DNA of 64,000 bases from positions 640,001-704,000 of the forward strand of contig JAHPZA010000006.1 of assembly GCA_019058445.1 (NCBI GenBank), written 5' to 3'. Source of the DNA: Promethearchaeota archaeon. Lineage in GTDB: Archaea > Asgardarchaeota > Lokiarchaeia > Sigyniarchaeales > SOKP01. Numbering within the stretch: position 1 is the stretch's first letter; each line of letters begins with the position of its first letter. Both the position numbers and the translations under genes were made by a program. This document shows positions 1 through 64,000 of the stretch, one piece after another. Under the pieces are notes generated by a model that was not told where the DNA came from, did no database searches, and saw only the letters and a program-made list of their open reading frames with translations.

Positions 1-1993
1 TCGAATTGATTTCAACGATAGGTTCAGGATTTAATTTAAGTAAAGACTTTATATTAGAAAACATCGAATGAGTGCGGAAACGGCTGTGACCTTGGATGAA
101 TGTTAAAGGATATTTTTTGTCTCCGGGAGTAATAGGGGCTTCTATAGGTGGTAAATAGACCGGAAGTGCTTGCCCGTCCTCTACAAGTTGCTCGGCATAA
201 AGCTCAATTTTTCTCGAAGGTGTTCTAAAATTTAAAGGAAAATTTCCTCCCTCAGGAAGTGCTCTTAAGAGCATAGCACCTTTACCTAAAGTTTCTCGAT
301 TATATCCTTCTAATGAAGAATGATTAGTTATCATGTCAATCATTGCTTCTTCTCCACCTTTAAAGTAATCTCCATATCCCAGTTTTTCAGCCAGCCCGGC
401 GACAATATTTACATCAGATTTAGATTCATATAGCGGCTCAATTACTTTTTGTTGGAGTTGTACATAGGGATAAGGATGGGAGACAAAATCAGAAAATTCT
501 AAGAAGCTACATACTGGCAATACAAGATCCGCATAACGAGCGGAGGGTGTCATAAACAATTCTGTTTGTACAATAAACTCTAATTTTGGATAAAACTCGT
601 TTATAATCTTGTTATGGTCAACGCATTGGTTTAAAAAATTGATAAAAGAAAACCATAGAGCCTTTATAGGATATGGCTTACCGGAAATTACGGCTTCATA
701 TAAGTTTAATATACCGAGCCTATGAAAACTTGGTTTGTCTGGAACTGCTTTAAGAAATGGATCCCAGTTCAGTACTGCTGGCAGATAACCCGAGCTAAAA
801 GAAGTTGCCACATGACCGGTTACGCTTGCAACAGAGCATAACCCTCTTAAGGAGATGTCTCCGTGATACGTTCGAGTAAAACCCATATATGTAAAAAATG
901 TAACATTATGAGTAGTTCCTAACTTTTTTGCTAATTTAATTATAAGATTAGCATCAACACCGGTTATTTCTGCTGCTTTTTCCGGAGGATATTCATGAGT
1001 TAATTCTTTTAAAAGTTGAAAGGCAGGTTTACATTCAATTCCATTTACATCATAAGTTCCTGTGATACTTGCAGATTGTACATTTTTTTTCCGAAGTGGT
1101 TTAGGAGAATTTGAAGTTTCCTCCCAAATAATATATGAATTGGCTTTTTTATCTCCAATATCTTTACCTCGGAGAAGTTTACCTGTATCACTTCTTACCA
1201 AAAAAGGACCATTGGTATGTTCCCGAATAAACTCTATGTTGTAGAACTTATTTTGAAAAATTACATTCATTAATCCCAACGCTAAAGCGCTATCTGTACC
1301 AGGTTTTAATCCCAGAAACTCATCAGCTTTAGAAGCTGTCACAGTAAAGCGTGTGTCAACAACTACTACTTGCGTACCGGCTTCTTTTGCGTCCATTATT
1401 TTTCTCATAGTCTGAAGAGGCATAGATTCTCCTGGGTTTGCGCCCCACACAACTAGCAATTCAGGCCAATTCCTCTGCCAAAACTTCCCAAAAAGATACA
1501 TATACGGAAATTGACTACCAAAAATAACTCGACTCCCGCATGGCAACCCCGCATCCCCATAACCCCAAGCACTTACTCGAGTACTCTGAGTTAGACTTGC
1601 TATTCTAAGGTATGCTCCAAATTTAGTTGTACCTGCGCCTGGACCACCTAATACCCACCCGATAGATCTCCATCCAAATTTATCTGCAATACTTCTAAAG
1701 TTTTCAACAATAATATCGTAAGCTTCGTCCCAGGAAATTCGTTCAAATTTTGCTTGACCTCTCTCTCCCACACGCTTCATAGGATATTTTAAACGATCAG
1801 AATGATATGTGATATCCAAACTAGAAAGCCCTCTAAGACATATTCTCCGATCTATTTTATTCGGAAACTCCGCAGGTTCTAATTTTATGATACGATCTCC
1901 TTGGAGATGAGCTAAAATACCACAAGCATCAATACCACAATGTGCTGGACAGGCAGTTCTTATTTTCCTTATCTCATTATTATTTACTGACAT
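1..1993 (-). CDS. Molybdopterin (Mo/W-bisPGD, DMSO reductase family) oxidoreductase catalytic subunit, 3' end runs off the window
   Basis: Not in the ORF track because there is no stop in the window. Manual translation from ATG at 1993: MSVNNNEIRKIRTACPAHCGIDACG...RICLRG...RLKYPMKRVGERGQAKFERISWDEA...WGANP...DTRFTVTASKADEFLGLKPGTDSALALG...MTPSARYADLVLP...HSRFRTHSMF. These are canonical family motifs. Confidence 0.93.
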   Translation of the reverse strand, partial: MSVNNNEIRKIRTACPAHCGIDACGILAHLQGDRIIKLEPAEFPNKIDRRICLRGLSSLDITYHSDRLKYPMKRVGERGQAKFERISWDEAYDIIVENFRSIADKFGWRSIGWVLGGPGAGTTKFGAYLRIASLTQSTRVSAWGYGDAGLPCGSRVIFGSQFPYMYLFGKFWQRNWPELLVVWGANPGESMPLQTMRKIMDAKEAGTQVVVVDTRFTVTASKADEFLGLKPGTDSALALGLMNVIFQNKFYNIEFIREHTNGPFLVRSDTGKLLRGKDIGDKKANSYIIWEETSNSPKPLRKKNVQSASITGTYDVNGIECKPAFQLLKELTHEYPPEKAAEITGVDANLIIKLAKKLGTTHNVTFFTYMGFTRTYHGDISLRGLCSVASVTGHVATSFSSGYLPAVLNWDPFLKAVPDKPSFHRLGILNLYEAVISGKPYPIKALWFSFINFLNQCVDHNKIINEFYPKLEFIVQTELFMTPSARYADLVLPVCSFLEFSDFVSHPYPYVQLQQKVIEPLYESKSDVNIVAGLAEKLGYGDYFKGGEEAMIDMITNHSSLEGYNRETLGKGAMLLRALPEGGNFPLNFRTPSRKIELYAEQLVEDGQALPVYLPPIEAPITPGDKKYPLTFIQGHSRFRTHSMFSNIKSLLKLNPEPIVEINS

Positions 1994-2149
1994 GATAAAA
2001 GACTATGCTCCTTATTCTAATTCTAATAATCATAATATAATATTCAAATATTTTTTATATATCAAATTTTAATTTAATATTTTTATAATATATTTTTTCT
2101 TTTGAGAAAATTTATAACTAAGTTAAATAATTCTTGATATGATTATATT

Positions 2150-2320
2150 ATGGCTGAAGATGAAGAATTTAATAATGAAGAAGAAACTGATAGTGAAGAT
2201 GTGAAAAAAGAGAAAGAACAACTGGAGAGTTTAGGTGTTTCTAGTACATGGAATGTCTTGACTGACTCTAAAAAAGAGAAGAAAGAAGAAAAAAAGCCCG
2301 AATTTCGAGGATTCAATTAG
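2150..2320 (+). CDS. Small highly charged hypothetical protein (56 aa)
   Basis: MAEDEEFNNEEETDSEDVKKEKEQLESLGVSSTWNVLTDSKKEKKEEKKPEFRGFN. Coding-like purine bias and an upstream TTTATAA. Below the ORF-track length cut-off. Confidence 0.65.
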   Translation: MAEDEEFNNEEETDSEDVKKEKEQLESLGVSSTWNVLTDSKKEKKEEKKPEFRGFN

Positions 2321-2324
2321 TGAA

Positions 2325-3164
2325 TTACGTCTTTAAGATTACATTTAAAAGTATTGGAAAATTTTTTTCGGCTCCATGGATTAGAAATAATCTATTTTTA
2401 ATAGGAATTACTGCTTCATTCCCAGCCAAAATCCATTCTCTTTGGATTTCTTCCTTTATATAGACTTTAGCACCTACATATCCATCAAATGTCGCATCTT
2501 CTATCTTTAAATCTATAAAACCTGGAATATCATGATTCCTAATTTCATATTCAGTTTTGCTTTTGTATGTTGCTAAGGCAGCTTTTATCAAGTTTTCATC
2601 AGTTTCAATATTTCGGTCATACTCAAAAATTATAAGTCCACAATCATTAGTAGGAAATCCTTTAGCAGCTACTAATTCATAATCAAAAATAGTTCTACTA
2701 AGCGATTCAGAACGTTCAATGACTTCCGATTTAATCCCCCATTTACGCTCAATAAGTGGTTTTAAATATTTTATAAAACCAGGATGAACATTTTCTAAAA
2801 TTATTTCTTTTTTCTCTTGAAATATTTTTTCAAGATTATCCCCTATGAAAATATAAGAGTCTTTAAGTTGCTTCAATTCGGTTTCATTCTTGTGGATGAT
2901 TTTATCTAACATTTTAATCGGTGAATTTGCGACATAGTGCGTTCTTTTAGGTTTTTTCTTGACTTCAATACCCTCTACCCAACCTTTTCCAATTAACCTA
3001 TCCAGAATTCCATATATGGTTGTGCGACCTATTTCTAGATTATCCTTTAACCTTCCGACCATATCACCATTCGAACCCTTCTCTAATAACGCTAGATATA
3101 CTCTTGCTTCTTCTGGAGTTAAACCAAACTGTATGAGTTTTTGAATGTATTCTTCATTAACCAA
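2325..3164 (-). CDS. TrmB-family wHTH transcriptional regulator with an uncharacterised C-terminal domain
   Basis: N-terminal LIQFGLTPEEARVYLALL...RTTIYGILDRLIGKGWV is the TrmB HTH signature. The C-domain is homologous to that of 5467..6762. Confidence 0.85.
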   Translation of the reverse strand: MVNEEYIQKLIQFGLTPEEARVYLALLEKGSNGDMVGRLKDNLEIGRTTIYGILDRLIGKGWVEGIEVKKKPKRTHYVANSPIKMLDKIIHKNETELKQLKDSYIFIGDNLEKIFQEKKEIILENVHPGFIKYLKPLIERKWGIKSEVIERSESLSRTIFDYELVAAKGFPTNDCGLIIFEYDRNIETDENLIKAALATYKSKTEYEIRNHDIPGFIDLKIEDATFDGYVGAKVYIKEEIQREWILAGNEAVIPIKNRLFLIHGAEKNFPILLNVILKT

Positions 3165-3219
3165 TTAAATCACGTTGATTTAGGAGTAAAGTCTGTTAAA
3201 CACTTATAATTTTGAAAAA

Positions 3220-3250
3220 TATATAAATGTTGTCACTAGGTGACGACAAC
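3220..3250 (-). promoter_or_regulatory. TATA box plus TTGTCAC-N3-GTGAC palindrome (candidate TrmB-type operator)
   Basis: tatataaa 3220-3227 (TTTATATA on the minus strand) followed by gttgtcactaggtgacgacaac. Same layout as at 8451-8481. Confidence 0.6.
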
Positions 3251-3318
3251 TTCAATATATTTAAATATAAACAAAATTTTTCTCTAAATAGTAAAAACTA
3301 ACTTAAAGAAGTGAAAAT

Positions 3319-3999
3319 ATGTCTAAAAGCAAAAAAAGAATTCCTGAAGGAGAGGCAATTTTAGATATGCCTGAATTAACCATGGAAGAGCTAAATGAGA
3401 GCTTTAGAAAACGAATGTGGGAATACAAACAGTTTGTGAAGTTCCTTATAAAGGGAGTAGGAATTAAGGATTATTCTAAAATATTAGAAATCGGTCCGGG
3501 ACCAGGATGGATTACAATTCTTTTAGCAAAGGCAAATCCCACATTAAAAATAACCGGTTTGGAAATATCTGAAGATATGATCAGGGTAGCAAATGAAAAC
3601 AAAGAAAATGAGGGAATATCTGATCAAATTGAATTCATTCTTGGAGATGCAAAGAATATGAGTGAAATAAAAGATAAAACTTTTGATGCAGTGATCTCTC
3701 ATGATAGTTTACATCACTGGGAAGATCCCATTAGAGTTTTTAATGAAATTCAAAGGGTGTTAAAAGAAAATGGTGTGTTTTGTATTAAAGATGGGCGAAG
3801 AGATATTGGTTTACCCGCTAAATTTATATTTAATATAGCAAAGCTTTTCATTTCTAAAACCATGAGCTATTATTGGAAAACGTCAATAATGGCCGGATAT
3901 ACTCCTGAAGAATTAAACCAAATATTAAATCAGACCAAATTGAAAAATAGATATGAATTAAAAACCGATTTATTTGATTTAATAATTCATAATAAATAA
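3319..3999 (+). CDS. Class I SAM-dependent methyltransferase (UbiE/Methyltransf_11/25-like)
   Basis: ILEIGPGPG motif I; FDAVISHDSLHHWEDP; RVLKENG. Confidence 0.9.
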   Translation: MSKSKKRIPEGEAILDMPELTMEELNESFRKRMWEYKQFVKFLIKGVGIKDYSKILEIGPGPGWITILLAKANPTLKITGLEISEDMIRVANENKENEGISDQIEFILGDAKNMSEIKDKTFDAVISHDSLHHWEDPIRVFNEIQRVLKENGVFCIKDGRRDIGLPAKFIFNIAKLFISKTMSYYWKTSIMAGYTPEELNQILNQTKLKNRYELKTDLFDLIIHNK

Positions 4000-4052
4000 G
4001 AAAAAATAAAAAATTAAAAAACTCTTTTTTATGCTAATTTATTACTAGTTTA

Positions 4053-4763
4053 TTATTCTTCCTTTAGGAATCTCCTTTTAATCATTTCCGGCATCATAAA
4101 ACCGATATAAAACATAATCGCGCTTATGACTAATATCACGCGAAAAGGTGGAAAAGACAAAACTGTTTCTAAAGCCGCTCCTATCAGATATATCAGAAAT
4201 GCTAAGAGTAAGAATTTTCCCTTTAATTTAATCTCGGGTTTCTCTGATTGTAATGATCTATAAGCAAAATAAAAACCAGATATGATAAATATCACCAAAT
4301 CCAATAGAAGATAAATAATTAAAAATACTCCTAAATCGATATTAACTGGGTCTACAAGCACTCCTAAGACAGAAATATCTGAAAATAGGAAATATAGGAT
4401 TAATACCTCGAAAATTAGAGCATAGATAATATATGCACTAATTAGGGGTTTGAAATTCTTGATTCTAGTGAGGTCGTTTAATGCCACAAACCATACAGTT
4501 AGCGTTAATGAAATAAATGAAAATGTAATTAAAATATACCAAAAGATTGATAATCCGACACCATTAAATAAATAGACTAAGAAACTAATCGACGATCCCC
4601 ACCAGGGTTTACTCATCACTATCCACGTTATTCCTACTAGAATAAGAGTTTTTTGTTTGAATTCTCTATATTTTAACGCAATTTTTAAGCCTATTATTAC
4701 CGAAAAAATTACAAAAAGAAGGCTAAAAAGACCATTTATCACAATAGTAGTATCAATTACCAT
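4053..4763 (-). CDS. Lokiarchaeal multi-pass (~7 TM) membrane protein
   Basis: About seven hydrophobic segments. SEKPEIKLKGKFLLLAF loop of the kind seen in expanded Loki 7TM families. Confidence 0.75.
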   Translation of the reverse strand: MVIDTTIVINGLFSLLFVIFSVIIGLKIALKYREFKQKTLILVGITWIVMSKPWWGSSISFLVYLFNGVGLSIFWYILITFSFISLTLTVWFVALNDLTRIKNFKPLISAYIIYALIFEVLILYFLFSDISVLGVLVDPVNIDLGVFLIIYLLLDLVIFIISGFYFAYRSLQSEKPEIKLKGKFLLLAFLIYLIGAALETVLSFPPFRVILVISAIMFYIGFMMPEMIKRRFLKEE

Positions 4764-4893
4764 GTTAGCTTATGCCTAAGAGTTTAATGTTTTTTACAAA
4801 TACCATGTTTTATTTGTATTTAAACCTATCTTGAACGAAAACGGCTTAAAAAATAAATTTAAAAGTATTAAATAAAGATAATTTAAAAAAAAC

Positions 4894-5451
4894 TCAATAT
4901 TCAAGAGAAAATGTATTTTTAATCCAATCTTCAATATCCTTATTTGAATTGCTTCGGGGTTGTGCACCTTTATAAATATTAATTTGTCGCTCTTCTTCCA
5001 TTTTCTTGGAAAGATCCCGAATTTCTGTTATATTCCCATTTTCAACTTGAATCTCAACCACCGTTCCAAAAGCCATTGGCCGCTGAAATCCCATATGGAC
5101 ATACATTTGCTGGATGAAATCTTTTGCTAACAATACTGTTCCTGTGAATTCTGCTTTCAGATTTAAATTTTGATAGCAATAGTCAAATATAGAATTACCC
5201 GTCTCTTTAGCCGTTATAGGTTCGACTCCATTAATCTCAGGAGGTTTTTTCGCATTTACTAACATTCCATCTAAGATTAAACGGTCGTTTGTAAATTTAT
5301 ATTTCATCACATACCCCCGCCAGCATGCTGTACATCTAAAATAAGATTGTATATCAAAATCTTCAGGAATGGGCAACTTACCACCCTTAAGACCCACAAG
5401 GGAAAATTTATCTCCATTATATAAAAATTCATCTGGGATTTGTGCTGTCGT
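4894..5451 (-). CDS. Conserved hypothetical protein (MTAQIPD...TACWRGY family), probable ACG start
   Basis: The frame stays open upstream of the track's GTG (5397) to ACG-ACA-GCA-CAA-ATC-CCA-GAT at 5451. GGAGG lies 8 nt upstream of the ACG. Confidence 0.75.
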   Translation of the reverse strand, partial: TTAQIPDEFLYNGDKFSLVGLKGGKLPIPEDFDIQSYFRCTACWRGYVMKYKFTNDRLILDGMLVNAKKPPEINGVEPITAKETGNSIFDYCYQNLNLKAEFTGTVLLAKDFIQQMYVHMGFQRPMAFGTVVEIQVENGNITEIRDLSKKMEEERQINIYKGAQPRSNSNKDIEDWIKNTFSLEY

Positions 5452-5466
5452 GATAAAAACCTCCCT

Positions 5467-6762
5467 CTAATATAGTTTTAAAATAATATCCATTATGTTT
5501 TGAAATTTCTCTTCTGAACCCCATATTACATATATTACGTTATCGATTGGTATTGCAACTTCTTTTATGGCAACAACCCAATCATGACCAATGTTATTTG
5601 CTATTTTACTACCCTCTTCAAACTTGAGAAGTATTGATGCTCCTAGATATTCTTGGACTTTAGTATATTCGATTTTCATCTCTTCAAAACCAGGGATGAC
5701 ACCCTCATTTTTTAATTTTTCAATCTGTTCTTCAATTTTATTATATACTAGATCTAGTTTATCACGAACTCGCAACTCATCAATTATATCTTTATCATAT
5801 TCGAAGAATATAATTCCGAAATCTTTTTCAAGCCCCATTATACCTAAAACATCAATGTCAAAGACTTCCCTACCCAAAGATCGAGAATCTTTATAACGTT
5901 CAGAGATATCTTCCCAGCCATTGCTAATGTATTCGTCTATTAACAGTCTGAAACTTTTAAGAATTTTTATCTCTTCTTCCTTTTCCTGAATTATTTTATT
6001 TACCAAGTCACCTATAGGCCTTGCTACATAAATTTGTGTACCTCTTGGAGTTTCTAAAACCTTCTCAACCCAATTTTTTTTCAAAAGCCGTTCTATTATT
6101 CTATATATTGTAGTTCTTTTTATAACTAATTCTTTATTCAAATTACCTACTGTTTCTCCTTTTTCTCCTTTATTAAGTAAGGTTAAGTAAACTCTTGCCT
6201 CATCCGGACTTAATCCAAATTTCTGCAATCCTAATGTCTGCAATATTTTGGAAGTATCAAATAAAAATTTAGTAGAAACCTCTTTGGTAAACGGATCTTC
6301 TTTACCTAATAAAACATCTGGGGCCATATAAGGTTCTTTTGTACTCATTAATCTTAATGTTCTTGAAGATAGAGTTATAACATCAATTAGCTGAACTAAT
6401 GTATCCCCTTCATCCAGAGAAATTTTACAAATTATCCCTCTTTCCTCATCTTTAAAACCAACTATAAAATCTTTTCGATTTGAAGAAAATGCAACTAGCT
6501 TGTCAAAGGTATTTTGTATAACTCTATAAATTATACCCATTATCTGAATTGTTTTTCCTTTCTCAGATTCCCATACAGAATTGATATTTTCTATATCTCC
6601 ACCAATATCCCAATTTAATGTAGAGTATATTAAATTGTATATTATTCTCTTCTTTTCTTCCTCTTCTCCCTTTTCTTCTTCAATTAATTCTATAATTGCT
6701 ACAGAATTTATATTTAAATCAGATTCCAGAAATGACTCTGCAATTTTTTCGTAGTTGGTCAT
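5467..6762 (-). CDS. Profilin-like domain fused to TrmB-family wHTH regulator and a shared C-terminal domain
   Basis: N-terminus VAII...IYSTLNWDIGGDI...VW...IQIMGIIYRVIQNTFDKLVA...IVGFKDEERGIICKI matches the Asgard profilin pattern. Centre LQKFGLSPDEARVYLTLL...RTTIYRIIERLLKKNWV is a TrmB HTH. Start at ATG 6762 is favoured by the TATA at 6802-6809; the track gives 6789. Confidence 0.8.
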   Translation of the reverse strand: MTNYEKIAESFLESDLNINSVAIIELIEEEKGEEEEKKRIIYNLIYSTLNWDIGGDIENINSVWESEKGKTIQIMGIIYRVIQNTFDKLVAFSSNRKDFIVGFKDEERGIICKISLDEGDTLVQLIDVITLSSRTLRLMSTKEPYMAPDVLLGKEDPFTKEVSTKFLFDTSKILQTLGLQKFGLSPDEARVYLTLLNKGEKGETVGNLNKELVIKRTTIYRIIERLLKKNWVEKVLETPRGTQIYVARPIGDLVNKIIQEKEEEIKILKSFRLLIDEYISNGWEDISERYKDSRSLGREVFDIDVLGIMGLEKDFGIIFFEYDKDIIDELRVRDKLDLVYNKIEEQIEKLKNEGVIPGFEEMKIEYTKVQEYLGASILLKFEEGSKIANNIGHDWVVAIKEVAIPIDNVIYVIWGSEEKFQNIMDIILKLY

Positions 6763-6869
6763 ATAGAGAGAAATTCTTTTACTTTTCATATGATCATTTC
6801 GTTATATAATTATAGTATAAATAAAAAAATAAAATAATTTACCCGCGAATTTTTTGATTTTATAGTAGG

Positions 6870-7070
6870 CTATTTGTATTTGTTTTTGAATTTTTCTTTT
6901 AAGTCTTTCAGCAAATCTTTCATACACTCGTTTTCTTTAGATCTTTGAATACGTGTAAAATCATTTAGCATTGAAAATCGCTCTGTTGGGGTTTTTTTTG
7001 CATTCTTTTGTTCATCTGCTTCATCTGATAAAAGTATGCAGGGAATACCATCTATCACTCTTATTTTCAC
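6870..7070 (-). CDS. Small hypothetical protein immediately downstream of actin
   Basis: GTG at 7070 preceded by a GGGTGAGG SD-like sequence. Ends in the amphipathic helix MKDLLKDLKEKFKNKYK. Confidence 0.6.
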   Translation of the reverse strand: MKIRVIDGIPCILLSDEADEQKNAKKTPTERFSMLNDFTRIQRSKENECMKDLLKDLKEKFKNKYK

Positions 7071-7112
7071 CAAATTCCTCACCCTAATTTGATATTTAAG
7101 ATAATTTGGATC

Positions 7113-8252
7113 TTAGAAGCATCGATGGATTACCTGAGGTCCCATTTCTTTATATTCGCGCCGAGTGATCCACATCCTATTAAAAGTCTTCAGAGATGCC
7201 AAGATCGACCCCCCGATCCACACAGAATACATTCTTTCGGGAGGGGATATGATCCTAACATCTACAGAATCCGGAATCTGTTCCTTAATTTCTTTAGCTA
7301 AACGCTCCTTGAATCCCGGATACATAGTAGAACCTCCCGAAAGAACGATATTCGAAAAAAGATCTCGCCTTAAATCTACATCACACTCGTAGATCGCCCC
7401 TACTATTAGATCATCTAATGGTTCCAGTTCTTTTCCTACAGCCGACGGATTGAAGAAACATTCGGGTGCGAGAAACCTCTCCACACCTACATTTATAGTT
7501 TCTCCATCAGGTAACATGAAACTTTTCTCCATTCCTGCCACTTTTTTGGAAAGCATTACCTCCTTTTCCGGATCTAAAGCGACATAACAGAGTTTTTCTT
7601 TTATGTCCCTGACGATCTCCATTTCGGCTGAACTCATAAGGGTCACTCCTTTTTGCCTCAATAGCCTCTGCAAATATCTTGTAACATCACGCCCTGCTAG
7701 ATCGACTCTCTCGATTGCATGACTTAACGCAAAGCCTTCAAAGATCGGTACAATATGGGAAACTCCATCACCGATATCTATGACCGTTCCCGTTACACGT
7801 CCTGAGGCATAAAGAGATAATACTGCCTGAGTTGCTACATATAATGCAGGAACGTTAAAGGTTTCAAACATGATTTCGCCCATTCTCTCCCTATTTGATC
7901 TCGGATTTAATGGAGCTTCGGTTAAAAGTACCGGATGCTCTGAAGGATCTATTCTTAAGTCTGTGTAAAATGTATAATGCCAGATTCTCTCCATAGAATT
8001 CCAGTCATCGACAATTCCATGCTCTATGGGAAAATTTAGTTTCATAACTCCCGAGAGTTCCGCAGCCTCCTCTCCGATATAATATTCTCTGGTAAAGTGT
8101 TTATACTCGGAAAGGATATTGTGATATTTTGGTGTGCCGATCATAGTAGGAAATACTGAACGAGGTTGATCCTCACCCGCATAACCGTTTTTTGAAATAC
8201 CTGTGCCGTTGTCTAAGACGATTGGTTTTGAAAGTTGCTCATGATCTGCCAT
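7113..8252 (-). CDS. Asgard actin (Lokiactin-like)
   Basis: DNGTG, FPIEHGIV, HPVLLTEAPLNP, FETFNVPALYV, QAVLSLYASGR, DIGDGVSHIVPI, LSGGSTMYPG, PPERMYSVWIGGSILASL, C-terminal IHRCF. ATG at 8252 has GGAGG upstream; the track's GTG 8267 overlaps that SD. Confidence 0.97.
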   Translation of the reverse strand: MADHEQLSKPIVLDNGTGISKNGYAGEDQPRSVFPTMIGTPKYHNILSEYKHFTREYYIGEEAAELSGVMKLNFPIEHGIVDDWNSMERIWHYTFYTDLRIDPSEHPVLLTEAPLNPRSNRERMGEIMFETFNVPALYVATQAVLSLYASGRVTGTVIDIGDGVSHIVPIFEGFALSHAIERVDLAGRDVTRYLQRLLRQKGVTLMSSAEMEIVRDIKEKLCYVALDPEKEVMLSKKVAGMEKSFMLPDGETINVGVERFLAPECFFNPSAVGKELEPLDDLIVGAIYECDVDLRRDLFSNIVLSGGSTMYPGFKERLAKEIKEQIPDSVDVRIISPPERMYSVWIGGSILASLKTFNRMWITRREYKEMGPQVIHRCF

Positions 8253-8450
8253 AATTTTTTCCTCCACTTTAATATCTTATTTTTTTTAGATTTTTATTGA
8301 GGAATCAAGCATGAATTTGATGATAAAAGTATTGTTTAGATTGACTTTGCCTAAAATCATCTACCGCAATATATTATCCAAATTCAGTATTGATTCCTTT
8401 GTTATTTTTTCCAAATTTTTATTACTTGATAATATAATAAAAATTCTACC

Positions 8451-8509
8451 TATATAAATCTTTGTCACCCTTCCGTGACAATCATGACACATGATCATAA
8501 CATGTGATT
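8451..8509 (-). promoter_or_regulatory. Putative actin promoter: TATA box plus an array of three palindromes
   Basis: tatataaa 8451-8458; TTGTCAC-N6-GTGACAA 8462-8481; ATCAT-N5-ATGAT 8481-8495; ATCAT-N5-GTGAT 8494-8508. Confidence 0.6.
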
Positions 8510-8808
8510 TAACAATCGAGGAAAAGACATTTATTGATTCAAAAATTGCAGAATCAATAGGATAAATATATTTTAAACAGTATAGACAAAATTCTTTGAG
8601 GGAAAAATTAAAATTACATATAATTTTTAAAAAAAATTGAACTAGGTAAGAAGATAGCAAAAATTACTTAATCTTTAACGTCAAATTATTTAAATAGTAG
8701 TGAAAACATTAATTTTTAGGATTAGTTCTATATTTAATGATCTACCTATCAGCATCATTATCATTACTTGATATTTCTTATTAAAATAATGAGGTTAATT
8801 TAATAACT

Positions 8809-9207
8809 ATGGCTAAACAAAAATATCTAATTCTAATTAGTGGCTCGATGAGATTTAAAGAAGAAATGACTTTATTATCAACCAAATTAAGAGAATTTGG
8901 AAACAATAAAATTATTGAACCAAGCGATGATATATATTATCAAGGCATCGGTCTTATCGAAAAAGCAAAGAATCATAAAATTTTTGAAAAACTCATTGAA
9001 AATGCTGATTTACTCTTAGTGTATAATAAAGAAGGGTATATTGGTCTTTCTTCAGCAATGGAAATACAAAAAGCTTTAGATTGTAAAGTTCCTGTGAGGC
9101 TTTTGTTTGAACCTGAAGCAATAGAGTTCAAGGCATTTTGTTTGCATCCAGAGTATGATTTTAAAGTAGATGAGAGAAATTTCTTCTTTTCAGAAAAACT
9201 ATACTAA
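8809..9207 (+). CDS. Nucleoside 2-deoxyribosyltransferase-like / flavodoxin-like fold hypothetical protein
   Basis: ILISGSMRF...KLIENADLLLVYNKEGYIGLSSAMEI pattern. Confidence 0.6.
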   Translation: MAKQKYLILISGSMRFKEEMTLLSTKLREFGNNKIIEPSDDIYYQGIGLIEKAKNHKIFEKLIENADLLLVYNKEGYIGLSSAMEIQKALDCKVPVRLLFEPEAIEFKAFCLHPEYDFKVDERNFFFSEKLY

Positions 9208-9293
9208 TGTAATTTTATAAATCTTACGCTCTTTAAACATTACGTTGGAGCATTTAGAGCACTTAATCTCATAGATGCTTATATTGAGGACAT

Positions 9294-9328
9294 ATTTTAT
9301 ATATTTATAAAAGATCTAAGTCGAGGGA
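9294..9328. repeat. 35-bp exact copy of 12610-12644 (3' end of the amidohydrolase gene)
   Basis: attttatatatttataaaagatctaagtcgaggga occurs at both positions. Confidence 0.9.
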
Positions 9329-9543
9329 TGTCTCCTTTTAAATGACTGTTATATCTAGTTTTGGGAATTGTTTCTTGAGCTCTTGAATTTTATCAAATAA
9401 AGGAGAGTTTTTTGGAATAAAAGAGATGAAGTACTATTTCACAAAGAATCTTAAAAATCCTTTTTTTTTAATTTTTCTTTTTAATTTAGAAGATGTTTTT
9501 ATACTATTAAGGAGCTTTATAAGGTAAATAATCTATTTGATTT

Positions 9544-10086
9544 GTGATGCACGGATTCGTATCACTTTTAGATGAAAAATATTCGGGAAGAATTGAGAAA
9601 TTATGGGATTTAATTGAAACTAAAACGGGTCTTTCGGGGATCAAAATAGTTCCCTATCCACATTTCGCTTGGCATGTTGCTGGGAATTATGATTTCAACA
9701 AATTAGAAAAGATAATGAAAGATTTAAGTGAGAGTATACCATCTTTCGAGATTAGAACGGCGGGCTTAGGGATTTTTGCTGGTAGATCACCAGTATTATA
9801 TTTAAAAATAGTCAATACCATTGAGTTACTCAAGATTCATTCAAAAATTTATCAAAATGCACAGACTATTGCGGAGTATTCAAATACTTTATATGCACCT
9901 AATAACTGGGTTCCTCACATCTCACTCGCATTGGGTGATCTCACAAAGGAAAATATTGGAGCGGTGATTAAATTAGTAGCTTTTAAGAGTTTTTACTGGA
10001 AAATTCGAATAAATAATTTATCATTTATTTATGGGCCAGCTGGAGAAATTGGAAAACTTAAATTCAAATTTTTATTGAAAGAATAA
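9544..10086 (+). CDS. 2H phosphoesterase (2'-5' RNA ligase superfamily)
   Basis: Two HxT/S-like motifs, PYPHFAW and WVPHISL. Confidence 0.8.
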   Translation: MMHGFVSLLDEKYSGRIEKLWDLIETKTGLSGIKIVPYPHFAWHVAGNYDFNKLEKIMKDLSESIPSFEIRTAGLGIFAGRSPVLYLKIVNTIELLKIHSKIYQNAQTIAEYSNTLYAPNNWVPHISLALGDLTKENIGAVIKLVAFKSFYWKIRINNLSFIYGPAGEIGKLKFKFLLKE

Positions 10087-10123
10087 TTGCATTGGAATCC
10101 TATTACTAAGAAGGTGGAAGAAT

Positions 10124-10828
10124 ATGGAATTGTTAAGAGATATTTTAGATAATAATGAGAAAATATTCTGGATAAAAGAATTGAGTCGAAGAACTATATT
10201 ACCTTTTTATTATGATAAGAAAGGAAAAAAAAGAAAGGCAAACAAAAGAATTCAGAAGTATTATGAAGCAATGAAAGTACCTCGCTCTGATAAAATTTTA
10301 GAAGACTACCCTATTATTCTTACTCTTACCAATAAACACATCATTAGACATGAAGTTAATAGATATGATTATCCTTTATGGTATGGGAAATACGATATTT
10401 CCCATATTTACGAATACCGTAAAGAATTTTGCTTCTATAATTTGAGTGAATTAACAAATATATGTAAAAATATTAATCCTAAAAAAAAGAGATATGAGCT
10501 TGGGCTTTATTTTGATTTAAATGAAAGAATTTATGGTGATGATGCCCCAAATGTTTGGTTAGATAACTTATCGAAAAAAGATTACATAGAAATTCTAAAG
10601 TTTTTATTAAGAATTGTTCCCCATGTAAAAATCGATTATCTTTTCAAAAAACAAAAGAAATATGAAAACGATCTCTATAACGAAACAACTAAAGATGTCT
10701 TACCATCATATTTAGTAAAAGAAGAAATAAAAAGGACTCAAACATGTAAATTCTGTAATAAGAAAGTGGATGCGGATACAATCTTCTGTCCCAACTGTGG
10801 AAATAAAATTGAATTTAATCATAAATAA
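10124..10828 (+). CDS. Hypothetical protein with C-terminal zinc ribbon
   Basis: CKFCNKKVDADTIFCPNCG at the C-terminus. Confidence 0.75.
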   Translation: MELLRDILDNNEKIFWIKELSRRTILPFYYDKKGKKRKANKRIQKYYEAMKVPRSDKILEDYPIILTLTNKHIIRHEVNRYDYPLWYGKYDISHIYEYRKEFCFYNLSELTNICKNINPKKKRYELGLYFDLNERIYGDDAPNVWLDNLSKKDYIEILKFLLRIVPHVKIDYLFKKQKKYENDLYNETTKDVLPSYLVKEEIKRTQTCKFCNKKVDADTIFCPNCGNKIEFNHK

Positions 10829-10877
10829 AAAGTAAATAGATACAAACAAATTAATACAAAAAAAGCAAATAATACAT

Positions 10878-10980
10878 ATGGAAGAAGTAGCTCAAGAAAT
10901 GGGAACATGTGAAAAGTGCGGGGCAGACATCAATCTTGCTGAAGCGTGGAGAGTTGATGAGTAATTTTACTGCTAAAAAG
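10878..10980 (+). pseudogene. Inactivated copy of the zinc-finger microprotein at 15097-15222
   Basis: MEEVAQEMGTCEKCGADINLAEAWRVDE*FYC* versus the intact MNEVIQERGTCEECGAEIDLAEAWRVDEKFYCEKC. Upstream sequence is also conserved. Confidence 0.85.
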
Positions 10981-11274
10981 CATAATAGATTTTTTTATAA
11001 CAAGTCAAAAAAGTATGTTTGGAGAAGAAAGCCTTTTAAAATCAAGAATGGAAAAAAAAAAGAAAAAATTATTTCAAAAACTTCCAATGACCTATTGGTT
11101 AGCGATTCTCATTTGTGTACTACTTTTTTTAATCTTCGGGGGTTTTCTATGTATATTAGAGATATGTCCGTAAGAGAAAGATTGAGGAAAAAGCAAAAGA
11201 TGGTCTGAGTTATTGTTTTACCACCTGTATTTACTTTATTTATTATGGGAATGGATAGTCATAGTGAAATATGA

Positions 11275-11508
11275 ATGACTGAAAAGAAAGAATCGTTTAC
11301 TACAAAGGAAAAAATCTCAGTCGGTATATATGGTTTAGTAGTAATGATAGCTGTAATAGGACTTCTTTTAAGGGGAAATACAAATTATGATGAACCTTCC
11401 ATTAAGATCTTACTCGCATTAATATTTATTCTTACTCCTATATGTATTTATATTATTCTTGATGGTCTTATAAGTCTTAGGAAAGAAAAACAACGAGATT
11501 CAGAATAG
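11275..11508 (+). CDS. Small two-TM membrane protein
   Basis: Two hydrophobic helices, ATG start. Confidence 0.6.
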   Translation: MTEKKESFTTKEKISVGIYGLVVMIAVIGLLLRGNTNYDEPSIKILLALIFILTPICIYIILDGLISLRKEKQRDSE

Positions 11509-11519
11509 AGAAAAATTAG

Positions 11520-11613
11520 AAAAGAACTGTACCTTAACGAGAATAAAATAGAAACTATACCAGATTCAATTAAGAAGCTTGTCTCTTTAAAAAAATTACA
11601 TCTAATTATTTGA
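11520..11613 (+). pseudogene. Leucine-rich-repeat gene fragment
   Basis: Translates to KELYLNENKIETIPDSIKKLVSLKKLHL, an LxxLxLxxNxIxxIP LRR unit with no start codon. Confidence 0.7.
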
Positions 11614-11707
11614 ATTGTTAAGTTCTTCTGGAATATAAAAAAGGAAAAATATAGAAAATCCATACATTTTAAAATCCAAATGAGTATGATCATATTAGAA
11701 ATTCTAA

Positions 11708-12433
11708 ATGTTTTCAGAAAAAGAACATAAAAGGTATATTATAGCTAATAATTTTCGGAATGAAAAAAAGAAAGAAATTCTAATAAATTGCCCTCAAAAA
11801 TGCGTTATCTGTTGTACAACAAATATCGAAGGAGATTTGAAAGTAGTTTCAGATATGGGGTACAAATCAAGATATATAAAAGTACCTCTCTGTAGCACAC
11901 ACTATAAAATACACAGAAAAACTACAGATTCGAAGATGCTATCTTATCCGTGCCTAATAATGTTTGGAATTATGTGTTTGGCTATATTTATTTACTTATT
12001 AATTCCCAATTATGTTTTATTTGCTATAATATCATTTTCAAGTCTTTTTTACTTTGCTTATACAGTATTTAGCAAAAATAAACTTAAATCAAGCATTATA
12101 GGATATATTTACTTTCGGTATTCCAAAAATGGATCTGTTATTGCCATAAGGGATTTGAATTGGGCAAAAGATTTCGAAAGAATGAATGAAATCCGTGAAT
12201 TATCTTTTGATTCTAAATCCTATGAACAATATAGAAAAAAGAGCCTCTATAGTTTTATTATTATGATACTTTCTGGTATTTTTCCCCTTCCTATCTTGGT
12301 CGTAGCATTTATCTATGGAATAGATGAGCTATATTCTACAACTCAACTGATTGGAATTGTTTTTATACTCGTGTTTGGCATTCGGGGGATTTATTTCTAT
12401 ATTAAGGCAGATTTATTGAAGGGAACTAAATAA
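11708..12433 (+). CDS. Membrane protein with N-terminal CxxC...CxxH zinc-binding region
   Basis: PQKCVICC...VPLCSTH plus four TM segments. Confidence 0.7.
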   Translation: MFSEKEHKRYIIANNFRNEKKKEILINCPQKCVICCTTNIEGDLKVVSDMGYKSRYIKVPLCSTHYKIHRKTTDSKMLSYPCLIMFGIMCLAIFIYLLIPNYVLFAIISFSSLFYFAYTVFSKNKLKSSIIGYIYFRYSKNGSVIAIRDLNWAKDFERMNEIRELSFDSKSYEQYRKKSLYSFIIMILSGIFPLPILVVAFIYGIDELYSTTQLIGIVFILVFGIRGIYFYIKADLLKGTK

Positions 12434-12612
12434 AGCTATAATTAGATTAAAAAAGAAATAAAGGGAGATAAATGGATATCTGAAAACATTATAAAATGAT
12501 CCTATGGCTTACTGGTCTATTCACCCTCTCGAGCACTTAATGATCTTTTCGTCGAGAAATCTGAGATCTTCGCTCGCAAATTGAACAGATAGAATTTGCG
12601 AACAGAAAAATT

Positions 12613-13551
12613 TTATATATTTATAAAAGATCTAAGTCGAGGGAACAGTGTCAATGCATTTTTTTGTTCAATCATAAAACGTGTATTTAAGTCAAAATCT
12701 TGGTTTTTTACAATCTCTTGGATCATTTCTTTTACTACGATTTCATGAACAAAAGGAAAATCGCTTCCAAAAAGGATATGAGAAATATCAACTAATTCCA
12801 TAAGGGAGCGAAACACATTTTTAGTTGCCGATAATGCGGTACTATAATAGAGATTTTTAAAGTATTTATTCAATCTCTTATTACCAAAGGTAATCCTCCA
12901 AGCGATATAGGGAGCAGTTCCTCCGGCATGAGCAAAGATGAATTTTATATTTTTGTATTTTTGAAAAACATTATTGTATAGCAGATTTGCGAGTGCTCGT
13001 GTCGTATCAAACACAAATTCTAAAACAGCCGATGGAAAACTGAGGCTGGGGAGCTTTTCCTGGGGCGGAGAATTAGGATGAATGAATACCACAGTATTTC
13101 GTCGATCCAATGCTGAGAAGAGATCTTCAAATTCAGGATCCCCAATATATTTACCATTAATGTTAGTAAGCATTCCCACACCATCTAATTTTAATGTACC
13201 TAATGCATACTCTAATTCATGCAGAGAAGCTTCAATATCAGGAAGGGGTAAGATAGCTAAACTTCCAAAACGATTTGGATATTTCTTTATTAAGTTAGCG
13301 GAATACCTATTGCAAAGACGTGCTAAATTTTTAGTAAATTCAATATCTCCAAAGAAAATCCCAGGAGAAGAGATAGAGGTTATTGCGATTGCAATATTTT
13401 GGCGATCCATGAGTGCTAAACTTTGTTCTGGATTCCAGGGAGGGAAATTGGTATTATCAACGGTAACAATATCAATTTTCGCTAACGATGAGAGATACTC
13501 CGGAGGAAGAATATGATGATGAATATCAATTCGATACGGTGCTATATCCAT
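12613..13551 (-). CDS. Amidohydrolase-2 family metal-dependent decarboxylase/hydratase (ACMSD-like)
   Basis: RIDIHHHILP, VFIHP, AHAGG, ILFGSDFPF. Confidence 0.9.
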   Translation of the reverse strand: MDIAPYRIDIHHHILPPEYLSSLAKIDIVTVDNTNFPPWNPEQSLALMDRQNIAIAITSISSPGIFFGDIEFTKNLARLCNRYSANLIKKYPNRFGSLAILPLPDIEASLHELEYALGTLKLDGVGMLTNINGKYIGDPEFEDLFSALDRRNTVVFIHPNSPPQEKLPSLSFPSAVLEFVFDTTRALANLLYNNVFQKYKNIKFIFAHAGGTAPYIAWRITFGNKRLNKYFKNLYYSTALSATKNVFRSLMELVDISHILFGSDFPFVHEIVVKEMIQEIVKNQDFDLNTRFMIEQKNALTLFPRLRSFINI

Positions 13552-13709
13552 TATAAAGACATTTTGAACTTTTCAATTGTTAAGCTTTTTAATACTATTA
13601 TATGATAATTGTTTTTAATCTTATAAAAAGTGATATTTAAGGTTTCATTGAAAGAATGAGACTTCTCCACTCTAATACTCGAAAAATGTTTGAAATAGCC
13701 TTAGACGTA

Positions 13710-13803
13710 TAAATTCTGTGATAACAAAGTGGATGCGGATGCAATCTTCTGTCCCAACTGTGGAAATAAAATTGAATTTAATCTTAAAAAAAAATAAATA
13801 GAT
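13710..13803 (+). repeat. Duplicate of 10747-10841 (zinc-ribbon 3' end of ORF 10124..10828)
   Basis: aaagtggatgcggat(g/a)caatcttctgtcccaactgtggaaataaaattgaatttaatc is shared nearly exactly. Confidence 0.9.
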
Positions 13804-13866
13804 GAAAATAAATTTTATAACAAATTTACAGAATTACTATCAATTAAGTATAAAAGGTCATTAGAT

Positions 13867-14967
13867 ATGCGTAAAGTTGCTGTTATAGGTGTTGGTTTGC
13901 ATCGCTATGGTAAATGGGATAATAAAACCTCGTATAGATTGGCTAAAGAAGCTATAAATGGAGCTTTGAAAACATCTGGCCTTGAATGGGATCAAATACA
14001 GAGTGGGTGGTGTGGGCACATTGGTCAAGGAATGACTGCTGGAGCAAGAATCTTTTCTCGATATGGCAAAACGGGATTATCTATAACTAATGTAGAGAAT
14101 GCCTCAGCTTCAGGTTCATATGCATTTCGAGGAGCATATTTAGAGGTTGCATCAGGAGAATTTGATATTGCGCTTGCACTTGGTATTGATAAAAGATTTA
14201 AGGGATTAAACGTGTCTAAAGAGAAAAAACCAAGCCAACCAACACTAGTTATTAAAAAATTCGCTTCGGATGCGCGAGCCCATATGAAAAAATACGGTAC
14301 CACAGAGGAACAATTAGCTATAGTATCTGTGAAAAACCATTATAATGCCTCTATGAACCCGTATGCACAATATCAAGAGGAAATAACTCTCGATGATGTG
14401 CTTAATGCACCCATATTGGATTATCCCCTAACAGCACTTCACTGCTGTCCAATTGGTGATGGTGCAGCAGCTTGTATTTTGGCAAGCGAAGATATAGTTA
14501 AGCAAATGGGAATTACCAAACCTGTATGGGTTATCACTTCTGTATCTAAGAGCGAGTTTCATCCCAAAATAGATTCTCGTGACCTTACTATGATTACTTC
14601 ACAGGAAGCTTATAAACGTGCGGGTATAGGTCCGGACGATTTGGGATTAGTAGAACTGCATGATGCGTTCGCAATTGAGGAAATCTCTATATCCGAACAA
14701 CTTGATCTTTGTCCGATAGGAAAAGGTGGCAAATTGGTGGAAGAAGGGTCCACCCAAATCAATGGGCGCATTCCAATTAATACAAGCGGCGGGTTACTAG
14801 CAATGGGTCATCCAATAGGACCTACGGGAATAGGACAGGTTGCTGAAGTTTTTTGGCAGATGCGTGGAGAAGCAGGAAAGCGACAAATACCTGATCCACC
14901 TAATCATGCCTTAACACAAATGATAGGTCTTGGGGGCACATGTATAATTCACATCTTCTCCCGTTAA
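13867..14967 (+). CDS. SCP2/SCPx-type thiolase-family protein with Ser at the catalytic Cys position
   Basis: VKNHYNASMNPYAQ, CCPIGDGAAA, VELHDAF, NTSGGLLAMGHPIGPTG; VENASASGS where VENACASG is expected. Confidence 0.9.
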   Translation: MRKVAVIGVGLHRYGKWDNKTSYRLAKEAINGALKTSGLEWDQIQSGWCGHIGQGMTAGARIFSRYGKTGLSITNVENASASGSYAFRGAYLEVASGEFDIALALGIDKRFKGLNVSKEKKPSQPTLVIKKFASDARAHMKKYGTTEEQLAIVSVKNHYNASMNPYAQYQEEITLDDVLNAPILDYPLTALHCCPIGDGAAACILASEDIVKQMGITKPVWVITSVSKSEFHPKIDSRDLTMITSQEAYKRAGIGPDDLGLVELHDAFAIEEISISEQLDLCPIGKGGKLVEEGSTQINGRIPINTSGGLLAMGHPIGPTGIGQVAEVFWQMRGEAGKRQIPDPPNHALTQMIGLGGTCIIHIFSR

Positions 14968-15096
14968 ATCCAACCTAATTTACATATAAAAGATTTGAAT
15001 ATACTTTTTGGTTTGAGAAAATTGAGTTATAAACTAATCTTTAGACAATATTAAAAGAATGCAAATAAATTAATATAAAAAAAGTAAATAAAACAT

Positions 15097-15222
15097 ATGA
15101 ACGAAGTAATTCAAGAAAGGGGAACATGTGAAGAATGCGGAGCCGAAATCGATCTTGCTGAAGCATGGAGAGTAGATGAGAAATTTTACTGCGAAAAATG
15201 TTTTAGCAAATTAGAGGTCTAA
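15097..15222 (+). CDS. CxxC-CxxC zinc-finger microprotein (41 aa)
   Basis: MNEVIQERGTCEECGAEIDLAEAWRVDEKFYCEKCFSKLEV, followed by an oligo-T terminator. A paralogous pseudogene lies at 10878. Confidence 0.8.
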   Translation: MNEVIQERGTCEECGAEIDLAEAWRVDEKFYCEKCFSKLEV

Positions 15223-15324
15223 TCTTCTTTTTTTTATTTTTTTTAGATAATAGATTAATAAGAACATATTCCTAATATAAATTTTTTAGCTAGATTTCCT
15301 CATCGAGAAACCTTTAAAATATTT

Positions 15325-15603
15325 TTAGTGAAGATGAATCTTCAACATTTTAATGAAGAAAATAAGGAGTAAAACTAATCCAATTAATATCAAGAACATC
15401 AATAGATCCCTAAAAAGTAATAAAAGCATAAATGCTATCAAGCTTATGACTCCTAAATAAAACGTGACTACTATTCTGATAGGGAAATAATCCCCCTCAC
15501 AATATTACTCAAACCATTTAAGTATGATTAAAAAAGGTGGTATGGAAATACCGTATATCAACAAACACACTACGAATAAATAAGAGAGCAATTCAGTTGT
15601 CTT
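15325..15603 (-). pseudogene. Decayed membrane-protein gene
   Basis: TTELLSYLFVVCLLIYGISIPPFLIILKWFE*YCEGDYFPIRIVVTFYLGVISLIAFMLLLLFRDLLMFLILIGLVLLLIFFIKMLKIHLH*. Three TM segments with one internal TAA. Confidence 0.5.
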
Positions 15604-15613
15604 ATAAAAGTGA

Positions 15614-16051
15614 CTATAATTTTTTTCTTAAATTTTTAGTTATTTTACTTTCATAATAAAGATAGGTTCCAATTGCATGTCCAATTAGATTTTCTTCTTC
15701 ATCCCAGCACCGCATTTCTGCTACAGCCTGCCTTTTTCCCATTCGAATGATTTTTGCGCGTGCCCAAATTATGGTTTTTTCAGCAGGACGGAGAAGATGG
15801 AAACTCATTTCTGTAGTGACTACAAAACCATTATGGGCTAGAGCGCATGTAAACCAGCCTGCATTATCTAGTACAGTGGCAATTACACCTCCATGAATCC
15901 CATCTCCGGCATGATCTAAATGAGGATTATACGGTAGGGTGATAATACCTTGATTTTTTTCGTTATATGTTAATCTCATTCCAAAATTTTTGGCAATCCT
16001 CGCCTTTTCGTTGAATAACTTCAAAAAAAATCGTTTATAATTAGTAGGCAT
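15614..16051 (-). CDS. PaaI-family (hotdog fold) thioesterase
   Basis: GIHGGVIATVLDNAG, VTTEMSFHLLRP. Confidence 0.9.
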   Translation of the reverse strand: MPTNYKRFFLKLFNEKARIAKNFGMRLTYNEKNQGIITLPYNPHLDHAGDGIHGGVIATVLDNAGWFTCALAHNGFVVTTEMSFHLLRPAEKTIIWARAKIIRMGKRQAVAEMRCWDEEENLIGHAIGTYLYYESKITKNLRKKL

Positions 16052-16300
16052 AATTGAACTTCATTACTCTTTTTTACTGAATTAAATGAGATCCTATATT
16101 ACTAATTAGTTTTCTATTGAATCAACAATTGATTCTTTTTAAGGATAACTGAACAAGAGAAATCTTATTTTAATTATAAGTAGAAATTAAAGAAATCTCA
16201 CATTTTACTTAAAATTACTCTCGATAAGGATAGAACGTTCGAATCCTATTTTCGGAGATTAAAAATAACATGAGCTTTGAGATAATGCAAAGATTTCTCA

Positions 16301-16522
16301 TTTTAAATGGAAATTTCATTATAAAATAATTTTGAACCATGTTAAGGATAAAATTAGGGAGAAGTATAGTTTAAATAGTCTGCTTAGAATAACCTAGTAA
16401 TTGAAATAAAAATTTCTGCATTATTCTGGATTTTTGTCTTTTGGTTAGTGTGAAACACTTCATACTTTTTCTTTTCAAAATTAAATTGAAATAATGTAGA
16501 GATTTTTATTTCTTCTCTTTCT
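16301..16522. repeat. Degenerate ~220-bp direct repeat, copy 1 (possible IS/transposase end relic)
   Basis: Shares tagtttaaatagtctgct...cctagtaattgaaat...ggatttttgtcttttgg with 16902-17122. Confidence 0.75.
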
Positions 16523-16721
16523 TATTTAAATCGGAAAAAAGAGGTATAAGGAACTTTTATTGGTGCTTATTTTTTTAAATTTTTTGAAAAAAAGATTTCT
16601 TTTCTTTAATAAAGGGATCTAAAAAATATGATTAAGTTATTCAGGTATAAGGTTTTAGAACAGATTTATTTAAAAAAGTTTTTACATAAATGTAATTATA
16701 AAAAATCTAAATGAATATACC

Positions 16722-16877
16722 ATGTTAGGAATGTCATTCATAATTTTAGGTAACTTTTTATTATTTTGTATGGTGGTCGCATTGTTTATCCACCCGGCTC
16801 TTGCTCTTGTTTTTTTGATACTTGGAGTTATTTGTCTTATTCTTGGAACCTGTCTCATTTCAAAAGGTTATATTTAA
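16722..16877 (+). CDS. Small two-TM membrane protein (51 aa) between the two repeats
   Basis: MLGMSFIILGNFLLFCMVVALFIHPALALVFLILGVICLILGTCLISKGYI. Confidence 0.55.
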   Translation: MLGMSFIILGNFLLFCMVVALFIHPALALVFLILGVICLILGTCLISKGYI

Positions 16878-16901
16878 TAGGGGCGTGTTTTAATTTTTTC
16901 T

Positions 16902-17122
16902 TTTTAAATTGAAATACATTATAAGTTAATATTAAAATAAGTTATAGGACATAATTAGAGAAGAGTTTAGTTTAAATAGTCTGCTCACTATTCCCTAGTA
17001 ATTGAAATGAAGATTTCTACATTGTTTGGGATTTTTGTCTTTTGGCAAGGATAGAAATGCTATTCTTTTTCAACTAATTTAAAATGGGATGATGTGAAAA
17101 TCTTTATTTCCTCTTTTTTTAG
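16902..17122. repeat. Degenerate ~220-bp direct repeat, copy 2
   Basis: See 16301-16522. The minus strand of both copies reads as a stop-containing QKTKIxNNxEIFISITR peptide. Confidence 0.75.
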
Positions 17123-17463
17123 AAAGAATTATCAGTTATAATTTCAAAAATCAGTCTTATAAATTATCGATTATAACCTTGCAGAGGAAATTCCTTAATT
17201 CCCTCAAAAAGTAAAAATATTTAAATAGAAATTCAAATATTTTGTATTTATTGAGATTAAAATCCTCACCAAAACATATTGTTTTTCGAACAAAATCCCC
17301 TACTTGGTCCCCTAACCCTTGGAAATAATTGTGTGCGAGGATTTTTTTCTCATCTTTTTTCATCCAATTAAATTATTGATCATAACTATTTTGTTCAGGA
17401 GATAAAGCTTTCTATATTTTGTCGGCAATTTATTATTATCCAAATTACCAAAATTCAATACTT

Positions 17464-17735
17464 ATGAGTTAGAAAATCTGTAGTTTCTGTGGTAAGGAAA
17501 TTCAAGAAGATTTAAAGATATGTCCCTATTGTGGAAAAACTTAGAAGAACAAGAGATTCTAGTTCCTATGAAAGGACCTCCCAGAAGTGGATATAAAACA
17601 CTAAATAGAAAAGAAAAAATTTAGATGTTTCCTCTGATCGCTGGAATAATGACAATTATGGTACTTTTTTGTCCTGCAGTATATGCTACTGAAGAAACAC
17701 CCAGCATCAATTTTTTAGCTATAGCCATCATTTGA
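17464..17735 (+). pseudogene. Decayed zinc-ribbon membrane protein gene
   Basis: MS*KICSFCGKEIQEDLKICPYCGKT* followed by the hydrophobic remnant MFPLIAGIMTIMVLFCP. Confidence 0.6.
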
Positions 17736-17819
17736 TATCTTTCAAAAAAAAGCAGGAAAAAATATAATATCATTGACGGACTATTTTTACAAGAGTTTAT
17801 TAAAAAAAGGTTTTTTAAA

Positions 17820-18926
17820 ATGTCGGAAAAATTATGGCAAAAAGTGGCGAAAATACTAGTTAAAGCTGGTGGAAATCCTCTTTTTCAAGCCAATGACACT
17901 ATGATTACGCTTTTCAAGACTTTATTAAATGAAGAACAAGCAGAGTTCCTCTTGAATTTCAGAAATCCTAAAATGACATTTGCTAGATTAAAAGAAAAAA
18001 CCGGGATGGAAGATAGAGGATTAAGCACAATGCTCAATTCTTTAATGGATGAGGGAATCATCTTTGATATGCCTAAAAAAGATCCTAATAATTCAGAATA
18101 TCATCTATTGGCGCCCATTCCTGATATTTTCGAATATTCTTTGGTTAAAAAAAATACGACAGAAAAAAGGAAGAAACTTGCGAAAATATACGATAAAATC
18201 CTTGAGGAGGCAGGTGAATTAACCCACAAAAACTATGAGACTTTGTTATCCATATTTAAAGATAAAATGCCCGCTTTTACAAGGATTCTACCAATTGATA
18301 AGGAGCTTATTATTCCAAAAGAAGAAACCTTACCATTCTTCGAAGCCTCGAAAGTTATTGATAGGTATGATACTATCTCATTATCCCAATGTCCTTGTAA
18401 GCTAGATAAGGAGCTTTTAGGTGATCCTTGCAAAGCGACAACAGATCATTTTAGATGCTTACATTTTGGGCACATCGGGCGTTATTTTATTGAACATGGA
18501 TTTGGTAAACCAATCTCTAGAGAAGAAGCGAAAAAGGTGTTATTGGAAGCAGAAAAAGATGGTCTTGTTCATAAAGCTTTTCATTACGATTTTGATCTTG
18601 ATAAAGAAGAAAATGCGATATGTAATTGCTGCAAATGTTGTTGTATTATTTTTCAAAGTTATTATCGAGGTATATGGCCGTACCATACTAAAAGTTCATA
18701 CATCGCAGAACTAGATGAAAATAAGTGCAAAGGTTGTGGAGCGTGCGTCGAAAAATGCCCTATAGAAGCAATAACCTTGATAGATGGAAAATCTCGTACT
18801 GATAATAACAAATGTTTAGGTTGTGGAGTGTGCGTGAATCAATGTCCGGAAAACGCTAGAGTATTAAGAAAGACAGACCTTAGAAGCGTATTTATCCCGA
18901 TACCCAAAGTTGATAGTTCTAATTAA
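17820..18926 (+). CDS. 4Fe-4S dicluster protein with N-terminal HTH-like region and Cys-rich CNCCxCCC domain
   Basis: CPCK, CNCCKCCC, CKGCGACVEKCP, CLGCGVCVNQCP. Paralog of 61833..62942. Confidence 0.9.
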   Translation: MSEKLWQKVAKILVKAGGNPLFQANDTMITLFKTLLNEEQAEFLLNFRNPKMTFARLKEKTGMEDRGLSTMLNSLMDEGIIFDMPKKDPNNSEYHLLAPIPDIFEYSLVKKNTTEKRKKLAKIYDKILEEAGELTHKNYETLLSIFKDKMPAFTRILPIDKELIIPKEETLPFFEASKVIDRYDTISLSQCPCKLDKELLGDPCKATTDHFRCLHFGHIGRYFIEHGFGKPISREEAKKVLLEAEKDGLVHKAFHYDFDLDKEENAICNCCKCCCIIFQSYYRGIWPYHTKSSYIAELDENKCKGCGACVEKCPIEAITLIDGKSRTDNNKCLGCGVCVNQCPENARVLRKTDLRSVFIPIPKVDSSN

Positions 18927-19045
18927 TATTATGAGTTTACCCAATACAAGCTTGAAAAGATTTGAGAAAAAAAAAGAAAAAAATAAAGTACGAGATTCAA
19001 ACTATATCACGCTTCATAATTATCAAATTTTAGACCACGAAAAAA

Positions 19046-19558
19046 TTACTTGAATGAGATTTCAAATATGCAGGTTTTGTCTGCATTGGGTCTGTTTTTA
19101 ATGTTTTGTACTTTGATATTAGGATTTATTTTTTTAAAATAATTCTCATGAATTTTAGTGCAGCCATGGATACATGATACTTCTGCGGGATTCCCCTCTA
19201 TGCATATATATTCCTCTAAATTCATTTGTAACATAGAATTCCAATTCGGGCAAGTTTTATACTCCCATTTCAATGAATCAGGAGTTTCTTCTAAATTTCT
19301 AATAACATAGCCATTTACTTTGCAAACTTGCGTAAGTACATGTTTTGCTTGTTCAATATCATTTCCTTCAGGTTCAATGAGCTGATATAAAAGATCAACA
19401 GCAGGAGGGAGTAAATCATCCCACATTTCCAATTCTAAATTAATGATTTCTTTAGGTCCCAACCTTTTGTAAGCATACCAAGACCACCCATTAGAAATAT
19501 TATAAAGCATTTGAAGTCTTACCATATCAGCCATTTTTTTTGTTAGTTCTCTTACCAT
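19046..19558 (-). CDS. Hypothetical protein, ATC-hydrolase/V4R-like Cys-containing domain
   Basis: CPNW...C..GC...INPNIKV...CIFEI pattern. Confidence 0.6.
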   Translation of the reverse strand: MVRELTKKMADMVRLQMLYNISNGWSWYAYKRLGPKEIINLELEMWDDLLPPAVDLLYQLIEPEGNDIEQAKHVLTQVCKVNGYVIRNLEETPDSLKWEYKTCPNWNSMLQMNLEEYICIEGNPAEVSCIHGCTKIHENYFKKINPNIKVQNIKNRPNADKTCIFEISFK

Positions 19559-19753
19559 ACATTTTCACTCTCTATATTTTTTTGATACTATTTTCGCCAA
19601 ATAACTTAATTTCTATATAGATGATTAAGTTTATTTTTCATTTCTATTTAATTTCATTTAATTCATCTTAATATACAAATTTAAATTAGTAGTGACAACA
19701 TAAAAGTAATCATTTATATGCTAAAAATGAATTAAATCAAAATTTTAAAAATT

Positions 19754-21145
19754 ATGACAGAAAATACAGAAGAAACGAGTGAAATTAATCATTCCACTTT
19801 AGCAATGTTATCGTTCAATTGTTCTTTTTTTGGAACGCAGTTAATTAGTCTCATATATAATTCCCGTTTAATTTTTTTCTATGAAATTGAGGTTGGATTA
19901 TCTATTTGGCTAATAATGCTTGGTTATGCAATTTATACAGCGTGGGATGCATTCAATGATCCCTTCATGGGGCACCTTTCGGATCGACCAAACAGGTTAT
20001 GGAAAAAATACGGAAAACGCTTCCCATGGATTTTTGGTTCTTCAATTCTCCTATGTATGGCATTTTTCTTGATATTCATTCCACCAGATCCTAAAGTGAA
20101 TGAATGGGCAACATTTACATGGTTTTTATGCGTGCTTTTCTTGTTTGATGGTTTACTCTCCATATTGATGATAAATCGAAGTGCTCTATTACCAGATAAA
20201 TTCCGAACTGATAAAGAACGTAAAAAATTAGCCGGATTTTTTGTCCCCTTCTTTACTATTGGACTCATAATAGGAATGATGCTTCCTCCCTTGTTCATAA
20301 CTTACGGAGATAGAACTTCATACGTTTTTATGGCAATCATCGCGAGCATTATAACTGTCATTTTCCTTATATTATCTTTTCCAGGCATGAAGGAGGATGA
20401 CATAATGATAAAGCGTGCTTTTACTGCTGCTCAAGAGGAAAAAACCCCCTTTTTTGGAACGCTAAAAAAGGCATGGACGCAAAAAAATTTCAGGATATTT
20501 GTCTTAAATAGAATACCCATAATGGCTGCTAGCATTCTTTTTGTTGTGAGCACTCCCTATTATGTACGTTATGTTTTGAAAGGAAAAGCCATCATGGAAA
20601 TTTATCTTTACGCCGCTTACTTAATTCCTGGCGTGCTTTTGGTACCTTTATGGATGAAAGTAGGAAAAAAGATGGGATATGTGAAACTTTACCCAATATT
20701 ATGCTTTTTAATTGGAATTGCATTCTTATTTTCAATATTTATATTTGAGATTGTATCCGCAGTGATTTGTGTCTTATTTTTGGGTGCGTTTTATGGAGGA
20801 TTAAATACCATATCGTCCCCAATTGATGCAGAAATGTTTGATGAGGCTGCGGTATTACATGGAGAACGCAAAGAGGGCACGTATTATGGACTACAATCAG
20901 TAATTGGAAAGGTAGGACAAGTACTCTACATAGTTATCTTAGCAATAATCCATACTTTAACAGATTTTGATCCAGAACGAGGCACGAACCAAACAGATTT
21001 AGCAATTTGGGGGATTCGGCTTCAATTTGGATTACCTACGGCAATCTTCATGTTTATTGCCGGATTTGTTTTTTGGAAGTGGTGGGATTTAAAACCTGAA
21101 AAAGTAGCTCAAATCCATGAAAAGTTAAAGCAGATGAATCTTTAA
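19754..21145 (+). CDS. MFS transporter, GPH (MelB-like) family
   Basis: WDAFNDPFMGHLSDR, GKRFPWI, ERKEGTYYG; 12 TM. Confidence 0.92.
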   Translation: MTENTEETSEINHSTLAMLSFNCSFFGTQLISLIYNSRLIFFYEIEVGLSIWLIMLGYAIYTAWDAFNDPFMGHLSDRPNRLWKKYGKRFPWIFGSSILLCMAFFLIFIPPDPKVNEWATFTWFLCVLFLFDGLLSILMINRSALLPDKFRTDKERKKLAGFFVPFFTIGLIIGMMLPPLFITYGDRTSYVFMAIIASIITVIFLILSFPGMKEDDIMIKRAFTAAQEEKTPFFGTLKKAWTQKNFRIFVLNRIPIMAASILFVVSTPYYVRYVLKGKAIMEIYLYAAYLIPGVLLVPLWMKVGKKMGYVKLYPILCFLIGIAFLFSIFIFEIVSAVICVLFLGAFYGGLNTISSPIDAEMFDEAAVLHGERKEGTYYGLQSVIGKVGQVLYIVILAIIHTLTDFDPERGTNQTDLAIWGIRLQFGLPTAIFMFIAGFVFWKWWDLKPEKVAQIHEKLKQMNL

Positions 21146-21177
21146 AGTTTTTATTTTTTTTTATTTTATATTTTTTA

Positions 21178-22479
21178 GTGAATATAAAAATGGTTGATTT
21201 AGAAGCTATTTATAAGGAAGTGGACGAACTATCCCGTGAAAAAGTAATGGAGATAATGAGCTCTCTAATCAATATTGACACAACCCATCCCCCTGGAAAG
21301 ACTTATAGGGAATACGTGTCGGCTATTTCTCCTTACTTTAAAGAATTAGGGTATGAATTAGAAGAAGTAGTCATACCAGAAGAGCGTTACAAAAAATTAG
21401 CTCCCCATTTGAAAGGACCTCGAATTAATCTTGTCGGAATTAAAAATTACGGACAAGATAAAGACGTGAGCTTTTATGGACATATGGATGTAGTGCCCGC
21501 AACAAATGAAGGCCAATTAAAATGGCGTTTTCCTCCCTTTCAAGCAACTATGATAAAAAGTGGAAAAATATATGGAAGGGGTACCGCGGACATGAAAGGT
21601 TCAATGGTAGGTTTAATTTTAGCGTTGCAAATTATTGAGAAATTGAGCCTTATACCCAAATATAACATTAGAGTTTTAAATTGTACTGATGAAGAGGGAG
21701 GTCCTTATGCGGGAGTTGCGTATCTAGCCGAAAAAGGCTATGTGAAAGGTACTGTATTTTGCATGGATGGGGCCAGTACTCCTACAATCATGGTTGGTTC
21801 ATATGGATCGATGAATATAATTGTTGAAACATTTGGAAGAAGCTGTCATTCTGCTGTTAATTTTATGGGGGTAAATGCTTTAGAACAAACAGTACCCATT
21901 TTAACAGAACTGATGAAACTTAAAGAAATAGTCGAAAAACGTGAAAGTAATTCTATTCCAGGACTCCCTAGACCTGGATCGAATAGAAAGTGGAACTTCT
22001 CTCCAATGTTTAATCTTAACATCCTGAATGTTGGTACAAAGGCTAATATCGTACCCGATCACTTAACATTGCTGATAAACCGGCGAATTATACCCGAAGA
22101 AAAACACGATGACGTGAAGAAAGAAATTGAAGAAGCAATTGAAAGAGGAAAATCCAAAAGTAAATTAGTAAATGTGAAAACCACTTTCCACATTGGTTAC
22201 CCTCCAATGAAAGTCGATATTAATAGCCCAGGTAACATTAGATTGAAAAAAGTAATGTCTTTGGTTAAAAATATCCCAGAAGAAAAAATAACTCACTTAG
22301 GTATGCCGGGCAGCACGGATATGGGGCTTGTCAATAAAATACTAAATACGGAGGACATTGTCGTATATGGCGCAGGATATGGCGGATCTAATGGACATGG
22401 AGTGAACGAGAACATTCGATTAAAAGATTTGAAAACTTTTATCAAGGAAATAATTCTATTTTTATGTCACGATATTTAG
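21178..22479 (+). CDS. M20/DapE/ArgE-family metallopeptidase
   Basis: GHMDVVP, IYGRGTADMKG, DEEGG, HGVNE. Confidence 0.92.
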   Translation: MNIKMVDLEAIYKEVDELSREKVMEIMSSLINIDTTHPPGKTYREYVSAISPYFKELGYELEEVVIPEERYKKLAPHLKGPRINLVGIKNYGQDKDVSFYGHMDVVPATNEGQLKWRFPPFQATMIKSGKIYGRGTADMKGSMVGLILALQIIEKLSLIPKYNIRVLNCTDEEGGPYAGVAYLAEKGYVKGTVFCMDGASTPTIMVGSYGSMNIIVETFGRSCHSAVNFMGVNALEQTVPILTELMKLKEIVEKRESNSIPGLPRPGSNRKWNFSPMFNLNILNVGTKANIVPDHLTLLINRRIIPEEKHDDVKKEIEEAIERGKSKSKLVNVKTTFHIGYPPMKVDINSPGNIRLKKVMSLVKNIPEEKITHLGMPGSTDMGLVNKILNTEDIVVYGAGYGGSNGHGVNENIRLKDLKTFIKEIILFLCHDI

Positions 22480-22753
22480 AGCTTTAAATTTTTTTTATTA
22501 TTTTAAATATATGCTCTACTTGAAATTATCATTCAAATTTTGTGAAATGTGGAAATAAAAATAAATATCAAATAAGCCAAATATTGTAATAAAATTATTA
22601 ATACAAACCTTTTAGACTATCAAAATTCCAAATAAAACTATGCAAGTGATTAAAAGATAATATAGAAATAAACCGTTGAAATAGTGTTGATATTTCTTAA
22701 AAAAAAGAGATATTAATTAGAATTTCTATTAAACTGTAGGTAAAACTAGATTT

Positions 22754-23368
22754 CTAATAATCCCCAACGTATTCAATAACAAGTTGATGACATTCCTCTC
22801 CAGGATCCATATCAATAGAATCATCCCATCCGTTAAAGCAATTTAATTCAAAATAATCATCACTATCGCTAGAAATATAAAATTCAGCATTAATTGTATG
22901 AATCGAATATGTTGGATGAATAAATTCTAATTCTTCATCGATCACTCCATTTTTATAAAGATTAAGATAGTAAGAATGAGCTGGATTACAACCCGTCAAA
23001 ACTAACCTTAAGGTTATTCGATATAATCCATTTTTAACTAGGTAGTATCGAGTATTATTATGATTCAAGATAATATATCCGCTATTGTTAAATAGATTAT
23101 TTGCTGCTGAAATTAGCCAATTCCAATTATCTGAAAAAGGAGAATAACTTTTGTTCCTTTGAAGATGCTCCCATAGTCCAACGACGAGCCCTACTGTTCC
23201 CGGAGGTCCTGTTGTTCCATCATCTCCATCATCTCCCTCTTCTCCCTTTAGAGCTCCCGTCTGAACTAGCATAGCAGAGTAGGCTCCAAAAGCTAATCCA
23301 CTTGCTCCGATTATTACTCCTAGAAGAGCTAACACTATTAGATTATTTTCTCTCATTTTTGATTTCAT
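22754..23368 (-). CDS. Membrane-anchored protein with a short collagen-like repeat and a C1q/TNF-like beta domain
   Basis: N-terminal TM; GEEGDDGDDGTTGPPGTVG; GLYRI...LYKNG...DYFEL pattern. Confidence 0.65.
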   Translation of the reverse strand: MKSKMRENNLIVLALLGVIIGASGLAFGAYSAMLVQTGALKGEEGDDGDDGTTGPPGTVGLVVGLWEHLQRNKSYSPFSDNWNWLISAANNLFNNSGYIILNHNNTRYYLVKNGLYRITLRLVLTGCNPAHSYYLNLYKNGVIDEELEFIHPTYSIHTINAEFYISSDSDDYFELNCFNGWDDSIDMDPGEECHQLVIEYVGDY

Positions 23369-23620
23369 ACCTCTAATTTAAAATTTTAATTTGTTGTTAA
23401 ATTGGATTTGTAAGTGAAGGGTAATTAAAATTTAGATATGTTTCTATTTATATCTATTTTTGACCTAAATGTCCAGAAAATATCATTAATTCTTAGAAAT
23501 CAAATAACATATGGATTAAAATCAGGTTTTTCTTAATTTCTTCCAAAAATTTGGGATCTTCTATATATAAAAGATTTAATTGTAAATATTTTAAAATTTG
23601 TTGAATCCTATTTCTGCTTT

Positions 23621-24943
23621 TTATGTTTTCAAATGGCGTTCAAATTCGTATTCAGCGGGATCTATTGTCATAAATACCCAAAAACTAAGAAGTTGTACTC
23701 CTACGCAAAAAATAGCAACAACGAAATATATTGAAGTAAAATCAGCACCATATAAAGCAAGTAAAATAAATATCAGCCCTCCAATAAAAGCCCCAATCAT
23801 CATCCCGAAATTAGTCGCAGAAATAGTAATTGCGTAATATGTAGCCCTCATTTCAGGATATCTATTTGACATATCTCCTCTAATTGTTTGATTTGCTACA
23901 GTTATAATGTAATTACTAAAAGCAAAAGTAATATAGCCTATAATGCCCCCAACCAAACCTATGAGGAATATACTGAAAAACAGCCAAGGAATGTAAACTA
24001 AATGTCCAATATATACCGCAAGTCTTCTATTTTTATCTGCAAGCTTCCCACCGATCAAAGTAGCGGACAGGATCCCTATAACTGCTAATACACTGAAAAA
24101 AAAGCTAATTAAATATAATTCAAGCCCCTCATCGGATAATAAATACGTTACAGTCGTTCCCTCAAGCTTGATTAATCCAAGAGTCATCCATACGAGGAGC
24201 CCATAAAAGGTACCAATAATAATACCATCAATCCTATCAATAATAGAGAATGTAAACACTTTCCAATTTTCTTTTTTACTAAAGATATTTTTTACCTTTT
24301 TCCATACGTATATTTTTTTACTTGATATCAGCTCTTCTTCAATAAAATATGGAGTAAAACAAACAATTATCATTAAAATACCTTCCATCATGAACAACCA
24401 AGGAATTGGTAATGATAATATAATAAAACTTATTCCAAACAGATAACCTCCTGCCATTTGACCTAACATATACATACCTATTGTCCAACCTTGCATGCGA
24501 CCAAGCTTTTCTTTAGGGGTAACATCGAGAATTAGTCCATCAATCGCAGTATCTGCTACTGCTAAACCTATATTTATTAGAACTCCGTAAAGCATGAGAA
24601 AGATATACAATAACGAAACATCTAAAGGTAAGTAAAATCCCATGATAATCCACCAAATACCACAAAAAGTTCCAAAAATACAAATAAAAGGAAATCTTCG
24701 TCCAAACTTTTCTGAAATCTGGTATTTATCATTGATCATTCCTATGAAAAACTTTAAACTCCATGGTAAAACAGTCAAAGCAGTTATCATGAATAAAAGA
24801 GCCTCATCTAATCGGCGAATATTGACAATGAGATAAAATGCAAGAGTAATCCCCCAAATTCCATGATGAAGTCCCTGAACTAAATAAAATGAAGAAAAGA
24901 TGAGGCTATTTTTAGTGTATGGTTTGATCTTATCATCATTCAT
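23621..24943 (-). CDS. MFS transporter (AmpG/BT1-like)
   Basis: YLVQG, PWSLKFFIGMINDK, GRRFPF, DTAIDGL. Confidence 0.88.
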   Translation of the reverse strand: MNDDKIKPYTKNSLIFSSFYLVQGLHHGIWGITLAFYLIVNIRRLDEALLFMITALTVLPWSLKFFIGMINDKYQISEKFGRRFPFICIFGTFCGIWWIIMGFYLPLDVSLLYIFLMLYGVLINIGLAVADTAIDGLILDVTPKEKLGRMQGWTIGMYMLGQMAGGYLFGISFIILSLPIPWLFMMEGILMIIVCFTPYFIEEELISSKKIYVWKKVKNIFSKKENWKVFTFSIIDRIDGIIIGTFYGLLVWMTLGLIKLEGTTVTYLLSDEGLELYLISFFFSVLAVIGILSATLIGGKLADKNRRLAVYIGHLVYIPWLFFSIFLIGLVGGIIGYITFAFSNYIITVANQTIRGDMSNRYPEMRATYYAITISATNFGMMIGAFIGGLIFILLALYGADFTSIYFVVAIFCVGVQLLSFWVFMTIDPAEYEFERHLKT

Positions 24944-25286
24944 TTTAATGCACTCTCCATAGTTAATATTTGGTCTCTTATAGTATTTATAGAATTGTTT
25001 CTATCTGGTAAAGAAGAATATCAACCATGCTATAATATAAATAAGACAAAAAATTATGATTGCAATGAGGCAAATTCTGGTAAATGGATTAGATCGCTTA
25101 AACTTAAAATCTTTATCTTTTTCATTCAAACTTTAGCACTTCACTTTCTTTTAATTTATTTACTAGACGTTATCTACAAAGTATTTATTATAAATCCAAT
25201 TAGTAAATATTTAATGATTTTATTTTGTTATTATTCTAAATAAATCTGATAATAACTAAAATATATTATTTACCAGGAAAATTAAG

Positions 25287-25907
25287 TTGAAAGTGGTATG
25301 TACATCTGATACACATGGAATGCACAATTATTTGAAAATTCCCGATGGAGATCTTTTTATTTTTGGAGGAGATATATCTGAAACAGGTCGTATCGAAGAG
25401 CTAATCGAATTTAATCAATTTTTAGGTGAATTACCTCATAAATATAAAATCATTACTGACGGAAATCATGACTTATCTCCTGAGAAAGTTTCAAAATTGA
25501 TTACAAATGCGTATTATTTGCAACATGAATTACTCGAAATTGAAAATCTTAGAATTTGGGGAACTTCATGGCAATTTTGGTTGTCTGATCAAATACAACG
25601 AAAAAAAACTCAAGCTAATCCCCTAGAATTTTGGAAAGAAGTTCCAGCTGGAATTGATATTTTAATAACTCATTTTCCTCCTTATGGGATTGGTGATTTA
25701 ACAAGAAGTGGAAGCCACTTGGGATCGAAGGATTTGCTTTCTGCTCTCCGAAGAATAAAACCTAAATATCATATTTTTGGCCATGTTCATGAAGGTTATG
25801 GAATTTTTAAAGAAAGCTTTAATAACTTTGAAATCACACTAATAAATGCTTCCGCCATCATCGGATTCGGCTCCAAAATGAATCCTCCGATTGTATTTAC
25901 GCTCTAA
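25287..25907 (+). CDS. Calcineurin-like metallophosphoesterase (MPPED-like)
   Basis: SDTH, GGD, GNHD, LITHFPP, HIFGHVHE. Confidence 0.92.
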   Translation: MKVVCTSDTHGMHNYLKIPDGDLFIFGGDISETGRIEELIEFNQFLGELPHKYKIITDGNHDLSPEKVSKLITNAYYLQHELLEIENLRIWGTSWQFWLSDQIQRKKTQANPLEFWKEVPAGIDILITHFPPYGIGDLTRSGSHLGSKDLLSALRRIKPKYHIFGHVHEGYGIFKESFNNFEITLINASAIIGFGSKMNPPIVFTL

Positions 25908-25992
25908 TCTTTCTATAATATGTTTTCTATTAACATATTTTCTTAGGTAATCATAATAAAATTTAATTTCTTTAGTTCCTTATTTTTGAACT

Positions 25993-27228
25993 ATGTCTAA
26001 TTCCGAATTTTATAACTTTGTAATCTTAGGTGCGGGTCCGGCAGGGTTGACAGCTGGTATCGTGGCAGCAAGAAATGGATTTAGTGTTGCAATTCTGGAA
26101 AAGGGAGAGAGAGCAGGTCCTAAGCCCCGTGGTGAGGGAATGGCTCATGGAAAAATTGTAGATAATATTTTGGGAAAGGATTATCTGCCCTCAATTGGTT
26201 TAAGGTCAAATGGAGGACGAGTTTGGCATTCCCCAGGAGATATCCACACTACTACCACCTTCCGAGAGTATCCACACTATTTTTTTGAATGGCGGGAATT
26301 TATTGATCGATTTGTCGATGTTGCTCAAGAGTTAGGGGTAAAAATTCTTTTAAAAAGCGAAGCTACAGAACCAATTGAAAAAGATGGTATTTGTATAGGA
26401 GTTAAATATAAGGATGCGAGTGGAAGCATAAAAGAACTCCATGGCAATGCGATTTTAGATTGTAGCGGGTATTCAGCAGTGCTTGGGAGGCATTATGGTA
26501 TTCCTTATGAGGAGGAAATCATATGTCCTATTGTAAAGTGTTTAATCAGTGAGGCGAATTTTAATATAAAAGAAACCCCTGATCTTCAGTTCTATTTCAT
26601 AGGAAATGGAGATTTGAAATATTCACCGCGATTCCCTCAATGCGTTGCTTACTTTTTTCCTCTAGCAAATAAAAGAGCTGAAGTAGGATTAATGCTACGT
26701 ATGGCACAAGCTCGCAGTATGAAAACAGTTACAATTCCCAGCGATGATGAAATCATGAGAGTGTGGGACGAAATTAAAAAATCATATCCCGGATATAGTG
26801 TATTTTTCAAGGGAGCAAAAATTGACTATGAAGAATTAACTTGGCTTCCAAATGCTAAAATGGTTGAAAATTATGTTCCAATTCCAGGTGTAGTTCTTTT
26901 AGGTGATAGTGCCGCATTTGTCAATCCCTTTGGGTCTTCAGGACTTCTTTATTCAATGGAAATGGCAAATTTCTGGGTAAAAATGCTTTCGGAAGACTTG
27001 AAAAACATTTTAGTACACGAAGAAGAGCTTTCAGAACTTAATAAAATGTTATTTGAAAAAACGGACGAATATAAGCAAAATTTCGAAAACTTTGAAGTGT
27101 ATGAGCAGGTAAAAGGGTATTATAATTTAATAGGTGCATTTGAATATAAAATCTTTAATCGATTACGCACAGCCGAGAGAATTAATAAGAAATGGGACTA
27201 TATCGCATCGCTTCTGAAGAAAGCGTGA
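25993..27228 (+). CDS. FAD-dependent oxidoreductase, geranylgeranyl-reductase family
   Basis: ILGAGPAGLTA, LEKGE, LLGDSAAFVNPFGSSG. Confidence 0.85.
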   Translation: MSNSEFYNFVILGAGPAGLTAGIVAARNGFSVAILEKGERAGPKPRGEGMAHGKIVDNILGKDYLPSIGLRSNGGRVWHSPGDIHTTTTFREYPHYFFEWREFIDRFVDVAQELGVKILLKSEATEPIEKDGICIGVKYKDASGSIKELHGNAILDCSGYSAVLGRHYGIPYEEEIICPIVKCLISEANFNIKETPDLQFYFIGNGDLKYSPRFPQCVAYFFPLANKRAEVGLMLRMAQARSMKTVTIPSDDEIMRVWDEIKKSYPGYSVFFKGAKIDYEELTWLPNAKMVENYVPIPGVVLLGDSAAFVNPFGSSGLLYSMEMANFWVKMLSEDLKNILVHEEELSELNKMLFEKTDEYKQNFENFEVYEQVKGYYNLIGAFEYKIFNRLRTAERINKKWDYIASLLKKA

Positions 27229-27264
27229 ACATTTAAATATAATAAGAGAAGGGAGAACATAGTT

Positions 27265-28059
27265 ATGAGCAAACTCATTGATGAATTAATGATAGACAAC
27301 ATTCGTACCGAGGGCTGTTCCATAGGAAAGGGTCTTGATAGAATAAAGATCTTAGATAAATATAATTTGCCATATGATAAAAAGGCAGACAATATTATAA
27401 TAACCGGATGTGTGGTTATATCAGTACTCCCTAAAGTTATAAAATCTTTAGCAAATATTTTCGATAAAAAAGGTTTATCTTACTCTTTTTTGTCAAAAGA
27501 ATATTGCTGCGGGAATTATCTTTATCGTCCAGCAATTAAAGCTCGTGACCAAGAAGCAATAACTGAATGCCAAATCCTTTCAAAAGAATTTATATGGAAA
27601 AATATAGAGCAAGCTAAAGAGCTTGGAGCAAAAAGATTGATAATCTTTTGTTCTCCTTGCTATCCAATTTATAAGCACGCATTTCCAGATGAAAATATTA
27701 TTTTTTACCCTGAAGCAATACATGAGGTCATGGAAAAATATAAATTCGATAATTCTATAGATTATTATGCTGGGTGTTATCGCTTACATAAAAGATTTTC
27801 TCCTGTTCCTATGGATTTAAAATCCACTAATAAGATATTTTCAAAATTAGAGGGGCTTAAAATTAACCGTATTAGCGCACCAGTATGTTGTTATAAACCC
27901 GAGGGACTCGAACACATGATTGAACATGTAAAAACAAAACAGATGATACACATCTGTACCGGTTGTTATAGTCAAGCATTAAAAATGAAACGTAAAATAA
28001 AGGAGGTAAAAATTTTAATGCTTCCCGAACTCATTGAGAGAATTATAAGCAAAAATTAA
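27265..28059 (+). CDS. CCG-domain (HdrB/GlpC-like) Fe-S protein
   Basis: TGC...EYCCG...CSPC and AGC...VCC...CTGC. Confidence 0.8.
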   Translation: MSKLIDELMIDNIRTEGCSIGKGLDRIKILDKYNLPYDKKADNIIITGCVVISVLPKVIKSLANIFDKKGLSYSFLSKEYCCGNYLYRPAIKARDQEAITECQILSKEFIWKNIEQAKELGAKRLIIFCSPCYPIYKHAFPDENIIFYPEAIHEVMEKYKFDNSIDYYAGCYRLHKRFSPVPMDLKSTNKIFSKLEGLKINRISAPVCCYKPEGLEHMIEHVKTKQMIHICTGCYSQALKMKRKIKEVKILMLPELIERIISKN

Positions 28060-28063
28060 TAAG

Positions 28064-28840
28064 TTATTCTATTTGCCCAGCTTGTGGTTTAATGTATCCG
28101 AGATATGCACAAACAATCCCTAGAATGGCAAAAGCCCAAGCTAAAAAATAAAATATTGTAAATCCAGGAATCTCAAATACTAATATGAAAATTCTATCTA
28201 TTAAAAAATTTAAAAATATTAACATGTAGCTTAAAGCCATTAAAGTGAGAGAGAGAAATGCCTGTCTATAAATGGATTCTTCAACTCCTTTATATGCTTC
28301 AATTGAGCGGTACATGAATGCGATATAAATCATTGACATGAAAATTAATGTTAAGAGAAAGGCAATTGCATCAAGTAATACAGCCATAAAACCATGGACT
28401 GGTTCATATATAACCAAGTCATAAAAAGCAGTGAAACAACCAAAAATTATTACGATATATTTTTGATTTTTTTTGTAATCTTCTTGAAATATCTTCACTT
28501 TAAAGTTATATGATAACAAAATGGCAATACAGACTAAAAATTCACTCACTCTAAAGCTTAATATTCTAAAAAAAATCCAGCCTAATGGAGAATAGGGCTC
28601 CACTACCAAGTCTAATCTTAAAACTACAAACACTTTCGAAAGCAATGAAAAGAATATAGCAAGAGTATAAATAAGAAAAATTACCAATAACCTCAAGGTG
28701 AGATCATGCCGTTTTTCAAGATACTTAAACATAATAAGAATTAAAAGAATAAGTGATATTACTAATACAATTGATTCATAGATCATCCCAATAAAAAATA
28801 AATTACGTTCTTCTTCTCCACTAATTTGAAAGAATAGCAT
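28064..28840 (-). CDS. Lokiarchaeal multi-pass (~7 TM) membrane protein
   Basis: About seven hydrophobic segments, C-terminal YLGYIKP. Confidence 0.75.
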   Translation of the reverse strand: MLFFQISGEEERNLFFIGMIYESIVLVISLILLILIMFKYLEKRHDLTLRLLVIFLIYTLAIFFSLLSKVFVVLRLDLVVEPYSPLGWIFFRILSFRVSEFLVCIAILLSYNFKVKIFQEDYKKNQKYIVIIFGCFTAFYDLVIYEPVHGFMAVLLDAIAFLLTLIFMSMIYIAFMYRSIEAYKGVEESIYRQAFLSLTLMALSYMLIFLNFLIDRIFILVFEIPGFTIFYFLAWAFAILGIVCAYLGYIKPQAGQIE

Positions 28841-28901
28841 TAATTAATTTTAACGAAGTATGATTTAAAAAATGAAATAGTTTTCAAACACTCCAACGAA
28901 T

Positions 28902-29561
28902 TTATTTAATTTTTTGCATAATATAATATCCGCAATCGAATTCTTTGGGATCCTTCTTAACCATGGCTATTTCTCTCTCATGGCTTTTTAAAATTTCAAG
29001 TTCTTTAGATCCTTTATATTTTTGATGCAATTCTTTAATTCTTTCTTCTAATGGGGCATAATATTCCGTCCACCAGTATTTCTCAGGTAATAAAAAATGA
29101 TCAATAAGCTCAAAACCATAGTTCGGGAACATCTCTAATGATTTATCCATCCACTTTATCGTCTCAAACGAGACTAAAAAACCTTTAGGTTTCAAAATCC
29201 TAGAGCATTCCTTTAGGCTTTTGTTTATGTCAAGAATGTGAAGAACTCCTTCTTCCCAGAGAATGTCAAAGTTCTCATCTTGAAAATTTGTATTATATAA
29301 AGATATGTTCATTATTTTAATACGCCCTGAAAGCCCCATTCTCTCGATTTTTTTTTGTAATTTATCCAAAGCATCTTGATTAATATCGATCCCAACAATG
29401 GTTCCATTACTGAGCTTCACTAATTCTAATGTAGGTAGTCCGCTACCGCAGCCAATATCTAGTATATAGGGCTTATTTATTTTGGGTAGCATTTCATATG
29501 CTTTCTTTGTATATTTAAGAAAAATACCTCTAAACTCATCAATATTAAGTAAATCGGTCAT
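28902..29561 (-). CDS. Class I SAM-dependent methyltransferase
   Basis: ILDIGCGSG, FDILWEEG, RILKPKG. Confidence 0.9.
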   Translation of the reverse strand: MTDLLNIDEFRGIFLKYTKKAYEMLPKINKPYILDIGCGSGLPTLELVKLSNGTIVGIDINQDALDKLQKKIERMGLSGRIKIMNISLYNTNFQDENFDILWEEGVLHILDINKSLKECSRILKPKGFLVSFETIKWMDKSLEMFPNYGFELIDHFLLPEKYWWTEYYAPLEERIKELHQKYKGSKELEILKSHEREIAMVKKDPKEFDCGYYIMQKIK

Positions 29562-29615
29562 TATAATCTTAAATTTTTAGAAATATATATTATAAGAAAA
29601 AAAAAGTAAATTACC

Positions 29616-30653
29616 TTATTGAATGTATTTTGATGATTTTTTAAGTTGTTCCTCAGCAACTTTTACAATTGATTCTATTATATCGGGGACTTTATCGATG
29701 CTATGTATTACTCCGCAACTTTGACCTAGCGGAATCGCACCAGTAACCAAGTCACCTCTTAAATAGACCGATTCATAATGCTTTCCATCTTCAATCAACT
29801 CTTCCATCGTAAATCCATTTTCCTCAGCCATTTTTTCTTCCTTGCTATCTATGAGACCATGATGTAAAGCATATTCATTTCTCCATAATCGAATTGGTCC
29901 CAGGAAGCCCGTAACTAATATTGTATCTTCCGGATTCGCAGGAGGGACGATATCCTTGTACTTCACATGAAATTCACTTTCTTGTGAAGATATAAATCTC
30001 GAGCCCATAGCAATTGCTCCTGCTCCCAATCCCAAAGCAGCGGCAAGCCCATATCCGTTTCCAAACGCACCACAAGCGATAATGGGAATATCAGGATGTT
30101 TCTCCTTTACTTGTTGGAGAAGAACTAATGTGCCGGTCTTTTCATATGATTGATGTCCACCACCTTCACTTCCCGTCACGACCATGCCATCAACTCCTGA
30201 GGCAACACATTTGTCTGCAAGCCAAGCTGCAGGGGCAACATGGAAGTGTTTTAAATTAGTACTTTCTCTTAATTTTTGAAAATTTTTATTTTCAGGTAAT
30301 AGTCGTGCAGAACCGGCACTACTAAGAGCATAAACACATTGTTCTCTTAATTTCTGATTATCCCTAATGATTTTTGGCACTTGCCTACATAATCTTTTAG
30401 CATCATATTGCATTCTCCCAGTGCGAATGTTAAATCCAAAAGGCTTGTCAGTATGCTCAACCACATATTCCATATCTTTTTTCATTTCTTTTAAACTATC
30501 ATTCGCTAATAGGTTAGTATGACTTATCACACCCATTCCTCCAGCCTCCGACACAGCAACAGTTAATTCTTTTGTATAAAAAGGACCCATAGGTGCTGCG
30601 AAAATCGGGTGCTTAATTCCAAACATCTCGGTTATTTCAGTCTTTAAAACCAT
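29616..30653 (-). CDS. Nitronate monooxygenase / FabK-like FMN oxidoreductase
   Basis: GIKHPIFAAPMG, GSEGGGH, LGAGAIAMGSRF, GQSCG. Confidence 0.9.
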   Translation of the reverse strand: MVLKTEITEMFGIKHPIFAAPMGPFYTKELTVAVSEAGGMGVISHTNLLANDSLKEMKKDMEYVVEHTDKPFGFNIRTGRMQYDAKRLCRQVPKIIRDNQKLREQCVYALSSAGSARLLPENKNFQKLRESTNLKHFHVAPAAWLADKCVASGVDGMVVTGSEGGGHQSYEKTGTLVLLQQVKEKHPDIPIIACGAFGNGYGLAAALGLGAGAIAMGSRFISSQESEFHVKYKDIVPPANPEDTILVTGFLGPIRLWRNEYALHHGLIDSKEEKMAEENGFTMEELIEDGKHYESVYLRGDLVTGAIPLGQSCGVIHSIDKVPDIIESIVKVAEEQLKKSSKYIQ

Positions 30654-30861
30654 TTTTTAACACCTTTTTTCACTTAAAATATTATTATAATTATGATAAA
30701 GTGAAAGGTATAAGGCTTAAAAATTTTGATCAAATCCTTAGGTATAGTTAATTAGCAGCAATAATAAATATTTATGAGAATTTAACCAATTATATCTTCC
30801 AAAAATCGCTCAAAAGAGAATTATGAAAATTTTTAAGAAATAAAGAAAGAAAATTATGTCT

Positions 30862-32625
30862 TTATCCAGTATGATTTATGATTTTAGGTTTACTTAAGAC
30901 AAATCCGCACTTCGGACAAATTCTATGTAACCGATATTCTTGCATGCTGCTGAAAAAACTTGAACCTAAGATCCCCGCAGGTAACGTAAATAATGCAACT
31001 CCTAGAAAAGCAAAACAGATGGTTAGGAATCTGCCGGCCGTTGTCACTGGATATACATCACCAAACCCAGTTGTAGTAAAGGTAACAATGCCGAACCATA
31101 AAGTTGCTGGAATACTTGCAAATTTTTCAGGCTGGGCATTATGTTCAAAATAATAGATTGCTGTAGAACTGAATATGAGAAATAGGATACATATGAAAAT
31201 TGTGCTTAAAAATTCTCTTTTAGTATCTTTGAATATTAAGCCAGATATACTAAATACGTCTATAAAATGTCCAACTTTAAATACTACAACCATCAATAGA
31301 ATTAAGAAAAACTGCCGCGTTGTAGGTACTAACTGACCCGGAATTAACATAAGATACAAAGCAATAATCACGATAACATCCACTATAGCGAGTGGACTTT
31401 TGACGAAATTCCATTTCCCTTGAACAGGATCTTGATATTCTTCCCGTTCTGAACCTTCACAGCTCCAAAATCGTAGAGCATATTCTGAGGTAAACACTAT
31501 TATAGAAATTATATACACAGTATTTAATACAGATCTTAGTTCTTCGGATAGTATAGGATTAGTTTCAACCATAATTGCCAACACATTAAGCGTTATAAAA
31601 GTCATAAAGAAAATAAAGACCAATAACTGTCCCAAACTTCTAGGAAAAGCGAATTGCACTAAATCATAATATCTACGCTTGGTTTGTTGCTGGGGTGTTA
31701 ATTTTGGTAATTCCTTAGCTTTTTCTGCTTCTAAGGCTTGTTTAATTATCTTAGGAAGCCTCCCCCTCCTTTTCTTATACAAGTCCCTAAACAATGCTTC
31801 TTTTTGAATTGTGGTATTACAATTTGGACAAACCTCATACTGTGGATTTCTTTCTCTAAGTTCATCAATATATCCTGAACCAATGACAGATGCAGGTAAT
31901 AAAAACAATGTGATACCTAAGACTGATATAACTGCTGATATTATTTTACCCATAACGGTCTTCGGAACCATCTCTCCGTATCCGATTGTGAAAAGATTTA
32001 TTGCTGTAAACCACATTGAACTAAAAAGATTCGTAAATATATCAGGTTGGGCATCATGTTCTGCTATATACATAAGTAATGACCCGAAAAACATTAACAG
32101 CAACGATAAAATTAAGGTAATTAATAGTTCTTCTTTTTTACGTCTGATAACGCCAAAAATTATTTCAAATGATTCAGAATACCGAATTAATTTAAGGAGC
32201 GCAATTACGCGAAGTAGTCTTATACCCTCCATCCATTTGTATTCAGCAGGTATGATTAACGCTAATAAAAATAGAATAACACTTGCGAAATCAATTATAC
32301 CCTTAAAGTTTATCATATATCCTAAGCTTTTCAAATTATTATCTTGGTATTTTGGATTTATATCACATGTCCAAAACCGTAATATAAATTCTATGGTAAA
32401 AATTACTACTGAAATAACTTCAATTAGAATAAAAACGATGGAATATCTTAGCACTAAATCTTCATCAGTTTCTAAGATTGTTATAAGACCACTTATTAAG
32501 CTAGCACATACTAGTAAAAATGCCAGAAAACGCGCTGAACCTGTTTTTGATTCGGGAAAATTTAAATTTTTAAAAATCTGCTCTTTATATTTTCGGATTC
32601 TTTCCTTTTTGAGTTCTTTCGTCAT
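30862..32625 (-). CDS. Tandem-duplicated (2x6TM) voltage-gated-type potassium channel
   Basis: Two complete Ion_trans repeats with filters TIGYGE and TTGFGD, each followed by LPA..(I/L)GS and CPxC. Confidence 0.9.
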   Translation of the reverse strand: MTKELKKERIRKYKEQIFKNLNFPESKTGSARFLAFLLVCASLISGLITILETDEDLVLRYSIVFILIEVISVVIFTIEFILRFWTCDINPKYQDNNLKSLGYMINFKGIIDFASVILFLLALIIPAEYKWMEGIRLLRVIALLKLIRYSESFEIIFGVIRRKKEELLITLILSLLLMFFGSLLMYIAEHDAQPDIFTNLFSSMWFTAINLFTIGYGEMVPKTVMGKIISAVISVLGITLFLLPASVIGSGYIDELRERNPQYEVCPNCNTTIQKEALFRDLYKKRRGRLPKIIKQALEAEKAKELPKLTPQQQTKRRYYDLVQFAFPRSLGQLLVFIFFMTFITLNVLAIMVETNPILSEELRSVLNTVYIISIIVFTSEYALRFWSCEGSEREEYQDPVQGKWNFVKSPLAIVDVIVIIALYLMLIPGQLVPTTRQFFLILLMVVVFKVGHFIDVFSISGLIFKDTKREFLSTIFICILFLIFSSTAIYYFEHNAQPEKFASIPATLWFGIVTFTTTGFGDVYPVTTAGRFLTICFAFLGVALFTLPAGILGSSFFSSMQEYRLHRICPKCGFVLSKPKIINHTG

Positions 32626-32845
32626 AAGCTGTCATATTATGAATTATTGCTTTAACTTCAAAAAATGTTATACAAACCTAATCAAAATTATTGTTTTAAA
32701 AACTTTTGAAAAGCGAAAAATTCAAAGTGTTTATAATCAAATCTATTCTTTAGGGTATTTTTGAATTTTAAAAAATTCAATACATTTTTCAATAGAGGGA
32801 TCATAATGAACTTAACAGCCAATTATAAAATAAAATGAAGTAATT

Positions 32846-33625
32846 ATGATAACGTGGATTTTAGGATCAATTCTTATTATTTGGTGTTTATATAATAGAT
32901 TCGGTAGAGAGGATGGGTATGTGAAAGGATATCCGCTTGGAATGCCAAAGGGTTCAGTACGAGCATTAATTGCTATTTCAGTGGTAGCATTTCCCTTCAG
33001 TTATTTAATTGAGGGACAAGAGATCCCGAGTGCTATTACCAGCGCGATATTCATCCTCGTTGCTTTTTATTTCGAGACACGAAAAGCTAAAAAAGAATTA
33101 CTTTTAGAACTTATAAATGACGTGAGATATCCTGAGACTCCTAAGGAAAATGTGATTTATCCTCTCTATTTGCCAAAATATTCTGTAAGAATTACACTTG
33201 TAACGATGTTGGTATTAGTATTGATTATTAATGCATATGGACCAATGGTGCCTTTTGAAACAACAAATACTTTAATGGATATTTTGTTGATAATTAGCTT
33301 TTTTATTCTTGGCTCGATTTTTAAAAGGATCAGTAATATTCGAGAAAATAAAAGAAATAAACGGCTAATTAACTTGAAATTAGCAGAAGACGCTTCAATT
33401 TCAAATGAGGGAATAATTGAATATATATCTTCTCAAGAAAAAAGTAAAATAAAGAGAAAAGGGAAAAACTGTCTTTCCGTAATAACATTAATTGCTATTT
33501 TTATTGCATTGATTTTATACACGGTTGATATTGATTATGAGATGCTAACTTTGCTATTCTATGCTTTTACTTTACGTACTACATTATTCCTATTCATAAA
33601 TATATATTATGGTTATAGAGATTAA
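32846..33625 (+). CDS. Membrane protein with internal repeat (PLGMPKGSVRA / PLYLPKYSVRI)
   Basis: Multiple TM segments and a repeated motif. Confidence 0.75.
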   Translation: MITWILGSILIIWCLYNRFGREDGYVKGYPLGMPKGSVRALIAISVVAFPFSYLIEGQEIPSAITSAIFILVAFYFETRKAKKELLLELINDVRYPETPKENVIYPLYLPKYSVRITLVTMLVLVLIINAYGPMVPFETTNTLMDILLIISFFILGSIFKRISNIRENKRNKRLINLKLAEDASISNEGIIEYISSQEKSKIKRKGKNCLSVITLIAIFIALILYTVDIDYEMLTLLFYAFTLRTTLFLFINIYYGYRD

Positions 33626-33766
33626 TTCCCTTATTTTTTTTTTTTAAAAAAGCTATTTATCATTCTGAAATTGTAATAAATTATAGATAAAATATTTAAA
33701 TTAACAATTAACATATTGTTTACTTGCTATGTACTTAGCAAAAAAATCAATTTGAGGTAGACAAAA

Positions 33767-33946
33767 ATGAGAACAACTCCCCCAAAATCAATAACATTAT
33801 ATCTCTCTATTATCCTTGGAGTTATCGGGATTATCTTAGGACTTGTAGGTCTAGGAATAGGAGGAGTATTTATGCTTATTGCCTGGATAATTTTGATTGT
33901 CGCCTGGATAATACTCGTCCTAAGTGTAAAAATAGAGGGTTTATGA
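33767..33946 (+). CDS. Small two-TM protein (59 aa)
   Basis: MRTTPPKSITLYLSIILGVIGIILGLVGLGIGGVFMLIAWIILIVAWIILVLSVKIEGL. GAGGT SD, and a TTGCTA-N6-TAGCAA palindrome at 33724-33741 upstream. Confidence 0.75.
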   Translation: MRTTPPKSITLYLSIILGVIGIILGLVGLGIGGVFMLIAWIILIVAWIILVLSVKIEGL

Positions 33947-34036
33947 CTCTAATTGTGGTTGGTTTTTAATTTATTCAACCTTTTTTTTTATTACTCGTTT
34001 CTTGCCATTTTAATTATATTATATAACAAAGTATGG

Positions 34037-34927
34037 TTATATTTTTGCCCCTGGAAATAATGGTTGCATAGTGAGTTCTCTTGCCATACTAATAACTTTT
34101 TCCTGTTCTTCATTATTTAGCTTTCTATAGCGTTTAACAGCATCAAATATTAATGGCCAAAGCCTTACATCACAGGGTAGCGAATAAGTTGTTACCCCTT
34201 CTTGAGACAATGTAAACCATACGGCTTGGTCTACTAAGTCTTGGGTATCTAGAGGTTCGTACCAAGTTGTATACTTGTTATCACTGCGCAGAGTTTCACT
34301 TTTCCATCTACCCTTACTAATCGCTTTTATTGCTGTAATACCAATATTCTTTTCTTGTGCCAATTTAAGCACTGGCCTGAAATCGTTTACTGGATGAGGT
34401 TTTACTAACGCACCAGCATATACAGGCATTAAAATTGTTTCAAACTCATCAGATAATTCGAGAGCTTTCTGTAAAACTCTTACATCCTCATGAGCCGTAA
34501 TGCCAATATGCTTAATTAGTCCAGTTTCTCTGGCTTCCTTAAAAGCTTCCATGGCTCCGTCTTCACCTAATATTTGATTTAATTCATCAATAGATGCTAC
34601 AGCATGAAATTGATATAAATCAAAATATTTCGCGCCTAATCGTTCTAATGACTTATGAAGTTGTCTTTGTGCTCCTCTTTTTTTTCTTTTTAAAGTTTTT
34701 TCGGCTAAAAAGAACTTATTTCTATATTTTTCAATCCATGGATTAAGCCGTACTTCTGCCTGCCCATACGTGGGAGCCACATCTATCATATTTACTCCGT
34801 TATCCATCGCAAGTCTAACAGCCTTATCTGCTTCTTCTTGATCAACATATCCAGGTCCACATCCTCCGAGAGCAACAAAAGAAACCTTTGCTCCAGTTCT
34901 TCCAAAAATACGAGTTTCCATATGCAT
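34037..34927 (-). CDS. Aldo/keto reductase
   Basis: GVNMIDVAPTYG, SLERLGAKYFDLYQFH, GLIKHIGITAH. Confidence 0.92.
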   Translation of the reverse strand: MHMETRIFGRTGAKVSFVALGGCGPGYVDQEEADKAVRLAMDNGVNMIDVAPTYGQAEVRLNPWIEKYRNKFFLAEKTLKRKKRGAQRQLHKSLERLGAKYFDLYQFHAVASIDELNQILGEDGAMEAFKEARETGLIKHIGITAHEDVRVLQKALELSDEFETILMPVYAGALVKPHPVNDFRPVLKLAQEKNIGITAIKAISKGRWKSETLRSDNKYTTWYEPLDTQDLVDQAVWFTLSQEGVTTYSLPCDVRLWPLIFDAVKRYRKLNNEEQEKVISMARELTMQPLFPGAKI

Positions 34928-35249
34928 CCCTTTTTTTGTTTATTTTAAATCTTAATAATTGAATCTTTATTTTTTAGCTTTTTAAAAATATCTTTAATAA
35001 TTGTGAGGTTAGAATTTTTTTAAGTGCTTTGGGCTCTTTAATGAGTCAGTCTTTCAGAGGATACTAATTATTCTGCAGCAAAATATTAAGAAAATTATGG
35101 AATATTAATAACTTTGAATTGAAAAAATTAAAAAAAAATATGGAAGTTATTCTATTTTTCTGATCATTTACAGAAATGTCAAAAGATCACATTAGAGTTA
35201 AATATGCATTAATCATAATTAATTCTGATAATTAACGAAAATTAGTTAT

Positions 35250-35364
35250 CAAAGAGGAAGAGAAAGAGGAAATCAATCCTAATCAAAAATAATAATGAGA
35301 ATTAAACATTAAAATGTTTAATAAAGGGCGAAATCCAATGTTCGATAGGATTGAAATTTCCTCC
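35250..35364 (-). ncRNA. Candidate structured small RNA, copy C of a three-member family
   Basis: Outer stem gaggaaa-tcaatccta (35266-35281) / taggattga-aa-tttcctc (35346-35363). Inner hairpin 35301-35322. Invariant ATTGGATTTCGCCCT on the minus strand. TATA at 35387-35394. Confidence 0.65.
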
Positions 35365-35605
35365 AATGCTTATTATATATTTTCATGTATAAAAATGTTT
35401 ACTTTAGTTACACATAGTTAAATTATCAAATATAAGGGAAATCATAATATAGTAAAAAATTAAGATTAAAAATTTATCAAACTCAGACTAAACAAATTAT
35501 TTAGAAAGTTAAAAGCTTAAAAATTAAGATCAATAGAAATTGATTAATCAAATGACTATCTAATTTAAAAATTAAAAAAAAATAAATAAAAAAAAGTAGA
35601 AGTGA

Positions 35606-35986
35606 TTATTCAATCGCTACATCCACAGAGGTCATTTCAACTTCTTTATTTGGTACATGGATCCTCAGTAATCCATTCTTGTACGAACTAGTCGCTTTCT
35701 CATGTTCTACGGGGCAGCATAAGGTATAATACCCTACGTATCTAATTCTATCTGTATCCCCGGCAACAAAGAAGGTATCTTCAGACATTTTAAGCTTAAT
35801 TGTGTCCTTTTCTACTCCGGGAAGATATACTTCTATTTCATAGCCAGTATCCTCTTCATTGATCCATGAGCACATCTGGGGAGTAAGTACAGTTCTTTGT
35901 GGCTCCTCTTCTACTTTTTTTATTTCTGAAGGTGTTTCTTCTGCTTTTTCAATTTCTACCTCATCTTTTGTTTCAATATCACTCAT
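35606..35986 (-). CDS. Small heat-shock protein (Hsp20/alpha-crystallin)
   Basis: IEVYLPGVEKDTIKL...SYKNGLLRIHVP. Confidence 0.9.
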   Translation of the reverse strand: MSDIETKDEVEIEKAEETPSEIKKVEEEPQRTVLTPQMCSWINEEDTGYEIEVYLPGVEKDTIKLKMSEDTFFVAGDTDRIRYVGYYTLCCPVEHEKATSSYKNGLLRIHVPNKEVEMTSVDVAIE

Positions 35987-36307
35987 TTTTGATCAACTTG
36001 GATTTTTTATTAAGTATATAACTCTAAATTTGTGAAAAAAATATAGAAATTTCTATTTATGCGTGATAAAACATTAAATAGAAGATTAAATTCACTTTCC
36101 AATTTTAATTGCATCCTACAATTGATTTACAAAATATAAAACTTCTCGCAGAAATGAATCTTTGAGACCCAAGGATTTATAATTTTTAATTCTCCAAAAT
36201 AATATTTTTTAAGAAAAACAAGAAAATCAGCGGGCTTTCATTTTTTATATATATCTCCTCTTTAATTAGTATTACATATTCAATAGATAATTACTGGTGA
36301 GACATGA

Positions 36308-36742
36308 TTGGAATGCTCAGAAATCTCAAAGATTTGGAATAACTACAATATAAGTTATGATCCGCTCTTAGATGATGTTTTGTCCAATCACTCAAAATTT
36401 AAGATCAATAACAAAGAAAAAAATTATGCAAAATGTGGAGATTACTTAAAACTTGGTGAAAAAAACATTTGGCTTCAATTTCATTATGAAAATTTCACAC
36501 GCTGTAGGCTTGTTGCCTATATTGAGGGAGAAAAATTTAAGATTTGGAGCATTGTAAGTACTCCAAAAAAGATTGGGCTTGGTAGCAGAACTTTGGAGTT
36601 CCTAAACCAGATGTTTCTTGATTCAGGATGCAAATTGAAGCTTTTTATCGTGGATGTATGGCCCGTGGCAAAAGGTTTTTGGGATAAGATGAAACAAAGA
36701 AGCCTTATTACGGATTATGAAGTTAGTGAATGCCATATCTAA
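36308..36742 (+). CDS. Hypothetical protein, GNAT-like fold possible
   Basis: KKIGLGSRTL...AKGFWDKM resembles acetyl-CoA-binding motifs A and B. Confidence 0.55.
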   Translation: MECSEISKIWNNYNISYDPLLDDVLSNHSKFKINNKEKNYAKCGDYLKLGEKNIWLQFHYENFTRCRLVAYIEGEKFKIWSIVSTPKKIGLGSRTLEFLNQMFLDSGCKLKLFIVDVWPVAKGFWDKMKQRSLITDYEVSECHI

Positions 36743-36765
36743 TTTTTTCTCTAAAAGACGAATAA

Positions 36766-37890
36766 TCAAGGACGTAAGGAATCTAAATATACATCCAAAT
36801 CTTTTATCTCATTGAATATAGGTAAATTTAGCTCTTTTTGGCTATATAATTGCATTATCCTCTTCTCTAAATTGTTAGTTGCTTCTTGAAGTCCAGAAAA
36901 ATCTCTATTAGAAATAAATGTTGTTAGATCAGATAGATTTAAATCATGATAGTTTTCTTCTACTTCATGAAAAAGGTTAAAATCGTAGGTACTAATGAGA
37001 TCTCCTTTATTTTGAGCAATGATTTCTGAGATCCAAATTTGTAATTCGGTGGCTGCATAACTAGCTAATAGGATATCCCTTTTATCACAAGCAGCATATA
37101 TCTTGTTAAAATATTCTTTCATATGTACTAGGACGTTTTTATTCAATATCTTTCGATTAGTTTTAATACTTTGTTGCTGACTTCTAATAAGCTTTCGAAT
37201 CTCTAACATAAGAGTTCTTCCAGTTGATAGTAATTTATCAAAATCATTAGAACTAACAAGGATTCTAATCATATTATCCAAATTTTTAGGTATGATGGGA
37301 AGTTGAAATACTTTTTGTAGATTTGAACCCTAATTTTTGGAATAATACACATTATTCAGCCATGATAAAGTAGCACAGATATTATTGATTAATCCCCATA
37401 AAGCCCACCGTGCAGTTAAAATATCATTCTTCACTTTGGCTAATTTTACTCGTTCAATGGAATAATCCATATTAAATTGACTCATTGCCCGCATAAAATT
37501 TCCTTCAGTATCTTCTTTTATCTTCTGAATTGATTTTTTTAATGAATTGAATCTTTCTAGATCTTGTTCATTTCTATAATAAAGAACTTTACAGTTCACA
37601 AAAATGTGGGCTGCAACACACCAGATTTTTAATTTATCTTTTTTAGCTGAAGCAATCTCTTCAGCTTCTTCCCAATCCATGGACCAAATGTCCACTGCCT
37701 TATCCTGAAAAATAAAGCTCCATTTCATTTGATTTTCTAAGCTAGTGATAGCATACATATCTAAATCAGAATAATCAGATTGTTTGCCTGTAGCTATAGA
37801 ACCATAAATAGCAATAATGGATATCTTTATACCATATTGCTCCACTACTCGTTTTGCGATTAATTCAGCTAATTCGTTTAAACTAGACAC
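36766..37890 (-). pseudogene. Kanamycin-nucleotidyltransferase-like gene interrupted by one in-frame TAG (37330-37332)
   Basis: YGSIATG...SDLDM nucleotidyltransferase motif. The track ORFs 37330..37890 and 36766..37281 are in the same frame: YYSKN*GSNLQKVFQLPIIPKNLDNMIR. Confidence 0.8.
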
Positions 37891-38045
37891 ACTACTCCCT
37901 TTTCAAATTTTTTGAGATAATAATTATCTAAAATCAGTTTTAATTTATTTATATCTCTAATTATTGTCCAATCAACAAGAATCCCTTTTTAATTATTTTC
38001 TATAAACTGACTTAAAGAAATTTTAGATTTTATTTGTTTATCTTT

Positions 38046-38876
38046 TCATGAGAAAATATATTTATCAAGCCAATATTTCTCATTAAACATAAATATGGCA
38101 TCGGCGGAGCTTACAAACTTTAATGATCTTAAAACATCAAATAGTAAGTAAAGTCCAAAATTTTCTCGGAATTTTCTTATAAGGATTCCTAATGTGAGTC
38201 CGTTGGGAGATAGCTTCCTTAATTCGTCGGGATTTCTACTTTGATAGGAATTAAAGGCATTTATGAAGTTAATTACCTCAGATGTACATAATTCCTTTAA
38301 GTTTTTATCTTTAAACCGAGCCAATTTAAATCCTTTATGTCTAAACAGTATCAATTCCAAAGAATGAACTTCATTATAAACCACACTTCTCTTATTCTTT
38401 GATTTTTTAAAATATTTCGCGCCAAAGCTACTAATCTTGTTCTCAAAATAAGGTGTAAAGTGTAAGGCATATAAAGGGGCCAATAATCCCTCTTTTGCAG
38501 CGTTCATATAATATACGCGACCTTGATAGATTTCATGTAAATAATTTTCAGCTGAAGAAGTATATACCCAATCTTCATTTTTTGGTTTTCTGTCAAATCC
38601 CTTCCCCTCAAGTACCCACAATACGAAATCTCCTTCCTGATTATATTCTTTTGTACGCTGAATTATTTCTGAGCTGCTGATCTTTGAATGTTGAATTTCA
38701 ATGACAATTTTTTTACCATTTTTTAACTCAACATAAATATCAGCTATTCTATTTCCAATTTTTATTTCTTGCTGAATGTTATTTATCTCATTATATACTG
38801 AAAGATTGTCATAAAAGAATTTCTTAAGTACAAGGTGATTTATTGTTTCTGAATGTTTTACATCCTCTAAAGTCAT
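38046..38876 (-). CDS. Competence CoiA-like PD-(D/E)xK nuclease-domain protein
   Basis: ETINHLVLK...RIADIYV...VIEIQHS...RTKEY...VLWV. Confidence 0.8.
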   Translation of the reverse strand: MTLEDVKHSETINHLVLKKFFYDNLSVYNEINNIQQEIKIGNRIADIYVELKNGKKIVIEIQHSKISSSEIIQRTKEYNQEGDFVLWVLEGKGFDRKPKNEDWVYTSSAENYLHEIYQGRVYYMNAAKEGLLAPLYALHFTPYFENKISSFGAKYFKKSKNKRSVVYNEVHSLELILFRHKGFKLARFKDKNLKELCTSEVINFINAFNSYQSRNPDELRKLSPNGLTLGILIRKFRENFGLYLLFDVLRSLKFVSSADAIFMFNEKYWLDKYIFS

Positions 38877-38951
38877 ATCTATTAATTCATTCTAATAACA
38901 ATTTTTTAAACTCACTGGTTTTATTAATGAGAATAAAAAAAGAAAAAATAT

Positions 38952-39150
38952 TTACAGCTCTGCTTGAGTGGTGTATCTTCAGCTAGGGAGAACCTTCACC
39001 GCTTCTGTCGAAAATACCTAGAATTTAGGGCTTTAATCCAGGTATAGATACACCTGCCTGCGACATTGATAAACCTAGTGAAAGAACAATGAGTAAAGCA
39101 AGAGCAGAAATCACGCGCTTATTTGCGTTCACTTGATCTCTACCTCTGTT
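38952..39150 (-). ncRNA. Candidate ~200-nt structured RNA (multi-stem, possible pseudoknots)
   Basis: Non-coding, locally GC-rich, several 9-10-bp complementary pairs with G-U wobbles that favour the minus strand, followed by a U-rich tract. Confidence 0.6.
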
Positions 39151-39252
39151 CTTAACGTATGGTTTTTTGTAGTAAAGTTCGTCTATTTTAATTAAAATAA
39201 AATTATTTAAACTCCTCCAAATAAAATCTGAACAGCAATTTAGCAGTTATGT

Positions 39253-39609
39253 TTATGCTATTAATGATAGACCTTGAACGTGGGGTGATTGATGATATTT
39301 CTTGTAATACGCTTCTTGAAATAAGTGATCCTTAATTTCATTTCTTAATGATTGATATCCCCTTCCTTTTAACACGGCTCTTATCTTTTTAGTAAGAAGA
39401 ATTTTGTTATTCATTGAAATTTCGTAAATAAATATCACATAAAAATTGGTTTTCTCCACTTTGTAAATATCTGCTACCATATGATCGAATACAGCTCTTA
39501 GAGTCTCCTTATATTCCATTTTCTGTCTCCAAAACCAATTAATATTGAACTTTATAAAGAAAAAATTTATTGTTAGGAAAAAATTCCCGTTTTTTCTAAA
39601 TAGTCCCAT
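39253..39609 (-). CDS. Hypothetical protein (true start probably MEYKETL)
   Basis: Open frame with GGAG just upstream of the internal ATG. Confidence 0.5.
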   Translation of the reverse strand: MGLFRKNGNFFLTINFFFIKFNINWFWRQKMEYKETLRAVFDHMVADIYKVEKTNFYVIFIYEISMNNKILLTKKIRAVLKGRGYQSLRNEIKDHLFQEAYYKKYHQSPHVQGLSLIA

Positions 39610-39777
39610 ACTATAACTATAAATAGTATAAGAGTAAAGATTCCAAAACCTACAATTAATGTTTTTTCAACTAATACTGCCACAAAAAGAATTTTGTATC
39701 TAAAAATTTAAAGTTCTAAAGTTTATTCAAGTAATGCTCTTAACTAAGTTCTACATAAAACCCAAAATAAGCTACTT

Positions 39778-40098
39778 TTAATTTTTATATAGTTTATTTT
39801 CGTTAATCTTATTATATTCTTTAAAATTTTCTATGTATTCTTCAACACAGTTAGAGCAAATGGTTACAATGTTGTTAGGATCAAAATTATATTCCGGAAA
39901 TTTTTGAGGAGCTTTTTTATGGATAAAGCACATGAATCCGCTTTGATGGCTATGAAAATGCAAAAATATTTGCAAATCTCTTTCATCTCCAAATGGTCTA
40001 TGCCTGTTAAACTCTTTTACTAATTTCCTTCTGTATTTTATGATATCTTTTACGTTATAGTTGTCAATTTCCTTCTCGGTCATCGTGCGTTTTACCAT
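39778..40098 (-). CDS. Degenerate HNH-like protein
   Basis: IHKKAPQKFPEYNFDPNNIVTICSNC resembles HHIxP...PELxxDxxNLxTLCxxCH. Confidence 0.55.
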   Translation of the reverse strand: MVKRTMTEKEIDNYNVKDIIKYRRKLVKEFNRHRPFGDERDLQIFLHFHSHQSGFMCFIHKKAPQKFPEYNFDPNNIVTICSNCVEEYIENFKEYNKINENKLYKN

Positions 40099-40243
40099 AT
40101 AGTTTTATTTATTTCAAAATAAAAATCTTCTTTTTACATTTTATAAATAGAAAAGTGATTTACCTCAAAAATTTAAGGAAATGCTTAAGAACTTTTGATT
40201 TCATAATAAGAAAATTTATTTACCCATCACAATAAAGAACAAT

Positions 40244-40495
40244 ATGGATAAAGATAGATATAAAGGCAAACCTGCGATTGAAAAATTTAAGAATGACATG
40301 GGATTTGAAGATTGCTCTATAACTAAAAACCATATAGAAGAGAGTGGTTTTGTTCATAAAAATATTATTCATAAAATTGAAATGGAGTGTTCTAACTTCT
40401 ATGAGGACAAATTTAAATGTTCAACCTCAATAAAATCTGATAATGATGAAATTATCAAGTCTAATTGTGATAAACAAGATTTTCAAGAAGACTAA
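40244..40495 (+). CDS. Small Cys-containing hypothetical protein
   Basis: 83-aa ORF with ATG start and coding-like composition. Confidence 0.5.
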   Translation: MDKDRYKGKPAIEKFKNDMGFEDCSITKNHIEESGFVHKNIIHKIEMECSNFYEDKFKCSTSIKSDNDEIIKSNCDKQDFQED

Positions 40496-40567
40496 ATTTA
40501 AGATTAAAATAAAAAGAGTGTAATTAAAAAAAAATATTTTGTAGATTACCTTAATATTTTATTTTTC

Positions 40568-41470
40568 TTAATAAACTTCTATAGTTTCCCGTGTATAAGG
40601 TTTGTTTTGTTTGAATGCCTCAAGAATTCCATTCATTCTATTTTTTACCATTCTCTTCCATATAAAGCTTGTATCAGTAAATATGTAGAAGGCCTCATCC
40701 TTAATTGCTTCAAATACAATATCTCCAGCTTTATCTGGTGATAATCCTTCTTCAAGGGTTCTGTAAAAAGTCTCAAAATATGACTTATATTTTGGATGAG
40801 TCTCTAACCATTCTTTGTTTGCTGTTTCTTGGTCAATATCGCGATCACGTAATTCTGCCGGACGATTTCGAAAAGAATTTGTTGCAATGTTGGTATTTAC
40901 AAACCCGGGACAAAGAACTGACACTTTTATTTTTGTATTTTCATTTTTCAACTCACCCAATAATGTTTCTGAAAGCGCTACTACACCGAATTTAGTAATA
41001 TTATATATTCCGCTTAAAGGCTCCGCTAGATGACCTGCCATAGATGATGTGTTGACAATGTGACATTCATTATCTTGATTTAGCATAATTGGAACAAATA
41101 CTCTAATTCCATGAATGACTCCCCATAAATTTACTCCCATAACATATTTCCAATCGTTTAGAGTGGACTCCCAAAGAAGTCCTCCCCCGCCTACGCCCGC
41201 GTTATTACATAATATACGAACCTCCCCAAAAGTTTCAAGTGTTTTCTGAGCTAAAGCTTCAACATTTTCGGGTTTTGAAACATCTGTTAACACTGGCAGA
41301 ACAAGCCCTCCTAATTTCTTGAGTTCTTTTTCTGCCCTCTCTAAAGCATGTACGTCAATATCGGCTATAACTACTTTCATTTCCTCTTTAACAGCCCTTT
41401 TAGCTATTCCAAGTCCAATTCCATTTGCGCCGCCAGTGATAACAACTACCTTATCTTTAAAATCTTTCAA
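40568..41470 (-). CDS. Short-chain dehydrogenase/reductase
   Basis: TGGANGIG, NNAG, YNITK. Confidence 0.93.
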   Translation of the reverse strand: MKDFKDKVVVITGGANGIGLGIAKRAVKEEMKVVIADIDVHALERAEKELKKLGGLVLPVLTDVSKPENVEALAQKTLETFGEVRILCNNAGVGGGGLLWESTLNDWKYVMGVNLWGVIHGIRVFVPIMLNQDNECHIVNTSSMAGHLAEPLSGIYNITKFGVVALSETLLGELKNENTKIKVSVLCPGFVNTNIATNSFRNRPAELRDRDIDQETANKEWLETHPKYKSYFETFYRTLEEGLSPDKAGDIVFEAIKDEAFYIFTDTSFIWKRMVKNRMNGILEAFKQNKPYTRETIEVY

Positions 41471-41756
41471 GTTTTTCTAACCTCGATTTAAAAGTTTTTA
41501 AATTTTGGATTGAGCAATAACAAAAATTGATATTCTTATATTTAACTTTTTTGTCAAAAATAAATCTCATATTATAAATTAAAAAAAGTTATTGAATCAA
41601 AATTTAAGGATAAACGATAAAATTCTCAGTGAATCACTATTTATTCTTTGACTGTTTCTTATTAAAAAAAAAGATATTGAAAAAAATAATCTCAGTCTTT
41701 TGATTTAAATAATCTTGTGATTTTTTGTTTAAATAAAATTAGCTAAAAATACTATC

Positions 41757-42044
41757 ATGACTAAATTAATTTGTAAAATTCTCTATACTCCAGCACAGAC
41801 GAGTAATGCGATAGAAATTATTGGCGAAGTGGATAAGGAGCATCTGATTTCAGAACAATGTGAATTGATCGCCGTAGAACATAAAAGATATTTAAATAAT
41901 CAGCCAATTTCCCATAAATCTTTTATATCCAAAAGAGAAATTATTAAAATTTTGGTATTCAAAGAATCAATGCGGTTTGTACTAAATAAAGAAAATTTGT
42001 CATGGAATTCTCATGTCGAACCATTTGTAGGAGCAAAAACGTAA
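41757..42044 (+). CDS. Hypothetical protein
   Basis: 95-aa ORF with ATG start. Confidence 0.6.
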   Translation: MTKLICKILYTPAQTSNAIEIIGEVDKEHLISEQCELIAVEHKRYLNNQPISHKSFISKREIIKILVFKESMRFVLNKENLSWNSHVEPFVGAKT

Positions 42045-42207
42045 AAATTTACGAGTTTTTTAACTTTTTGATCAAATTTGAAGCCATTAATCAAAAACAG
42101 ATTTCTTTTTTCTTACTTCTTTCTGCAAAAAGATGTGAAAAGTAAGTAAGTTTAAGATTCATATTACATTTTTGGATTCAATTAAGAGACCAATTAGAGT
42201 TGATTAG

Positions 42208-42780
42208 ATGCTAAGAAATGTTGTTAATATTAGCGTGTACAGAAAAGTTATCCTAAAGGATGGAAGAGTAATAATACTCAAGAGAATGAACCAAGAAGAT
42301 TATAAAAAGGGCATGAATTATGAATATGTACATAACTGGTTAGCTCAAGTAAGTAAGTATTTATTATATGATTTCCAAGAGGAAGACATGGACTGGGATA
42401 AGCAGCAATTTTTAACATCATTAAATAATGCGGAAAACATCATTTTAGGGGGAATTTATAATGAAAAGATTATTGCACATGCTAAACTTAATGTGAATAT
42501 ATTATCTCCAAGGGAGAAGCATGTAGGATACTGGGCTGTTATGATTCATCCTAAGTTCCAGAATAATGGTTTAGGCACACATCTTCTCAATTGTATAGAA
42601 ATAATTGCCAAAAAGATTGGACTAAAACGTTTAGAAGCTGAATTTATAGAGGAAAACTCTTCAGCAAAAGCATTATATCTCCGAAAATTGGGTTATACTA
42701 TTGAAGGTCGCAAAAAAAGGGCATTTAAGCTTCCAAATGGCACCTATGTAGATAAGGCAGTTATTGGGAAAATATTATAA
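42208..42780 (+). CDS. GNAT acetyltransferase
   Basis: IHPKFQNNGLGTHL, NSSAKALY..LGYTIEG. Confidence 0.9.
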   Translation: MLRNVVNISVYRKVILKDGRVIILKRMNQEDYKKGMNYEYVHNWLAQVSKYLLYDFQEEDMDWDKQQFLTSLNNAENIILGGIYNEKIIAHAKLNVNILSPREKHVGYWAVMIHPKFQNNGLGTHLLNCIEIIAKKIGLKRLEAEFIEENSSAKALYLRKLGYTIEGRKKRAFKLPNGTYVDKAVIGKIL

Positions 42781-42807
42781 CTTCTAATATCTACTTTAGA
42801 AATCAGG

Positions 42808-43494
42808 TTATCTACTAAGAACTCCAAAATATATAATAATTTCGTGTGAATTACTTGATAATTTGTATTGAGGTAATCCATTTCCCTTTTCAACATTAAG
42901 AAAAGTAAGTATTAATTCCTTTTTTTGAACGTCGAGCAGTTTTATTAATAAACCGACCATCAACATTAATACTTTTCGTGAACCATCTTTTAATACAGAT
43001 AATTTTGAAAGGAGTATCTCCTTAGATTCTTGAATATGTTGAAAGGGATCGCTTGCTCTGGAACATAGATATACAACTGTTTCCATATCTTTATGAAATA
43101 AAATAAAAGCTCCTAAATGGAGGTCATAAAAGATATCAAAGCTTGTTGAGAAATCTTTCCAGGACAGCGCAAACTTGATTAGATTATTGTTAATGATATC
43201 ATTAGCCATTTGAGTCTTATCACGACTTCTAATAATTATGCTATTAAGCAGATCATTTATGCTATATCTCCTTGCTTTTGAAAATTCAAGGATACGAAAA
43301 TTATAATTAAAATCTGTTATCAGCATATCTTTTACGAATGGGATGCTGTCTTCGGGATATTGTTCATAAAAAACTTTTGTCGTTTCATACCGAACGGTGT
43401 CATTGAGCTCATATGAGATCTTACTTTTCAAAGAATTAAAAGAATGCATAGAATTTTTTAGATCAAACTCTGATGTATTGTGAATTTTCATCAT
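42808..43494 (-). CDS. Hypothetical protein
   Basis: 228-aa ORF with no motif recognised. Confidence 0.65.
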   Translation of the reverse strand: MMKIHNTSEFDLKNSMHSFNSLKSKISYELNDTVRYETTKVFYEQYPEDSIPFVKDMLITDFNYNFRILEFSKARRYSINDLLNSIIIRSRDKTQMANDIINNNLIKFALSWKDFSTSFDIFYDLHLGAFILFHKDMETVVYLCSRASDPFQHIQESKEILLSKLSVLKDGSRKVLMLMVGLLIKLLDVQKKELILTFLNVEKGNGLPQYKLSSNSHEIIIYFGVLSR

Positions 43495-43974
43495 ATATTA
43501 GCTTATACTCAACTATTAAAAAGAAAAAATAGGAACTTAATATTTGAAACTTACCAGGTAAAGGTTTAATTTTAGGCATACCAAAGGTAATATCTTAGAA
43601 GTTTTAAGTGTTAGACATAAATTAAGGCTGAATTTTTTATCCCTTAAAAAAATATGCATTATTTCTTCATAAATTCATACTTTTAAGTATTTAGAAAAAT
43701 GCTTTTTTCAGAAGCTGATCAATAAGATCATAAAAACAAAATTTATTTCAAAAAATTGAAAATTTCTTTTCATTAATTAGAACCAATTTCTTGAAGTGGT
43801 CATTCTGTTTGATTTTTAGATAATTTTGGGAAATAATTTTTGCCGTATTATCTTTATATTCAAGTTTCCTACAATATCGCATGTCAAAAAAAAAGGTTTA
43901 AAAAGACCACTCGGGATCTTAATTAATTAGTTTTTAAGAAAAAATGTAACTTTATTATAAGGTGATAAAAAAAG

Positions 43975-45267
43975 ATGGCTACTGATAAAAATTACTATAA
44001 TAAGACCCATACTCCCCAATCTGACCGATTAAGAGCACCATTGGAAGAGAATAAAACACAGATATTCACTGGGTTGATATGTGATTCTTGTAATTCTACA
44101 GATATTGTCGAGACAAGAGAAGGCTATGTATGTAGATATTGTGGAATGGTATTAGAGGGAAAAATAATTGTATTTAATAAACCTTATTTCTCAGATGTTC
44201 AGTATTATGCTAAGATGGGGGCAACACATATCGGAAATGCAAGAGAAAGACTTGCTCACGCCCACTCTAAAAAATTAACTCACTTACAAAAACTTCACTC
44301 AATTGAATCAAACGAAAAGGAGCTACTAACACATGCAAAAATCGAAATATCGAGAATTTTTACGTGTTTAAATCTGCCCCAAACATTAAAACAATTAGTA
44401 TATCATAAATTCATCAAAATCCGAACTGCGATTCGATCCGGGACCAAATATCGTGCTCCCCAAAAATTAGTACCTCTCACGATTTACTTTATTTGCAAAT
44501 TCGAAAAAATTTCTATTAATGAGGCCGATCTCTTAGAAGTTTCCAAAATTTCAAAAAAGGATTTTAATGCATTTAAGCTGCAAATCTTAAATTTTTTTCC
44601 CGAATACCTAGAAAGAGACAGGAAACAATACATCTTACAAAAAATCTTAGAACTTACGGAACATTTCAAGCTTGGTATGGAATTTTATTTTCAGTCCAAG
44701 AAAATCTTATTTCGGCTATGGGACAATATTAAAAATACGAAAGATGAAGTAATTGCTGGATTAGTAGCCTCGATATCAGTGCTATGTGCTTTTAAGAGTA
44801 AGGATGTGTCCGTTAGTGCCATATGCAATAAATTAGGAATCAAAATGAGCACAATTCAATCGCAAGTGAAAAGGCGTATTTTTGACCAATATCAAATTGC
44901 GGGTTTTACTACCCTCATAAAATCCTCTGAGCTACTTAAGAAAATAATTGGAAAAATGGGCTTGCTTACCACTCAACAAGAAAAAGTTGCCAATAAACAG
45001 AATAGTGATGAAATAGCTAAAAGAAAAACTGCTGAAATTGTTGAGATCAAACTTGGTGGAGCTCGAAAAACATGTAATCACCTTATGGATGTAGGACATT
45101 ATTTATTCGCCATTGCCAATGAAGAGAGGACTCCTGTCATGGTATCGTTAAAATCTTATGATATGAGTAATTTCTATTCTGACGCTAATATACGGAAATC
45201 TCTCCACGATAAAAAATCCGTTTTAGATAAGGAACAGCCTCTCTTTGAAGTGAAATTTATCAAATAA
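43975..45267 (+). CDS. Divergent transcription factor B (TFB/TFIIB)-like protein
   Basis: Zinc ribbon CDSCNSTDIVETREGYVCRYCGMVL followed by two cyclin-like repeats and a C-terminal extension. Confidence 0.8.
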   Translation: MATDKNYYNKTHTPQSDRLRAPLEENKTQIFTGLICDSCNSTDIVETREGYVCRYCGMVLEGKIIVFNKPYFSDVQYYAKMGATHIGNARERLAHAHSKKLTHLQKLHSIESNEKELLTHAKIEISRIFTCLNLPQTLKQLVYHKFIKIRTAIRSGTKYRAPQKLVPLTIYFICKFEKISINEADLLEVSKISKKDFNAFKLQILNFFPEYLERDRKQYILQKILELTEHFKLGMEFYFQSKKILFRLWDNIKNTKDEVIAGLVASISVLCAFKSKDVSVSAICNKLGIKMSTIQSQVKRRIFDQYQIAGFTTLIKSSELLKKIIGKMGLLTTQQEKVANKQNSDEIAKRKTAEIVEIKLGGARKTCNHLMDVGHYLFAIANEERTPVMVSLKSYDMSNFYSDANIRKSLHDKKSVLDKEQPLFEVKFIK

Positions 45268-45291
45268 ATAAAATTCCTTGAACTAGAAAAA

Positions 45292-45738
45292 ATGATCGAC
45301 GATTATCTACTCCGACCGGCTACCATGGAAGATAGAGAGTTCATGAAGCATTTAGAAAAAGTAAATTTTGAAAAATTTCCTAAAGTCATGGAACTTTTCA
45401 GTGAGGAGCATCAAAAGAACCATTATGAAAATCATTTTAATCCGAAATATGTGTATATCATCGAATATGATAATCGACCTATTGGAGCGCAATCTGTAAT
45501 TGTACGCAGGAAAAATATGTTTATTTTATTTTTGTATCTTTTACCTGAATTTCAAAATAAAGGTATTGATGAAACTCTCATAAAAGTCGCCTTAAAACAA
45601 GCAAAAGAAGAAAAAAAACCTTTAATATCTTGTGTGTTTCAAGAAGATACTCAAGGAAAAAGTTTATTTGATGCCTTAGGATTTGAACCTTTTAACGAGG
45701 ATGATCTTCGATTGCGTGTGAAATGGAATCCTGCTTAA
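45292..45738 (+). CDS. GNAT acetyltransferase
   Basis: LRPATMED, LYLLPEFQNKGI. Confidence 0.85.
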   Translation: MIDDYLLRPATMEDREFMKHLEKVNFEKFPKVMELFSEEHQKNHYENHFNPKYVYIIEYDNRPIGAQSVIVRRKNMFILFLYLLPEFQNKGIDETLIKVALKQAKEEKKPLISCVFQEDTQGKSLFDALGFEPFNEDDLRLRVKWNPA

Positions 45739-45811
45739 AAAATTGATTAATTAGTAGTAAATTAAAGTTCTTTTATTGTGATGATTTTTTATAGAGGCGT
45801 GTTAAAATCGA

Positions 45812-46288
45812 TTAATAATTTTGGGGTTCATATTTAGTATCTTTCCTATATTTAGATTTTTTCATTTTGAATCGAGATAAGACAACAAGTATAAGACCCG
45901 TAAAACCAAATCCCCCATTCAAACTTAATAGAGTTATTATTTCTAACCTCATCATCGAAATTAAAGTGCCCTCTATACCCTGCATTATTAAAAAGACCAA
46001 TAATCCAATCATACCCATTCCTGCTCCAATCCAAATAATGAGCTTACCACTTTTATATCGATGCATCATAACTAATGTAGCTCCAGAGATAACTGAAATT
46101 CCCCCTCCTAAGGCTATATACGTGAAAATGTTCAGAATAACGGAAAGAACACCTTGAGTTTTTGGACCAACATACTCAGCAGCAACACCGAAGATAAGCA
46201 TAAAAATTGTTGGATTCCCCACCATAGAGCCAATAATCATTAAGGCTCCACCCAAAATACATAAAAATATCCATTTTTTATTCTCCAT
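45812..46288 (-). CDS. Small membrane protein (4 TM)
   Basis: Gly-rich hydrophobic segments. Confidence 0.75.
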   Translation of the reverse strand: MENKKWIFLCILGGALMIIGSMVGNPTIFMLIFGVAAEYVGPKTQGVLSVILNIFTYIALGGGISVISGATLVMMHRYKSGKLIIWIGAGMGMIGLLVFLIMQGIEGTLISMMRLEIITLLSLNGGFGFTGLILVVLSRFKMKKSKYRKDTKYEPQNY

Positions 46289-46495
46289 TTTATTACACCT
46301 AAATATAATATTATTATTTCCAATAATTCATCTAATTTAGCTTTTATTTATTTGATTTTATTTTTCTTACAAACAAATAGCAAGGGAAGCGATGAAAAGA
46401 CTGCTATATTGAAATGGCAACCTCCCATAGCTTCTTAAAATCCTATGAATCCTATGAATCTGCAATATTTAAATTGAAAAATAAGCTAAAATCTC

Positions 46496-47545
46496 TTACT
46501 TCTTTAAGTCATTTAGAGAAAAACTTATATAATCATCCTTTTTTCGATCTGGGGGATATAATCTTAAATTTATCGTATTTGAAATCTCAAATAACGCAGT
46601 ACAAATCGTATCATATATATATCCCGATTCTGGATCCTTAACAGAATTAAAAGCAATATATTTATCCGAAAGAACCTCTAAAGCATTGTTAGTAGTTTTT
46701 TTTAAGTTTGATAACAACTCAATTCCCCGTCTATATCGCGTTTTTGAGTTTCCATACTTAGGATAGGGAATATTCTTGAATTTTTCAGAGATATAGTGAT
46801 TAGTGTGGTAGTATTTATCCGAAATCTCTGTAAGGCAAGAATCGTCTGCGGTAGTTTCTAAATTTTCTACTTTATTTTCTCGCAATGATGCTAAATTATA
46901 ACTTACCCCTCCTGATCTCGGGGAATATAACTGGGCACTTTCAATTGCTTCCTCAATAGATTTCGCTTCTAATATACTTCTTCCAAAGAAGATTCTGCTA
47001 AAGCTAATTCTTTTAACTGGATTTGGTAAGCTATTTGCGGTAAATACAATTCCATGAGAGTTAAATCCGAACGAATTTCCGGAAATACACCCAGGATATG
47101 AATGCGCAAAAAAATTTGTTCCGTTGTCGAGTTCCACAGCGGTCAAATATGAATATTTGCCCATTATACTCTCGTAATCTTCATTATGGGTCAGAATGAT
47201 CTTATCTTCGTTTTTGAAGATTATTGTGGAACAACTCTCCAGAGTATCGTCCTTAAAAGGTACATGGCGGAAATTTGCTACTAAAATCTGGCGATAATCG
47301 AGACCAGATCCCTCCGATATTCCCTTAATTTCATCCATATAATGTGGAAAATGTTTGTGGGCCAGGGATTCCACACTATCTAATCTTTTTGGATGTTTTC
47401 TATCAAAATCTATGAGATTGTTCACTTCTTTGCATTCTTCAAAAGCTTGAGCAATGCGCTTTTGAAAATATTCTCCTATTTGTTTACCTATTTCGTGATT
47501 AGTCCCCTTTACACGAATGAATGGTAATAATGTGCTTTCAGTCAT
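46496..47545 (-). CDS. C45-family Ntn-hydrolase (isopenicillin-N acyltransferase-like)
   Basis: GTNHEIGKQIG, EIKGISEG, ESCSTI (nucleophile Cys), HNED, GFNSHG, HTNHY. Confidence 0.9.
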   Translation of the reverse strand: MTESTLLPFIRVKGTNHEIGKQIGEYFQKRIAQAFEECKEVNNLIDFDRKHPKRLDSVESLAHKHFPHYMDEIKGISEGSGLDYRQILVANFRHVPFKDDTLESCSTIIFKNEDKIILTHNEDYESIMGKYSYLTAVELDNGTNFFAHSYPGCISGNSFGFNSHGIVFTANSLPNPVKRISFSRIFFGRSILEAKSIEEAIESAQLYSPRSGGVSYNLASLRENKVENLETTADDSCLTEISDKYYHTNHYISEKFKNIPYPKYGNSKTRYRRGIELLSNLKKTTNNALEVLSDKYIAFNSVKDPESGYIYDTICTALFEISNTINLRLYPPDRKKDDYISFSLNDLKK

Positions 47546-47681
47546 GTCGGTTTTTAAGTTTCATACACTAATGATTCCTTAAATCAAAGCGAATTTGATT
47601 TAAAATCATAAAATAGGGAAAATAAGATGGAATTGAATTTTAAATTTTCCAATTATCCATTAGAAAAAAGTGTATACTATT

Positions 47682-48068
47682 CTATTGGTGTGCAAAATAA
47701 AGCAAATCTAATACAATACTTTTAATTTGCATAATCCCTCTCGAGACCAATTTCCAACAGAGTTGATAGACAAAAGGCCAATGACCATTTTCCAGAGCTT
47801 TTCCTATTTTCACATATTTTTTCCATGGTACTTCAGAATAATTGCCAAAAATCATCGGATATTTCTCCAATAGCTTTTCCAATAGCGTAGTTAGGTGAAT
47901 GATATATTCCCAGGTTGGTTCTGCTGTGCCATTTTCATTTGAAATAAATTGCTTGCGGTCCAAACCATACATGTAAATTTCGAGTATCTCAATACATTCC
48001 AACACTTCCAAAAGAGGATAGAGCAAATCTTCAACCCAAGTATTTCCCTGTTCCTTTTTCGTATCCAT
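47682..48068 (-). CDS. HepT/DUF86-like HEPN protein lacking the RxxxxH motif
   Basis: YSEVPWKKYVKIGKALENGHWPFVYQLCWKLV parallels the DUF86 pattern PEIPWxxIxGMRNxLxHxYxxVDxxIVW. Confidence 0.5.
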   Translation of the reverse strand: MDTKKEQGNTWVEDLLYPLLEVLECIEILEIYMYGLDRKQFISNENGTAEPTWEYIIHLTTLLEKLLEKYPMIFGNYSEVPWKKYVKIGKALENGHWPFVYQLCWKLVSRGIMQIKSIVLDLLYFAHQ

Positions 48069-48480
48069 TGAAATGAACTGTATTGCCTGTATTTATATTT
48101 ATTATTATTCTACAACAGCATATTTAATCCTATATAATAGTCTTATAGAATAATATTACTTTTTTATGACCTCAAATTCTTCTCTTAGACTCAATTATTG
48201 GACCATATATTAACGGTCTTTCACACCTTGTCGTACAGTTTAATCTTTTCGATAGGTCTTATGATACAGATCGAATCCAGCATAACCCAATCAGCGATTT
48301 TTTTATTTATATTATATTTTTTTAGGTAGTACCAACGAAAAGAAAAGAGAAAATTTTTTTTGTATACTTCTTATATAAGCTTTATTAGTTATACCTAATA
48401 AATTAGCTTGTTTGTTGCGATAGAACGACAAACTATTTTTATTACTAGCTTTTTATATGACTAATACCAAATACCTATGT

Positions 48481-48608
48481 AAGGAAAGGAATCGTCGAAA
48501 TTCGAATAAACATTGGATTTCGCCCTCTATTAAGCTCTTGTACGAGTTTAATTCTCTCCTACTTATGTAATTTCATTCGAATTTGGATTCCTTTACTCCT
48601 TTTTCTTT
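48481..48608 (+). ncRNA. Candidate structured small RNA, copy A
   Basis: TATA ttttatat at 48451-48458. Stems aaaggaatc/gattccttt and aaattcgaat/attcgaattt. Loop cattggatttcgccct. Inner stem attaagctc/gagtttaat. T-rich tail. Confidence 0.65.
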
Positions 48609-48862
48609 ATTATTACATTAATCTAGTTCGAGATCTGTTCAAACCAACACATAACTTCGAACTTTACAAATTAAATATTTTTTGAATTATTTTTTTTATA
48701 TTAATTGGTTATTAATGACAAAAATTCGAAATTAACAATTCTTTAAGGTTTTTTTCTGGAGGTTTCAGGGGTGATTTTCAAAACCAGGCGTGAGAAAAGT
48801 ATCATAAATTTGAAATTATAATTTAAATTTATATTTCATACAAAAAATATGAGAGGATAATA

Positions 48863-49708
48863 ATGGTTGAAGAAAACTATGAGCATATTAAAATAGAATA
48901 TCCTAAAACTATGGAAAGCGGCACCGTTGATGGGAATTATGCTATAATCTCGATGAATCGACCCGATAAATTGAATGCACTTCAAGTTCAAACTCTAAAA
49001 GAAATCGCCACAGCGTTAGATACTATGGATTTGGATCCCAATATAAGATGTGTATTATTGCGGGGTACGAAAGATTTTACAAAAAAGCCCGCGTTCTCAG
49101 CAGGGGCTGATCTTTCTGCAACTATGGGAAAAAATGTGAAACCGAACATTCCCATACACATGATGCAATCCCAGGAATATAGGCACAAATACTACGATCA
49201 AATTGAAAGATTTTTAAAGCCTTTAATTGCTGGTGTAGATGGATTTGCATTAGGTGGAGGTCTAGAGCTTACTTTGGTATGTGATGTGGTGATTGCCAGC
49301 AAGCGATCGAAATTTGGCTTCCCGGAAATAGCAAGAGGTATTTTTCCTTCCAATGGAGGAACGCAAAGAATGGTGCAGCATATCGGAGCTGCTAGAGTGT
49401 TTAACATGATGTATTTTGGAGAGCATTACAGCGCCGAACAAATGCATGAATGGGGCTTTGTCACCCATGTTGTAGATGATGATAAATTCGAGGATTATCT
49501 AAATGAAAAAATGAAATGGTTAGGAGAAGCTGCTACCGGAAGTTTGGCAATAATCAAAAAGTGCATAAGGTATGGAACCCAGGTGCCCTTAAATATAGGG
49601 TTGCAATTCGAGCAAATGGGATTTGGGGTCAATTCTGCCGCAAAAGATATTCGGGAGGGAATTTCAGCATTCCTTCAAAAAAGAGAGCCAAAATTCAAAG
49701 GCTTTTAA
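48863..49708 (+). CDS. Enoyl-CoA hydratase/isomerase (crotonase)
   Basis: MNRPDKLNAL, AFSAGADL, ALGGGLEL, FPEI..GIFP..GGTQR. Confidence 0.93.
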   Translation: MVEENYEHIKIEYPKTMESGTVDGNYAIISMNRPDKLNALQVQTLKEIATALDTMDLDPNIRCVLLRGTKDFTKKPAFSAGADLSATMGKNVKPNIPIHMMQSQEYRHKYYDQIERFLKPLIAGVDGFALGGGLELTLVCDVVIASKRSKFGFPEIARGIFPSNGGTQRMVQHIGAARVFNMMYFGEHYSAEQMHEWGFVTHVVDDDKFEDYLNEKMKWLGEAATGSLAIIKKCIRYGTQVPLNIGLQFEQMGFGVNSAAKDIREGISAFLQKREPKFKGF

Positions 49709-49819
49709 CTCCTTTTATAAAATTATCTCTTTCTTTTTTTTATGTAGTTACAATATGAAATAAAGATGAAATATTGGACTCCACTACATTTTAAATCAGT
49801 AATGTCTGTAAATTAATTG

Positions 49820-49949
49820 TAAAAAAAAATAGAATCTTTAAATTCGAGCTTAAATTGGATTTCGCCCTTAATTAAACCCCTGGAAGAGTTTAATTATCTT
49901 TTATTTTTTTCTATTTGCTTCGAATTTAGATTCTTTTTTCTCTTCTTTT
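49820..49949 (+). ncRNA. Candidate structured small RNA, copy B
   Basis: TATA ttttaaat at 49789-49796. Stems agaatc/gattct and taaattcga/tcgaattta. Loop attggatttcgccct. Inner stem taattaaac/gtttaatta. Pyrimidine tail. Confidence 0.65.
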
Positions 49950-50018
49950 ATACAGTTAAATAATAAACATTTAATATATTTGAAGATATAATTCTTCAAA
50001 AAGGTGTAACATGCAATA

Positions 50019-50906
50019 ATGAAAGCATTAGAAAATTCTGCTATTCAAATTAATATTGAGGAGTGCACTAAATGTAGAGCCTGTGTAAATGAGTGTAACT
50101 TTTATTATTTTGAGGATAATGAACTTCATCTTATTGAAGATTTTGAAGAATCTTGTTTTGAATGCGGTCATTGCGTCGCAATTTGCCCAGTGAATGCTAT
50201 CATGTTAAAAAATTATCCCCCAGATAAAGTTAAAAAATTACCCGATAGCAAGGAGTTACCAACATTTGATGCGTTGTCAAATCTTTTTCAAATAAGAAGA
50301 TCACGAAGGCAATTTCAAGAGAAATCTGTTCCGAAAGATTTAATAGAAAAGCTTTTAAATGTCGCAGGAGTATATTCAGCAACAGGACATAATGAACAAA
50401 ACGTATATTTCACTGTGGTACAAGATCGTAACTTATTGAAAAAAATTTCAGATGAGATTACTTTGCAAGTAGCAAATCTTGTTAAAAAATTTGAAACAGA
50501 AGAAGGAAGGGAATCATTAAGAAAGGCATTTCCAGAAGATTTATTGAAAAAGGCTGAGAAAGGAATTCCATCTTTTAAGAGGAAATTAATCCGAATTGAA
50601 CAGGGTAAAGAAGTTTGGAGATGGAACGCTGAGTTAATTATAATCCACTCTCCTAAAGACGCGACATCATTAACTGAGAATTGTACGTTAGCAGCAGGGC
50701 AAGTAATGCTTGCTGCAGAAACCTTGGGTTTAGGGACGTGTTCATTGGGTTATATTACAGCATTTTTAAATATATACAAGTCAGTTTCTAAAATTGCACA
50801 GATTCCACGAAAACATACAGTTGGATACTCCCTAGCAATAGGATATCCCGTAGCAAAATATCATAGAATTCCGGCCCGAAAAACACTTAAAGCAAATTGG
50901 TTATGA
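50019..50906 (+). CDS. Ferredoxin-nitroreductase fusion protein
   Basis: CTKCRACVNEC, CFECGHCVAICP, RRSRRQF, LAAETLGLGTC. Confidence 0.92.
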   Translation: MKALENSAIQINIEECTKCRACVNECNFYYFEDNELHLIEDFEESCFECGHCVAICPVNAIMLKNYPPDKVKKLPDSKELPTFDALSNLFQIRRSRRQFQEKSVPKDLIEKLLNVAGVYSATGHNEQNVYFTVVQDRNLLKKISDEITLQVANLVKKFETEEGRESLRKAFPEDLLKKAEKGIPSFKRKLIRIEQGKEVWRWNAELIIIHSPKDATSLTENCTLAAGQVMLAAETLGLGTCSLGYITAFLNIYKSVSKIAQIPRKHTVGYSLAIGYPVAKYHRIPARKTLKANWL

Positions 50907-50957
50907 ATACATTCATTATTTTCATAGAAAAAGACAAAGTAATAAATAGGTAAAAAT

Positions 50958-51089
50958 ATGAAAAGGAAATGTGTACTGTGTGGAATGATACGATCCACGA
51001 AAGATCTAGTTTTGCAGGATAATGGTAAATATATTTGCTTTTCTTGCTGGAATAAATATCTCAAAGAAAATAGAGAAAAGGATTCTTAA
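50958..51089 (+). CDS. CxxC-CxxC zinc-finger microprotein (43 aa)
   Basis: MKRKCVLCGMIRSTKDLVLQDNGKYICFSCWNKYLKENREKDS with an AGGT SD. Confidence 0.75.
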   Translation: MKRKCVLCGMIRSTKDLVLQDNGKYICFSCWNKYLKENREKDS

Positions 51090-51140
51090 GATGAGATAAA
51101 ATGAGCAGAAAGGAAGATATAAGAGAAAAATATTAATGTG

Positions 51141-51365
51141 TTAATAAGAGAGTAAATAAGTATATCGTTCAAGGTTAAATTTTTTAACTTTTATATCCTC
51201 CTTATTATTCCCCTTATTTTTACGCACGAGGGGTATTTTTACTACGATTTTGAACTCATCCAAATACAGATTATCATAAAAGATTTTTTTCCCTTTATCA
51301 TAATCTATAAATTTTCTTGTTTCAAAATCTTCATTTTTTATGGTTGGGATTAAAATTTTAATCAC
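51141..51365 (-). CDS. Small hypothetical protein
   Basis: 74-aa ORF. Confidence 0.5.
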   Translation of the reverse strand: MIKILIPTIKNEDFETRKFIDYDKGKKIFYDNLYLDEFKIVVKIPLVRKNKGNNKEDIKVKKFNLERYTYLLSY

Positions 51366-51716
51366 CCTTGTCCAATTTATTTAAAATATATTATTAGACA
51401 TTAATGAAACTCAATAAATATTTCATGTATTATACGTAAGTACTGTGTTTAAGTAAAAATGATAAAATAACAGCTGTCTCCAAGATAAACCTCTGAATGT
51501 GGTACCAGAAAATATATGCCAAATCACCTATTTATATGTTATGCTTTTTATATAAACGATCTTTTAAGAAAAAGGTTTTTCCTTATAATGTATTGGATTT
51601 TAAGCAAATCTCAAAAAAGAGTCGGAACTCTCAAAATTTTAAGGTAAAAATTAAAATTTAGACTATATTTATTTTCTTTAAGTCAAAGCAAAATAAGCTC
51701 ATCTCAACTATTAGTC

Positions 51717-52172
51717 ATGAGTCAGAAAGAATTACAAGCTTTTCTCCAAAACGAGATATTTAAAAAGTCTAAAAAGTTGAAGGGAAAATTTGCCCCTTTC
51801 TCAGAAATTATAGATAATGAATATCGAGTTTTAAAAATAAAAGCTATTTATGATTTAAGTGAAAAATCTAAGAATTTATATCTGTTTATCATCAGAAACT
51901 ATTCCAAACCTCCAAAAGAACGATTTTATTTGGCAATTATATTAGCCGCTCAAAGTTCTGATCTTTTAGTAAGTTTGGCAAATAATTTTGCTCAGAAAAA
52001 TGGTTTAAAATTGATACAATATGCAATTAATCCAAAGCAGTTGAGAATTAGCTTAATTTCTTTAAAAGAAATTGAAAATCTTGAAGATTATTCGTTTTCA
52101 GTTGACATTCTAAAAGAATTTCGAACTTTTTTTAGAAATATGTTAGGAAAAATTAAATCCTCTTTAGAATAA
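51717..52172 (+). CDS. Hypothetical protein
   Basis: 151-aa ORF with ATG start. Confidence 0.7.
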   Translation: MSQKELQAFLQNEIFKKSKKLKGKFAPFSEIIDNEYRVLKIKAIYDLSEKSKNLYLFIIRNYSKPPKERFYLAIILAAQSSDLLVSLANNFAQKNGLKLIQYAINPKQLRISLISLKEIENLEDYSFSVDILKEFRTFFRNMLGKIKSSLE

Positions 52173-52255
52173 ACATAATTTTTAAACATACACACAATAA
52201 TAATAATAGTTGTAAATGATTAGATTTTAAAAAATAATCTTACCAATGATACATA

Positions 52256-53752
52256 ATGAAAGTAAAAAGACGTTTTTCAAGGCTTATTCGTGAAAATACA
52301 GTTAAAATTGTAGCTACCTTAGGTCCAGCATCTGAATCCAAAAAAATGCTTAAAGAACTAATAGATACTGGCGTTGATGTATTTCGCTTGAACTTTTCGC
52401 ATGGTACTCATGATGAAAAAAGAGAGTTAGTACAAAGAATTCGGGAAGTTGATGAATATGTAGGAATTTTATGTGATATCCAAGGTCCAAAAATAAGAGT
52501 GGGTAATTTCAAAGACGATAAGGCTTATAATTTAAATATTGGACAAGAAGTCTTGGTGTATGAGAAAGACATAATGGGAGATCAGAATCAATTTTCTGTG
52601 CCTTTAGTAGGCTTCCTAAACACCATTTCGAAAGGGGATGTATTTTTTATTAATGATGGGATCATTAAAATTCAAGTGAAAAAGAAAGAAAGTGACCATA
52701 TAATTGGCGAAGTAATGGCAGGTGGTATTATAAGCAATAGGAAGGGAGTTAATATCCCAAAAGGAGCATTAAGCCAAAGAGTTCCTACTGAAAAAGATAT
52801 AAAAGATTTAGAATTAATCGCTGAGCTCAATCCGGAGTATGTGGCTATTTCCTTTGTCTCTTCTGGGGCTGATGTACTTCATGTGAAAAGGATTCTTGAA
52901 AACTATGGAAATAATGATATTAAACTTATTTCTAAAATAGAACGCCCCATCGCGTTAGATAATTTTGACGATATTTTAGAGGTTTCTGATGGGATTATGG
53001 TGGCAAGAGGGGATCTTGGGGTTGAGATATCCCCTGATCAAGTCCCTGTTCGGCAAAAAGAACTGATTAAAAAATGCAACAAAGAGGGAAAGCCAGTAAT
53101 AGTTGCGACTCAAATGCTCGAATCAATGATAAATGCACCAATACCTACAAGGGCAGAAGCGAACGATGTGTTCAATGCGGTTATAGATGGGACAGATGCA
53201 GTCATGCTCTCTGCTGAAACTGCTGTAGGGAATTTTCCCTTAAATGCCGTGCAATATATGAACAAAATTGCTTACACTGCTACCCAAAATATGCCAAAAC
53301 GAAAACCCGATGAGTATGACTCTGATCGGTTGATTCATACACAAGTATTAGGACATGCAATTCATTCATTAACTACTGAGATGGAAGATTTAAATTTTCG
53401 AGGTAAGATTTTGGTTTTAACAAGAGGAGGATTTGGTGTAAGAATGATTGCAAAGTATCGTCCACCGCTACCCATCATTGCAATTACACCACATAAAAGA
53501 ACTGCAAGGGAAATGAATTTACTCTGGGCAGTACAACCTATACATATTGAGAATATTAATTTCTTTAATTTAGATGCTGAAGCTATCATTCAACAATCGG
53601 TGAAATATGCCGTTGAATTGGGAGTAATAGACGAGAATGAACATGTAGTAATCTTACTTGTCTCGAGAAAATGGAAAAAGAGAGGCAATATCGTAGGATT
53701 TTATTACGTAGGGGAAATTCTTGAAGGGGACAGAGAAGAAAATTCAAAATAG
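52256..53752 (+). CDS. pyk: Pyruvate kinase
   Basis: KIVATLGPAS, RLNFSHG, DIQGPKIR, SKIE, DGIMVARGDLGVE, ATQMLESM, PTRAE. Confidence 0.97.
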   Translation: MKVKRRFSRLIRENTVKIVATLGPASESKKMLKELIDTGVDVFRLNFSHGTHDEKRELVQRIREVDEYVGILCDIQGPKIRVGNFKDDKAYNLNIGQEVLVYEKDIMGDQNQFSVPLVGFLNTISKGDVFFINDGIIKIQVKKKESDHIIGEVMAGGIISNRKGVNIPKGALSQRVPTEKDIKDLELIAELNPEYVAISFVSSGADVLHVKRILENYGNNDIKLISKIERPIALDNFDDILEVSDGIMVARGDLGVEISPDQVPVRQKELIKKCNKEGKPVIVATQMLESMINAPIPTRAEANDVFNAVIDGTDAVMLSAETAVGNFPLNAVQYMNKIAYTATQNMPKRKPDEYDSDRLIHTQVLGHAIHSLTTEMEDLNFRGKILVLTRGGFGVRMIAKYRPPLPIIAITPHKRTAREMNLLWAVQPIHIENINFFNLDAEAIIQQSVKYAVELGVIDENEHVVILLVSRKWKKRGNIVGFYYVGEILEGDREENSK

Positions 53753-53901
53753 AAGTACATCTTAATTTTTAGGTTTCAATTGGTTTTTATTATTAGTTTT
53801 TTTATTCTTTATTTATTTGGAGTGTCAGTTTTATAAAGTAGGAAACCGAAATAAATAATAACTATTTCAATGTTATATAAAAAAAAATGAATTGATAAAA
53901 A

Positions 53902-55236
53902 ATGGAATCAGAGGGAAAAGCTTCTACGGGAAAATTCATTACCTATGGAATGCCCCGATTCAGTGCTGGTATCGTATTAGATACGGTTGATTTCGGCATA
54001 TTATTCCTATATATAGTTGTCTATGGGCTTCCTCCAATACTATCAGGTTTAGCATTAGCAATTGGGAAATTAAGTATTGCACTAGGTCAATTTTCGATGG
54101 GCTGGTTATCAGATAGAACTAAAACCAAGTATGGTAGAAGAAAACCATTCATGTTCTTTTATGCACCCCTGACGGCATTATCATTTATCTGTGCTCTATT
54201 ACCGATGATCTTTATTCAAAATCCAAGTTCCATCATTTTATTCGTATGGATCTTAGTGTTTGATGCAGTTTTTCAATGGTCCTATGGAGGACTTACTACG
54301 CCTTATCAATCTTGGGTATCTGAGCAATTTATTGTGCATGAACGCCCTAAAGCATCTGCTTTCCAAAATCTATTTAGTTTTATAGGAGCTGGAGTTGGAA
54401 TCGTTTTTACCTTATTGGTATTTCCCCCGTTGATCGAGACTTTTCAAAAAACAAAAACCGTAGACCCTATTTTTGTAATTTTGGTATTTATTTTTGGATT
54501 TTTACTAGTATTACTATTCTATATCTGTGCTTTCGCATTTCCAGTTGAAAAAGTTGAGGCTGCTGAAATGAATTTCTCTGAAGATTTGAAAAAGGTGCTT
54601 AAAGATAAAAATTTCATGAGGGTATGCTGGCTACAGGGCATAGCATTTTTAGCTATTGGGATGATAACACCATCTGTAATAGGTTTTGCTACAATCGTGT
54701 TAAAAATAGAGGGCACAACATTATATCTTACAGCGGTAATTCTTTTAGTGGGTATTATGGTCTTTCTTTTTATGTGGAAAAAATTAATAGATAAAAAGGG
54801 GAAAAAGCAAACCTTCTTAATCATAATTTTAACTGGAATTATTGTTTTACCCTTGACTTTAATAGGACTAGTCCCAGGTGAAATTAACTTTTTAATCACT
54901 GTTGTTTGGGTATTGGCAATCGCAGCGTTTATGGGGGGTTGGTATTTATTTCCATACATCTGGTTAGCGGATTTAGCGGAAGATGCGCAAGTAAGATCTG
55001 GTGAGGGAAGAAAATCTGGATTATATGCGGGATTTCCACAAATTCTTCTTAATATATTTCAAGCTATTGCATTATTTATTACAGGATTTATTCTAAGCCT
55101 CCCAAATGTACCAGGCAAAGACTATTCTTGGGGTTATGTTTTATGGGGTGTGTGGTGTTCAGGAGTTCTGATTGTTACCTATTTATTCACTAAGAAATTA
55201 ATTACTTTAGATTTTGATTGGGAAAAAGAGAGATAG
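53902..55236 (+). CDS. MFS transporter, GPH family
   Basis: GWLSDRTKTKYGRRKPF, RKSGLYAG; 12 TM. Confidence 0.9.
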   Translation: MESEGKASTGKFITYGMPRFSAGIVLDTVDFGILFLYIVVYGLPPILSGLALAIGKLSIALGQFSMGWLSDRTKTKYGRRKPFMFFYAPLTALSFICALLPMIFIQNPSSIILFVWILVFDAVFQWSYGGLTTPYQSWVSEQFIVHERPKASAFQNLFSFIGAGVGIVFTLLVFPPLIETFQKTKTVDPIFVILVFIFGFLLVLLFYICAFAFPVEKVEAAEMNFSEDLKKVLKDKNFMRVCWLQGIAFLAIGMITPSVIGFATIVLKIEGTTLYLTAVILLVGIMVFLFMWKKLIDKKGKKQTFLIIILTGIIVLPLTLIGLVPGEINFLITVVWVLAIAAFMGGWYLFPYIWLADLAEDAQVRSGEGRKSGLYAGFPQILLNIFQAIALFITGFILSLPNVPGKDYSWGYVLWGVWCSGVLIVTYLFTKKLITLDFDWEKER

Positions 55237-55373
55237 ACCAAATTTCAAATTATTAAATTTATTTTTTTCTTTATTCTTAAGCTGGTATTTTTATTATCAA
55301 TGTAAGAAAGTTGAAATTATAAATATTCAAAATGAACTAATTAAGAATAGCACCTTTTTAAAAATGTGATTGT

Positions 55374-56540
55374 ATGAGAAATGAAAAAGAGGAAGGATTA
55401 ATCAAAGCTACTAACACTTTTGCTATAGAACTATATCATCAGCTAAGTAAACCTGAAGAAAATCTATTTTTCTCACCCTTTAGTATTTTTACTGCGCTAT
55501 CTATGGTTTATGCTGGTGCTCGGGGGTCCACAGCGAATCAAATGGAAAAAACTCTCCACATTCCATTAGAGCAGCATCATTTCCACAGGGCTCTTAAAAA
55601 ACTCTTACGTATATTGGGTAGTGAAGAGACTAACAAGGATAATGAACTGAGTATAGCGAATTTATTGTGTGTTAAGGAAGGCTATGATCTTCTCGAAAAA
55701 TTTTTATGGAGTATCGAAGATAATTATAATGCTCCGATATGGAAATTAAATTTCTCATTAGTTAGGGAATCTTCTGCAAAAATTAATAATTGGGTGGCTG
55801 AACAAACTAAAGGTAAAATCTCTAATATTATTGATTCGATTGATCCTGAGATGAGGCTTATTTTGATTAACGCAATCTATTTTAAAGGGATGTGGGAAAA
55901 TACGTTTGATAAAAATTTTACAAAAGAGGAAAACTTCACACTTGCATCTGGTGAAAAAATAATGGTTCCGATGATGCGCCAAACGAGGAATTTCACCTAT
56001 TTAGATGATGATAAGTTCCAAATTCTTGAAATGCCATATAAGGGAACCCTTATCTCTGGTACAACTAAACGGGTTAATATGGTTATTTTTCTACCGAAAC
56101 AATTTAATAAACTTCCACTGATAGAATCCCAGCTTACTTTTGAAAAGATGGAAGTTTACGTTTCGGAGCTACGTGAGCAATATATGCAGAGAGTAAGGGT
56201 TTTTTTTCCTCGATTTACGATTCAAATAAGCTACAAACTTACAAAAGCTCTTTCGGATTTAGGACTTGCTCTTGTTTTCACTAAAAATGCAGATCTTTCA
56301 GCAATATCTAAAGAACCAGTGATCTTTATTTCTGATGTTATACATAAAGCTTTCGTGGAGGTAAATGAGAGAGGTACTGAGGCAGCAGCCGTAACAGCAA
56401 TCAGTGTCGTGGGAGCCTCTATTGGCCCAAGAAAAGAGCCGCCCGTATTTCGCGCAGATCATCCTTTCATATTTCTTATTCAAGATTCACAAACAAAAAC
56501 AATCCTCTTTATCGGAAAAGTTATGAATCCTATAGAATAA
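55374..56540 (+). CDS. Serpin (serine protease inhibitor)
   Basis: NLFFSPFSI, NAIYFKGMW, VPMM, hinge EVNERGTEAAAVT, FRADHPFIFLI. Confidence 0.95.
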   Translation: MRNEKEEGLIKATNTFAIELYHQLSKPEENLFFSPFSIFTALSMVYAGARGSTANQMEKTLHIPLEQHHFHRALKKLLRILGSEETNKDNELSIANLLCVKEGYDLLEKFLWSIEDNYNAPIWKLNFSLVRESSAKINNWVAEQTKGKISNIIDSIDPEMRLILINAIYFKGMWENTFDKNFTKEENFTLASGEKIMVPMMRQTRNFTYLDDDKFQILEMPYKGTLISGTTKRVNMVIFLPKQFNKLPLIESQLTFEKMEVYVSELREQYMQRVRVFFPRFTIQISYKLTKALSDLGLALVFTKNADLSAISKEPVIFISDVIHKAFVEVNERGTEAAAVTAISVVGASIGPRKEPPVFRADHPFIFLIQDSQTKTILFIGKVMNPIE

Positions 56541-56561
56541 GTTCTAAAAAAAAACAAAAAT

Positions 56562-56808
56562 TTAGGCCAGATCAATTGAAATTTCTATTAAATGATCCAA
56601 CTTAATAACTTGATCACCAAACCGTACTAAATCTAACTTATCTTGCTTTTTTTTGAATAATCCTTTTTCAAATTCATTTAATGCGACAAGAAACGCACTG
56701 AGAGTTTCTTATGAATTATCCTTAATAATTTCCTCAAATATGTATTAGATTATAAGCTTACCGGACGGATATTCGTATAATATTAAATGATAGAGTATAG
56801 CTACCCAT
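56562..56808 (-). pseudogene. Decayed longin-like domain gene
   Basis: VAILYHLILYEYPSGKLII*YIFEEIIKDNS*ETLSAFLVALNEFEKGLFKKKQDKLDLVRFGDQVIKLDHLIEISIDLA*. Confidence 0.45.
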
Positions 56809-57057
56809 CTAATTATACTTGCATAATTTAATATTATTTGAAATTGATAGATCTTGAAAGTAAAAATGTGTAATATCGTCACGAAAGATCAGAAAATTCT
56901 TAGCTTTTTAATAAAAAAAATGATATTAGATTATCACCATACAGATCATTAAATTGTTAAAAGAATAGAATGAAACTCTTCAAGATCTAATTATCTTGAA
57001 AAATCACGGGGTTTAAGAGATTAAATTTGTAATTAAAGTTAAAATGTAATTGTTAGA

Positions 57058-57270
57058 ATGGAAAAGCTCGATAGTTTTCAAGTATACAGCCATAACCACA
57101 GTGTGAATGTTTTAGTGGATAAAATATGGGTAAAAAACGAGAGAGTATACTTCAGAGTTTTAGAGGAATTAGAAAATTCTCAAAATCATTTAAGAAAAGA
57201 GCAGAAACCGAATGTATATTCCATTCATGTAAATTCTATTTTTACGTTACGATGTAAATTATATTTTTAA
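57058..57270 (+). CDS. Small hypothetical protein
   Basis: 70-aa beta-rich ORF with ATG start. Confidence 0.6.
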   Translation: MEKLDSFQVYSHNHSVNVLVDKIWVKNERVYFRVLEELENSQNHLRKEQKPNVYSIHVNSIFTLRCKLYF

Positions 57271-57373
57271 ATTAAATTTTTATTAAATATTCTAAAATCT
57301 CAAATTTTATTAGATGATTATTATTACTTTAAAAATATTATCACAATTTTAAGTTCAAAAAAGGCATAAAACC

Positions 57374-58552
57374 TTGATTTTATCAAAAAAATCAATTATT
57401 TTTATCCTTATATCGGTATTAATTGCTAATACTACTGGAATGGGCGTATTTGCTTATGCTCCAAGATATTTATTAAATTTAGGAGTTGATATAATAGTTA
57501 TTCAGCTTATTTTAACATTGTATATATTCACTACTTTAGCATTTCCTCCATTAATTGGGAAATTATCTGATAAAATACAACATCGATCAATGCTTTTTAA
57601 ACTTGGAGCTGTTGGAGTAAGCATTATCTTTTTTCTATTTACCACAGTCTTCAATTTAGTTCTTATAATCATTTTAATGATATTATACGGTTTTTTTGGT
57701 ACGTTTGCTAGATTGAAATTTGTATTATATGCAGAGTTGGTAGAAAATGATCATCGTTTTATCGCTTATTTTGCTGCCATAACCGCTTTAGGATGGTTTT
57801 TAGGGGCGTTCTTAACGGGTATTTTTGTTGATTTATTTGGAATTGGTCAGTATTTTCAATTATTATTATCAGTTTCTTTAATAAACCTTGTTATCATCAT
57901 GTTTATCAAGGAAAATAGAACATTAATCTTGGAACGCCATGAAAAAGAAGAAGTTAGAAATTTAGATGATATTATATTAAACAACCGGGATGATTCAAAT
58001 CATATATCCCGATCCATTTATCCGAGCTTATTTTTTCGCAATTTTGGTGTGCGTCCAATATTAGTAATTCTTGCAATATTAATGTTTTTTCATATTTCCA
58101 GTGATACCCAAATAGGTTTTTTGATTGGAATCAATTTTTTAATTCAATTTTTTCTAAATATATTATTAGCCCATGTCATAACCGAGAAGAATTTAAAATG
58201 GATTATGTTTATAGGTTATATCTTAAGTGCTTTTACTATTCTGGGTTGGATTTTAGCCACTGATTTCTGGAGTTTTTTAATCTGTCAAATTCTTATTTCA
58301 CTTTCTTTTGCTATGTTCATGACGGCAACTCAAATCTACGTTACTAGAAATACTACCCCCCATAATAAGGGAAAATATGTCGGATATATGAATACTGGCA
58401 CTCAATTAGGTTCCTTTTCTGGAGGGTTAATGTTTAGCCTATTACTCGTGCTATATTCTGGCAATTATTATCCTGCCATGTATTTTATGATTATTTTTCC
58501 CGCGATTTCAGCTTTCATCATTCTAATTAAGTTTGAAAGGGAAAATGAGTGA
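57374..58552 (+). CDS. MFS transporter
   Basis: GKLSDKIQHR motif A, 12 TM, NKGKYVG. Confidence 0.9.
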   Translation: MILSKKSIIFILISVLIANTTGMGVFAYAPRYLLNLGVDIIVIQLILTLYIFTTLAFPPLIGKLSDKIQHRSMLFKLGAVGVSIIFFLFTTVFNLVLIIILMILYGFFGTFARLKFVLYAELVENDHRFIAYFAAITALGWFLGAFLTGIFVDLFGIGQYFQLLLSVSLINLVIIMFIKENRTLILERHEKEEVRNLDDIILNNRDDSNHISRSIYPSLFFRNFGVRPILVILAILMFFHISSDTQIGFLIGINFLIQFFLNILLAHVITEKNLKWIMFIGYILSAFTILGWILATDFWSFLICQILISLSFAMFMTATQIYVTRNTTPHNKGKYVGYMNTGTQLGSFSGGLMFSLLLVLYSGNYYPAMYFMIIFPAISAFIILIKFERENE

Positions 58553-58614
58553 TGGCTTCTTTTCAAAAAGATAAAAAAATATATTAGAAATACTATTATC
58601 AAAAGAGTGGAGAA

Positions 58615-58758
58615 TTAAATCCAAACCTTAAAGTAATCCCTGAAAGCCTTTTCATACTCTTCAAGAAGAGGATTATCTATTTCTGCAAATCTTATCTCTC
58701 CATATTCAATTTCTCCATAAATTTCAGCAGATTTTATTTCTTTCTCTAAAATAGCCAT
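58615..58758 (-). CDS. Small acidic hypothetical protein (47 aa)
   Basis: MAILEKEIKSAEIYGEIEYGEIRFAEIDNPLLEEYEKAFRDYFKVWI with an AGGT SD. Confidence 0.55.
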   Translation of the reverse strand: MAILEKEIKSAEIYGEIEYGEIRFAEIDNPLLEEYEKAFRDYFKVWI

Positions 58759-59045
58759 TAAAATATACCTACGAATAAAATTTATTATAATTTATCTGAA
58801 GTAAGATTTGTTATCCTTCGGAATTCTGTTATTTAAATCTCACTATATTTTATTTTAGCTCACATCATCCATTATTTTTTTATAATCCTCTTATTCTACT
58901 ACAACTTGTTCTCCCTCTGTCTCATTTGGAAGTAAGAAATTTCTTCATCTTATTGCATAAGCAACCTTTATATAGAAATCTGTTTAATTAAATTTTAAAT
59001 AGAATTCTAATAAAAAATATTAAATTTTTAAATTGTGAATTTTCT

Positions 59046-60437
59046 ATGAGTGAAAATGAAAAAGAATTACTTGATGAGTCATATAAAGAACCTTCAGTAC
59101 CTAGCATGATTTCCTACGGAACGGCTGGTTTTTGGAGTATGTTTGCGTATTCAGTTTTCGGAGCATATTTTTTCTTCTTTTATGAGATAGCAGTGGGTTT
59201 AGATACCATTCTCATAGCTTTAGCAATGATTATATTTACCTTATGGGATGCTGTAAATGATCCGCTTATTGGGTTTCTTACCGATCGTAAAACAAAGTTC
59301 ACAAAAAAAGCAGGCAAGAGATTTCCATGGATTGTAATTGGCATTTTGCCAGCGAATTTTATGTTTGCACTATTATTTATGCCACCAATGGGGGCTGCTC
59401 CAATTGTATTATTTTGGTGGATTATTATAACGACCTGCACATTTGATTCTTTAGTTACGCTCTGTATGGTTAATGTTTCTGCACTTTTTCCGGATAAATT
59501 TCGGACAGACAAAGCACGTAGGAAGGCTTCAGGATTGAGTGCAACATTCTCTATGCTTGCGTTACCCGCAAGTGCCATTATACCTCCATTAATTATTACA
59601 TTCGAAGATCCAACAAGTTATATCCCCATGGCTTGGTTATGTGTTGGAATATTAGTGATTGTTGCGATATTATTCTTGCCCGGGATGATTGAGAATAAAG
59701 AGTTAAAGGAAAGATATTATGTTAGTGAAGAAATTCAAGAAGGCTTCTTAGACGCATTAAAATCATCAATGAAACAAACGAGTTTTGTATATTATATCAT
59801 CCTCTTCTTTGGATTTACAGTTGTTACTTCTTGTTTAACAGCTTCCATTCCGTACGTAGTATTTATTGTAATACAAGGCTCTGAATTTTTTGCGATAATG
59901 TTATTTGCATTGTTTCTTAGTGGAACAATCATCTCAGTTCCTTTTTGGGTTTTTTTTGCTAAGAAAATGAAAAATAACAAAAAAACGGCTGTTATTGGAG
60001 GATTTACATGTGCAATTGTTACGTTTATAGTGACATTTTTTGTCGGCATTCTCGACTTGGTTTTTGTATTTATTTTAGGATTCGCCATGGGAAACCTCTG
60101 GGTTTTGATTCCGGTCTATTTTTCAGATGTACTCGATGAAAGAGTAGTATTAACACGTTCAGATGTGAGAGGGACTACTGTAGGAGTTCAAAATTTCTTT
60201 ACACGATTATCACGTGGCGCCCAAATTGCAATATTTGCTATAGTTCATATTCTAACCGGATTTGTTGAGGGTTCACAAACCCAGACAGAATTAGCTCAAT
60301 TTGGAGTGTTACTTCATTTTACTGTAATTCCTGCCATAATACTTGCGATATGTACTCTAATCTATTGGAAAAAATTCCCGCTTACGCCGGAAGAAACAAA
60401 CAAGATAAAAATAAAACTTAAAGAACTCGGTTTTTAA
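59046..60437 (+). CDS. MFS transporter, GPH family
   Basis: WDAVNDPLIGFLTDR, GKRFPWI, PDKFRTDKAR. Paralog of 19754..21145. Confidence 0.92.
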   Translation: MSENEKELLDESYKEPSVPSMISYGTAGFWSMFAYSVFGAYFFFFYEIAVGLDTILIALAMIIFTLWDAVNDPLIGFLTDRKTKFTKKAGKRFPWIVIGILPANFMFALLFMPPMGAAPIVLFWWIIITTCTFDSLVTLCMVNVSALFPDKFRTDKARRKASGLSATFSMLALPASAIIPPLIITFEDPTSYIPMAWLCVGILVIVAILFLPGMIENKELKERYYVSEEIQEGFLDALKSSMKQTSFVYYIILFFGFTVVTSCLTASIPYVVFIVIQGSEFFAIMLFALFLSGTIISVPFWVFFAKKMKNNKKTAVIGGFTCAIVTFIVTFFVGILDLVFVFILGFAMGNLWVLIPVYFSDVLDERVVLTRSDVRGTTVGVQNFFTRLSRGAQIAIFAIVHILTGFVEGSQTQTELAQFGVLLHFTVIPAIILAICTLIYWKKFPLTPEETNKIKIKLKELGF

Positions 60438-60548
60438 TTCAATTTTTACTTTCATTTTTTTTTTAAGTTTATTGAGGGCTTTATTATATAACAATAGATT
60501 TATTATTATTCTAATTTAAGTTAACCTAATAAATTAAGAATATGAAAA

Positions 60549-60795
60549 ATGGTTAATATATCTGAAAATAGTGATGTTTACTGAGAATTGCAAAAACATC
60601 TCGATATGCTTCCAATTGGATCTCCTGCCAGAGAATCAGCGGTGGAAATAAAGATATTGAAGAAAGTTTTTACACCAGAAGAAACTAAAGTCGCGACTAA
60701 GCTAAGGTTCACGTTCGAATCCCTAGATAATATTTATAAACGAGTTGATAGCAAGGAGATGTCAATAAACGATTTAGAAATAGTATTAGACAATT
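60549..60795 (+). pseudogene. Truncated duplicate of the 5' end (and promoter) of 61833..62942
   Basis: SENSDVY*ELQKHLDMLPIGSPA versus SENSDIYRELQKHLDTLPIGYPA (CGA to TGA at 60582). Similarity ends near 60795. Upstream 60468-60548 matches 61751-61830. Confidence 0.85.
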
Positions 60796-60928
60796 CTGAT
60801 CATTGTTCCATCGTTTTGAAAATGGATATAGAAATCCCTTTCATGAGTATTCAATCTAAAAGTTCATTTAAAGCATTAATCACTTCATTTATCTATATAA
60901 AATTTTTTATATTTTCATTTTCTTAAAT

Positions 60929-61522
60929 TTGTTTATTATGGGATTGAAAATTTTAAAAAAAAGGAATTTTTTTAATAGAATAATCTTAAAACTCTGGTTG
61001 AAAGATGCTTATAGAAAGATTGAAAGATTTGAGAAATTTCTTAATAAAGAAGATAAAATTCTAGACATAGGTGGAGGTCTCGGAACTGTGTCTTACCTTT
61101 TAAAAAAAAGGGGATACGATTCAGAAGTTATAGATGTTCAAGATGTTTCTATTTTTAAAGATATTCACCCCTTAATATATGGCGGGACAAAACTTCCCTT
61201 TGATGATAATACTTATGATATAGCACTCATTCTCACAGTGTTACATCATACAAAATCCCCGGAAATAATTCTAAATGAAGCGAAAAGAGTTGCTAAAAGA
61301 ATAATCATTATTGAAGATATCTACAATTCATTATTACATAAATACGTTTTATTCTTAATTGATTCTTTTACTAACTTTCAATTTTTTAACCATCCTCATA
61401 GCAATAAAAACCATAATGGCTGGATTCAATTATTTAAGAACTTAAATATAGAAGTTATTGAATACCGAATCATAAAAACAGCTCCATTTGTGCATCAAGT
61501 AACATACATTTTAAAAACCTAA
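60929..61522 (+). CDS. Class I SAM-dependent methyltransferase
   Basis: ILDIGGGLG, LPFDDNTYD, VLHH. Confidence 0.9.
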   Translation: MFIMGLKILKKRNFFNRIILKLWLKDAYRKIERFEKFLNKEDKILDIGGGLGTVSYLLKKRGYDSEVIDVQDVSIFKDIHPLIYGGTKLPFDDNTYDIALILTVLHHTKSPEIILNEAKRVAKRIIIIEDIYNSLLHKYVLFLIDSFTNFQFFNHPHSNKNHNGWIQLFKNLNIEVIEYRIIKTAPFVHQVTYILKT

Positions 61523-61832
61523 TTCAAGTTCATTGAAAGCATTCAAACATATAAAATTTTAAATCAAATCGATATATTGAATCTATAACTTAATTGGATA
61601 AAAGAATATACAATTCCATACAAGTTCATTTGTTATTAAGTATAATAATAATCACATTACATAAAGAAAAAAATCTTAAAAAATCCATTTTAACCACAAG
61701 AGAATCAACCAACCAAATTTTTAATTAATTTTTTTCTTTATTTTTCTAAATTTATTAAGAGCTTTATTATATAACAATAAGATTTATAATTATTCTAAAT
61801 CACCTTAACCCATTGAATTAAGAATATGAAAT

Positions 61833-62942
61833 GTGTTTTATATGTCTGAAAATAGTGATATTTACCGAGAATTGCAAAAACATCTCGATACGCTTCCAAT
61901 TGGATATCCTGCCACAGAATCAGGGGTGGAAATAAATTTATTGAAACAACTTTTTACACCAGAAGAAGCGAAAGCTGCAACTAAGTTAAACTTCTCCTTC
62001 GAATTACTGGAGGACATTTACGAGAGATTTGATAGCAAGGAGATGTCCATAAATGAGTTAGAGCAAATATTAAATAATGCAGTCTCCAAAGGCGCTGTCA
62101 TCATCAAAAAAGAGGGTGATAAGAAATATTATGCTAATGCAATGTTTATGATTGGGATGTATGACATTCAAACCCATCGAGGGAATGAAACTCTTGTTGA
62201 TTTTTTACAAACCTCTTCTCAATATTTTAAAGAAGCTATGGATGCGGAAATGTTTTCCACAGGAATTAATCAATTTCGAATTGTACCAATAGAAACAAGT
62301 ATAACTCCTGAACATCATATCACGTCTTATGACGATATTCGTCAAATTATTGAAAATACAGAAGGTCCAATTGTAGTGAACGATTGTGTGTGTCGAAATA
62401 AAAAGGATCTCTACGGAGAACCATGTAGCCATACTGATTTGCGTGAGACTTGTTTTGTGCTGCGTGATGTATTTGCTCAAATGTATATCGATAATGGATG
62501 GGGTAGACAAATAAGTAAAGAAGAAGCACTCGAAATTTTAAAGAAAACAGAAGAAGATGGATTGGTGTACCAACCAGGTAACGCTCAGAGACCTGGATCT
62601 CTCTGTTGTTGTTGCGGATGTTGTTGCGGATATTTAGCTGATATGAAAGCATTACCTAAGCCAACAGATTTTCTCAAATCAAATTATTACGCTGAAATAG
62701 ACTCTGATTCTTGTACAGGTTGCAGCACCTGTATAGATCGCTGCCAAATGGATGCATTGACTCTCGTGAATGATATCTCTACTGTAAATCTGGATAAGTG
62801 TATAGGATGCGGGGCATGTGTGCCAACCTGCCCTGTAGAGGCAATCATACTTCGCAAAAAAGAAAAAGAAACTACGCCTCCTGCCGATTGGGATGCATTG
62901 TACGAAAATATCTTAAATAAAAAGCAGGAACTTCGCTCATAA
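61833..62942 (+). CDS. 4Fe-4S dicluster protein with Cys-rich CCCCGCCC domain
   Basis: CVCR, CCCCGCCCG, CTGCSTCIDRC, CIGCGACVPTCP. Probable start ATG 61842. Confidence 0.9.
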   Translation: MFYMSENSDIYRELQKHLDTLPIGYPATESGVEINLLKQLFTPEEAKAATKLNFSFELLEDIYERFDSKEMSINELEQILNNAVSKGAVIIKKEGDKKYYANAMFMIGMYDIQTHRGNETLVDFLQTSSQYFKEAMDAEMFSTGINQFRIVPIETSITPEHHITSYDDIRQIIENTEGPIVVNDCVCRNKKDLYGEPCSHTDLRETCFVLRDVFAQMYIDNGWGRQISKEEALEILKKTEEDGLVYQPGNAQRPGSLCCCCGCCCGYLADMKALPKPTDFLKSNYYAEIDSDSCTGCSTCIDRCQMDALTLVNDISTVNLDKCIGCGACVPTCPVEAIILRKKEKETTPPADWDALYENILNKKQELRS

Positions 62943-63045
62943 TAGCTATAAACTGCTGATAAAATCTTATTAAAGATGAATTAATCTTTAATTATGTCTT
63001 TTTTTTTGTTTAGAAATTATTTTCAAATGAGGTGAAACTCAAAAA

Positions 63046-63849
63046 GTGGCAGGCATTAAGGAAGAATGGTATAAAATTACGAAACTTAAGGATTATTTAT
63101 ATGTTTTACAAGAAAATATCTCCATTGTCCATCCCGTTTATACTAACGATCCTTTAAATCTCTACTTGATTTTAGGAGATCATACTGCTATTTTAATAGA
63201 TACAGGATGTGGATTATCTCCTTTAAAGCCATTAGTTGAGAAATTAATCAGAGGAAGAGATTTGTTGATTTTTAACTCCCACACGCACTGGGATCACGTT
63301 TTTGGTAATGGACAATTCGAAGAAGTATATGTGCATGAAAATGAAGCATTTATGGTTTCTAGACCTTACGACCTTTCATTCTCAAAAGAAATCTTCGGGA
63401 AATGCTATGCGAGTAGAAATTTTCTCATACCTCCCGCTAAAACTATCAAAACCCTAAAGGATGGAGATTCCTTTGATTTAGGAAAGATAAAAGTTAAAGT
63501 TATACATGCACCAGGACATTCTCCGGGTTCAATTTGCTTACTAACAACTACAGGAGAACTTTTTATTGGAGATGTTTCTTATTATGGAGATATATTCTTA
63601 CCCCGTAGAAGGTCCTTTCCTATAGTTCTCGAAAGCATTTCAAAGCTAATAAGATTATGCGAAATCAATGATAAAATTGAATTATATCCCTCCCATAAAA
63701 AAATACCTTGTGATAATACTCTTTTACTAGATCTTTATAATGGGATTAAAAATATTGAAAATTTATGGGAAAACCGGAAAGAACATAATTTTTTTAATGC
63801 GTGGGTAATTGATGATGAGAAATTCAGGTATTATATTTCACGCTATTAA
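63046..63849 (+). CDS. Metallo-beta-lactamase-fold hydrolase
   Basis: IDTGCG, SHTHWDHVFGN, PGHSPGS, GD, PSH. Confidence 0.92.
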   Translation: MAGIKEEWYKITKLKDYLYVLQENISIVHPVYTNDPLNLYLILGDHTAILIDTGCGLSPLKPLVEKLIRGRDLLIFNSHTHWDHVFGNGQFEEVYVHENEAFMVSRPYDLSFSKEIFGKCYASRNFLIPPAKTIKTLKDGDSFDLGKIKVKVIHAPGHSPGSICLLTTTGELFIGDVSYYGDIFLPRRRSFPIVLESISKLIRLCEINDKIELYPSHKKIPCDNTLLLDLYNGIKNIENLWENRKEHNFFNAWVIDDEKFRYYISRY

Positions 63850-64000
63850 TCGTAAAAATGTTTTACTAACTCTAGATTTTTAAAAATATTTGAAATTTCA
63901 TAATAATGAACTTTTTTCAATTGAAAAAAAGTTAGTTTTTTAACAACGAATTATTGAACAAGTATTTTAAAAAAAAACTCTTTTAAAGGTTTTAATGAAC

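Follow-up and report, generated by a model that had tools for sequence, protein, structure and literature searches.

Two promoter regions in the DNA stretch analysed here (64,000 nucleotides, the window) carry a 20-bp palindrome, TTGTCA-N8-TGACAA, and comparative genomics indicates that it is very probably the binding site of TrmB-like regulators encoded at both loci. One site (O-act) precedes a cassette containing an actin paralog, a small ORF and a gene for a profilin-TrmB fusion. The other (O-279) is common to the divergent promoters of a profilin-less paralog, TrmB279, and a methyltransferase gene (Table 1). On balance, we favor the interpretation that both sites are autoregulatory operators of the two paralogous factors, which would act as repressors, with a winged-helix (wHTH) dimer covering the BRE. 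An earlier note on this DNA proposed autoregulation by the local TrmB-type proteins and their control of actin transcription. Comparative genomics strongly backs the core of that proposal, but the actin concerned is a second paralog rather than canonical lokiactin.

Table 1. Features of the two operator loci and of the lone half-site (window positions, as throughout the text).
Feature	Position	Strand	Remarks
TrmB279, profilin-less paralog	2325-3164	-	TTG start; wHTH and non-canonical C-terminal domain as in the fusion
TATA box TTTATATA, TrmB279 promoter	3220-3227	-	2 nt from O-279; predicted TSS ~3197, leader ~33 nt
Operator O-279	3230-3249	strandless	TTGTCA-ctaggtga-CGACAA, 1 mismatch; common to both divergent promoters
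TATA box TTTAAATATAAA, methyltransferase promoter	3260-3271	+	10 nt from O-279
Class I SAM methyltransferase	3319-3999	+	divergent partner of TrmB279
Profilin-TrmB fusion	5467-6789	-	440 aa (431 aa from ATG at 6762)
Small ORF	6870-7070	-	66 aa; between actin and fusion gene
Actin paralog	7113-8252	-	379 aa; start ATG 8252; PF00022 E 2e-128
Predicted 5' leader	8253-8428	-	~176 nt; long hairpin about 8300-8398
TATA box TTTATATA, actin-paralog promoter	8451-8458	-	3 nt from O-act
Operator O-act	8462-8481	strandless	perfect TTGTCA-cccttccg-TGACAA (= TTGTCAC-N6-GTGACAA)
Auxiliary palindrome ATCATGacaCATGAT	8481-8495	strandless	holds TGTCA/TGACA half-site
Auxiliary palindrome ATCATaacatGTGAT	8494-8508	strandless	
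Lone half-site TAGTGACAACAT	19690-19701	+	upstream of MFS_2/GPH transporter, 14 nt from a TATA box

The strings first described at the two promoters are all present: tatataaa (3220-3227), tg, TTGTCAC (3230-3236), tag and GTGAC (3240-3244) at the TrmB gene, and tatataaa (8451-8458), tct, TTGTCAC (8462-8468), ccttcc and GTGACAA (8475-8481) at actin. The palindrome lies, as claimed, over the BRE position of both minus-strand TATA boxes, with an arm-to-TATA gap of 3 nt at actin and 2 nt at TrmB279, and relative to the TSS predicted for the actin paralog, O-act is at about -34 to -53. The differing spacers (3 vs. 6 nt) that had called for caution disappear on realignment, and both sites are one 20-bp operator. 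In the 3-nt-spacer palindrome (3230-3244) the TATA-proximal arm was right but its partner was not; orthologous promoters all use the N8 register, and at 3230-3249 the site in this register forms the center of an imperfect inverted repeat (18 nt) that takes in the TATA boxes of both divergent promoters. Two further palindromes reported by actin also exist (ATCATGACACATGAT, 8481-8495; ATCATAACATGTGAT, 8494-8508). They are conserved within the genus only, the first being kept and the second broken in genome G003. Other genera instead have extra TGTCAC/GTGACAA half-sites 9-25 nt upstream.

GTCAC/GTGAC is a rare word in this genome, with 1379 occurrences on both strands (166 outside long ORFs). Three GTCAC-N0-15-GTGAC palindromes are present, and the two intergenic ones are the two operators. 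GTGACAA-N0-6-TTTAWATA is found exactly twice, at O-act and O-279, and TTGTCAC-N0-12-GTGAC at these two loci only in the whole 4.6-Mb genome. The candidate regulon suggested earlier thus shrinks in the genome-wide scan to two promoter regions. In the window, TTGTCA-N8-TGACAA with at most one mismatch has 2 matches vs. 0.23 expected, and 1 of 100 dinucleotide-shuffled versions has as many; within-genome statistics for the operator taken alone are modest. Bases directly upstream of TATA boxes are about 80% A/T genome-wide, so the G/C-containing operator arms are atypical at that position. The half-site string noted upstream of the GPH transporter is present, but its membership in the system is unsupported, and it probably lies outside. 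It has no partner arm, and TGACAA/TTGTCA was found within 200 nt upstream of none of the seven nearest homologs of the transporter, whose family has 34 copies in this genome. The 12-mer occurs twice in the genome, with about one extra copy expected from composition.

Conservation was assessed in related genomes with control patterns; as these genomes are kin, the matches counted do not represent independent events. TGTCAC-N6-GTGACA occurs seven times in 41 genomes (control, 0). At six of the seven sites the gap to the TATA box is 2-3 nt and the gene is an actin paralog, always with a profilin-TrmB fusion gene downstream; the seventh has identical architecture at a contig end. TTGTCA-N8-TGACAA occurs 14 times (control, 4), including five sites at TrmB279/methyltransferase intergenic regions and three at actin paralogs. 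In G003, G011, G035, G041, and G054 and in four metagenomic loci, actin paralogs have the O-act motif at the equivalent upstream place. Footprinting of actin upstream regions, suggested as a check, agrees with this: an ~80-bp block in G003 containing the TATA box and palindromes is ~90% conserved, and its flanks are poorly conserved. Motif conservation at orthologous promoters, on which the earlier proposal depended, extends to four genera and metagenomic loci with flanks diverged beyond alignment. Operator arms are conserved in sequence, whereas spacers vary freely.

In the actin cassette, the order actin paralog to fusion gene holds in all nine family genomes with contigs reaching far enough, and their actin promoters have an N8 site upstream with 0-2 mismatches (two in G042), degenerate in G010. 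A TGACAA-type arm is 2-3 nt from TTTAWATA in 9/9 cassettes, through an extra GTGACAA half-site in G047 and an inverted TGTCACAA in G010; the proximal element is degenerate or inverted (TGTCACAA) in both G010 and locus L134. In an out-of-sample test, five of six distant fusion genes were behind an actin, and four of those five had a perfect motif by the TATA box. ORFs of 60-65 aa were called at the position equivalent to the small ORF in 4/5 out-of-sample loci.

All nine genomes examined for TrmB279 (this one and eight others) have the N8 site at the TrmB279 promoter, with a divergent or adjacent methyltransferase gene, where the neighbor was checked, in 7/9. Orthologs found first by protein homology have the site in 4/4 cases (G008, G016, G017, and G041). 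TGACAA-N10/11 followed by a TATA-like box is present in seven of eight TrmB279 loci (TTTAAATATA in six, CTTATATTTT in G037), plus G041. Methyltransferase orthologs (57-65% identity) adjoin TrmB279 in G016, G036, G037, G041, G043, and G049; they are directly divergent in 5/6, and the G016 copy is ~0.9 kb from the operator. In the window, the TrmB279 TATA-to-start-codon distance (55 nt) is typical of this genome. The fusion occurs in seven genomes that lack a TrmB279 ortholog, and conversely TrmB279 in at least six that lack the fusion; each site therefore tracks its own regulator gene. Operator position 7 is C in 7/8 actin-type sites and T in 6/7 TrmB279-type sites; in parallel, the recognition-helix core is common to both protein families, and two flanking residues differ (exception G016).

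TrmB-type wHTH domains (PF01978) are present in both regulators, with E 8.6e-15 and 54.8 bits in the fusion and E 1.1e-11 and 44.8 bits in TrmB279 (Pfam cut-off 25.6). The two proteins are 48% identical in the HTH and 34% in the C-terminal region, and both have an RTTIY recognition helix. The fusion consists of an N-terminal profilin domain (~10-150), the wHTH (188-256), and a non-canonical C-terminal domain. Although Pfam's own profilin model has no match in the fusion, the N-terminal domain has a profilin fold and homology to solved profilins. An hmmsearch of the alignment against PDB matched LokiProfilin1 5yed (2e-11), 5zzb (1e-10), 5zza (2e-8), and 7pbh (5e-6), and the top five Foldseek hits were Odin and Loki profilins (TM 0.70-0.80). 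Prediction of a profilin-actin complex gave weak support (score 0.57; best control, 0.00), and solved Loki profilin-actin complexes may explain this score. A sugar-sensing TrmB-type C-domain was considered for both regulators and rejected: Pfam searches with fusion residues 255-440 and TrmB279 residues 85-279 found nothing at E up to 10, leaving no sequence-recognizable effector domain. TrmBL2 (5bpd) was the only TrmB-type structure among Foldseek hits, at rank 48.

Actins in this lineage include a slow-evolving canonical cluster. The window's actin is a fast-evolving second copy judging from its place in the tree, and its identification as canonical lokiactin is ruled out by its position outside that cluster. 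Like eight other TrmB-linked actins, it is not part of the canonical cluster of 29 rows (89/99 support), and the branches of these nine are 5- to 20-fold longer. It is 95% identical to the G003 protein; against canonical actins, among them the C2 copy of this genome, identity is 77-84%. The motif is absent from canonical lokiactin promoters, save one 1-mismatch N8 match in G009. The long actin leader (~175 nt) predicted in the earlier note holds with the true ATG at 8252; a GTG at 8267 falls within the GGAGG Shine-Dalgarno. Indirect support comes from a long distance that is conserved and from a stable hairpin. The leader fold has an MFE of -31.3 kcal/mol (z -3.77), and 0/200 dinucleotide shuffles fold as well. 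Seven of nine orthologous leaders are ~125-165 nt, and six of those seven have a hairpin with z -3.2 to -5.3. The leader has no Rfam match.

The proposed mechanism involves one Lokiarchaeia-type subfamily of TrmB-like winged-helix regulators with two members here (279 and 440 aa). A dimer would read TTGTCA-N8-TGACAA through the RTTIY recognition helix. With only 2-3 nt between the proximal arm and the consensus TATA box downstream of it, binding of the dimer would cover the BRE (about -33 to -53) and most likely block TFB/TBP, causing repression. The palindrome is on the BRE/TATA of the regulator's own unit, as expected of an autoregulated archaeal repressor, with the TSS predicted. The actin paralog is likely regulated by the profilin-TrmB fusion, whose gene is the second one downstream. 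Since the fusion gene is in one cassette, behind actin and the small ORF, the protein would regulate its own cassette and thereby also set the output of the spare actin. TrmB279 would autoregulate from the operator and mainly serve its own promoter and that of the divergent methyltransferase gene. It could also cross-talk with the actin-type site in this genome, because the TATA-proximal half of O-279 (GTGACAA) is actin-type. More tentatively, the profilin domain may bind monomeric actin (the spare paralog or lokiactin) and change operator occupancy, so that actin-pool sensing would set actin transcription; we consider this possible but doubtful.

TrmBL1/Tgr, Ptr2, and TFB-RF1 activate from just upstream of the BRE/TATA (PMC4158304). 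With the same operator and proteins, the bound dimer could recruit TFB/TBP, and the fusion would switch the spare actin on. The methyltransferase side, which leaves 10 nt for the BRE, has typical activator geometry, and upstream auxiliary half-sites would suit cooperative activator arrays. However, the arm-TATA gap at the actin and TrmB279 promoters is only 2-3 nt, and therefore the BRE is covered. Weak core elements are usual at archaeal promoters that depend on activators, but both TATA boxes are consensus-strength TTTAWATA. Activation is rather unlikely, and repression remains our preferred reading. Recognition by another, unlinked transcription factor, with the adjacent TrmB-like genes as targets only, is improbable. 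It would suit the G009 near-match by canonical actin, in a genome where a TrmB279 query found neither regulator's ortholog. Against it, the motif follows both regulator genes genome by genome at their own promoters, where a conserved palindrome is a classic signature of autoregulation, and P0108, a fusion gene without an adjacent actin, has no motif. We give still less credence to a nucleic-acid structure (transcript hairpin, upstream-gene terminator, or cruciform). The arms can pair, and G041 and G055 each have a co-directional gene whose end is 30-60 nt upstream of the element, but the window's flanking genes both diverge from it and therefore no transcript need cross. Moreover, the arms keep their sequence instead of showing compensatory changes, the spacers drift, and a fixed 2-3-nt TATA distance is meaningless for an RNA hairpin. 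Chance, or a functionless relic of a promoter duplicated along with the regulator genes, is least credible of all: the regulators are paralogs and within-genome statistics are modest, but the motif persists where flanks do not align, and control patterns gave 0-4 matches vs. 7-14.

TrmB-family repressors offer the nearest precedent. At malE, Pfu TrmB acts as a repressor through a palindrome at the BRE/TATA; the Pfu/Tli TrmB operator is TACT-N3-AGTA, and the Thermococcales glycolytic motif (TGM) of TrmBL1/Tgr is TATCAC-N5-GTGATA (PMC4158304). The parallel with the TGM drawn in the earlier note is one of resemblance but not identity (N6 rather than N5, TGTCAC rather than TATCAC). The half-site core of actin-type sites, TCAC/GTGA, resembles the TGM, but the core conserved here is TTGTCA; TrmB279-type sites do not keep the C. 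As in TrmBL1/Tgr and TrmB, a PF01978 winged helix is paired with a palindromic operator next to or on the BRE/TATA and with autoregulation, here predicted. Unlike TrmB and TrmBL1, these regulators have no detected Pfam sugar-binding C-domain. One or two promoters are involved instead of a global sugar regulon, and one member carries a profilin domain, its putative target being an actin gene.

Stand-alone Asgard profilins have been solved, including Loki profilin-1 (5YED/5YEE), Loki profilin-2 (5ZZB), Odin (5ZZA), and Thor (7PBH) (Akil and Robinson, 2018, as cited in PMC13716822 and PMC12993045). Homology to these (profile E 2e-11) and a common fold (TM 0.70-0.80) extend over the N-terminal ~140 residues of the fusion, but the domain is fused to a predicted DNA-binding regulator, and actin binding is putative here. 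In eukaryotes, MRTF-SRF controls actin genes by the G-actin pool, using RPEL motifs and a MADS box, with a coactivator on an enhancer-type element. The likeness is in logic only, a putative actin-monomer-binding module coupled to actin-gene transcription. The proteins are unrelated (profilin and wHTH), a probable repressor acts on the core promoter, and common descent is unsupported.

Current discussion of how the Asgard actin cytoskeleton is regulated is confined to the protein level (profilins and gelsolins). In a limited sample of recent Asgard actin literature, neither transcriptional control nor a profilin-regulator fusion is mentioned. The two loci give Lokiarchaeia-type archaea a first promoter and operator architecture that is open to experiment, and the defined 20-bp operator is a DNA target on which a possible prokaryotic gene circuit for actin sensing can be tested. 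TrmB279, with its near-identical operator, is a built-in control, having the same DNA-reading head without the putative actin-binding module. If true, the circuit would be a prokaryotic counterpart of MRTF-SRF logic, in which a cell senses its own actin pool.

The actin gene and the gene for TrmB279 (a 279-aa TrmB paralog without a profilin domain) each carry a candidate operator of one form, TTGTCA-N8-TGACAA, in their promoters. The actin operator is TTGTCA-cccttccg-TGACAA (8462-8481), and the TrmB279 operator is TTGTCA-ctaggtga-CGACAA (3230-3249), with one mismatch to the N8 motif. The earlier note had described a TATA box joined to a TTGTCAC palindrome at both promoters, and all strings that it quoted are in place. 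At the TrmB279 site it read the TATA-proximal arm correctly; the partner GTGAC that it named belongs to the spacer, and therefore the spacer difference that it flagged (3 vs 6 nt) vanishes, both sites fitting N8. An independent repeat finder reported an imperfect inverted repeat of 18 nt (3217-3234 / 3245-3262) that is centred on the TrmB279 N8 site and extends into both divergent TATA boxes.

Genes and predicted promoters of the locus, with sites at TrmB279-ortholog promoters of related genomes (TATA octamer taken as -30 to -23)
Feature	Position or genome	Strand	Predicted TSS	Predicted leader	Operator	Remarks
TrmB279, TrmB-family protein, 279 aa	2325-3164	-	~3197	~33 nt	-33 to -52	
Class I SAM methyltransferase	3319-3999	+	~3290	~29 nt	-41 to -60	Divergent to TrmB279
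440-aa protein (fusion)	5467-6789	-				TrmB wHTH, residues 188-256
Actin paralog	7113-8252	-	~8428	~176 nt	-34 to -53	Start ATG 8252, by orthologous N-termini
TrmB279-ortholog promoter site	G008				TTGTCAtaaagtaaTGACAA	
TrmB279-ortholog promoter site	G016				TTGTCAtaaatttgTGACAA	
TrmB279-ortholog promoter site	G017				TTGTCAtgaagagtTGACAt	
TrmB279-ortholog promoter site	G041				TTGTCAtgactaacCGACAA	

The host genome (G000; 4.6 Mb, 31% G+C; window at G000:C6:640001-704000) contains TTGTCAC-N0-12-GTGAC at these two loci only. GTCAC and GTGAC are scarce in it (about threefold below composition), and there are just three GTCAC-N0-15-GTGAC palindromes, of which the two outside long ORFs are the two operators. 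GTGACAA followed by TTTAWATA within 0-6 nt occurs exactly twice, again at the two operators. Within the window, the unified pattern with at most one mismatch has 2 matches where 0.23 are expected; one shuffle in 100 reaches as many. Taken alone, these within-genome statistics are suggestive, not decisive. A wider regulon in G000 was rejected: the genome-wide scan that the earlier note had called for, run strictly and with 1-2 mismatches and spacers of 0-15, yielded no N8 excess and no further promoter-associated site. Membership of a GPH transporter, also considered, is not supported; at 19690 a single half-site (the 12-mer) stands alone, the gene's 7 nearest homologs all lack it upstream, and the gene is one of 34 MFS_2 paralogs (best outside match 47% identical). 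The MFS_2/GPH family, with its window member at 19754-21145, is much expanded (34 matches in G000, 42 in G017, and 31 in G002), and copies are often in tandem runs (e.g., C3:290500-299385).

Comparison with relatives carries more of the argument. The actin in the window is the genome's second copy; it shares 95% identity with one gene of the related genome G003 but only 77-84% with all other relatives and with the copy on contig C2 of G000 itself. In a maximum-likelihood tree, canonical actins (n = 29) form a tight cluster (support 89/99, branches mostly <0.02) that excludes the nine TrmB-linked actins, whose branches are long; the nine may have a single origin (60% of bootstrap trees). Of 41 genomes sampled from the family, 9 encode the 440-aa regulator, a profilin-TrmB fusion; a second sample of 61 genomes has it in 18. 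Wherever the contig is long enough, its gene follows directly downstream of an actin paralog. Each of these nine actin promoters matches N8 with at most 2 mismatches, the G010 site being degenerate, and has a TGACAA-type arm 2-3 nt from TTTAWATA; this contact is made by an extra GTGACAA half-site in G047 and by an inverted TGTCACAA in G010. Phylogenetic footprinting, suggested in the earlier note, revealed a block of ~80 bp that is ~90% conserved against G003, contains the TATA-like box and palindromes, and has weakly conserved flanks. Canonical actin promoters are without the N8 motif, at least 3 mismatches being needed in 22 of 24.

Specificity was assessed in 41 genomes (about 150 Mb). The perfect actin-type form, TGTCAC-N6-GTGACA, occurs 7 times (0 for a reversed control), and six of these sites are actin-paralog promoters. 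The seventh, in G055, has a like layout (auxiliary half-site, operator, TTTAAATA, ~150-nt leader, and SD), and its contig stops eight codons into a gene starting MVENYNEF, similar to linked-actin N-termini. TTGTCA-N8-TGACAA occurs 14 times vs 4 for the control; five lie between TrmB279 and methyltransferase genes and three at actin paralogs. At least 106 cluster representatives belong to the fusion family, their annotations going no further than TrmB, HTH or hypothetical. Six distant members (36-48% identity) from metagenomic loci served as an out-of-sample test. Five of the six genes are behind an actin, with a 60-65-aa ORF between in four of the five. Four of the five actin-linked loci have a perfect TGTCAC-N6-GTGACA, which is 2-3 nt from TTTAAATA in three; in L132 the 2-nt contact comes from an additional GTGACAA half-site. 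The fifth has a degenerate variant as in G010, and the sixth locus has neither an adjacent actin nor the motif.

TrmB279 orthologs were found by protein search, and all of their promoters (G008, G016, G017, and G041) have TTGTCA-N8-TGACAA. On the methyltransferase side, TGACAA is followed after N10/11 by a TATA-like box in 7 of 8 loci (TTTAAATATA in six, CTTATATTTT in G037). A link between the methyltransferase and actin was considered and rejected; the UbiE-type enzymes close to the actin cassette at two metagenomic loci show 27% identity or no match to the window's enzyme and are not its orthologs.

The distribution of the two regulators bears on which protein reads which site. Seven genomes have the fusion without a TrmB279 ortholog, at least six have TrmB279 without the fusion, and only G000 and G041 have both. 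Each operator thus tracks the adjacent regulator gene, the signature of autoregulation. Both families have the recognition-helix core RTTIY-I--RL, and two flanking residues differ (IGRTTIY[A/G] in TrmB279 vs IKRTTIYR in the fusion; sole exception G016, IKRPTIYK). Operator position 7 parallels this difference, with a C at actin-type sites (7 of 8) and a T at TrmB279-type sites (6 of 7). The TATA-proximal arm of the window's TrmB279 operator, GTGACAA, is of actin type, so cross-talk between the two regulators is conceivable here. Pfam gave no meaningful match for the N- and C-terminal parts of either regulator.

Pfu TrmB acts at the malE BRE/TATA, and TrmBL1/Tgr represses or activates depending on motif location (PMC4158304). 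By analogy, a bound regulator would occlude the BRE at the actin and TrmB279 promoters, and repression is the most likely outcome. The TATA boxes there are of strong consensus type, in keeping with this mode. Given binding, activation is less likely but a serious alternative. Compared with the genome-wide peak of TATA-to-start distances, 20-60 nt, the predicted actin leader is unusually long. The actin start from ORF calling, GTG at 8267, falls within the GGAGG Shine-Dalgarno. The leader folds as a long hairpin (8300-8398, minus strand, z -3.77). Orthologous leaders are similarly long in 7 of 9, with hairpins of z -3.2 to -5.3 in six of those seven; the stems differ among genera (GGAATCAA/TTGATTCC in g1, AACGGA/TCCGTT in g3). 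These features fit a transcribed, structured 5'UTR, and the hairpin may be a post-transcriptional control element. An Rfam search of intergenic regions, including the hairpin, gave no match at E up to 1.

A profile of ten fusion orthologs matched LokiProfilin1 (5yed, 2e-11), LokiProfilin2 (5zzb, 1e-10), OdinProfilin (5zza, 2e-8), and a chain titled Profilin (7pbh, 5e-6) in the PDB. In an AlphaFold model of the fusion the N-domain has pLDDT 80-89, and the top Foldseek matches are the same profilin structures (TM 0.70-0.80). Complex prediction for the linked actin with fusion residues 1-150 gave a median score of 0.57 (best control 0.00); at least 92% of contacts agree between runs, and the partner has a pLDDT of at least 77. 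This lends weak support: of 80 solved complexes 58 passed the mark, as did 2 of 110 mismatched pairs, and at scores of 0.60 or under only 7 of the 80 did so, together with both passing mismatches, counts that hold only roughly since our own alignments were used. Because solved Loki profilin-actin complexes exist, likeness rather than binding may account for the pass. Actin sensing by this domain is thus a plausible hypothesis.

Several further observations concern actin promoters and genes. In G009:C2 (L027), the 16-bp sequence GTCAATTTAAATTGAC, a perfect palindrome, precedes the aligned start of a canonical actin by about 111 nt; it is an N8 match with 1 mismatch and a TATA-like spacer, the sole such case among canonical actins. 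No TrmB279 ortholog was found in G009, and the palindrome is absent from its sister genome G006. A third conserved block in the window (8660-8700), ACTATTTAAATaATTTGACGTTAAAG on the minus strand, is shared with G003 despite a different neighbouring gene upstream; the divergent promoter is one candidate for it, an additional element belonging to the actin cassette another. The linked actin of G042:C205 (L075, 1652-2719) is broken across frames (residues 6-218 alignable in one frame; 7 stops in a naive read), and in that of G047:C46 (L076, 2973-4121) a single TAA interrupts the frame; either may be a decaying copy or reflect an assembly error.

Between the actin and fusion genes is a small ORF of 66 aa with its own SD (6870-7070, minus strand), conserved at 30-64% identity in G003, G011, G035, and G054 and at 40% in out-of-sample L133; four out-of-sample loci have called ORFs of 60-65 aa in this slot. 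Downstream of the fusion gene (4053-5397, minus strand) are orf167 and the membrane-like orf236. The former recurs just downstream of the fusion gene in L133 and L135 (62-64% identity), the latter in G035, G042, G054, and L131 (about 40%), and HD-domain and YdjM genes recur nearby in out-of-sample loci. Given these recurring neighbours, the actin cassette may be larger than three genes. The TrmB279-methyltransferase cassette (2325-3999) lies between orf664 and orf236 in G000 only; in G002 (L082) and G003 (L031), orf664 and orf236 (or a remnant) are adjacent without it, which makes the 5-kb proximity of the two operators a lineage-specific feature. The actin and TrmB279 modules of G041 are on separate contigs. 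No other fusion-family member examined diverges as far (36% identity) as that of L130 (JGI 3300009320 contig, gene 4001-5281), which is behind a DHQS gene, not actin, with no operator upstream, and therefore the family is not always actin-linked.

The 440-aa regulator and its cassette were not found in 19 searched genomes of the order's other three families, including four single-contig genomes, so cultured models may lack the cassette. Our literature search, in which "profilin" was noisy with matches to "profiling", returned no published description of Asgard TrmB/actin promoter control or of a profilin-TrmB fusion. This analysis newly unites both sites as one N8 operator and places that operator at the promoters of TrmB279, which has no profilin domain, and of the partner methyltransferase. 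Also new are the distinction of actin-type from TrmB279-type sites by position 7 and the out-of-sample confirmation of the motif at actin cassettes.

Follow-up and report, generated by a model that had tools for sequence, protein, structure and literature searches.

Does an actin control its own gene in a prokaryote? The question is raised by a row of minus-strand genes in the window (the whole 64,000-nucleotide stretch of DNA that was analysed), in which an actin gene is followed by a 66-aa ORF and by a gene for a fusion protein that carries a profilin-like head on a TrmB-type DNA-binding body (Table). The order and sizes of the three genes, given in the initial annotation, match the ORF reading. 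The long ORF of the fusion spans 5467–6789 on the minus strand; M10 is the start used in the gene call and in the homologues, and yields the 431-aa form. Complete homologues, among the clusters counted in the Table, all measure about 400–470 aa.

The 66-aa ORF has a GTG start, with GGGTGAGG just before it, and its protein sequence is conserved across 13 loci. The corresponding family comprises 56 clusters, all of 53–112 aa, in a set of 1.84 billion representatives; in the same set, relatives were found only inside this small-protein family, and no Pfam match was obtained. The ORF is missing from the layout in which actin directly adjoins the fusion. A T-rich stretch and a TATA-like element are found between the 66-aa ORF and the fusion, suggesting that the latter may also have its own promoter. 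Farther along the same strand lie genes that recur, in part, at other loci. In relative L002 the homologue of the 167-aa protein resides directly downstream of the fusion; the protein has no Pfam match, and an Atlas features search yielded nothing but unnamed clusters of bacteria, none of which reached the recognition mark. Homologues of the 236-aa membrane protein are located downstream of the fusion in two relatives (L001 and L007), and a paralog on contig C9 (38% identity, E 7e-35) adjoins a long profilin.

Table. Features of the actin-fusion locus, in window positions (strand given as a dot where not applicable)
Feature	Positions	Strand	Basis or remark
TrmB paralog without profilin, 279 aa, same C-terminal domain as fusion	2325..3164	-	
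Multi-pass membrane protein, 236 aa	4053..4763	-	recurs beside profilin-domain genes
167-aa protein directly downstream of fusion	4894..5397	-	64%-identical homologue in relative L002
Profilin-TrmB fusion protein, 431 aa	5467..6762	-	106 homologous clusters; AF2 model
C-terminal alpha/beta domain, aa 305-431	5470..5850	-	separate AF2 model, pLDDT 80.8
Long helix after wHTH, aa 250-280	5923..6015	-	AF2
TrmB-type winged helix-turn-helix (wHTH), aa 170-247	6022..6255	-	Pfam PF01978
Linker motif S-T-K-E-P-Y-M-x-P-x-x-x-L-G-K, aa 140-155	6298..6345	-	
Profilin domain, aa 1-139	6346..6762	-	PDB profile search, Foldseek, AF2
Acidic insert, beta1-beta2 hairpin, aa 26-42	6637..6687	-	lineage-specific
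Small protein, 66 aa, motif IK.IDGIPCI.L ... L..LK.KF	6870..7070	-	conserved
Lokiactin-type actin paralog, 379 aa, ATG at 8252	7113..8252	-	Pfam Actin 2.2e-128
TATA box TTTATATA	8451..8458	-	4 nt downstream of candidate operator
Candidate operator, perfect palindrome TGTCAC-N6-GTGACA	8463..8480	.	genome-unique, conserved
Second palindrome CACATG-N7-CATGTG, just upstream of candidate operator	8488..8506	.	genome-unique

The first 139 residues of the fusion are, on profile and model evidence, a bona fide Asgard-type profilin, as initially proposed. A profile made from 42 N-domains matched in the PDB LokiProfilin1 (5yed/5yee, E 4e-16), LokiProfilin2 (5zzb, 4.4e-15), OdinProfilin (5zza_P, 4.9e-11) and the profilin 7pbh (8.8e-10), the next match being at 0.079. 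The Loki and Odin entries are Asgard profilins on which Akil and Robinson reportedly worked in 2018. When Foldseek was run on the AF2 model of the fusion, the top 10 matches were all profilins, one of them a viral profilin-like protein; the best five are Asgard profilins (E 2e-7 to 1.4e-6), eukaryotic profilins come next, and TM values, by target, range from 0.72 to 0.79. Roadblock, longin and GAF folds do not occur among either the sequence-profile or the Foldseek matches. The modelled N-domain is made by a helix (residues 4–14), two strands (18–31, 38–47), a helix (54–63), five strands (71–74, 77–84, 88–93, 98–104, 108–115) and a helix (121–139), and pLDDT is 84–91 outside the insert at residues 31–40 (58). 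Profilin folds feature N- and C-terminal helices on a seven-stranded sheet, with a three-strand motif setting them apart from roadblock and longin, and 5yee is a profilin/actin complex (PMC10933270); the fold predicted for the N-domain agrees with this definition.

Pfam Profilin (PF00235) has no match in the fusion at E up to 1. The canonical 134-aa profilin of the same genome scores 24.9 bits, just below the cut-off of 25, so the Pfam model is insensitive to Asgard profilins. The motifs quoted in the initial annotation (AII, NWDI, IYRVIQNT, FKDEER..IICKI) are present, and conserved across the 42 family members. The acidic insert EEEKGEEEEKK, placed there in the first beta hairpin, is real, and is modelled with pLDDT of about 58. 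It is restricted to this fusion and to its 2–3 closest relatives (1–3 of 42 aligned members), and is not part of the actin interface that was predicted. Nothing was found in favour of the sensing of phosphoinositide-type lipids by the N-domain, which had been suggested too.

Outside the core, no element of the fusion is better conserved than the linker motif (P144 95%, Y145 83%, L152 79%, G153 83%, K154 81%), which is disordered in the AF2 monomer model. The same motif is found in two long profilins and in a profilin-methyltransferase fusion. Profilin plus linker is a portable module: besides the transcription factor of this locus, its fusion partners include a methyltransferase and helical tails. 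The TrmB wHTH read early on from the sequence is matched by PF01978 at residues 179–247 of the 431-aa form (8.6e-15; 54.8 bits vs a cut-off of 25.6; profile positions 1–64 of 68), and its recognition helix, KRTTIYRII, is conserved among family members. The long helix that follows is presumed, from the AF2 model, to be a dimerisation coiled coil, as in TrmB and TrmBL2, and Foldseek aligned the C-terminal two thirds of the fusion to TrmBL2 (5bpd, E 7.5e-4, about 300 columns). The C-terminal domain is common to the fusion and to the profilin-less 279-aa paralog, the two proteins being 36% identical across wHTH and C-terminal domain (E 2e-41). No clear PDB relative of this domain emerged: a profile search gave nothing below E 0.2, the best Foldseek match was at E 0.038 (PsbP-like), and the best Z in a wide VIA-align search, 5.8 (DcrB, Apa, Mog1; for DcrB, rmsd 4.8 over 93 aligned residues), falls within the range of common arrangements. 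A sugar-binding effector domain was not detected in the fusion by Pfam, Foldseek or VIA-align.

By tree and identity, the actin beside the fusion is an accessory paralog, distinct from the housekeeping Lokiactin. It groups with the actins of other fusion clusters, which are split from the housekeeping clade with 100/100 support. Cluster actins share 83% mutual identity, vs 98% for housekeeping Lokiactin across genera. The actin in the window is 84% identical to the second actin of the genome, located on contig C2, and 82% identical to the housekeeping clade. Fixed differences between accessory and housekeeping actins cluster in the D-loop region (aa 37–54).

The fusion is present in about 45 of the 135 genomes of one Lokiarchaeial family. 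Actin resides directly upstream, on the same strand, at all 28 assessable loci of other genomes, and the order actin-then-fusion is found at 5 of 6 metagenomic loci; recurring at both sets of loci, this order is not due to chance. The linkage first noted in the window is thus near-universal among relatives, although the fusions themselves are only 44–52% identical. One divergent member (P0109, 36% identity) has neither an actin neighbour nor the promoter palindrome described below. The setting is chromosomal, and no plasmid or viral context was seen at fusion loci, metagenomic loci included. A search with the fusion gave no match in either of the single-contig genomes taken to be cultured strains, which may be why the module went unnoticed.

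Upstream of the actin gene, the region 8440–8520, named early on for EMSA, contains the conserved, genome-unique candidate operator. The palindrome TGTCAC-N6-GTGACA occurs in 1 exact copy in the 4.6-Mb genome, and in 0 copies with one mismatch; copies with two mismatches number 25, and the reversed control has 29. At its edge, the candidate operator is overlapped by the BRE position. Either TTTAAATA or TTTATATA lies 2–4 nt after the proximal GTGACA half-site in 20 of 20 aligned promoters; across these promoters of relatives half-sites are invariant, spacers variable, and the distance to TTTAAATA is fixed. Exactly one copy of the palindrome is found in 31 of the 135 family genomes, and none has the reversed control. 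Fusions are carried by 28 of these 31 genomes, and every such site that was placed lies upstream of the cluster actin. The exact palindrome is absent from 12 fusion-bearing genomes, several of which have the locus at contig ends or carry one-mismatch or N4 variants.

Changes of the site are symmetrical in one subclade, in which both half-sites are altered (TGTCGC-N6-GCGACA). The altered site is not accompanied by a change of the recognition helix, KRTTIYRII being the same in this subclade; only the wing and flanks differ, and these are not diagnostic. No palindrome was found at housekeeping-actin loci. A few loci carry one extra half-site; otherwise the palindrome is single in each genome. The second palindrome, CACATG-N7-CATGTG, is only partly kept within the genus, and is imperfect in a same-genus relative (L060). 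The candidate operator could be bound by a factor other than the fusion. Profilin-less TrmB paralogs are unlikely binders, because they reside also in genomes that have neither the fusion nor the palindrome.

Modelling of the fusion with the adjacent actin, as proposed at the outset, passes its controls: the predicted complex has ipSAE values of 0.70, 0.72 and 0.70, against 0.00 for the best control. None of the three outcomes named at the outset as speaking against the profilin reading was obtained in the searches and predictions made here. Of solved complexes, 58 of 80 attained this ipSAE mark, as did 2 of 110 mismatched pairs; these figures apply only roughly, own alignments having been used. 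At least 71% of contacts are common to the runs, and the partner has a pLDDT of 78 or more. The score may stem from the memory that the model has of solved profilin-actin structures. On the actin side, the predicted interface is the classical barbed-end cleft (residues 129–133, 171–177 and 351–379); on the fusion side, it includes profilin strands 80–105, the C-helix 116–137, and linker residues 144–154. Actin residues 130–133 and 366–372 are where the prediction places the linker motif, with the lowest expected error. The contacted actin surface diverges by 6%, vs 19% elsewhere. The interface shows no paralog specificity, the contacted residues being identical in cluster and housekeeping actins.

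We hold, with moderate confidence, that the actin operon has in the fusion a regulator of its own, which is gated by monomeric actin. It would be a one-component TrmB-family regulator having profilin as sensor, and as a dimer would occupy TGTCAC-N6-GTGACA at the actin promoter; the unit of actin, 66-aa ORF and fusion would then be transcribed under its control, its own gene included. The profilin domain and the EPYM..LGK linker would together clamp the barbed-end cleft of monomeric actin. We infer that actin binding gates DNA binding: about 15 residues separate the end of the predicted linker contact from the wHTH, so that actin (42 kDa), once bound, should alter or block operator binding. Promoter output would in that case track the free-monomer pool, a negative feedback resembling the control of MRTF/SRF by G-actin. 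The sign could be either of two, the fusion being an activator released on actin depletion, or a repressor having actin as co-repressor.

The fusion might also control the accessory actin operon via the palindrome without the profilin fold being an actin sensor. The N-domain would then be reused for oligomerisation, or for binding another protein (the 66-aa product, a proline-rich partner), a lipid or a small ligand. We consider this unlikely, but worth weighing. Interface positions in the profilin domain are not preferentially conserved, as expected from such a reuse (Mann-Whitney p 0.09, in the wrong direction; mean entropy 2.22 bits vs 1.92 for the rest, a weak test because the rest includes the buried core), and the most conserved surface residues, N50, W51 and W64, are outside the predicted interface; yet the predicted complex uses the canonical cleft, with controls at 0.00. 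Pfam Profilin does not match the N-domain, the nearest relatives of which are nonetheless profilins solved with or alongside actin. Profilin plus linker is found also on unrelated effectors, so the partner need not always be actin, but the sole invariant neighbour of the fusion is an actin, and the conserved linker motif is predicted to sit on it.

In a DNA-actin tether of the ParMRC type, the palindrome would be a centromere-like site as well as a promoter, and the fusion an adaptor that keeps this site on the barbed end of accessory-actin filaments; DNA would be positioned or segregated, and the operon repressed as a side effect, as by ParR at parC. This is improbable, and we find it very improbable that the locus encodes a machine for positioning or partitioning DNA, assembled from eukaryote-type parts, in which the dedicated Lokiactin paralog polymerises on a profilin-wHTH adaptor clamped to the single centromere-like palindrome; such a machine would be the Asgard equivalent of ParMRC, with true actin and profilin. 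ParMRC genes have the order parC-parM-parR, and the same order of cis site and promoter, actin-fold ATPase and DNA-binding adaptor is found here, and in the predicted complex the adaptor enters the barbed-end cleft. However, a Lokiactin takes the place of ParM, the adaptor features wHTH and profilin rather than a ribbon-helix-helix, and a single palindrome (no genome has more than one and a half sites) replaces the iteron array, exactly at BRE/TATA, like operators. A separate, fast-evolving actin with differences in the D-loop region would suit filaments that are kept distinct from the housekeeping system; but profilin is a monomer binder that departs from the barbed end once addition has taken place, and would therefore be a poor processive tether, and the locus is chromosomal. 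We give hardly any credit to the view that the fusion is a TrmBL2-type nucleoid protein, which, lacking a dedicated operator, would coat DNA non-specifically and carry the activity of profilin to the chromosome. The structural match to TrmBL2 and the lack of a detectable sugar-binding domain agree with it, but a genome-unique, conserved, co-varying palindrome beside the cluster points to a single-target regulator, and the gene is found in only about a third of the genomes of the family.

The actin-gated regulator that we favour combines features of known systems. Its N-domain is homologous to Asgard profilins, with the same predicted fold and topology, and the same predicted contact with the barbed-end cleft. 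In contrast, known Asgard profilins are single-domain proteins of about 120–140 aa, whereas the domain described here is followed by the conserved EPYM..LGK linker, is joined to a DNA-binding regulator and, in this copy, has the acidic hairpin insert. The wHTH, the long helix after it and an overall likeness to TrmBL2 are shared with the TrmB family. The site of TrmBL1/Tgr (TGM) is TATCAC-N5-GTGATA, and TrmBL2 and TrmBL3 are devoid of the sugar-binding domain (PMC4158304), which is therefore not defining for the whole family. The palindrome at BRE/TATA is close to TGM, and the autoregulatory placement is shared too. The fusion differs from this family in that a protein-binding profilin at the N-terminus is the presumed sensor, and the regulon apparently consists of one promoter.

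In animals, MRTF depends on RPEL motifs and on import into the nucleus, and SRF is the factor through which it acts; such feedback, by which transcription responds to the pool of actin monomers, is regarded as an elaboration of eukaryotes. The logic proposed here is the same, as a transcription factor would bind monomeric actin, and expression of the actin gene would follow the monomer pool. The two systems are not homologous: here profilin is part of the DNA-binding protein itself, there is no nucleus, and no RPEL motifs were found in the fusion by a Pfam scan at E up to 1. Neither a profilin-TrmB fusion nor a regulated second Lokiactin was found described in full-text searches of the freely readable literature.

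The locus is a compact system of three parts, in which a promoter with a single candidate operator is combined with one actin and with one regulator that bears a predicted actin-binding head. Some Lokiarchaeia have a second Lokiactin, probably under separate regulation. If the profilin head gates DNA binding, feedback from cytoskeleton to gene was already present in archaea, and the gene of a prokaryotic actin may be under the control of its own product.

The actin gene, the 66-aa small ORF and the gene of the 431-aa fusion follow one another on the minus strand, and the initial annotation described them correctly in every particular (gene order, sizes, TrmB winged helix-turn-helix). The latter (wHTH) is recognized by Pfam at 54.8 bits (cut-off 25.6). 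Fusion residues 1–175 and the small ORF have no Pfam match, and the C-terminal domain (CTD) has no assignable fold in the fold and profile searches run. In public annotations the fusion is named a 'TrmB family' or 'helix-turn-helix' protein. The fusion is adjoined on its downstream side by a 167-aa protein of no known family, which may be a facultative fourth member of the module, as a 64%-identical homologue holds the same position in locus L002. A multi-pass membrane protein family lacking Pfam matches is a repeated neighbour of profilin-domain genes: members lie downstream of the fusion in the window and in loci L001 and L007, and another (38% identity, E 7e-35) directly follows the gene of a 233-aa long profilin on contig C9.

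Coordinates of genes and sites (window positions, unless a locus, L, is named)
Feature	Position	Strand	Remarks
Actin	7113-8252	-	379 aa from ATG at 8252; Pfam Actin 2.2e-128
Small ORF	6870-7070	-	66 aa; GTG start, GGGTGAGG in front
Long ORF of fusion	5467-6789	-
Fusion	5467-6762	-	431 aa; tenth-codon start, as in homologues and database gene call
Perfect palindrome TGTCAC-GGAAGG-GTGACA	8463-8480		read on minus strand
TTTATATA	8451-8458	-	four bases past palindrome
Second perfect palindrome CACATG-N7-CATGTG	8488-8506		just upstream of operator
Profilin-less TrmB paralog	2325-3164
167-aa protein	4894-5397	-
Membrane protein	4053-4763	-
Membrane protein	L011:2518-3156	+
Tandem small ORFs	L001:5524-5721, L001:5727-5921		between actin and fusion
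Second actin, own genome	L015:1498-2643	-
Profilin gene, own genome	L009:1477-2253	+
Profilin gene, own genome	L010:1483-2088	+
Profilin gene, own genome	L011:1501-2202	+
Profilin gene, own genome	L012:1378-1782	-
Profilin-LCM fusion	L065:577-1884	+	genome G184
Profilin-LCM fusion	L066:647-1912	-	genome G128

As a single sequence, the N-terminal domain has only weak PDB matches (E 0.1–0.4), to 5zza, 5zzb and 5yed. Homologues were gathered in 106 clusters, ~400–470 aa when complete and all of Asgard source (labelled Promethearchaeota or Lokiarchaeota); 42 of these form alignment A1, from which the N-terminal domain was excised as A2. The A2 profile matches LokiProfilin1 (5yed/5yee, 4e-16), LokiProfilin2 (5zzb, 4.4e-15), OdinProfilin (5zza_P, 4.9e-11) and another archaeal profilin (7pbh, 8.8e-10); after these four groups, the next match is at 0.079. 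Entry 5yee is a profilin/actin complex, and profilins differ from roadblock and longin domains in that a three-strand motif replaces half of the central helix (PMC10933270). In the AlphaFold2 model of the whole fusion the domain is made by a helix, two strands, a helix, five strands and a long helix, with pLDDT mostly 84–91, falling to 58 at the insert (aa 31–40). Foldseek ranks 1–5 in the PDB are all Asgard profilins (E 2e-7 to 1.4e-6, TM 0.71–0.79 by target), followed by yeast, Acanthamoeba, human and plant profilins and a monkeypox profilin-like protein. Roadblock and GAF folds, absent from the matches of the fusion model, were discarded. The profilin assignment of the initial annotation is thus borne out by profile and fold, and is nearly certain; the acidic insert it placed in the first hairpin is real, and restricted to the window protein and its closest relatives. 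In sequence as in predicted fold, the fusion belongs to two families at once, profilin and TrmB.

Five of the six metagenomic contigs with fusion homologues (40–51% identical) repeat actin, small ORF and fusion in this order on one strand, with different outer flanks; the most divergent homologue (36% identical) lacks an adjacent actin. When 400 genomes of the phylum were scanned with a profile, the full-length fusion was identified in ~45, all from four genera of the window's own family (135 genomes), the counts being descriptive and not independent tests, since the genomes are related. None was found in the other families, among them one with two single-contig genomes (4.4 and 6.0 Mb), which appear to be the cultured strains; in incomplete genomes a missing fusion is no proof of absence. 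An actin (77–82% identical) lies directly upstream of the fusion, on the same strand, in 28/28 loci, taken from the 30 best after excluding the window's own and those truncated by a contig end. The synteny with actin in relatives, on which the initial annotation had made its reading depend, holds at all assessable genome loci. Two layouts occur: the gap is ~280 nt where the small ORF is present and ~50 nt where it is not, so the small ORF is dispensable and the actin-fusion pair invariant. The small ORF is wholly missing in another genus and tandemly duplicated in L001.

The cluster actin, next to the fusion, is not the only one: a second actin, 84% identical, resides on another contig of the same genome, with no fusion adjoining. 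Three further complete fusion-bearing genomes have two such actins each and two complete fusion-less genomes one each, in what is a small sample. A maximum-likelihood tree unites the stand-alone actins of five genera in one tight clade (100/100 support, tip lengths 0–0.036) and sets the cluster actins apart, on longer branches. Stand-alone actins share on average 98.2% identity, cluster actins 83.5% and members of different groups 82%, and fixed differences fall mostly at residues 37–54 (D-loop region) and 65–85, as also seen between the two actins of the window's genome. On these grounds the cluster actin is an accessory, faster-evolving Lokiactin paralog, distinct from the housekeeping Lokiactin, reported as the most conserved actin homologue by Rodrigues-Oliveira et al. 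(PMC9834061). Judging from the residues that differ, the two may not co-polymerise.

The 555 nt examined upstream of the cluster actin include the palindrome TGTCAC-GGAAGG-GTGACA, of which the 4.6-Mb genome has no other exact copy; one-mismatch copies are missing as well, and two-mismatch copies number 25 (29 for a reversed control). All relative loci with sufficient upstream DNA have identical half-sites in front of the cluster actin, separated by unrelated spacers, the proximal GTGACA being constantly 2–4 nt from TTTAAATA. The exact pattern occurs once in 31/135 family genomes and twice in none; the reversed control occurs in 0/135. The fusion is carried by 28 of the 31, and every such site that was placed is upstream of the cluster actin. 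Exact palindromes with no full-length fusion scored are those at G152:C191:183-200, G212:C428:856-873 and G235:C4:5624-5641, at least one lying at a contig end. One fusion-bearing subclade has TGTCGC-N6-GCGACA instead, both half-sites being changed alike, and an extra proximal GTGACA; a genome-wide search places this variant in six genomes, of which five belong to that subclade and have it upstream of the cluster actin. No palindrome was found at housekeeping-actin loci. Half-sites that do not vary, spacers that do, a change made symmetrically on both halves and a fixed place at the promoter are hallmarks of an operator recognised by a dimer. The palindrome is very probably a functional cis element, and the fusion is likely to bind it. 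The profilin-less TrmB paralog of the window, 36% identical to the fusion over wHTH and CTD, is a less likely binder, because such paralogs reside also in genomes lacking both fusion and palindrome. In the TrmBL1/Tgr site TATCAC-N5-GTGATA each half-site departs from that of the palindrome by a single base, and the spacer is shorter by one; TrmB-type sites activate from upstream of BRE/TATA and repress from downstream (PMC4158304), a rule that does not separate the two here, as the site touches the BRE position. The second palindrome nearby is also unique in the genome, and imperfect in a same-genus relative.

Complex prediction with the adjacent actin, proposed in the initial annotation, was run on the cluster actin (alignment of six syntenic actins) and fusion residues 1–168 (42-row alignment). 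Three runs scored 0.70, 0.72 and 0.70, the best control 0.00; the mark is met by 58/80 solved complexes and 2/110 mismatched pairs, a guide only rough here, custom alignments having been used. At least 71% of contacts are common to the runs, and partner pLDDT never falls below 78. The predicted interface is the classical profilin-actin one: actin residues 129–133, 144, 148, 171–177, 291–293 and 351–379, in the cleft of subdomains 1 and 3, face fusion strands 80–105, C-terminal helix 116–137 and linker 144–154. The score may stem from the predictor's memory of solved profilin-actin complexes, and denotes likeness rather than binding. Contacted actin residues are near-invariant in both paralogs, so the head could read either actin pool. 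Few stretches of the N-terminal half are as conserved as the linker motif S-T-K-E-P-Y-M-x-P-x-x-x-L-G-K (P144 95%, Y145 83%, L152-G153-K154 ~80%). In the monomer model it is disordered; in the predicted complex it contacts actin 130–133 and 366–372, where the expected errors are lowest.

The window's genome also encodes one canonical 134-aa profilin and three long ones with helical or basic tails (258, 201 and 233 aa); in the 258-aa and 201-aa proteins the linker motif comes again after the profilin domain, as KEPYM/SHYM..LG. Frames of long-profilin type, of ~205 aa, are present in nearly all family genomes. A 435-aa protein of relatives has the motif too, as KEPY..LGK, between an N-terminal profilin domain and one of the leucine carboxyl methyltransferase family (Pfam LCM 1.5e-33); profilin fusions of this second kind are present in at least two Asgard families.

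From domain identities, module and operator, obtained by sequence analysis and structure prediction, we infer a mechanism in which a dimeric fusion would bind the palindrome at the BRE/TATA of the accessory actin operon. Monomeric actin, seated on the profilin head and on the linker, which ends ~15 residues before the wHTH, would alter DNA binding, and transcription of actin and regulator would thereby track free monomer. The fusion might activate and be sequestered by G-actin, or repress and require it; either would give homeostatic negative feedback. On the predicted models, binding of actin to the head is reasonably probable, and the whole chain, from monomer-gated operator binding to feedback, is just on the probable side. 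Interface residues within the profilin domain are not more conserved than its remainder, which counts against the actin-binding model; a regulator whose profilin fold has a partner other than actin is still judged unlikely. A ParMRC-like DNA-actin tether is a distinctly poorer candidate, and a nucleoid protein like TrmBL2, which Foldseek matches to the remainder of the chain (5bpd, 7.5e-4), scarcely a credible one.

The actin-gated regulator would share the logic of G-actin feedback with MRTF/SRF of animals, to which it is unrelated by descent; the RPEL motif of MRTF is absent from the fusion in a Pfam scan. Full-text searches, some subscription papers being outside their scope, returned no description of the fusion, the operator or a separately regulated second Lokiactin. 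On this reading the fusion is a one-component regulator of TrmB type whose sensor, a protein-binding one, would have no precedent. The proposed mechanism would come as a surprise to the field, and one EMSA, run both in the presence and in the absence of actin, could put it to the test.

Follow-up and report, generated by a model that had tools for sequence, protein, structure and literature searches.

Gene and Domain Architecture

The window, a 64,000-nucleotide stretch of the genome of a Promethearchaeota archaeon, carries on its minus strand an open reading frame that encodes 587 amino acids without an internal stop. The gene is apparently monocistronic, with the downstream NMO gene 208 bp away and a divergently oriented upstream neighbour. 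Pfam identifies two Ion_trans domains (residues 33-252 and 338-559) and two Ion_trans_2 domains (PF07885, 48.6 and 56.1 bits) in the protein. When each half is scanned alone, Ion_trans (PF00520) scores 76.3 and 83.1 bits at a gathering threshold of 25, which places both halves in this superfamily. A pore helix and the T-x-G-Y/F-G signature of K+ channels are present in both repeats. Pfam and the AF2 model of the monomer (pLDDT 80.6, pTM 0.72) indicate 12 transmembrane (TM) helices with two S1-S4 domains. The features of the gene are the following:

30862..32625, minus strand: whole gene, a 587-aa tandem (2x6TM, two pore loops) K+ channel subunit (ORF and translation, Pfam domains)
31795..32601, minus strand: repeat I, residues 9-277, with pre-S1 helix, S1-S6, pore loop and CPxC tail (single-subunit HMM match, AF2 helices)
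32179..32235, minus strand: S4-I, residues 131-149, with basic R136, R139, K145 and R148 (column profile against single subunits)
31975..31989, minus strand: filter I, TIGYG, T213-G217 (alignment, coordinates checked)
31819..31830, minus strand: knuckle I, CPNC, C266-C269, 53 residues past filter I (invariant Cys, predicted beta-hairpin 263-265/272-274)
31696..31794, minus strand: cytoplasmic inter-repeat linker, residues 278-310, of variable length among homologues (alignment columns 430-470, pLDDT 57-61)
30883..31695, minus strand: repeat II, residues 311-581, with pre-S1 helix, S1-S6, pore loop and CPxC tail (single-subunit HMM match)
31267..31317, minus strand: S4-II, residues 437-453, with no more than R437, K450 and H453 left (alignment and column profile)
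31060..31074, minus strand: filter II, TTGFG, T518-G522 (alignment, coordinates checked)
30907..30918, minus strand: knuckle II, CPKC, C570-C573, 52 residues past filter II (invariant Cys, predicted beta-hairpin 567-569/576-578)

An initial annotation had described two full S1-S6 repeats in one chain. This is borne out by the intact ORF, the two Ion_trans domains and the alignment of the two halves over their whole length (26% identity, E 9e-35), which includes both CPxC motifs. Every motif quoted there (both S4 segments, both filters and the CPxC at the end of each repeat) was found at its place when the coordinates were checked. The sequence thus supports a true 2x6TM K+ channel in a single chain, in which the two S4 segments differ in charge and the two filters differ as well.

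It is practically excluded that the two repeats are neighbouring genes for single subunits, merged into one ORF by an error of assembly or gene calling. Among the matches listed, a Methanothrix genome does have two related genes side by side without fusion (L011, 5995-6795 and 6848-7681). However, no break interrupts the reading frame here, which lies on a contig of 1.28 Mb, the linker is kept in close relatives, and the same fused ORF recurs in 17 species genomes and in about 40 protein clusters drawn from assemblies of NCBI, JGI, ENA and Logan. In a second sample, one contig piece (31656-31911) is also identical across the junction; it is the sole bridging piece, these contigs being short and of low depth. 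The assembly artefact, named in the initial annotation as what would overturn it, is ruled out by the same ORF on independent contigs.

Homologues and Genomic Context

About 40 full-length homologues, 40-84% identical, are found on independent Asgard contigs. An uninterrupted tandem ORF is present in 17 of 400 Asgard species genomes, all from one order, in which its distribution is patchy. The architecture is conserved but rare in Asgard archaea. In the window's own family, 16 of 135 genomes carry the tandem gene, and it is the only K+-channel P-loop gene there. The genome to which the window belongs (92.6% complete) holds no other P-loop or Ion_trans gene and hence no heteromeric partner subunit. 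TrkH was searched for and is absent from all of the 135-species family, and neither KdpA nor Kup has a match in the window's genome.

The gene-neighbourhood comparison revealed no conserved partner gene across genera. A 259-aa membrane protein lacking a Pfam match adjoins the tandem gene only in genomes of the same genus. The other neighbours (NMO, methyltransferase, aldo/keto reductase and alpha/beta hydrolase) look unrelated.

Selectivity Filters

Invariance was assessed in an alignment of 24 homologue sequences, and column profiles were taken from 45 family members (45 repeats II). The two filters differ, as first described (GYG in repeat I, GFG in repeat II), and both are canonical K+-type filters. 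They are invariant or nearly so across these 24 to 45 homologues. In the alignment of 24, T213, G215, Y216 and G217 of filter I never vary, nor do T515, T517, T518, G520 and G522 around filter II. Position 521 is Phe in 71% and Tyr in 22% of the 45 repeats II.

Voltage Sensors

The S4 of the single-subunit relatives reads RRRRKR. S4-I keeps four of these six basic positions, with R1 replaced by E133 and R4 by A142; K145, R148 and Y149 show no variation among the 24 aligned sequences. The statement that the S4 of repeat I keeps its gating charges thus holds for four positions and fails for the first and fourth. S4-II retains R437 at the R1 position and K450 at the K5 position, with H453 in place of R6. 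This histidine lies within a conserved K-I/V-G-H-F motif; it is invariant in the 24-sequence alignment, and its column holds His in 95% of the 45 repeats II. The R3 of S4-II is still present in most homologues. The contrast drawn between the two S4 segments is therefore correct as to unequal charge, but S4-II has not lost its charges altogether, as R437, K450 and the invariant H453 remain.

Sensor I has the charge-transfer centre F76, E79 and D112 together with the outer E69. In sensor II, the corresponding centre (F378, E381 and D416) is kept and the outer acidic residue is missing. Of the two sensors, the charge-poor sensor II is better conserved, with conservation of 0.57 versus 0.34 in S1 and 0.50 versus 0.37 in S2. 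This argues against a simple "dead sensor". The proposal of only one working voltage sensor goes too far, given that sensor II keeps its charge-transfer centre, K450 and the histidine, and is better conserved than sensor I. The polarity of the voltage dependence cannot be read from the sequence.

Deep-branching family members have full RRRR ladders either in both repeats or in repeat II alone. The charge asymmetry is consequently a later trait of the crown group and not part of the fusion, and a division of labour between the sensors cannot be generalised to the whole family. P0060, P0062 and P0064-66 are metagenomic deep members. Loss of the R4 arginine was considered as a shared derived character of both repeats and rejected, as the deep members P0063, P0067 and P0070 carry R4.

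C-Terminal CPxC Knuckles

C266, C269, C570, P571 and C573 are the same in all 24 aligned sequences. Both repeats end in CPxC in 43 of 45 family members; P0067 and P0070 have it in neither repeat, and no member has it in one repeat only. The chain ends 14 residues past C573, and repeat I is followed by a linker of only 33 residues. CPxC also occurs 50-75 residues past the filter in 72 of 108 single-repeat relatives. The knuckle is thus ancestral and not a trait specific to the tandem.

Each knuckle gives half-matches to Pfam zinc ribbons that stay below threshold (Zn_Ribbon_1 15.3 bits at a cut-off of 25, A2L 14.9 bits, TFIIB 12.8 bits). With scores this far below the cut-off, it is the motif itself that points to a putative metal site. 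A complex prediction of the tail fragments 236-290 and 541-587 (S6 end and CPxC, with alignments) with Zn gave an ipSAE of 0.03, which weighs neither way.

These residues, together with the S4 changes, bear on a different view of the protein, in which both sensors are voltage-insensitive relics or regulatory modules, and the channel is a K2P-like leak or is gated by pH, redox or metal through H453 and CPxC. Both S4 segments lack R4, and sensor I also lacks R1; H453 is invariant in its motif, as are the four cysteines. With no match to TrkH, KdpA or Kup in the genome, a channel open at the resting potential would be useful for K+ equilibration. Against this stands sensor I, which by Kv standards is complete, with four basic residues spaced by three and with F76, E79, D112 and E69. 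KCNQ1, too, functions although one position within its ladder is neutral. On balance, this view seems unlikely to us.

Descent from a Single-Subunit Family

The relatives of both repeats are prokaryotic 6TM subunits of ~270 aa that end in CPxC (mostly CPHC). They have no family name and are labelled "ion transporter" or "voltage-gated potassium channel" in the databases. Among the matches listed, they are mostly bacterial (e.g., Alteromonas, Psychrobacter, Latescibacterota and Chloroflexota); the unfused pair of Methanothrix is archaeal. The HMM of these single subunits matches repeat I over positions 3-269 of 271 (258 bits) and repeat II over positions 3-267 of 271 (240 bits). Each repeat thus matches from one end to the other, pre-S1 helix and CPxC included, and belongs to this family. 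The single subunits and the tandem have in common the pre-S1 helix, S1-S6, a TxGYGD filter, the "LPAGILGSGF" S6 and a CPxC at the same distance. The single subunits differ in having one repeat, presumably working as homotetramers, and the full RRRRKR S4, whereas the Asgard tandem has two diverged copies per chain, S4 segments with fewer and unequal charges, and GYG/GFG filters.

In quick IQ-TREE searches, the repeats I form one clade (SH-aLRT 92 and 95) and the repeats II another (89 and 90). The two clades are sisters to the exclusion of the single subunits, with weak to moderate SH-aLRT support (82 and 63). The branching within one clade mirrors that within the other. The sister relationship indicates one duplication. 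The repeat-wise phylogeny that had been called for thereby places repeats I and II as sister clades inside the prokaryotic single-subunit family. Within the best 150 matches, no further multi-repeat protein groups with the Asgard tandem. As judged from sequence, the tandem descends from the widespread prokaryotic KCNQ(Kv7)-like CPxC subunit.

Comparison with Known Channels

Among solved structures, each repeat is closest to Kv7, Kv4 and Kv1 (22-28% identity, rmsd 2.4-3 Å). KCNQ/Kv7 channels (KCNQ1, 2, 4, 5; PDB 7byl, 9j38, 8j02, 5vms) are the nearest both by sequence and by Foldseek. The best solved relatives of repeat II are KCNQ4/5/2/1 at E about 1e-27 (KCNQ4, E 8e-28), and the single repeats of the AF2 model superpose on Kv4.2 with Z 17, an rmsd of 2.4-2.7 Å and 23% identity. 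The likeness to KCNQ extends to the pre-S1 helix, the S2-S3 linker pattern (R-x-W-S ... Y ... G-R/K-x-x-F ... P ... I-D) and a PAG-type S6; "LPAGILGS" is conserved in the tandem, which thus has the PAG-type S6 and a Kv7-like core. The Asgard protein differs in lacking the calmodulin-binding helices A/B and the C-terminal coiled coil, and in being tandem rather than single. The bacterial single subunits lie nearer to KCNQ than do the Asgard repeats; one single subunit matches KCNQ5 at E 2.5e-35 over residues 2-256.

TPC chains dimerise to a pseudo-tetramer with unequal voltage sensors; their filters are not GYG-type and conduct Na+/Ca2+. As a 2x6TM chain, the Asgard tandem resembles TPC1-3 (PDB 5e1j, 6c96, 6nq0, 6v1q, 8ouo), and TPC2, AtTPC1, TPC3 and TPC1 are the highest-Z structural matches of its whole AF2 chain (Z 18-21; for the first three, Z about 20 over 445-490 residues). 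However, the identity in these superpositions is 10-14% and the rmsd 8-12 Å. The tandem has K+-type filters and lacks EF-hands, and each repeat is nearer to Kv7, Kv4 and Kv1 than to TPC.

Paramecium 12-TM channels (Loukin et al. 2005, PMC2234077) and eukaryotic tandem Kv-like channels (2020, PMC7576140) have two 6TM K+-type repeats per chain. As published, their repeats are at most about 30% identical with unequal R/K content in S4, first and second repeats form separate co-evolving clades, and the channels arose several times independently, none of them in prokaryotes (PMC7576140, PMC2234077). Compared by published description only, their design is the same as that of the Asgard tandem.

The Asgard family might accordingly be a prokaryotic ancestor, or a homologue by descent, of TPC or of the eukaryotic tandem Kv-like and 12-TM K+ channels, given the same topology in an Asgard archaeon and the whole-chain scores. 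We regard this as very unlikely. Besides the low whole-chain identity and the GYG/GFG filters, the repeats are mutual sisters inside a bacterial-type single-subunit family, the tandem is confined to one Asgard order with patchy occurrence, bacterial single subunits score above the Asgard repeats against KCNQ, and no other multi-repeat protein of the best 150 matches joins the family in the tree. The two-repeat design very probably arose independently in Asgard archaea. The independent route put forward in the initial annotation, unrelated by descent to TPC, therefore stands.

K2P channels also have two pore loops per chain and a dimeric pore, with GYG in loop 1 and GFG in loop 2 in animals (PMC13715775), an asymmetry found again in the Asgard tandem. 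They differ in having four TM helices, in lacking voltage-sensor domains and, among animals, in carrying an extracellular cap, whereas the Asgard tandem has 12 TM helices and two S1-S4 domains. K2P channels are reported to be absent from prokaryotes (PMC13715775, PMC2234077). The Asgard tandem falls far short of the cut-offs for two further channel types: it scores 77.7 bits at a cut-off of 300 for the MVP type, a hyperpolarisation-activated archaeal K+ channel (NCBIfam NF040645), and 46 bits at a cut-off of 425 for the Kch type (NCBIfam NF007828), with no RCK domain found.

Proposed Assembly and Working

Beyond the architecture, conservation, descent and distribution described above, we infer how the subunit may assemble, select K+, use its sensors and bind metal. 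The best explanation, which we hold to be likely as a whole, is a 12-TM, two-pore-loop K+ subunit that stems from one duplication and works as follows. The origin would be a single internal duplication, or a duplication of tandem genes followed by fusion, of a KCNQ(Kv7)-like 6TM CPxC subunit. Two chains would form one pore in which repeats I and II alternate, with like repeats diagonal to each other, as in K2P and TPC dimers. The resulting pseudo-tetrameric filter, made of two TIGYG and two TTGFG loops, should be K+-selective.

Sensor I, with four basic residues and an intact charge-transfer centre, is the likelier mobile one and may act as a weak voltage sensor. Sensor II, with K450 at the K5 position, H453 instead of R6 and no outer acid, is probably held in one conformation; it would then probably serve as a conserved structural module, or as a pH- or ligand-sensitive one. 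The CPxC knuckles, about 14-16 residues beyond each S6, probably pair between repeats I and II as a Cys4 metal site beneath the gate.

A more far-reaching reading treats the CPxC motifs as half-sites: neighbouring single subunits would complete a Cys4 Zn or redox site under the gate, giving a dimer of dimers that favoured repeated tandem fusion. The I-II site would then couple the cytosolic redox or metal state to a K+ pore with divided sensor labour. This far-reaching reading is tentative, and we consider it unlikely. Tandem fusion in this sense would have occurred in the Asgard family and in at least three other independent multi-repeat lineages.

Significance

Reviews and recent papers have stated that prokaryotes lack tandem-pore K+ channels. 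A search of 270 genomes turned up none (Loukin et al. 2005, PMC2234077), and Rauh et al. are likewise cited for this absence. The two-repeat 6TM design counts as a step that eukaryotes took on the way to the four-domain Nav and Cav channels (PMC5150636). In the literature on Asgard or prokaryotic tandem, KCNQ-like and zinc-ribbon K+ channels, no description of this family or of any prokaryotic tandem-pore K+ channel was found. The architecture is rare, and the literature covered gives no sign that it is already widespread and described in prokaryotes, a possibility that the initial annotation had allowed for.

In the Asgard family, the tandem step was very probably taken independently of eukaryotes, and it started from an identifiable single-subunit ancestor. 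Intermediate stages are visible, from deep members with full ladders in both repeats to crown members with unequal sensors and GYG/GFG filters. The family offers a small, intron-free system for studying the passage from a symmetric tetramer to an asymmetric pseudo-tetramer, the role of a conserved but charge-poor voltage-sensor domain, and the purpose of the C-terminal CPxC tail, unstudied and very widespread among prokaryotic KCNQ-like channels. If the half-site reading were true, it would be a tractable prokaryotic model for the evolution of asymmetric multi-domain channels (TPC, Nav and Cav). For the organisms themselves, the tandem is the sole type of K+ channel in a family of 135 Asgard species.

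The gene and its family

The tandem K+ channel is encoded by a single uninterrupted gene, as read from the ORF translation:

30862-32625, minus strand: tandem K+ channel, uninterrupted ORF of 587 aa

The protein contains two Ion_trans domains in Pfam (residues 33-252 and 338-559), with an Ion_trans_2 pore in each, and each half clears the Pfam threshold by a wide margin when scanned separately. The repeats align over their full length, reaching the CPxC motif after each S6, at 26% identity (E 9e-35). The two-repeat architecture is real, far beyond chance; the intact ORF, the two domains and the aligning halves bear out the initial annotation, which had read two full S1-S6 repeats in one chain, and the motifs it quoted lie where it had placed them.

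The same annotation had named an assembly artefact as what would undo this reading. A word-indexed search identified about 40 full-length homologues (40-84% identity) on independent contigs from NCBI, JGI, ENA and Logan, with the source names Promethearchaeota, Hermodarchaeota, Hodarchaeota and Thorarchaeota. Of 400 Asgard species genomes scanned, 17 carry the two-repeat ORF intact; 16 of them belong to the family of the window's genome, and the seventeenth (33% identity) comes from a sister family within its order. Across the inter-repeat linker, a second sample yielded a contig piece of identical sequence. The independent contigs, the 17 genomes and this piece contradict an artefactual fusion, and the tandem channels make up a real Asgard family that is conserved and rare. 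The filter residues, K145, R148, Y149 and H453 are invariant in 24 aligned members.

Selectivity filters and CPxC knuckles

The filters differ between the repeats, as had been claimed: TIGYG in repeat I and TTGFG in repeat II, both of which meet the K+ signature. Two copies of each around the pore would form a K+-selective filter of two-fold symmetry. This pairing parallels the GYG/GFG pairing of K2P channels (PMC13715775).

A CPxC knuckle indeed closes each repeat, and all four cysteines are invariant in the 24 aligned members. The motif is present in both repeats of 43 of 45 family members and in neither repeat of the other two (P0067 and P0070); no member carries it only once. This pattern is compatible with a joint action of the two knuckles. 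Zinc-ribbon matches at the knuckles are below the Pfam threshold, and the metal site is a putative, motif-based one. Three homologues (P0013, P0015 and P0023) have a C2H2-zinc-finger-like C-x2-C ... H-x3-H before repeat I (columns 1-35 of the 24-row alignment A1), which the window protein lacks.

Single-subunit relatives and similarity to KCNQ

An exhaustive HMMER search against 1.84 billion representatives returned 16,565 matches, of which most are proteins of about 270 aa with a single repeat. Those named in genome records, among the matches listed, are overwhelmingly bacterial. In 72 of 108 singles, a CPxC (usually CPHC) follows the filter by 50-75 residues; in the window protein, this spacing is 53 residues in repeat I and 52 in repeat II. 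Both repeats match an HMM of the singles almost completely (positions 3-269 of 271, 258 bits, for repeat I; 3-267, 240 bits, for repeat II). Because the singles carry the motif and both repeats match their HMM, CPxC is an inheritance from the single-subunit ancestor and not a tandem invention. Since a single subunit carries one knuckle, any Cys4 site must have begun as an inter-subunit one.

The alignment of one bacterial single to KCNQ5 starts at the pre-S1 helix and runs past S6 (E 2.5e-35). The best solved relatives are KCNQ4/5/2/1 for repeat II, and Kv2.1 and Kv1.2 for repeat I. Judged by sequence, the whole family, singles included, is KCNQ (Kv7)-like. Its S6 motif LPAGILGS is the counterpart of the PAG motif in Kv7 channels.

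A Methanothrix sp. MAG chromosome carries two adjoining, separate genes of the channel family, one with a degenerate filter (TTVGDNF) and without CPxC (L011:5995-6795), the other with TTVGYGD and CPHC (L011:6848-7681). They may represent an unfused heteromeric pair.

Voltage sensors

The S4 ladder of the singles reads RRRRKR. In derived (crown) members of the tandem family, it is x-R-R-(V/A)-K-R in repeat I (E133, R136, R139, A142, K145 and R148 in the window protein) and x-x-(R/L)-V-K-H in repeat II (R437, L441, L444, V447, K450 and H453). The proposed asymmetry of S4 charge thus stands, but the charges of repeat II are not all lost, as R437, K450 and H453 are kept. The charge-transfer centre (F-x-x-E in S2, D in S3) is kept in both repeats, and the outer acidic residue of S2 is lost in repeat II. 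Among the early-branching (deep) members, P0063 has full ladders in both repeats, and P0067 and P0070 in repeat II only, which indicates that the asymmetry arose after fusion.

In 36 crown members, conservation is higher in sensor II than in sensor I (0.57 versus 0.34 in S1, 0.50 versus 0.37 in S2), and in 481 of 630 pairs repeat II is better conserved than repeat I. This conservation argues that sensor II is under selection and not decaying. The suggestion of only one working sensor agrees with the unequal S4 charge, but not with a conserved sensor II, a retained charge-transfer centre and a derived asymmetry. Sensor I would sense voltage weakly, and sensor II might have a fixed-conformation or a pH- or ligand-sensitive role.

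Predicted structure

The AlphaFold2 model, built with the 24-row alignment (pLDDT 80.6, pTM 0.72), has twelve transmembrane and two pore helices, with a short beta-hairpin where each CPxC lies. KCNQ, Kv4 and Kv1 are the top Foldseek matches of the single repeats, which superimpose on Kv4.2 with Z 17, an rmsd of 2.4-2.7 Å and 23% identity. After VIA re-alignment, the whole chain gives its highest Z with TPC2, AtTPC1, TPC3 and TPC1 (18-21 over 445-490 residues), with an rmsd of 8-12 Å. The layout is like that of TPCs, but sequence identity to them is only 10-14%. Since the whole chain fits TPCs best and its single repeats fit KCNQ/Kv, the protein has a TPC-like build from Kv7-like parts.

Origin of the two repeats

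Two trees were calculated, of 127 repeats and singles and of a 65-row subset (IQ-TREE, LG+C20 PMSF, quick search). In each, all repeats I group in a single clade (SH-aLRT 92 and 95), as do all repeats II (89 and 90), and these clades are each other's sisters, with the singles outside (82 and 63). The internal branching of one clade mirrors that of the other. One duplication-fusion event followed by co-divergence fits these trees, with moderate support for the sisterhood. This repeat-wise phylogeny, one of the checks that had been proposed, and the low TPC identity agree with the suggested Asgard route separate from TPCs. Of the deep members, P0063 belongs to an Asgard genome within the order of the window's genome, and P0067 shares its contig with a gene for an Arf/Ras-type small GTPase, a kind of protein typical of Asgard genomes.

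The HMMER match list also holds separately arisen multi-repeat K+ channels: P0205, P0073 with the four-repeat P0061, and P0082 with the four-repeat P0089. P0061 (L085:160-4641, 1493 aa) and P0089 (L098:153-5399, 1748 aa), both on metagenome contigs, have four complete 6TM repeats in one ORF, each with a GYG K+ filter, and are four-domain K+-channel-like. P0061 and the two-repeat P0073 have almost identical repeats, suggestive of recent serial duplication. P0205 (L097:6656-9754, 1032 aa) is an independent two-repeat 6TM K+ channel with a linker of about 250 aa, whose repeats are mutual closest relatives (SH-aLRT 100); the genes on its contig are densely packed and prokaryote-like, and one of them encodes an AddB-like PDDEXK_1 protein. 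Extra S1-S4 sensor-like modules precede a full 6TM unit in the K+ channel proteins P0076, P0080, P0115 and P0178 (one module, VSD-VSD-6TM) and in P0204 (three).

Genomic context and K+ physiology

The channel gene stands alone, as no neighbour conserved across genera was found beside it. A divergently transcribed gene (32846-33625, plus strand) encodes a 259-aa multi-pass membrane protein without a Pfam match; it adjoins the channel gene in both genomes of the same genus that were examined (L086 and L087), and in one other genus (L089) the two are 4 kb apart.

The tandem channel is the only Ion_trans/Ion_trans_2 gene of its 92.6%-complete genome, in which TrkH, KdpA and Kup were not found; no TrkH was found in any of the family's 135 species genomes. 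A K+-channel pore is present in 16 of these 135, every one with the tandem gene, and was not found in the other 119. With such a distribution, the channel is accessory rather than housekeeping. A 373-aa ORF elsewhere in the genome, outside the window (G000:C6:1097688-1098416), has two TrkA_N (RCK/KTN) domains, for which no TrkH/KtrB partner was detectable in this genome.

Significance for channel evolution

Two-pore-domain K+ channels reportedly were not found in 270 prokaryotic genomes, and those of eukaryotes have 12 TM in Paramecium, 8 in fungi and 4 in animals (Loukin et al. 2005, PMC2234077). According to Rauh et al. 2026 (PMC13715775), bacteria lack a tandem K+ channel architecture, and no K2P channel is known from a prokaryote. 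An architecture already widespread and described in prokaryotes had been the other objection foreseen; with 17 of 400 Asgard genomes, it is rare, and a 2x6TM K+ channel from archaea or bacteria was nowhere described in the literature searched. The window protein is an Asgard two-repeat Kv7-like K+ channel of an origin independent of TPCs, with predicted assembly, gating and metal binding, and the tandem family is of real interest for channel evolution.

Follow-up and report, generated by a model that had tools for sequence, protein, structure and literature searches.

A structured intergenic region of a Promethearchaeota genome as the probable mRNA of an interrupted micro-gene for a putatively exported peptide

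Positions 38952 to 39150 of the window (the whole stretch of 64,000 nucleotides that was analysed) most probably belong to the mRNA of an interrupted micro-gene for a putatively exported peptide and not to a dedicated RNA gene. Read from its letters, the region appears to be a complete minus-strand transcription unit, with a TATA promoter, a GTG start, an open reading frame (ORF) of 35 codons, a 3' UTR and a T-run, and its gene appears to be the third, divergent paralogue of a family of peptides of ~38 residues in the Promethearchaeia (Asgard archaea). A preliminary description of the same DNA had proposed a self-contained minus-strand transcript ending at a U-tract, and this part stands; the kinds of RNA that it offered (a novel ncRNA, a riboswitch or an RNA partner of a neighbouring nuclease) do not. 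The novel ncRNA gives way to the mRNA of a small protein gene, whose relatives show coding substitutions: in the codons with a single difference, 3243 synonymous differences were counted against 911 non-synonymous ones (24 genes of 117 nt).

The unit begins with a promoter-like GGAGTTTAAATA (BRE/TATA-like; 39204-39215, minus strand), recognised by its motif and its position 71 nt upstream of the start, which would be an archaeal promoter. The Shine-Dalgarno-like GAGGT (39142-39146, minus strand), read directly, stands 9 nt before the GTG start, and the 5' UTR, AGAGGTAGAGATCAAGTG, resembles those of the family members L042 and L076, both of which also start with GTG. The ORF (39025-39132, minus strand) runs over 35 codons from the GTG at 39132 to a TAA and was recognised by its matches to paralogues and to the family profile. 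The peptide that it encodes has a basic N-terminus and a 15-residue hydrophobic stretch, followed by GVSIPGLKP; by eye, the N-terminal part reads NANKR, then VISALALLIVLSLGL, then S-Q-A before G. A Sec signal peptide has a basic n-region, a hydrophobic h-region, and small residues at -3 and -1 ahead of its cleavage site. This N-terminus may be an export signal or, equally possible, a membrane anchor. On exact look-up, the 35-residue sequence was absent from a collection of 15 billion proteins. A search of the ESM Atlas returned a best score of 0.79, which is uninformative.

Behind the ORF lies a cut-off tail (38983-39002, minus strand), recognised by comparison with the paralogues and consisting of the GC of a Cys codon, the codons for G-E-G-S-P and the ancestral stop TAG. 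The first of two T-runs (UUUUUUCUUUUUUU; 38943-38948 and 38935-38941, minus strand) begins 34 nt after this TAG. T-runs act as transcription terminators in archaea, and from this general knowledge and a family-wide pattern the two runs were read as the probable terminator of the small gene. The U-rich tract reported earlier is present as these T-runs, but it belongs to the end of the small gene. The predicted transcript would extend from a point downstream of GGAGTTTAAATA to the T-runs (38935-38948), with translation beginning at the GTG at 39132. A scan for sigma-70 promoters and intrinsic terminators, which is not applicable to archaea, gave 0 terminators.

In a six-frame search of the organism's own genome, two paralogues were found (E 7.2e-7 and 2.9e-6), with ORFs of 38 and 40 residues that end in AGVSIPGCGEGSP and a stop. 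The family profile matches ORF positions 2-32 with an E value of 4.9e-11. The family is marked by the motif …AGVSIPGCxExxP followed by a stop, and matches to it occur in 38 of 161 genomes of the class, with 1-4 copies each, and in 28 of 101 genomes of the same taxonomic family, with 1-3 copies each. In a set of 5.8 billion proteins, 64 of 66 candidates match the family, mostly with 38 aa; the 64 are unnamed or termed 'hypothetical protein' and come from Promethearchaeota (e.g. EU529_09590), and the family records with a named source are Promethearchaeota/Promethearchaeia MAGs. Searches of 20 family peptides against Pfam and NCBIfam gave sub-threshold matches of a signal-peptide-like kind only. 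Judged by titles and the starts of abstracts, none of the papers found on Asgard small proteins with a signal peptide concerns the peptide family.

Family peptides consist of a basic N-terminus, a hydrophobic segment and a 12-residue tail, G-V-S-I-P-G-C-x-E-x-x-P; the hydrophobic segment would be an export signal or a membrane anchor, and export of the peptide is predicted from it. The modal length of the family is 117 nt, represented by 24 of the 34 distinct genes, and in these 24 genes the pairwise differences at codon positions 1, 2 and 3 number 3360, 1895 and 6104. Together with the synonymous excess given above, this pattern argues firmly for coding selection on the peptide. The resemblance also takes in the sequence on both sides of the ORF. 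Of the 34 family genes, 31 have a TATA-like motif at a distance of 40-100 nt upstream of the start, that of the window copy lying at 71 nt, and the identical 12-mer GGAGTTTAAATA was also found in L042, L076, L072, L056, L060 and L055. All family members compared end in a T-run, placed 6-74 nt behind the stop codon, and L068, L076, L040, L018 and L017 share the motif AAGCAGAGC with a T-run in their 3' UTRs. Homology evidently spans the whole unit, beyond the ORF alone.

The invariant or nearly invariant residues of the family are Y19, G20, G27, V28, S29, P31, G32, C33, E35 and P38, among which the window ORF keeps G20, G27, V28, S29, P31 and G32. The invariant Tyr19 is Leu in the window ORF, the C33 codon is split, and E35 and P38 lie behind an in-frame TAA. 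By these residues, the window ORF would be a homologue of the family but, as it stands, not a standard member of it; its DNA identity to the other members is only 55-59%. No conserved neighbour gene was found across 44 family loci, where the largest cluster contained 6 loci, and a tblastx comparison of the window from 34 to 44 kb with all family loci gave no shared flanks.

The split of the Cys codon is due to a 33-nt insertion (39003-39035, minus strand), seen as an alignment gap that separates the codon's first letter from its second (T/GC) and carrying the TAA at 39025-39027. When the window copy was aligned with six relatives by MAFFT, all of them showed one clean gap of 33 columns between the T and the GC or GT of the Cys codon. 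Without the 33 nt, the gene has 117 nt, the modal family length, and the usual tail. On this alignment the insertion is unique to the window copy, and a search of the genome that allowed up to 3 mismatches returned no second copy of it. The region is free of indels in contigs of four runs (three studies), and therefore the insertion is not an assembly artefact; relatives among those contigs differ at 4 of 161 nt and at 23 of 580 nt. The best local match of the insert is the gene end and 3' UTR of L073/L079, with p values of 0.04-0.045 uncorrected for 34 comparisons, and gives only a hint as to its source.

With the TAA of the insertion, the ORF would comprise 35 codons and end in GVSIPGLKP, and translation would not reach the former tail, (C)GEGSP with its stop. 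Compared with the two intact paralogues, the six codons of the cut-off tail show 5 and 4 nucleotide differences, all synonymous, and the GVSIPG half together with the GEGSP-stop half shows 9 and 11 differences in 36 nt, again all synonymous. Since the tail has diverged by synonymous changes only, protein-level selection would have acted through most of this copy's history. Such differences would not be expected of an old pseudogene. They point either to a young insertion or to a tail that remains in use. The chances that the window copy still yields a useful product and that it is a young pseudogene are about even.

The region had been described as a structured RNA, and all seven of the pairings listed for it are present at their given coordinates. 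Three helices of 9-10 bp need G-U pairs on the minus strand only, and for this reason the minus strand was taken as the RNA strand. The structure is above chance only in part. The minus-strand fold of 38952-39150 has an energy of -56.8 kcal/mol and a z of -2.05, with 6 of 200 shuffles doing as well; its 3' half (38966-39058) gave a z of -2.60 (3 of 200 shuffles as good) and its 5' half (39059-39160) a z of -0.40 (65 of 200). For the plus strand of 38930-39170 (241 nt), z was -0.01, with 94 of 200 shuffles as good. Of 500 dinucleotide shuffles, 29 contained a perfect 9-bp helix, and 45 had four or more helices with a length of 9 bp or above, G-U pairs included. The region has 16 Watson-Crick helices of 5 bp, against 15.8 ± 3.6 in shuffles. 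The 5-bp helix 39064-39068/39087-39091 is accordingly expected from chance, and the two crossing 5-bp pairs put forward as pseudoknots or kissing loops carry no weight, because helices of this length are equally common in shuffles. The G+C content of 38900-39200 is 0.36; in this AT-rich window, genes have about 30% and the neighbouring spacers 19-25%.

The stems of the region have three sources, namely a closing helix of the family, a hairpin of the family, and two helices, A and B, specific to this copy. The closing helix joins a 5' arm in codons 10-13, GCUCUUGCUU (39096-39105, minus strand), to a 3' arm 8 nt before the T-run, AAGCAGAGC (38957-38965, minus strand); both arms were identified by family pairing and covariation. 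It was the first helix of the preliminary description and has proved real, as a conserved and covarying pairing in related sequences. To measure it, codons 7-14 were set against the last 22 nt before the T-run, so that 8 of the 34 family genes, whose 3' UTRs are shorter than 22 nt, were omitted from the permutations. Codons 7-14 pair with their own 3' UTRs at a mean of -8.18 kcal/mol and with those of other members at -6.15 kcal/mol, a difference reached in 0 of 5000 permutations (26 rows). After kin had been collapsed, the values were -7.17 and -5.47 (1 of 5000 permutations; 21 rows), and the control segments, codons 15-22 and 23-30, gave 2579 and 4414 of 5000. Roughly one row in three (of the 26 genes) has only a weak helix or none.

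In the window copy, the closing helix has an energy of -12.4 kcal/mol, and 8% of the 3' UTRs of other members do as well. It lies in register with that of six relatives, and its core pairs form in nearly all of the seven rows. In this 7-sequence alignment, five pairs show changes in both partners, a number that 0 of 500 shuffles reach; 75% of the cells are paired, and sliding the partner lowers this to 25-43%. The compensatory changes include C-G to U-A at a Leu codon and G-C to A-U. From these comparisons, the closing helix can be said to covary in the family, and it probably stabilises or gates the small mRNA. It is not in the minimum-free-energy (MFE) fold of the window copy.

The second family element is a coding hairpin, CAGGUGU-AUCU-AUACCUG, over codons 26-32 (A-G-V-S-I-P-G; 39039-39056, minus strand), which competes with helices A and B. 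All 7 of its pairs form in the window copy. Across the family, 85.3% of the cells are paired, as against 79.7% in shuffles, so that the amino acids themselves account for much of the pairing; its covariation score was reached in 0 of 500 shuffles. Third-position covariation is seen at hairpin pair 24-39, which is UA in 10 cases, AU in 9 and another combination in 10. RNAalifold, run on a MAFFT alignment of 12 full mRNAs, recovered the hairpin core only, because the 3' UTRs align out of register.

Helix A is formed by GGUGUAUCU over the codons G-V-S (39046-39054, minus strand), which makes 9 perfect pairs with AGAUACACC in the 3' UTR (38970-38978, minus strand). Against shuffled 3' UTRs, its duplex energy of -14.6 kcal/mol has a z of -2.92 and a p of 0.01. 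A similar pairing between hairpin and 3' UTR was sought throughout the family and was not convincing there, with a mean z of -0.53 and p of 0.05 or less in 4 of 28 other members. In helix B, AUACCUGGA over the codons I-P-G (39037-39045, minus strand) makes 9 pairs, one of them G-U, with UCUAGGUAU inside the insertion (39014-39022, minus strand); the arms of both helices were verified by a pairing check. Helices A and B are restricted to the window copy and linked to the insertion. A further hairpin encloses the Shine-Dalgarno motif and the start (39104-39143, minus strand), pairs 39134-39143 with codons 7-10 (39104-39113) and overlaps the closing helix. It reaches -21.3 kcal/mol in the window, compared with -6.0 to -14.5 kcal/mol in seven relatives, and L042 and L076 have not preserved the helix. 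Formation of the family hairpin precludes helices A/B and vice versa, and the closing helix and the Shine-Dalgarno hairpin likewise cannot coexist. With a z of -2.60 in the 3' half and a p of 0.01 for helix A, some selection on RNA structure in the window copy is conceivable.

Variants from related strains bear on this point. Among the 12 listed, 8 fall in positions paired in the MFE fold, where 6 break a pair, 2 keep it and 0 are compensated; one of them, 39016 A>C (runs X3 and X4), breaks a pair of helix B without compensation. Those listed also include a change of the start from GTG to ATG, three synonymous changes, and the replacements S>C, L>I and K>T. The strain variants listed fit the coding reading and leave the copy-specific fold unprotected.

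The region matched no recognised RNA family, as had been surmised at the outset. Rfam gave 0 matches at gathering thresholds anywhere in the window. When the limit was relaxed to E ≤ 10, the best matches in the region scored 13-19 bits against cut-offs of 35-111, which is chance level; the best of these sub-threshold matches was sbrA, with 18.5 bits and a cut-off of 45. A scan for tRNA and tmRNA found none. A DNA search of the organism's own genome and of 60 relatives with the 301-nt region returned matches of the A/T-rich flanks only (query 242-301 or 1-22), and neither the element core nor the copy-specific fold has a homologue among the 60 relatives. An 18-mer from the hairpin region, used to scan metagenomes, gave 23 loci. 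When a 901-nt stretch of the window was compared with them by blastn, it aligned to 11 over 19-21 nt and to 12 not at all; the 23 loci were rejected as homologues and regarded as chance matches, since none extends beyond 19-21 nt.

The gene downstream was correctly named CoiA-like in the preliminary description, as its ORF (38046-38876) matches PF06054 with an E value of 2.3e-14. It is extremely unlikely that the element is a cis leader or riboswitch of this gene, or an RNA partner of the nuclease. The gene does follow about 60 nt downstream on the same strand, and the arrangement is kept in a related strain, where a contig of run X4 spans 38600-39179. Between the two, however, lie both T-runs and a TATA-like box belonging to the CoiA-like gene itself, TTTAAAAAA (38902-38910, minus strand), which is situated outside the element, 25 nt ahead of the ATG. 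The closest orthologous locus, G003, whose CoiA orthologue has 78% identity, has conserved this stretch, and there the same upstream ORF is followed by a spacer of 195 nt without the small gene. Co-occurrence of the two, when checked, was not borne out: CoiA-like genes occur in 42 of 61 genomes, the element core in 0 of 60 relatives, the two sets of genomes largely overlapping. Around the relatives of the element the gene neighbourhoods are unrelated, and nothing in the flanks of the other peptide-gene loci recurs around the window copy. The window copy might also have become a regulatory RNA after loss of coding, with the role of a decoy or sponge, or of a switch that alternates between helices A/B and the family hairpin; its acting part would be the 3' domain (helices A/B and a four-way junction) or the retained elements of the family mRNA. 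The z of -2.60 for the 3' domain and the p of 0.01 for helix A agree with such a role, as do the two exclusive pairs of structures (family hairpin and helices A/B, closing helix and Shine-Dalgarno hairpin) and the fact that strains about 4% apart keep the element without indels. Yet the z of the region as a whole is a modest -2.05, the copy-specific fold has no homologue in 60 relatives, and none of the 23 metagenome loci matches beyond 19-21 nt. Among the strain variants listed, moreover, 6 of 8 break a pair, 2 keep one and 0 compensate, helix B included, and the changes are gene-like, with ATG replacing GTG at the start and synonymous changes making up half of those in the ORF. A regulatory RNA is unlikely on this evidence.

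It has also to be asked whether the 33 nt could be spliced out as a non-canonical mRNA intron or bypassed in translation, so that the full Cys peptide of 38 residues would be made. The insert has exactly 33 nt, its excision restores T+GC and a gene of 117 nt, the tail behind it differs from the paralogues synonymously only, and helices A and B fold it into a compact junction beside the family hairpin. All the same, a plain DNA insertion explains the same facts, and no joined form occurs in the contigs of the four runs, although contigs hide rare forms. For a bypass, the codon before the insert is GGA and lies within a hairpin, much like phage T4 gene 60, whose take-off codon is a GGA within a hairpin. 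Behind the insert, however, no matching GGA landing codon is present, and a landing on GGU would drop the Cys; a hop like that of gene 60 is therefore unsupported, its landing codon being missing. For splicing, PMC2738675 supplies an archaeal precedent, in that the cbf5 mRNA intron splits a codon after its first letter. According to the same paper, archaeal tRNA introns range from 11 to 175 nt, and the bulge-helix-bulge (BHB) motif consists of two 3-nt bulges with a 4-bp helix between them and flanking helices, the cuts being made between bulge residues 2 and 3 (PMC2738675). Against this definition, the junctions that would restore the Cys lack a BHB, with 3 of 4 pairs in the central helix, 0 in the outer and 0 in the inner one, and 0 of 9 strict BHB-like candidates in the region span the insert. 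An archaeal BHB intron at the insert was rejected, as its defining motif is absent at the junctions. Removal of the 33 nt is, on the whole, very improbable; if it were true, removal without a BHB would amount to a new kind of archaeal mRNA intron or to the first archaeal translational bypass. The reading of the region as the mRNA of an interrupted micro-gene is retained here as the preferred one.

Several known systems invite comparison. Phr and AimP, the Sec-exported quorum-sensing pro-peptides of Gram-positive bacteria, likewise come from a short ORF that is mostly signal, and like them the family peptide would release a tail of about 10 residues. In profile searches, TIGR04429 (Phr_nterm) matched 2 of 20 family members, with a best E value of 0.048, and AimP 1 of 20, with an E value of 0.17, both far below threshold. 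The family differs from these systems in that no curated cut-off is passed, no receptor or processing gene is linked to it (44 loci), and its hosts are archaea; export and cleavage are putative. Type I toxin mRNAs such as hok encode a small hydrophobic peptide and fold back by 5'-3' pairing. With them the family shares a small hydrophobic peptide and a short mRNA whose 3' end pairs with an upstream segment and so closes the molecule, and in the window copy the Shine-Dalgarno motif and start also lie in a hairpin. In contrast to hok-type mRNAs, the closing helix of the family pairs codons 10-13 and not the translation start, its tail is strongly conserved and exported-looking, and nothing indicates toxicity. 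The BHB intron of the crenarchaeal cbf5 mRNA, as described in PMC2738675, resembles the insert in being short, in splitting a codon and in its size within the range of tRNA introns; the window insert differs from it by the absence of bulge-helix-bulge at its junctions.

The closest comparison is with the peptide family. The window copy shares with it the promoter motif, the 5' UTR of GTG-starting members (L042, L076), the basic and hydrophobic N-terminus, G-V-S-I-P-G and then (C)G-E-G-S-P with a stop, AAGCAGAGC with the T-run, the closing helix and the coding hairpin. It differs in the 33-nt insertion, the stop after 35 codons, Leu in place of Tyr19 and a DNA identity of 55-59%, and it alone has two extra 9-bp helices, a hairpin that sequesters the Shine-Dalgarno motif and a unique neighbourhood. 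As it stands, the family would represent a conserved, unannotated, exported or anchored Cys peptide of 12 residues in the archaea closest to eukaryotes. A foldable intergenic island that is richer in G+C can, in AT-rich Asgard genomes, be a micro-gene and not an RNA gene, and here the two were told apart by searching the organism's own genome in six frames. Two features of the small mRNA, the coding hairpin and the covarying 5'-3' closing helix, provide handles on how tiny mRNAs are stabilised or translated. The interrupted copy is a natural variant with the same signal and a different, Cys-less tail, and as such could help to show the role of the tail.

The A-G-V-S-I-P-G codons of the family of presumed exported or anchored peptides of about 38 residues can be folded into a coding hairpin of 7 bp with a 4-nt loop, which lies at 39039-39056 in the window and is also found at loci L017, L018 and L040-L079 of the family (for example L043:1501-1671). 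Among 33 distinct rows, covariation was observed at two synonymous third-position pairs; the first was UA in 10 cases, AU in 9 and other in 10, and the second AU in 12, UA in 5 and other in 15. The sequence comparison is suggestive of an RNA element within the coding region of the family, although the amino acids dictate much of the pairing in the hairpin.

The occurrence of the peptide family across the taxonomic family is patchy, 9 of the 13 genera being positive among genomes G010-G084. In the search of the family genomes, it was found in none of 31 genomes of genus g2 and in none of 31 of genus g11, the two best-sampled genera, and the family-profile search of the class genomes gave weak matches only (1/42 in g2 and 3/54 in g11). 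Many of the g2 and g11 genomes are 95-100% complete. Besides the window copy, with its 33-nt insertion, the copy of the relative G017 (L064, G017:C64:3708-3821) has an in-frame TAA within its hydrophobic segment; hence, further broken copies of the family exist. For the copies of G033 and G063, the flag of one TAA in the profile search does not mark a break; it arises where the profile extends to the codon preceding the start. At 4 of 44 loci, namely L079 (2536-3309) and three related ones, all from close relatives, an ORF resembling signal peptidase I is located no more than 4 kb from the peptide gene, which is too few to claim a linkage.

Elsewhere in the window, weak C/D-box-like Rfam matches were obtained at 39277-39361 on the plus strand, antisense inside the 118-codon ORF 39253-39609 (SNORD116, 19.2 bits, E 1.6; snoMe28S-Am2634, 18.7 bits, E 3). 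They contain a UGAUGA box together with a terminal stem of GGGG…CCCC, but both score far below their gathering scores and are probably due to chance. The 430-codon ORF at 43975-45267 (+) has an N-terminal TFIIB-type zinc ribbon (PF08271, E 0.0013, below the cut-off).

Two ORFs lie behind the CoiA-like gene on the minus strand, one nucleotidyltransferase-like (37330-37890; Polbeta/NTP_transf_2, sub-threshold) and one of 171 codons without assignment (36766-37281). Because the orthologous region of the relative G003 differs in gene content, this stretch (36766-38876) looks like a variable, defence-island-like region.
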